A stretch of 11,222 nt of DNA. Source: Candidatus Diapherotrites archaeon CG10_big_fil_rev_8_21_14_0_10_31_34. Its GTDB lineage: Archaea; Iainarchaeota; Iainarchaeia; Iainarchaeales; 1-14-0-10-31-34. The position numbers were made by a program, and so were the translations under genes. Location of the stretch: the NCBI GenBank assembly GCA_002763225.1, contig PFAI01000058.1:1-11222 (forward strand), written 5' to 3'. Each line of letters starts with the position of its first letter. Within the stretch, counting starts at the first letter, position 1. The notes beneath the pieces are model-generated. The model ran no database searches and was not told where the DNA came from. It saw nothing but the letters and a program-made list of their open reading frames with translations. Positions 1 through 11,222 of the stretch are shown here, piece after piece.

Positions 1-2185
1 CATCAATTAACATCCAGACAATAGGCATATCACTTTCTTTTTTTTCTCCTTCAATTAATTTTATTTCTTCTTCTTTTCTGTAAAGCATTCTTTCTTCAAA
101 CAATTTTTTTCCAATTAAAGCAACAATTATTTCTCTTGTTCCTTCCATTCCAATTGCCTGACGATAAGCAGAAACATCAATAATAGTTATTTTTCCTGGT
201 TCAGCTAAATCCTTTATTTTGGTTCCTTCTTTTTCAAACAAACCCCAGCTTTTAGCTACCTTTAATCTGCCTATTACTGCGTCCTTGGTTTTTTTGTCTG
301 CATCTTTATCTAATTGAACAGCAGAAATAAGTTTTGGAATATCATATAAAGTTCCAAACTTTTCTTTTATTTCATCAACTATTCTTGAAAGCAATACTCC
401 TTCTGCTTCCTTCCAGCTTAAATTAAATAATGCAAGCCATTCCTCTGATTCAAGTTCAGAAACTTTTAAAGTAAATGCTCCATCCACTGGAATCTTTTTT
501 TCTTTATAAAACGAAAGTTTTCCTTTTGGAACCAAAACTCTTGCATCAGTTTTGTCTGGAGTCAAATCCCAGTTAAACAATTCAGCTTTTTCTTCTTTGT
601 TTGGAACTTTCAAGGTCCAGAAAATTCCTACAGTGTCAATTGCAATAACAGAAATCCTTTTTTTTATGCTGATAGGCTGTCTTGCAAACTCTTCAAGCAA
701 AACTGCTAGCGAATATGAGTTATGGACAATAATGTCGTTTGCAACAAAATTGTGGTTTTCTGGAACAGTTAAATCATAAACCCAAAAATCGCCATTTAAT
801 TCTTCTATTGATTTTATTTCATCCCAAAAAATATCTGATTGGGCAATTAACTGAATTAACTCATTCTCATCGGCTCTTGCTATTTGAAGAAGTTTTTGTC
901 TGCTAGGGGAATAATGCATGCTTTCCCTTAAAGATTTGGGAAACTTATACCCTATCTTTCTCCCTATTTCAGCCCAGTTTTTTGGTCTATAGTGATCCCA
1001 AATTTCTTTTGGAACAGTGTCAATATTAGGGTTTCTCTTCAAAAACCTGATTTCTTGTAATGCATTTTTTTGTCTTAACTCTTTTTCTCCAAAAAAACTA
1101 ATTTCCTTCAAAAACTTTTCAATGTTTTCTCCTTTTAACTCTAACTCAAAACTACCAAAAGTTTTTTCATTAAGCACGTTTATTTTTTTTCTTAATATAC
1201 TGAAAATCTCAAATCTAGTTAACAAGTGTTGAATAGATCTGATTATTTGCTCTGAGTTTGACGCACAGGAAACCCTCCAGCTTTTTGTATTGGAATCAAA
1301 ATAAATTGTTCCGTCACAGCTAAAATATCTGTTCAAGAACAAGGCAACTTTTTGTTTTGGTATTTTAAAAATTATTTCAGGAATAACTTTGTTTGCTGAA
1401 GTTAAATTGTAAATCCCTAATTCTTTAAGCCAGTTCTTTAAAGTATGCGGATTAACTTTCTTATCCCCCAAAATCTTTTTTTTAAGGCTTTTGCACACTA
1501 CCCTGTAATTGTTTTTTTGGCTTAAGTTTACAGTTAAATTTAAATCAAAATCATTCACTGCATTCTTGAAGTCCTCTATTAAAACTTTATCTTCGTTGCT
1601 GAACCAGACAGTTTGCAGTTTTGTGTGCCCTTCTGCAATCAGGTAAGCCAAAAGCTTTACTTCGCTTTCCTTCAAGAATTCTTCCCCAAAAACTTCTGTT
1701 TTTCTCGGCGTTGCAATCCTTGAACCTTTATTTAATTCTTGTACAGGAATCCAACCATTAATAGTAAGCAACGGATGTTCTGGAGTCAGTTTAATTTCTT
1801 TTCCACTTCTCAAGGAAATCTTAAGCATCCTGTTTACTTTTCTTTTGTAAAATTCAGTTTTATTTGCCTTCTCAATTTTATACTTGTGATTCAAATTAAG
1901 TATTTTTCTTTTGTCTTTCTCCAAAGCTTTTATTGGAGTTAAAGAGCCATCCTCTAAAGTTATCAAAGTATCTCCGTCAAGGCATTTTCCTCCACCTCTT
2001 TTGCCGCAGATTAAAACCACATGAGGCTTGGCTATATCCATCAAGATTTTTCTTCCTAAAACAGGGTTTTCGCCTGAACTCATAACCACTTTACCAATAT
2101 AAGCAGTTCCTTTTTCCCTGTATTTTTCCAGGTCATGAAGGCTTCTTCCAATAACAGCTTTTTTTTCTCCTAAATCAATTGACAT
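1..2185 (-). CDS. HerA/FtsK-superfamily (DUF87-like) P-loop ATPase precursor containing an intein; 3' end lies beyond the window edge
   Basis: Manual translation from ATG at 2185: MSIDLGEKKAVIGRS...KILMDIAKPHVVLICGKRGGGK|intein|SYSLAVLLEE...VIAIDTVGIFWTLK...ITIIDVS...MPIVWMLID(E). Spliced Walker A is GKRGGGKS; Walker B hhhhDE is at the window edge. The reading frame is consistent at the start, both splice junctions and position 1. Absent from the ORF track because its stop is outside the window. Confidence 0.9.
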   Translation of the reverse strand, partial: MSIDLGEKKAVIGRSLHDLEKYREKGTAYIGKVVMSSGENPVLGRKILMDIAKPHVVLICGKRGGGKCLDGDTLITLEDGSLTPIKALEKDKRKILNLNHKYKIEKANKTEFYKRKVNRMLKISLRSGKEIKLTPEHPLLTINGWIPVQELNKGSRIATPRKTEVFGEEFLKESEVKLLAYLIAEGHTKLQTVWFSNEDKVLIEDFKNAVNDFDLNLTVNLSQKNNYRVVCKSLKKKILGDKKVNPHTLKNWLKELGIYNLTSANKVIPEIIFKIPKQKVALFLNRYFSCDGTIYFDSNTKSWRVSCASNSEQIIRSIQHLLTRFEIFSILRKKINVLNEKTFGSFELELKGENIEKFLKEISFFGEKELRQKNALQEIRFLKRNPNIDTVPKEIWDHYRPKNWAEIGRKIGYKFPKSLRESMHYSPSRQKLLQIARADENELIQLIAQSDIFWDEIKSIEELNGDFWVYDLTVPENHNFVANDIIVHNSYSLAVLLEEFARQPISIKKRISVIAIDTVGIFWTLKVPNKEEKAELFNWDLTPDKTDARVLVPKGKLSFYKEKKIPVDGAFTLKVSELESEEWLALFNLSWKEAEGVLLSRIVDEIKEKFGTLYDIPKLISAVQLDKDADKKTKDAVIGRLKVAKSWGLFEKEGTKIKDLAEPGKITIIDVSAYRQAIGMEGTREIIVALIGKKLFEERMLYRKEEEIKLIEGEKKESDMPIVWMLID
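719..1984 (-). mobile_element. Intein (422 aa) with LAGLIDADG homing endonuclease, inserted in Walker A of the ATPase
   Basis: Block A CLDGDTLITLEDGS starts at 1984; block B KLTPEHPLL; endonuclease blocks C (LLAYLIAEGH) and E (FLNRYFSCDG); block H-like IQHLLTRFEI; blocks F/G WVYDLTVPENHNFVANDIIVHN end at 719, followed by the +1 Ser nucleophile. Confidence 0.95.
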
Positions 2186-2343
2186 AATTATCAGTAATAC
2201 AACGCAAAACACAATTAAATAGTTTGCGTTCTGCCTTTTTCAGAAAAATGCAAGCTGCCAAAAAGATTTTTGCAAAACAAAAACTTTATCAACGGCATTC
2301 AGCCTCAAAAAACATTAAAAACTGTTTCAAAGGAAAATCTTTA

Positions 2344-2916
2344 ATGGAATACATTATAATTGACATTGAAACCTGCCCGATAGAATTAGAAGGCTATTTA
2401 GAGTTAAGCGAAACAGACAAAAAAAAATTATTAAATCCAATTGACTCAAGAACTGTAGCAATAGGGTTAAGGCATGGCTCAAAAAACATTGTAATTCAGG
2501 ATGAAAACGAGAAACTAATGCTAGAAGAATTCTGGAAAGAAATCAAAAACTTTATTGGAAAAGACTTAAAGAAAAAAATTGTTGGATTTAATTTAAAGGA
2601 ATTTGATTTGCCTTTTTTAGTGACAAGAAGTTTTATCAATAACGTAAAAATTTTTCCTTTCAAAATAAAAGAAATAATTGACTTAAGGGAAAAAGTTTCT
2701 GCTTTTAGGTATGGTTTTACAAGAGGAAAACTAAAAGAATTCGGCGAAGCATTAGACATTGAACTGCATGAAATGGATGGTTCAATGGTGGCAGAAGAAT
2801 GCATTAAAGGCAACATGGAAAAAATCAAAGAATACTTAAACAAGGATTTAGAAATAACAGATAAAATGCTGAAAAGAATAATTGAAACAAACATAATTGA
2901 AATAGAACGATGGTAG
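2344..2916 (+). CDS. DEDDy 3'-5' exonuclease / RNase H-like protein (PolB-exonuclease-like, stand-alone)
   Basis: ExoI IIIDIET, ExoII VGFNLKEFDLPFL, ExoIII YLNKDL. ATG 2344 is preferred over the track's TTG at 2224 because ExoI normally lies at the N-terminus. Confidence 0.85.
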   Translation: MEYIIIDIETCPIELEGYLELSETDKKKLLNPIDSRTVAIGLRHGSKNIVIQDENEKLMLEEFWKEIKNFIGKDLKKKIVGFNLKEFDLPFLVTRSFINNVKIFPFKIKEIIDLREKVSAFRYGFTRGKLKEFGEALDIELHEMDGSMVAEECIKGNMEKIKEYLNKDLEITDKMLKRIIETNIIEIERW

Positions 2917-3540
2917 TTAAAGCTCTTTAACGTAAAAATCTCCTTTTCTGGTAAAGCCTCTTGCTTCAGCTAATCTTTCATATAAAGCAATCATTCTTTT
3001 TCTTATTGCTTCAACTTCTTGTTCTGGCAGGCCTTTTTTTCCCACTGCATAATATGCCTGAAGAGTTTCTGGAACTCTGATCTTAACTGAAACAAAACCA
3101 GTTTTTTTTGCATGCTCTTCAATTAAATCAAACAAAAAATCAAAAGCATTTTTTTTATGGATTGAACTAAAAACATCAAGGTTTGAGCGGACTTTCCTGC
3201 CCCCTTTAATTCCTTCCACTATTAAATTATTCTTTTGAAAACCCAAATAAACTGTTGTCAAAACTTTATTTTTTTTTAAATTAACATCAGATTGCCTTAA
3301 ACTGATCGAAGCAGGGGATTCATCCATTAAAGACCAGTAATCCTTGTCTATTTCACCAGAAACAGAATATGCAATTCTTTTTTTTCCTTTCAGTTTAAGA
3401 GAAGGAAAAGAATCAAAAAAAGTTTTTCCCAATTTCAAGACTCTCCTTTTAGTAGCAGTAGAATACCATTCACCCCATTTCCTTCTTAAAACAAAACGGG
3501 TTATTTCTTTTCTTATTGGAAGAAAACGCATTTTTTTCAT
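2917..3540 (-). CDS. Hypothetical basic protein; possible GNAT/VirK(DUF535)-like fold
   Basis: 207-aa ORF with a TATA-like TTTTATTAA about 22-30 nt upstream (likely leaderless). LIVEGIKGG, LFDLIEEHAKKTGF and LYERLAEARGF resemble GNAT/VirK-like segments; the family call is weak. Confidence 0.6.
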   Translation of the reverse strand: MKKMRFLPIRKEITRFVLRRKWGEWYSTATKRRVLKLGKTFFDSFPSLKLKGKKRIAYSVSGEIDKDYWSLMDESPASISLRQSDVNLKKNKVLTTVYLGFQKNNLIVEGIKGGRKVRSNLDVFSSIHKKNAFDFLFDLIEEHAKKTGFVSVKIRVPETLQAYYAVGKKGLPEQEVEAIRKRMIALYERLAEARGFTRKGDFYVKEL

Positions 3541-3630
3541 AAATAAATTATTACTTAGAGATTAATAAAAGAAGTAGTGGAAAACGCTTTGCTTTTCTGC
3601 AAAGCGTTCCAGAAAATTCTGCAAATTCTG

Positions 3631-3986
3631 TTTTTGTTCAACCTTTTTTTGAAAAAGGTTGTGGAAGTTTTTTTCTTTTGGCAAAGAAGGTCTTTTTTTG
3701 TTGAACCTTTTTTGAAAGGTTGTGTTTTTGATACAACTTTTTTCTTTTTTGTTGAACCTTTTTTAAAAAGGTTCTGGTATTGAAAGTAAGGAATTATTTT
3801 TTGGTATTGTGTTAAGGAAGTTAAGCATCCTTTTGGCAACCTGCCTTTTGGAAAAGGCGGGTAAAAAGGTTTGTGCCAAGCCATTAAAATAAAACTGGGG
3901 GGTCTTATTAGTAATTTTACGGCTTGGCACAAGCGTGGGAGTAAAGTAAAACTTTTCTTTTGATAAAACTTTTTCTAAAAGTTTTG
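3631..3986 (+). repeat. Cluster of AT-rich REP-like palindromes (TTTTG-N3-AAC/AAA-CTTTT-loop-AAAAG-GTT/TTT)
   Basis: Units at 3631-3661, 3696-3722, 3747-3774, 3958-3986, a GC-richer variant at 3831-3862 and a partial at 3726-3744. The unit at 3631-3661 nearly matches the reverse complement of 8188-8218. Confidence 0.8.
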
Positions 3987-4448
3987 TTTGATGAAATACA
4001 AAACTTTTTTTCCTGACTGAGCTTTTTTCAGATAGCCTTCCTTAAATAATTTATTCAGTCTCTGAGAGGCAGCATTAACTCCTTTATAATTCAATTCAGT
4101 TTGAATCTCTGAAGCTGTAACTGCATTTTTTTTAGTGACTAAATCCATTATTTTTTTGTCTTGTTCGGCCAGTAAAATAAAAGAATTTTCTTCTTTTACT
4201 TCAGGAACTTTACCTGTTTTAAGCTCTAACATTATGTTATCATATTTGTCATTAATGTCAGATAAAATTTTGTTTGTTGCTTCCCTTTCCTGAGCCAACT
4301 TAAATAACAGCATTGCAACGAAAAATGGATCCTTGCTTTGCTGGAATAAATCCTGAATGTCCATTGTGAGTTCATCAAATTTAGGAGACAGTTTTTTTAC
4401 TGCTTCCCTGGATTTGAGTAACTCCTTGAACATATCATGATTATTCAT
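3975..4448 (-). CDS. Transcriptional regulator with N-terminal helical/coiled-coil region and C-terminal winged HTH
   Basis: C-terminal LAEQDKKIMDLV...VTASEIQTELNYKGVNAASQRLNKLFKEGYLKK...KKVLYF is a typical wHTH pattern. The N-terminal half is heptad-like. Confidence 0.8.
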   Translation of the reverse strand: MNNHDMFKELLKSREAVKKLSPKFDELTMDIQDLFQQSKDPFFVAMLLFKLAQEREATNKILSDINDKYDNIMLELKTGKVPEVKEENSFILLAEQDKKIMDLVTKKNAVTASEIQTELNYKGVNAASQRLNKLFKEGYLKKAQSGKKVLYFIKQNF

Positions 4449-4488
4449 GTCATATCATGATAGTATCATGATATTTAAAAGCTTTTCG
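4431..4488 (-). promoter_or_regulatory. BRE/TATA promoter of the wHTH gene with three TATCATGAT(A) palindromic operator-like sites
   Basis: Minus strand reads CGAAAAGC TTTTAAATA, about 25-30 nt upstream of ATG 4448. Perfect 10-bp palindromes TATCATGATA at 4453-4462 and 4464-4473; third copy TATCATGAT at 4433-4441. Confidence 0.7.
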
Positions 4489-4544
4489 TTTTTGGATTTT
4501 AGATTAGAAGCCAATTATATAAATTTATATAATTTAAAAATTTG

Positions 4545-4587
4545 AAAAAAAAGAAATTGTTTGATTTGACAAAAGCAAATCAAACAA
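4545..4587 (-). terminator. Hairpin plus U-tract downstream of the acidic-peptide ORF
   Basis: Perfect 12-bp stem TTGTTTGATTTG (4557-4568) / CAAATCAAACAA (4576-4587) with a 7-nt loop, followed on the minus strand by TTTCTTTTTTTT (4556-4545). Confidence 0.7.
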
Positions 4588-4612
4588 GTTAAAACAGTTT
4601 TTCTGAGTTTAC

Positions 4613-4663
4613 TTAGTCGTCGTCTTCTGTTTCTTCTATGTCGTCAAAGTCTTCGTCGCCCAT
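4613..4663 (-). CDS. Putative 16-aa acidic micropeptide MGDEDFDDIEETEDDD
   Basis: ATG at 4663, TAA at 4615-4613, AAGGAGG at 4678-4672 with an 8-nt spacer (alba and the 282-aa gene have 9 and 7 nt after GGAGG). 11 of 16 residues are D/E. An in-frame ATG at 4696 without an SD would give 27 aa. Confidence 0.6.
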   Translation of the reverse strand: MGDEDFDDIEETEDDD

Positions 4664-4848
4664 AAAAAATTCCTCCTTATTTAAAGTAATAAGCATAAAA
4701 TCAATTGCATTAAAAATAGCTTTAGCTGGAATAAAACTCAAAGAAACAGTTTTTGTTTTTTCAGCTTAATGCTTTTTTAAAAAACCACTGCACACCAAAA
4801 TTCTAAAAATTTTGTCTCCACAGCGTAACTATTATACCTCTATCAAAG

Positions 4849-4864
4849 TATTTAAATGTTTCTA
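4849..4864 (-). promoter_or_regulatory. Putative BRE/TATA promoter for the micropeptide transcript
   Basis: Minus strand TAGAAACA TTTAAATA; implies a transcription start near 4825-4830. Confidence 0.5.
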
Positions 4865-4877
4865 AAAAAGAAAAAAA

Positions 4878-5153
4878 CAATGCTATCACGATTCCACTCG
4901 CGAGTAACAGTGCGAAACATAAAGTTGCGCCAGCCCCATGCAAAGCACGGTGCATCGTGTTTAACCGGCGAAACGGTTATCGTGCTCAAACGACGAAACA
5001 GCAGGACCGAAGGTCGTGCATTTTGCTTAAACTTTTCTTAAAAGTTTATTGCAGTGCTATCGAAGATAGCACGCGTTACTCACGTTTTAAAGCAGTGCTA
5101 CTGAAAGTAGCACGCTCTCTTCCGAGGAGCAGCTCGGAGCGGACGCAACCGGC
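4878..5153 (+). repeat. GC-rich mosaic hairpin repeat element, copy A (REP/BIME-like)
   Basis: Shares blocks with 7035-7150: 4980-4999 vs 7066-7085 (19/20), 5044-5081 vs 7086-7123 (37/38), 5139-5151 vs 7124-7136 (13/13), and ACAGCAGGAC...GTCGTGC. Contains internally duplicated hairpin modules and is much richer in CpG than its flanks. Confidence 0.85.
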
Positions 5154-5426
5154 TTATTTCTTCATTAGAATTTCTATTGAAGAAACTTTTAATGGCCCGC
5201 CTTCATCTGTTGCTATTTCTTCTGTTGAAGTTGAAATGCTAGTAATTTTTAAGTCTTTCATAAACTTGTTTCTGACTATTTCAGATACATCAACTGCCCT
5301 GGAAATTGCTTTTCCTCTTGCTTTAATTGCTATTTCAGTTGCTCCTGAATTAACTTGTGTTACAACAGCCAAAACATATGCCATTGTGCCTTTCTTTCCA
5401 ATAAAAATAGTATTTTCTTCTGCCAT
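5154..5426 (-). CDS. albA: DNA/RNA-binding chromatin protein Alba
   Basis: 90 aa with [31 protein letters not shown] and VSSIEI motifs; SD GGAGGTG at 5440-5434. Confidence 0.96.
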
Positions 5427-5552
5427 AACTCTGCACCTCCAAAGTGTTATTTATAGTTTATTGTTTACTGAATATGGCTGTAGTTAATTATAAAAGATTG
5501 TGTTTATTAAAGTTGCGTTAAAAAGAAAAAAAATAGGAAAATCTGAGATAAA

Positions 5553-6401
5553 TTATCTCAGATACTTTAAAGTTGCGTCAAAGATTCCTTTTGAATACCC
5601 TGGGTCATAACCAAAATAAAGGCTTTTTCCGATTACAAGCTTTTTTTCAACTATTGCTGGATATTGGTCTGCTTCGCTTTCATAAGGATACATTTCAATC
5701 CATGCAATCTGGTTTCCTGTAATATTAACCGGCAAAGTTTCAAGAGTATAATTGTATCCTCCTTCTCCTGGAGCATATTCTATTCCTTTCATTATTGGAT
5801 GCTTGAAATCGTCTCTGTAAATTCTTCCTGTAACATAAACTTTTTTAGTGCATCCTCTTACATCATCTTCTCCTATAATATCACAAGAAACAGGGACAAT
5901 GTCTCCAAAAGTTGCTTCCCAGCCTAATATTGCTGAATCATTTGTTCTTCTAATACCTGAATCCATTACTAAAATGAATTTTCCACCTTTGCCGACATAA
6001 TCCTTTATTGCTTCACCTAACTGCCTTGAAATATCTTTTTCTGATTCCAAATGCTGGTCTAAAACCACAATATCATATTCACCTAAAATGTCTTCTGGAT
6101 TAGTTTTAAGTCTGTCAGCACCCCTGAAATCATATCTGACTAAATCTTTGTCCTGATTTAATACGTCTTTGAATTCAGCTGAAGGACTTCCAATAATCAG
6201 CATGCGCATTGGACCTTTATCAGTTAACCCTGGAATATTCCAGAAACCAAACTGATGCCCTAAAAAAGCAATTATTATTATAATTAAAATTAATGGGATT
6301 ATTCCTTCTAAGGAATACTTTAGTTTTGACTGAACTCCTGAATCATGTGGACCAAAATCCTGAGACATTGGTTCAGGCGCCATTCCTCCTTCATCGTACA
6401 T
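5553..6401 (-). CDS. Membrane-anchored protein with class I glutamine-amidotransferase-like (flavodoxin-type) domain; paralog of 7151-8113
   Basis: One hydrophobic segment (IIPLILIIIIIAFLG), then MLIIG, YDIVVLD, IKDYVGKGGKFILVMDSG, HPIMKGI, GKSLYF. SD GGAGG at 6413-6409. Confidence 0.75.
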   Translation of the reverse strand: MYDEGGMAPEPMSQDFGPHDSGVQSKLKYSLEGIIPLILIIIIIAFLGHQFGFWNIPGLTDKGPMRMLIIGSPSAEFKDVLNQDKDLVRYDFRGADRLKTNPEDILGEYDIVVLDQHLESEKDISRQLGEAIKDYVGKGGKFILVMDSGIRRTNDSAILGWEATFGDIVPVSCDIIGEDDVRGCTKKVYVTGRIYRDDFKHPIMKGIEYAPGEGGYNYTLETLPVNITGNQIAWIEMYPYESEADQYPAIVEKKLVIGKSLYFGYDPGYSKGIFDATLKYLR

Positions 6402-6576
6402 CTTCCTTCCTCCAAAAAAATTATTGTATACATTAATTGTTTTTAGTTCTTTAAATATTTATCTTTAAAGACTTTCAAACTGCAATATTAAAGCGTTTTT
6501 AGTTTATAAAGCTTTCTGATTAAGAAATGAAAAAAAAAGCAAAAGAATTTAAACCAGAAAAAACATTAAATAAAAC

Positions 6577-7047
6577 ATGAAAAAGATTTTTATTGTTTTA
6601 ATTTTGGTTTCAGTTATTTTTTCTGGTTGTGTTGAACCAAAACCCGCACAAGAAAAAATATTTAATGTCGCTGAATTATTAGAAAATCCTGTTTATGAAA
6701 AAGAAATAAAAATTCAGGGAAAAGTAAGTGGTTTAGGAGAAGTTTTATGTTTGTGTTTTGATTTAACTTCAGGAGAAAAAAGTTTAGTAATTTGGTATGA
6801 TCCAGTAATGGTTAAAGGAATTGAAAACGGAGATCAAGTAATTGTAACAGGCAAATTAGACTCAAAAGAAGCTGGAGGAGCAAATCCGGGAAAAGATTTT
6901 TGGGCAACAAAAATTGAATTGGAGTTGAAATCTGAAAAACTTTGCAATTCAGATTTAGATTGTGGAAAAGGAGAAAAATGTTTGGATACACAATGGTCTG
7001 ATAATGCATTTTATAAATTGTGTTTTGAAGATAGACAGCAGGACTGA
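6577..7047 (+). CDS. Putative lipoprotein with OB-fold-like domain and small Cys-rich C-terminal module
   Basis: MKK + hydrophobic core + FSGC lipobox-like motif; VAELLENP...IKIQGKV...GDQVIVTGKL resembles an OB fold; CNSDLDCGKGEKC module near the C-terminus. Confidence 0.75.
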   Translation: MKKIFIVLILVSVIFSGCVEPKPAQEKIFNVAELLENPVYEKEIKIQGKVSGLGEVLCLCFDLTSGEKSLVIWYDPVMVKGIENGDQVIVTGKLDSKEAGGANPGKDFWATKIELELKSEKLCNSDLDCGKGEKCLDTQWSDNAFYKLCFEDRQQD

Positions 7048-7150
7048 ATGAAATGAAGTCGTGCCTCGTGCTCAAACGGCGAAACGTTTATTACAGTGCT
7101 ATCGAAGATAGCACGCGTTACTCGCGGACGCAACCGCGATGCGAAAGCGG
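7035..7150 (+). repeat. GC-rich mosaic hairpin repeat element, copy B
   Basis: Hairpins GACTGAATGAAATGAAGTC, AAACG-GCGAAA-CGTTT, GTGCTATC-GAA-GATAGCAC and TCGCGG-ACGCAA-CCGCGA; near-identical blocks to 4980-5151. It fills the whole gap between two convergent genes. Confidence 0.85.
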
Positions 7151-8113
7151 CTATTCAAGCAAAGCATAATACATGTTTTCTACAAACAAAAAAGTTTTGT
7201 TTGGTTGTCCTTCCATTGAAAAAGTTTCTGGGGGAACAGCAAAATAAACTATTGTTTCGCCTAAACCTGAAGCAGAAGAAACCATTATAATTGAAAAAAC
7301 GTCTCCGTAATTTGTTCCTTTTGGTTTAACTAAACCTTTTTCATCTATTATTGCACTAAAAGCATCAACAGTTAAAACTTCATTATTGTATTTATCCAAG
7401 CGTTTTTTTACAACAGAAAAATCTGCTCTCATTTCAAATCTTGGGTCTAATCCTTTAACTAAATCATGTGTTGGTCCAGGCGCTTTCCTGAAGTAACCAA
7501 TAAAAGGAAATTCATCTCCGCAGGTTTTTATATCACAGTAATTTCCAATAAAGCTTACTGACAAAAGCTTATCCAAGTCAACTGAATAATTTGCATCGTC
7601 TTTAATTTGTTTTCTTGCCCAAGGGCCAATTTCTGTGTCAGCCATTCCAGGGCTTCTGTCTGATTCTAATAACATTAAATCAGTGTCATAGGGTTCGGTT
7701 CCTGAATCTCCTATCCAAACTAATTTTCCTCCTTCAGAAACATAATCAATAAACAAAGAAATTTCTTCTGTGCTCATTTTTTTTGCTCTGTCAACTATAA
7801 CTAATTTATAGTTTTTCAGCAAACCAGGACTGATGTTTTTTAATTGAACCATTTCAGCTCTCTTGCCTAAATACTCTGGATTTTCAATTGCTTTTTCTAA
7901 AAGAAACGGGTCTCCTAAACCTGTTTCTCCATATACAATCAAAATATTTGGTTCACCTGCAAACAAATAATAAACTGAACACCAGCCAGGAATAGCAGAG
8001 CATTTAGTTACTCCTGCCCAAGTCATTATTCCAAGAATAATCATGATTAAAAGAATCAAAGTCAAAACATGAAATGAATCATTAATATATCTTCTAATTT
8101 GTGCTTCTTCCAT
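7151..8113 (-). CDS. Membrane-anchored protein with class I glutamine-amidotransferase-like domain; paralog of 5553-6401
   Basis: TM segment VLTLILLIMIILGIM, then ILIVYG, YKLVIVD, FIDYVSEGGKLVWIGDSG, HDLVKGL, GETIVYF. ATG 8113 (MEEAQ) is preferred because the track's extension to 8143 reads through repeat DNA. Confidence 0.75.
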   Translation of the reverse strand: MEEAQIRRYINDSFHVLTLILLIMIILGIMTWAGVTKCSAIPGWCSVYYLFAGEPNILIVYGETGLGDPFLLEKAIENPEYLGKRAEMVQLKNISPGLLKNYKLVIVDRAKKMSTEEISLFIDYVSEGGKLVWIGDSGTEPYDTDLMLLESDRSPGMADTEIGPWARKQIKDDANYSVDLDKLLSVSFIGNYCDIKTCGDEFPFIGYFRKAPGPTHDLVKGLDPRFEMRADFSVVKKRLDKYNNEVLTVDAFSAIIDEKGLVKPKGTNYGDVFSIIMVSSASGLGETIVYFAVPPETFSMEGQPNKTFLFVENMYYALLE

Positions 8114-8117
8114 AACC

Positions 8118-8242
8118 AAACCTTTTTCTAAAAGCTTTACCAAAAACTGCTTTCAGCAAAAACCTTTTTCTAAAAGCTTTACCAAAACAACCTTTTTAAA
8201 AAAAAGGTTGAACAAAAAAATTAGTTTCAGCAAAACCTTTTT
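8118..8242 (-). repeat. Second cluster of AT-rich REP-like palindromes, opposite orientation to 3631-3986
   Basis: Two identical 28-mers AAACCTTTTTCTAAAAGCTTTACCAAAA (8118-8145, 8160-8187), CAACCTTTTT-AAA-AAAAAGGTTG-AACAAAA (8188-8217), and a partial copy TTTCAGCAAAACCTTTTT (8225-8242). Confidence 0.85.
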
Positions 8243-8321
8243 AATTTCTATTCAACCAGAGTATTAATAGAATTTATTTCTTATTAAACTTTTTGTTTAA
8301 AAAGTATTAAAGTGATGTTAA

Positions 8322-8495
8322 ATGGTTAAATTGACTAGAGGTTCAGGAGCAAGCGGTCCAAGTTCTTCTTTAGGGATAATGAGGTTCTTTGATGTAGACA
8401 CTGGAGGACCAAAAATGTCCCCTGAATTTGTTGTAATAGTTGCAGTAATGGTAATTGTAGTTATTCTATTAATCAAAAACCTGAATTTAGTTTAA
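8322..8495 (+). CDS. secG: Preprotein translocase subunit Sec61beta (archaeal SecG)
   Basis: 57 aa MVKLTRGSGASGPSSSLGIMRFFDVDTGGPKMSPEFVVIVAVMVIVVILLIKNLNLV: G(L/I)MRF(F/Y)D motif, K.SP and a C-terminal TM helix. Too short for the ORF track. Confidence 0.92.
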   Translation: MVKLTRGSGASGPSSSLGIMRFFDVDTGGPKMSPEFVVIVAVMVIVVILLIKNLNLV

Positions 8496-8552
8496 AACAA
8501 AAACTAAAAAGAAAGGTTTAAATTAAACTAAGCCGTTTATTTATTGATTGAT

Positions 8553-8924
8553 ATGAGCCCAAAAGTCAGATTACCCAAAAAAAGAAGAATAATAGACAAG
8601 CGAAAAAAAAAGCCAATGATAAGGCCTATTGCAAAAAACCCTTATCAAATGACAGGAAGCCCTACACGAGTTTTTGAATCACTAAAAAAATTAAATAAAG
8701 TGCCTTTTGTTGGAACAAGAAGAGGGCCAACAGGGGAACGAATTTTTGTTTACGAACTGCCTGAACTTCCTTTAATACGCACACCAGCCAAAGAGATGTT
8801 TTTTGGCGGAAAGACAAAAAGTAACTCTCATAAGACTGACCCTCATTGGATTGAAAAAAAGAAAAATCGCAGGAAAAAAAAGAGAATCATAATAAAAAGA
8901 AATAGTAAAAAAACTACTCCTTGA
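8553..8924 (+). CDS. Hypothetical highly basic protein (123 aa)
   Basis: ATG 8553 with GAAAGG-TTTAAAT BRE/TATA about 30 nt upstream; roughly 30% K+R, concentrated at both termini. Confidence 0.6.
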   Translation: MSPKVRLPKKRRIIDKRKKKPMIRPIAKNPYQMTGSPTRVFESLKKLNKVPFVGTRRGPTGERIFVYELPELPLIRTPAKEMFFGGKTKSNSHKTDPHWIEKKKNRRKKKRIIIKRNSKKTTP

Positions 8925-9020
8925 GAAAAAAAACATAAATAATAATTATTAGCCTAGTTTTTGAAGTTTTTTAGGATTTCATTAATTAACTTTTTTAACT
9001 AGTTTAACCTAATTTTAGAG

Positions 9021-11222
9021 ATGACTGAATTTTATTCATTAAAAATCGATGAAGTATTTAAAGAACTAAATAGTTCACAGGATGGATTGACTGACAAAGA
9101 AGCATTTGAAAAAAAAGAAAAGTTTGGTTTAAACAAATTAAAAGAAGGAAAAAAAACAACTAAACTGGAAATTCTTGCAAGCCAGTTTAAGAGCCTGATT
9201 ATCTGGATTTTGATTGCAGCAACAATAATTTCTTTTTTTATCGGAGAAACAGTTGACGCAATAGTAATACTGATTTTAGTTTTAGTTAATGCAGTAATTG
9301 GTTTTGTTCAAGAGTATAATGCAGACAAATCAATTGATGCACTAAAAAAATTAATGAATTTAAAAGCAGTAATAAAAAGAAACGGCAAAACAATTGAAAT
9401 TAATTCAGAACAACTGGTGCCGGGAGACTTAATTTTGCTTGAAGAAGGAATGAAGGTTCCGGCAGACATCAGGTTAATTGAAGCAATTTCTTTAGAAACA
9501 CAAGAAGCTTCTTTGACAGGAGAAAGTTTGCCAGTGCAAAAAAAAACAATTGAATTAGTTAAAGGAACTCCTTTAGCTGAAAGAACTAACATGGTTTTTT
9601 CCGGAACTGTAATCTCTAAAGGAAAAGGAAAAGGCATTGTTGTCTCAACTGGAATGCAGACAGAAATAGGAAAAATTGCAGGAATGCTGCAGGAACAAAA
9701 AGAACCTCAAACTTTACTGCAGACAAAACTGGCTTTTATGAGCAAATGGATTGCAGTAGCAACAATAATTATTTGTGTAATAGTTTTTTTAAGCCAGGTT
9801 TTACTGCATTTAACTTCAATGACTCCGGAAAAAACTTCTGATGCATTTATGCTTGCAGTAAGTCTGGCTGTAGCAGCAATTCCTGAAGGACTTCCGGCAA
9901 TAGTAACTATTTCTCTTGCATTAGGAATTCAGAGAATGGTGAAAAAAAAGTCTTTAATCAGAAGGCTTCCTGCAGTTGAAACACTTGGGTCAGTTGACGT
10001 AATTTGTACAGACAAAACAGGAACATTAACTAAAAATGAAATGACTGTAAGAGAAATATATTTTTCATCACAAAAAATAGAGGTAACAGGAGAAGGGTAC
10101 AATACTAAAGGAAAGTTTTTGTCAGGAAAAGAGCCAGTGGATTTAAGCATGATTTTAAATGCAGGGGTTTTATGTAATAATTCAATTTTAGAAGAAAAAG
10201 AAATGATTGGAGACCCGACAGAATTGAGTTTGCTTGTAGCTGGCGAAAAAGCAGGAATAAAAAAAGAAAAACTGGAATTAATTTATCCAAGAACTGGAGA
10301 AATTCCTTTTAGCTCTGAAAGAAAACTAATGACTACAATTCATTTACATAAAAATCAAAAAATTTCTTTTTCAAAAGGAGCGCCAGATGTAATACTGGAT
10401 TTATGCACTAAAATTTTTGAGAAAGGAGAAATAAGACAGATTACTTTTGGAGACAAAGAAAAAATTAAAGAAATGAACGAAGAAATGGCTGAAAAATCCA
10501 TGCGGGTTTTAGGTTTTGCATTTAAAGAGGAAAACGTTGAAAAAGAAGAACAAATGATTTTTTTGGGTTTACAGGCAATGAATGACCCTCCAAGAAAAGA
10601 AGTAAAATATTCTTTAGAGTTATGCAGGCAGGCAGGAATAAAAGTAATAATGATTACAGGAGATTATCTTGGAACAGCAAAAGCTATTGCAAAAGAATTA
10701 GGTTTGGGAACAAATTCTTTGAGCGGAAAAGAATTAGAAGAAATCTCTGAAAAAGAATTAGAAGAAAGAATTGAAAACATAGATATTTTTGCCAGAGTTA
10801 ATCCTGCCCATAAAATGAAAATAATTAAAGCACTTCAGGCAAAAAACCATGTTGTTGCAATGACCGGAGACGGAGTAAACGATGCTCCTGCACTGAAAAA
10901 AGCTGACATGGGAATTTCAATGGGAATAAAAGGAACTGATATAGCAAAAGAATCAAGTGAAATGATTTTAATGGACGACAATTTTGCTTCAATAGTTGAT
11001 GCAATACAAGAAGGAAGAGGAATCTATGATAACATAACAAAGTTTGTGAATTATTTACTGTCATGCAATTTAGGAGAGGTATTACTGATTTTTTTTGCTA
11101 TTATTATTTGGTGGGATAAACCTGAAGTAATTATTCCTTTGATTCCAATTCAATTGCTTTGGCTGAATATTGTAACTGATGGTTTACCAGCTCTTGCGCT
11201 TGGATTAGATCCAGCAGAAAAA
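9021..11222 (+). CDS. P-type cation-transporting ATPase, P2A (SERCA/PMR1-like Ca2+ ATPase); 3' end lies beyond the window edge
   Basis: From ATG 9021: LVPGD, VPAD, LTGES (TGES at 9516), VAAIPEGLP, phosphorylation motif DKTGT at 10011, [30 protein letters not shown]5 [10 protein letters not shown]6 [10 protein letters not shown]. Confidence 0.96.

Follow-up and report, generated by a model that had tools for sequence, protein, structure and literature searches.

De novo or 'proto' genes form when new sequence falls under the control of a promoter or leader that was already present. In bacteria, the attenuation leader peptides hisL and pheL comprise about 16 codons, are dominated by one or two amino acids and are followed by a hairpin and a U-tract, while MgtL serves as a Mg2+-sensing leader. 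To our knowledge, leader-peptide attenuation has no archaeal example, and we know of nothing described for archaeal ribosomes that corresponds to destabilisation by Asp/Glu (D/E)-rich chains. Acidic DNA mimics (Ocr, ArdA and the anti-CRISPR mimics) and the disordered acidic DSS1/Sem1 are folded or far longer than 16 residues, and their partners have been shown.

N-terminal D/E-rich chains abort translation in bacteria and eukaryotes, an effect that Mg2+ counteracts (PMC9718836). Translated archaeal small open reading frames (ORFs) of 70 amino acids (aa) or less have been documented by ribosome profiling, in Haloferax volcanii and in Methanosarcina mazei (PMC10117724, PMC11456600). No comparable archaeal acidic micro-peptide is described in the titles and abstracts that our literature search covered.

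The window analysed here, a stretch of 11,222 nucleotides (nt), is contig C55 of a 1.04-Mb, 31% GC, 81%-complete assembly from a groundwater archaeon (genome G000). On its minus strand, an earlier note had described a complete micro-gene for a hyperacidic peptide, and its account of the ORF matched exactly. The micro-ORF consists of 16 codons and a TAA stop (4613–4663; ATG at 4663, TAA at 4615–4613), follows the Shine-Dalgarno (SD) sequence AAGGAGG (4672–4678) located 8 nt 5′ of the ATG, and encodes the peptide MGDEDFDDIEETEDDD, in which 11 of the 16 residues are acidic (seven Asp and four Glu) and none is Lys, Arg or His. Acidic residues occupy seven of the ten positions following Met, a D/E-rich run at the very N-terminus of the kind treated in PMC9718836, and the C-terminus reads DDD. 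A perfect 12-bp hairpin with a 7-nt loop (4557–4587) lies 25 nt past the stop codon and is directly followed by the T-tract TTTCTTTTTTTT (4545–4556), so that the hairpin and U-tract that had been claimed were found in that order on the minus strand (4587–4557 and 4556–4545); the T-tract is the likely transcript end, where it would act as part of a terminator. We propose, with a probability of roughly 40%, that this locus is a young, species-specific and expression-competent micro-gene that originated from a copied promoter and leader of the uS15 gene.

We aligned the start region to every crude gene start of the genome. The region upstream of the uS15 gene (C46:11041–11496, whose product matches Pfam Ribosomal_S13_N and Ribosomal_S15) reached a local score of 64 compared to a mean of 19.7 and a standard deviation of 3.6 for the null of 987 starts, the next-best scores being 41 (P1 leader) and 37. 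The homologous block (4660–4724, minus strand) comprises promoter, leader and start: from 4724 to 4660 it spans AAAGC-TATTTTTA and the leader with its SD, closing with the start codon, the ATG of the micro-ORF aligning opposite the TTG of uS15, and the GGAGG of the micro-ORF leader opposite GGAGT in the uS15 leader (AGGAGT at the homologous position). The BLAST core of this homology covers 38 nt with 89% identity (E 6e-7). In a global comparison from −64 to +5, the copied leader shares 79% identity with the genome's own uS15 leader and 60–71% with its counterparts in five sister species, to which the uS15 leader of G000 itself is 69–83% identical. As the copy is nearest to the uS15 leader of its own genome, the homology fits a duplication inside the G000 lineage, and since the spacer between uS15 and the gene before it, in which the uS15 leader lies, measures about 100 nt, the block contains the only plausible uS15 promoter. 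The body of the micro-ORF was also considered as a relative of the uS15 coding sequence and shows no relation to it (score 24, rank 91 of 1,005 genes). The start signals are typical of the organism, with GGAGG 8 nt before the ATG and a uS15-homologous leader, and the anatomy of a complete micro-gene is strengthened by a copied leader that aligns at a real ribosomal-protein start. The 3′ end of the 16S rRNA, sought for its anti-SD, was not found in the assembly.

The same block changes the probable point of transcription initiation. The earlier note had proposed a BRE/TATA element at 4864–4849 and a leader of about 165 nt. The sequence of this distal candidate is present (4848–4863, minus strand), but it is not distinctive, as its 5.3 bits equal the median of the per-gene best matches on a position weight matrix that was learned from 458 upstream regions of the genome and whose diffuse positions have little power to discriminate between candidates. 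The proximal candidate AAAGC-TATTTTTA (4711–4723, minus strand; 7.2 bits on the same matrix) lies inside the uS15-homologous block. Because this nearer candidate (4723–4711) is homologous to a real uS15 promoter, it is the likely promoter, the leader probably measures about 25 nt rather than 165 nt, and the long leader has become doubtful.

The block also bears on a reading raised beforehand, namely that the micro-ORF is the decayed C-terminus of a longer gene entering from upstream. The reading frame does stay open upstream as far as 4765, but this open stretch spans only 50 codons and crosses the copied uS15 promoter and leader, and it thus represents regulatory DNA. The sole other in-frame ATG (4694–4696, minus strand), which would give a 27-aa form and has no SD, is changed to ATT in a strain variant (ATG at 4696–4694, change at 4694) that keeps the 16-aa ORF intact, so the 27-aa form is not maintained within the species. 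A tblastx comparison of 4500–4900 with 24 related loci returned only the conserved palindrome upstream of the neighbouring wHTH gene and chance matches, with nothing in the micro-ORF frame. We consider descent from a longer gene barely credible.

In base composition and codon usage, the micro-ORF differs from its surroundings and from the genome. Its GC content is 45% (56% at third codon positions) compared to 20–29% in the flanks, and all seven Asp codons are GAC, which bears out the earlier description of a GAC-rich ORF within AT-rich DNA. Genome-wide, GAC accounts for 34% of the Asp codons; native runs of seven successive Asp codons are all-GAC in 23 of 7,903 cases, and among genes with at least seven Asp codons the GAC share nowhere exceeds 87.5%. 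A GAC preference was looked for in the ribosomal-protein genes of G000 and none was found, so that high expression does not explain the exclusive use of GAC in the micro-ORF. The ORF body may have come from elsewhere, have arisen very recently or be under constraint as a nucleotide sequence.

Hyperacidic ORFs are rare in this genome. With a cut-off of at least 12 aa, a D+E fraction of at least 0.42 and a K+R fraction of at most 0.12, only three ATG ORFs were found in all six frames, and all three have GGAGG upstream, compared to a background of 87 of 13,523 ATG ORFs of 12–199 aa (intergenic: 22 of 1,343). AGGAGG by itself is weak evidence: the genome contains 350 copies, 305 of them inside a crude coding mask, and the 45 intergenic copies are found before ORFs of at least 60 aa (16 copies), of 30–59 aa (three) or of shorter length (seven), or have no start codon (19). 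Perfect hairpins of at least 11 bp number 53 in the genome and eight in a shuffled genome; about 15 reach 12 bp, the hairpin of the micro-ORF among them. The rarity of hyperacidic ORFs, the GGAGG background and the excess of hairpins together place the combination of ORF, SD and terminator beyond chance; jointly, the three are non-random.

Promoter candidates and terminator bound a unit of 145–280 nt, which, together with a long imperfect hairpin across 4701–4791, would also suit a non-coding small RNA in which the ORF is incidental. The 12-bp hairpin is present in both predicted folds, and the SD is predicted to pair weakly with the 3′ U-tract. The folds of the 291-nt and 148-nt forms, however, are no more stable than those of shuffled sequences (z −1.03 and −1.76), Rfam returned no family at gathering score (at E ≤ 10, only two chance-level matches, a plant microRNA with E 0.34 and a mammalian lncRNA family with E 4.1), and there is no conservation that could show covariation, which makes a small RNA highly improbable. 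A search for tRNA and tmRNA found none.

The micro-ORF might instead be a regulatory leader, the translation of whose Asp/Glu-rich start would set passage past the hairpin toward the wHTH gene, either through Mg2+-dependent destabilisation of the ribosome or through attenuation. The acidic start, the seven Asp codons among 16, the terminator-like hairpin shortly after the stop codon and the Mg2+-opposed abortion of translation by such N-termini (PMC9718836) agree with this idea, as do inverted repeats that connect the leader segment 4734–4763 to 4591–4610 and 4543–4562. Yet this segment would be untranscribed if the proximal promoter is used, no alternative pairing to the 5′ arm of the hairpin was seen, and the folds do not exceed shuffles in stability. 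The sole cation pump in the window, a P-type ATPase, is encoded on the opposite strand, its gene starting at 9021, 4.4 kb away. Above all, the downstream wHTH gene has its own promoter, which is conserved across genera whatever fills the space in front of it; the regulatory reading fails for this reason, and we regard it as very unlikely.

The earlier note had named, as grounds for refutation, a failure of close relatives to keep the SD and the frame, and this is the outcome obtained. A degenerate back-translation of the peptide, with three mismatches allowed, retrieved one of 196 genomes of the order, G000 itself, and none of the 195 others, and an SD-led acidic ORF is found neither within 1.5 kb of alba in 19 related genomes nor in five slots between alba and the wHTH gene that were covered in full. 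The exact degenerate core matched no species-representative genome contig and no viral contig; in metagenomes, it matched only two contigs, both from the same species (100% and 99.5% identity). The 99.5% variant, which is also present in DNA run X5, has about 10 differences in 1,849 nt, three of them in the leader (4802, 4694 and an extra T near 4697–4701) and none in the 51-nt ORF. Contigs of four DNA runs likewise show strain variants only outside the ORF, with depth spikes on repeats; among 24 public runs, no RNA run was found. The strain differences are too few for a selection signal either way. The cassette is thus species-specific among the genomes and collections searched, and as no related genome has it, it has the appearance of a newborn gene whose use is unproven.

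The DNA that received the cassette is itself variable. Upstream lies alba (5154–5426, minus strand), as the earlier note had it (Pfam Alba, E 1.8e-18); downstream lies a probable wHTH gene (3975–4448, minus strand), for which the earlier identification was upheld in part, the gene with its own conserved promoter being present and its assignment coming from a Pfam match below threshold (Penicillinase_R, 21.7 bits; cut-off 22.6 bits). In five genomes of other genera, the conserved blocks of alba and of the wHTH gene are about 50–140 nt apart. Within the genus, the contents of this slot differ from species to species. Comparing the gaps of four sister species (G002, G003, G004 and G005; loci L029–L032) by eye, we found what we take to be a 106-aa hydrophobic or small membrane protein in G005, presumably rubrerythrin-like and desulfoferrodoxin-like ORFs in G003, and apparent toxin-antitoxin-like pairs in G002 and G004. 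Different cargo in each species marks the gap as an insertion hotspot. The promoter of the wHTH gene and an upstream palindrome (4513–4534) are retained in all slots compared. A functional tie of the peptide to Alba or the wHTH protein, which had been suggested from adjacency, is not supported: the arrangement is not conserved, the slot holds unrelated genes in sister species, and adjacency is incidental to where the insertion landed and carries no weight in a functional argument.

Several further features of this neighbourhood were recorded. The promoter and start region of the wHTH gene contains three ATCATGAT palindromes, and its segment 4435–4496 is 80–93% identical across many genera of the order; the palindrome at 4513–4534 reads TTATATAAATTTATATAA and is kept within the genus. 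Both palindromes are candidate operator sites. Directly after alba, between it and the cassette, an array of GC-rich hairpin repeats, several with TTCG loops, extends over 288 nt (4866–5153); it has 35 further BLAST matches in G000, and contig depth spikes to 8–9-fold over it. The micro-ORF was considered as a copy of this repeat and dismissed, as BLAST matched it to no repeat copy. Two exact matches of 20 nt link 4582–4607, around the near edge of the terminator hairpin, to the antisense strand of unrelated long genes (C22:12931–12967 and C15:1876–1895); they may hint at a patchwork origin of this DNA or be coincidental in AT-rich sequence. A long ORF on the minus strand (2–2212) runs out of the window and contains an intein (Intein_splicing, E 1.4e-27; LAGLIDADG_3, E 1.3e-17).

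Such a neighbourhood raises the question whether the cassette is a non-functional by-product of recombination, filler put together from hairpin repeats, other scraps and a copy of the uS15 leader, with an ORF that is accidental whether or not it is transcribed. Its confinement to one species, the hypervariable slot, the adjoining mobile hairpin repeats, the two 20-nt antisense matches, the non-native codon usage and the lack of detectable selection on the ORF all speak in favour of this. An accident, however, would have had to yield one of the genome's only three hyperacidic ORFs, with its first codon precisely on the copied start, an SD better than the original, an ATG and, past its end, a perfect hairpin and T-tract of a rare kind; and a GC content of 45% would be surprising in old neutral DNA of a genome with 31% GC. 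Weighing both sides, we judge an accidental origin somewhat unlikely.

Unlike the micro-ORF, the remaining two hyperacidic ORFs of G000 have conserved counterparts in sister species. The first (G000:C11:1012–1149, minus strand; locus L037) lies between the genes for the ribosomal stalk proteins P0 and P1 (Pfam). In G001–G004 (L075–L078), it is intact, SD-led, 66–72 aa long and rich in D, E, S and T, and ends with EEN; G005 lacks it, and none was seen in four loci of other genera inspected among 19 loci fetched. In G000, the ORF is interrupted by an in-frame TAA at codon 15; the corresponding codon of G001 is GAG. The second (34 aa; G000:C14:7655–7759, minus strand; locus L038) lies between the primase genes PriL and PriS (Pfam) and has syntenic counterparts of 35–43 aa in G002, G003 and G005 (L041, L045 and L046), whereas synteny differs in G001 and the contig is cut in G004. 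The proteins of this family (34–43 aa) share the start M..D..KFQEE and end with [DE]S[FY] or DEV. Outside the genus, no such ORF turned up ahead of PriS in 24 loci, and a profile of the four PriL-PriS sequences matched only those four among the 196 genomes of the order. The genus thus does possess SD-led hyperacidic small genes, but the 16-aa ORF does not belong to the conserved ones: at the level of genus synteny, the P0-P1 and PriL-PriS genes are found in four to five of six genomes and the 16-aa ORF in one. All three are SD-led, have a D/E-rich N-terminus and sit in spacers beside genes of nucleic-acid machinery, but the 16-aa ORF shares no clear sequence with the other two past the leader and SD features. 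G000 also contains a second complete-looking micro-gene of a different kind (C65, around 2458–2517, plus strand; L039), in which a TTTAAATA box and AGGAGG 8 nt before the ATG precede a 19-aa hyper-basic ORF, MAKKKTVKKKKTVKKKKKR, followed by a T-tract.

Given these families, the micro-ORF could be a relic, either a fragment of the P0-P1 acidic gene or the remainder of a gene that lost its middle and so joined its start to an acidic tail and terminator. The best match of the micro-ORF region within its own genome is indeed the 5′ end of the P0-P1 ORF (C11:1086–1163; 72% over 83 nt, E 0.09–0.17), and in G002 the 5′ end of the same gene again comes first (69% over 93 nt, E 0.0012); the local score of 45 against both the C11 and the G002 ORF exceeds the maximum of 27 among 53 SD-led starts in 101-nt windows. 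With 145-nt windows, however, it barely exceeds the null, which reaches 41, so that much of the score is due to shared leader and SD features; the other orthologues score only 21–35, and both sequences are low in complexity and purine-rich. The micro-ORF also has none of the family's hallmarks, lying beside alba, measuring 16 instead of 66–72 aa and ending with DDD instead of EEN. No full-length progenitor was found in the genomes of the order or in species-representative contigs, and tblastx against the slots of relatives was negative. Truncation of a larger gene is, in our assessment, distinctly unlikely.

A broader interpretation is that this genus of the Iainarchaeota repeatedly evolves SD-led hyperacidic micro-proteins beside basic nucleic-acid machinery (P0/P1, PriL/PriS and alba). 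Their polyanionic tails would chaperone the neighbouring proteins or compete with nucleic acid on them, or, as an alternative mode of action, the ORFs would be Mg2+-sensitive and destabilise ribosomes; the 16-residue gene would be the newest member, just born from a copied ribosomal-protein promoter and leader. We think this generalisation unlikely.

Under the preferred reading of a young micro-gene with a copied uS15 leader, a copy of about 65 nt comprising promoter, leader, SD and start of the genome's uS15 gene would have landed in the gap, prone to recombination, that separates alba from the wHTH gene, where the block came to head a 16-codon hyperacidic ORF that closes at a hairpin and T-tract. 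Transcription from the proximal promoter would give an RNA of about 145 nt, ribosomes would initiate at 4663, and the product would be a free 16-residue polyanion. By analogy with the two conserved hyperacidic small proteins of the genus, its activity, if any, would most likely consist in electrostatic binding to basic nucleic-acid-binding or ribosomal proteins; a polyanion role for the peptide is something we only infer. The earlier suggestion of a polyanionic mimic or chaperone, or of a cation-binding peptide, gains no more than indirect plausibility from the two conserved genes beside P0/P1 and PriL/PriS. Arguing for the micro-gene are the homology to the uS15 leader, an SD and start codon stronger than those of uS15, the rarity of such ORFs, the hairpin and the maintenance of the 16-aa start; arguing against it are the lack of conservation and of a selection signal, the atypical GAC usage, the weak promoter matrix and the possible masking of the SD. 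In addition, since D/E-rich N-termini abort translation in bacteria and eukaryotes (PMC9718836), the micro-ORF is expected to be translated poorly.

If expressed, the locus would be a clean natural case of micro-gene birth, brought about when a recombination hotspot received a copy of a ribosomal-protein promoter and leader, and few gene products proposed for archaea would be as short or as acidic. Alongside the two conserved acidic genes of the genus, it would then suggest that very small DPANN genomes encode a class of polyanionic peptides to which standard annotation is blind. If not expressed, it serves as a warning that full textbook signals can arise by duplication; such signals, without conservation or expression data, do not show function.

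Compared with the described systems, the peptide resembles Ocr, ArdA, the anti-CRISPR mimics and DSS1/Sem1 in its polyanionic composition and could, by analogy, bind basic DNA-binding surfaces, but a 16-mer is too small to copy a DNA surface of the size that the acidic DNA mimics do, and binding is putative. With hisL and pheL, it shares the length of about 16 codons, an abundance of codons for one or two amino acids, as an attenuator that senses them would have (seven Asp and four Glu of 16), and the hairpin and U-tract. In contrast to these leaders, no antiterminator was found, 25 nt separate the stop codon from the hairpin, and the downstream wHTH gene has its own promoter and stands outside the Asp/Glu pathway. 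Unlike MgtL-like acidic sensor ORFs, the micro-ORF is followed by a probable terminator and has no cation-transport gene downstream on the same mRNA. As with the small ORFs of Haloferax and Methanosarcina, it is a short intergenic ORF with its own start signals that gene callers miss; those ORFs come with translation data, whereas the micro-ORF is predicted from sequence and is extreme in being only 16 aa long, 69% D/E and confined to a single species. Finally, whereas its GC-rich codons are unlike what local AT-rich DNA would be expected to yield as a proto-gene, the locus resembles proto-genes in combining a copied expression module, here that of uS15, with an ORF without homologues, in a variable slot and in one lineage.

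Follow-up and report, generated by a model that had tools for sequence, protein, structure and literature searches.

Bacterial GTAG REP sequences, and the BIMEs and REPINs related to them, are described (PMC6006769, PMC8266576, PMC3733652) as short (20-65 nt) multi-copy extragenic palindromes that form head-to-head dimers and mosaic clusters, lie downstream of genes, supply stop codons with their ends and occur as lineage-specific sequence types. The archaeal hairpin family analysed here shares these properties, but differs in having two hairpins and a fixed linker per unit, no GTAG or GTGG at the hairpin foot, no flanked Y1 gene, some long target duplications, a strong preference for tRNA ends and introns, and an archaeal host. 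In the account of PMC6006769, only the IS200-type subclass of Y1 transposases is reported from Archaea, and PMC3733652 reports REPs of the CGTC type without a transposase. In Neisseria, the NTS motif (dRS3) is cut by the GIY-YIG nucleases Ssn (PMC11893778). The linker and hairpin 2 of our units recall the NTS layout, with a CGT-containing stretch 5' of a CCCGC-type stem that may correspond to the CGTC tag, as far as the motifs are described in PMC3733652 and PMC11893778. Unlike the NTS/Ssn system, they have a 6-bp stem, no 3' tail and no flanked GIY-YIG gene, and none of them matches the published SRM consensus, for which the search returned one unrelated match (shuffles 0-2).

A further likeness is to the double-hairpin elements and GC clusters of fungal mitochondria (PMC10085805, PMC4478555; Paquin et al. 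2000 as cited therein), which are likewise GC-rich two-hairpin units in AT-rich genomes, lie between genes and in structural RNA genes, merge, shuffle and are polymorphic, and have no enzyme named in these accounts. The units described here differ in residing on an archaeal chromosome and in having duplications of 10-41 nt or none, in contrast to the 2-nt duplications given for GC clusters; the likeness, which is one of architecture and behaviour, is best taken as an analogy. The units work like REP/BIME mosaics and mitochondrial double-hairpin elements, and by the features tested stand outside both the GTAG and the CGTC families.

Anatomy of the two loci and of the repeated unit

The window, i.e. 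the whole stretch of 11,222 nt that was analysed, is contig C55 of a Candidatus Diapherotrites genome (G000; 1.04 Mb, 65 contigs, 81% complete, 31% GC), which we compared with five genus relatives (G001-G005); C-numbers denote contigs of G000 and L-numbers related records. It carries the archaeal marker genes Alba and Sec61-beta (Pfam) and the gene of a 330-aa protein, for which Ca. Iainarchaeota is the commonest taxon among the nearest clusters; these genes indicate a DPANN archaeon. One of the related records, L058, is labelled Ca. Micrarchaeota.

The initial annotation described two GC-rich loci, A (4878-5153) and B (7035-7150), built from the same modules. All seven module sequences lie where it had placed them, the GC content is 0.50 (A) and 0.53 (B) as against 0.32 for the window, and the 71-nt core of copy B (7066-7136) corresponds to 4980-4999, 5044-5081 and 5139-5151 of copy A, with gaps of 44 and 57 nt. 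The "extra segments" of copy A proved to be whole nested units. In locus A a head-to-head dimer precedes a chain that contains two nested units, one of which (57 nt; 5095-5138) splits hairpin 2 of the ~100-nt composite, while locus B is a two-unit chain plus a half hairpin (Table 1). Both terminate in a stop codon, that of the 330-aa gene (7151-7153) being overlapped by the half hairpin 2 that ends locus B. Unit 1 of locus A, which has one mismatch per hairpin region and was missed by the script, was parsed by eye from the genome-wide grammar. Locus A folds well both as DNA (z -4.3, better than 200/200 dinucleotide shuffles) and as RNA (z -3.7, better than all 200), and the fold of locus B is weaker and marginal (z -1.9, with 7/200 shuffles equally good). 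The loci are not assembly artefacts, since they are covered by contigs of other sequencing runs, which may belong to one campaign: B whole (X6 record 30, X11 record 15), and A by three pieces (X3 records 18-20), the listed pieces leaving 5070-5121 uncovered. One X6 contig (depth 2, 28 nt on one side) skips 6524-7153, i.e. the cargo gene together with locus B, and may derive from a relative.

Table 1. Features of the window related to loci A and B
Feature	Position	Strand	Remarks
Cluster of AT-rich linker + hairpin 2, same family	3631..3774	+	
AT-rich linker + hairpin 2	3957..3985	+	overlaps end of 157-aa HTH gene
Locus A unit 1	4886..4930	-	points left; hairpin 1 4912-4930, linker 4904-4911, hairpin 2 4886-4903
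Joint of head-to-head dimer, 2 nt	4931..4932	.	CA; most dimers of this genome have TA
Locus A unit 2	4933..4979	+	hairpin 1 4933-4953, linker 4954-4961, hairpin 2 4962-4979
Linker + hairpin 2, right arm broken by next unit	4979..5000	+	
Nested unit (44-nt extra segment)	5001..5048	+	hairpin 1, linker, AT-rich hairpin 2; script-called full unit
Composite of ~100 nt	5049..5154	+	hairpin 1 5054-5072, linker, split hairpin 2; right part ends in Alba stop codon
Alba gene	5154..5426	-	Pfam PF01918, E 1.8e-18; stop codon 5154-5156 overlaps last base of locus A
Variable cargo gene, predicted lipoprotein with OB-like fold	6577..7047	+	last codons and stop inside hairpin 1 of locus B
Locus B unit 1	7038..7090	+	tandem-GA hairpin 1 7038-7064, linker, hairpin 2 7073-7090; script-called full unit
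Locus B unit 2	7096..7152	+	hairpin 1 7096-7114, linker, hairpin 2 7122-7139, then half hairpin 2
AT-rich linker + hairpin 2	8188..8218	-	more degenerate copies at 8118-8180

A genome-wide catalogue of hairpins revealed one polar unit throughout, of about 45-57 nt, which consists of hairpin 1, a linker mostly of 8 nt, and hairpin 2. Hairpin 1, which starts with G and ends with C, has a short form of 19 nt (7+5+7 or 8+3+8) and a longer one, of 27-29 nt, marked by tandem GA steps; in the 19-nt form, the unit strand carries a purine-rich loop of the GAA type in only about half of the cases (19 TGAAA vs 16 TTTAT and others). The linker core is CGT, followed by T, G or C, in GC-rich units and TTTG in AT-rich ones. 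Hairpin 2 (18-23 nt) comes in two kinds, one with a stem of 6 bp and a 6-nt, purine-rich loop, the other with an AT-rich stem of 9-10 bp. The bases before hairpin 1 read NNCA in units outside dimers (n=64; TGCA 15, AGCA 11, TTCA 7), 60 of them having A at -1 and 55 having C at -2. Head-to-head joints hold 12 of 76 full units, and TAG is present solely across such joints.

Far from being confined to two copies, the modules occur at 34 loci of G000 (up to 3 mismatches), compared with 0-1 matches per module in shuffled genomes. Our script recognized 65 full units in addition to 99 linker-plus-hairpin-2 parts (0-1 in shuffles), of which a few are false (e.g. C23 22140, which overlaps a tRNA) and 28 partial calls within called ORFs are doubtful; together the called units make up 0.56% of G000 and are spread over 44 of its 65 contigs. 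BIME-like chains, as postulated initially, are present at A and B and on C31, C32 and C51. Hairpin 1 of locus A unit 2 recurs at two sites of C60, and near-identical copies of the 44-nt nested unit adjoin a tRNA end on C47. The composite 5049-5151 is also found on C1, C9 and C32 with 94-96% identity; its presence at four sites with different flanks indicates that composites are copied as blocks. The 276-nt locus A query matched all eight family relatives and 20/41 genomes overall (E<=0.1), the distant ones weakly. The linker-plus-loop pattern was detected in 6/201 genomes of the class (0 control matches), and the AT-rich pattern in 30/133 genomes (0-1 control matches per genome), being abundant in family f1 and in G023. 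A metagenome scan yielded five loci with units, three of them from the same species, and four unit patterns gave no match in viral contigs.

In order to examine covariation without circularity, units were defined by the hairpin-1 end, linker and loop alone, leaving pairing out. Under this definition, Watson-Crick pairs occupy 186/192 cells of hairpin 2 in 32 units of G000 and 130/132 cells in 22 units of relatives, as against a pairing of 0.42-0.44, at most 0.59-0.64, when arms are swapped between units; unit copies being related, the cells are not independent events. The 32 units of G000 contain 19 different hairpin-2 stems, with up to four pair types per position. G-T pairs number only 2/192 in G000 and 0/132 in relatives. 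At stop codons (26) and tRNA 3' ends (25), neighbouring RNAs read the bottom strand of the units; at tRNA 5' ends (13) they read the top strand, and in introns either one (12 and 3). The rarity of G-T pairs and the transcription of either strand favour a DNA-level structure over an RNA motif. Rfam covariance models returned no match at E<=1 across the window, so no known ncRNA was recognized there.

Placement, filled and empty sites, and target duplications

The units are placed with a marked polarity. In 24 of the 63 non-intronic full units of G000, the hairpin-2 end abuts a stop codon (11 units), a tRNA 3' end (8) or a tRNA 5' end (5), at a distance or overlap of no more than 3 nt; the hairpin-1 end does so in none, and in 4/63 with a 10-nt window (gene or tRNA end). 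Random intergenic positions have a stop codon at a distance of 0-3 nt in 1.1% of cases, and 0.06% of them are as close to a tRNA end, in a control window that leaves out overlaps. On two large contigs of relatives, 7 of 10 units likewise abut gene or tRNA ends. Of the 38 tRNA calls shorter than 400 nt, 22 have a unit inside or at an end (one 2.9-kb call was dropped and a few calls are doubtful). The RNase P RNA match contains one unit. Of the 60 arrays with a full unit, 31 touch no called stop codon or tRNA. Bacterial REPs are also known to overlap stop codons (PMC3733652), so selection on a compact genome may account for part of the placement. At seven sites checked within protein genes, no in-frame insertion was confirmed by a homolog. 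Compared with the direction of replication, units on G005:C2 are oriented minus in 18 and plus in 12 cases, with no clear skew switch.

Comparison with relatives, in which loci A and B are empty or otherwise filled, showed that the units are polymorphic. The site at the Alba stop codon is empty in G001-G004, and G005 has a lone different hairpin. The site at the stop codon of the 330-aa gene holds a related single unit in G002 and none in G001, G003, G004 and G005. Cargo genes at this site are different or missing in the genus relatives, and the cargo gene of the window was not found there in any of the eight family relatives; we dropped an integron-cassette reading of locus B, as the cargo differs between genomes with and without units. 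In another pair of sites with flanks 86-91% identical, a 135-nt array is present in L089 and not in C22. The four sequencing runs compared showed no movement within the species.

An upstream copy of the adjoining flank is present at 14/163 hairpin-2 ends in G000 (1-4 in permuted controls) and at 8/118 in relatives (controls 0-3). Duplications anchored at both ends, above every control, were found for 3/52 units of G000 (~25, 35 and 41 nt) and 0/44 in relatives, and inspection revealed further ones of 10-33 nt at C13, C18, C31, C45 and C6/L088. Overall, target duplications span 10-41 nt and accompany a minority of copies, with none at locus A or B. In several cases the duplication makes the gene or tRNA end upstream of the unit whole again. 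At C28, C31 and L088 the CA in front of hairpin 1 is also the end of the downstream copy, and at one unit without CA that copy ends in the identical non-CA bases. This suggests that the CA derives from the target; C8, C15 and C18 do not fit. Tandem repeats of unit plus flank are present in L087, L171 and C40. Tyrosine integrases use T-loop att sites in tRNA genes, and the arrays at C13, C31, C45 and C47 resemble tRNA-integrating elements in that a tRNA gene stands on one side and a repeat of its final 17-23 nt on the other. They differ from such elements in that the same duplication pattern is seen at protein-gene ends and at a ribosome-binding site, no integrase lies inside, and most copies have no duplication.

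Candidate enzymes and routes of spread

The initial annotation had proposed an archaeal REP-like system spread by a RAYT/IS200 HUH nuclease, and had named Y1/RAYT, TnpB and GIY-YIG genes as those to seek between modules. None of these was found flanked by modules in G000 or its relatives. Y1 transposases were not found in G000 or in 4/5 genus relatives, and four genus genomes that are 90-96% complete are rich in units and show no Y1. Y1 genes are present in 3/8 family relatives; those tested are IS200/IS605 by NCBIfam (4/4, three over the cut-off) with ends of their own, and units lie near none of the 12 Y1 loci examined or of 6 further loci. A custom profile of 11 order-level Y1 proteins gave a best E of 0.77 in G000 and two large contigs of relatives. 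The RAYT model exceeded its cut-off in 1/61 genomes, on a short contig without units where the RAYT gene is flanked by other repeats. GIY-YIG genes were found in none of the six genus genomes, and elsewhere in the order no such locus (12 strong ones and 11 more) is flanked by units. TnpB and IS110 were each found in 0/5 genomes, a reverse transcriptase in 1/5 genus genomes (two in G002, on 2-kb contigs without units), DUF559 as one weak match in five genomes, and HNH in 1/5, with no flanked candidate. Tyrosine recombinases are present in 5/5 genomes, each with a XerA-like gene, and no unit lies within the XerA-like locus of G000. One further integrase of G000 adjoins a tRNA with units. Beside units on 20 stretches of G000 we counted 68 ORFs, and Pfam analysis of 31 of them left 17 without a family and revealed no nuclease or transposase family except a metallophosphoesterase; the five metagenome loci contain no enzyme. 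Since incomplete assemblies lose mobile genes, the absence of an enzyme gene could reflect assembly.

The units match none of the IS ends checked. An origin from MITEs or DDE IS ends was rejected, because unit ends are not inverted repeats, duplications vary, and the IS5-like genes of G000 have other ends; DDE_Tnp_1 proteins (3/5 genomes, IS5-like, two in G000) were discarded as movers because of these other ends. A non-autonomous element derived from IS200/IS605 was also rejected, as BLAST found no match of units to the ends at the 12 Y1 loci and the loop resemblance is one seen by eye.

We regard it as marginally more probable than a coin toss that loci A and B represent arrays of a mobile DNA unit, non-coding and non-autonomous, which is spread by copy-in on single-stranded DNA with the help of host repair. 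Either a structure-reading nuclease acting in trans or a stalled replication fork would provide a target 3' end, usually after CA, which would be joined to, or prime on, a donor unit; at the foot of hairpin 2, host repair synthesis would seal the opposite side and would sometimes re-copy 10-41 nt of the target. Insertions would survive where harmless, i.e. behind stop codons, in RNase P RNA and in earlier units, and tRNA leaders, trailers and introns would tolerate them, being removed by processing. The mosaics would be due to insertion inside earlier units. Counting against copy-in are the failure to find a candidate enzyme, the small number of duplications, the cases that do not fit an origin of the CA from the target, the few hairpin-1 ends that also meet a gene or tRNA end in the wider window, the arrays that touch no called stop codon or tRNA, and the lack of within-species movement in the runs compared. 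A more specific version appears possible but doubtful: an as yet uncharacterised structure-specific single-strand nuclease of DPANN archaea would move units of 45-57 nt, inserting them after CA with hairpin 2 toward gene and tRNA ends and with variable duplications, and thereby creating or lengthening tRNA introns. Rather unlikely, in our estimate, is replication template switching with no dedicated enzyme, in which a hairpin-stalled nascent strand would prime on a donor via a (G)CA match, copy it and return slightly upstream, with palindrome self-correction keeping the stems paired. It agrees with the length and variability of the duplications, the unit-plus-flank tandem repeats, compensatory pairs that occur once each, at the outermost hairpin-2 base, and overlap the target, and the failure to find an enzyme; yet the fixed linker length and the conserved linker core and loop consensus across differing stems suggest recognition by a protein, and self-correction leaves linker, loops and polarity unexplained.

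The dispersed, modular, covarying hairpins, the BIME-like mosaics, the dimers and the polymorphism uphold one part of the REP-like proposal, whereas spread by a RAYT/IS200 HUH nuclease finds no backing in a family that has no Y1 nearby, no GTAG tag and some long target duplications. Mobilisation in trans by some nuclease is possible. That a Y1 HUH transposase of a true archaeal REP system (RAYT, or IS200 TnpA in trans) has been lost or left unassembled seems quite improbable, even though hairpin-1 loops resemble, by eye, the IS200/IS605 end hairpins of relatives, the boundary CA (CT on the other strand) fits the TnpA-REP cleavage dinucleotides described in PMC8266576, some family relatives have Y1 genes, and G000 is incomplete. 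The Y1 loci devoid of units and the unit-rich genomes devoid of Y1 speak against it. So do the long target duplications, for to our knowledge these are no product of REP or IS200 transposition. Target-primed reverse transcription leaves a precise end with a variable duplication, and the units are reminiscent of this; their junctions fall on RNA processing sites, and more than half of the tRNA calls carry one. Nevertheless, we consider it very improbable that the tRNA splicing machinery excises and ligates tRNA introns or trailers with units in them and that a reverse transcriptase returns these to DNA: a gene for such an enzyme was not found in four of the five genus genomes, introns hold units in both orientations (12 vs 3), and G-T pairs are avoided. 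Least probable of all is that host-selected RNA signals (3' stabilisers, terminators or processing marks) share sequence by chance: the position directly behind stop codons and tRNA ends and the stable RNA fold of locus A would suit such signals, but most relatives have no units at the same sites, neither locus contains a terminator-like T run, either strand is transcribed, and Rfam offers no match.

Relevance to small-genome archaea

Small palindromic selfish DNA is a known kind of element, and with neither an enzyme nor observed movement at hand the value of the family is limited for now. The literature covered, mainly the text of open papers, contained no description of this family; new here are the polarity, the filled and empty sites and the duplications, and the unit grammar and the non-circular covariation were tested along with them. 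The unit sub-families could be used as strain markers. REP-type mosaics have been described for bacteria, and the present results reveal a comparable family, with a strict two-hairpin grammar, in archaea with small genomes. The units point to a putative activity that processes single-stranded DNA, and their association with the leaders, trailers and introns of tRNAs suggests a way, open to testing, in which tRNA introns of archaea may arise or grow.

Units in RNA genes and at their ends

The archaeal RNase P RNA match on contig C47 of the source genome (G000; L209) contains a full unit, i.e. both hairpins and the linker between them (1739-1782), and a unit is found at the same place of the RNase P RNA in the genus relative G002. 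On the same contig, a Fic-domain gene is flanked on both sides by a copy of a tRNA 3' end together with a whole unit; this stretch (G000:C47:12320-13530, L132) resembles a small island with an attachment site of which the unit would form part. An inverted pair of units accompanied by the last 22 nt of tRNA-Ile occurs as two tandem repeats (L087:2386-2700 and G000:C13:9733-9904), the repeat of C13 being collapsed at an N gap in the G000 assembly. In G023, a unit-rich genome, a tRNA-Ser call (L075:654-2364) carries a 1.6-kb insert that contains small ORFs and has the linker and hairpin 2 at its end.

Similar hairpins, other repeats and doubtful contigs

Five Acidobacteriota records (L047, L050, L053, L060, for which the position is that of the pattern match, and L057) show CA followed by a 19-nt hairpin 1 identical to that of the units, and share a tail that differs from the archaeal one; they possibly represent a bacterial REP-like family using the same hairpin. 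In the IS200 elements of this order (L013, L016, L019, L223, L225), the ribosome-binding site is covered by a nested GC-rich hairpin upstream of tnpA, whose inner stem, as judged by eye, resembles hairpin 1 of the unit. One of these loci, L225, has 17 nt in common with the flank of the unit on C15.

G000 also contains further families of small repeats that bear no relation to the units (C35:2463-2496, C35:3712-3739, C37:6856-6889; also on C23, C31, C36 and C64), one of which corresponds to the ends of an IS5-like element. The sole RAYT over the cut-off (L222, G019:C175) and both reverse transcriptases of G002 (L044, L045) lie on short contigs of bacterial appearance, which may be bin contamination.

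Genes and spacers of the window

The insert in the ATPase of the window (see table) is missing from the HerA/FtsK-like ATPases of G005, a genus relative, and G008.

Coordinates of a gene and a short ORF in the window
Feature	Position	Strand	Remarks
HerA/FtsK-like ATPase gene	2-2212	-	apparent intein of ~420 aa
Acidic ORF, very short (~15 codons)	4616-4662	-	from sequence only; ribosome-binding-like sequence upstream

The spacers 4450-4880 and 6400-7150 are cargo hotspots: in both, the relatives hold differing genes, with or without units, including methyltransferases, toxin-antitoxin pairs, lipoproteins and rubrerythrin-like proteins.
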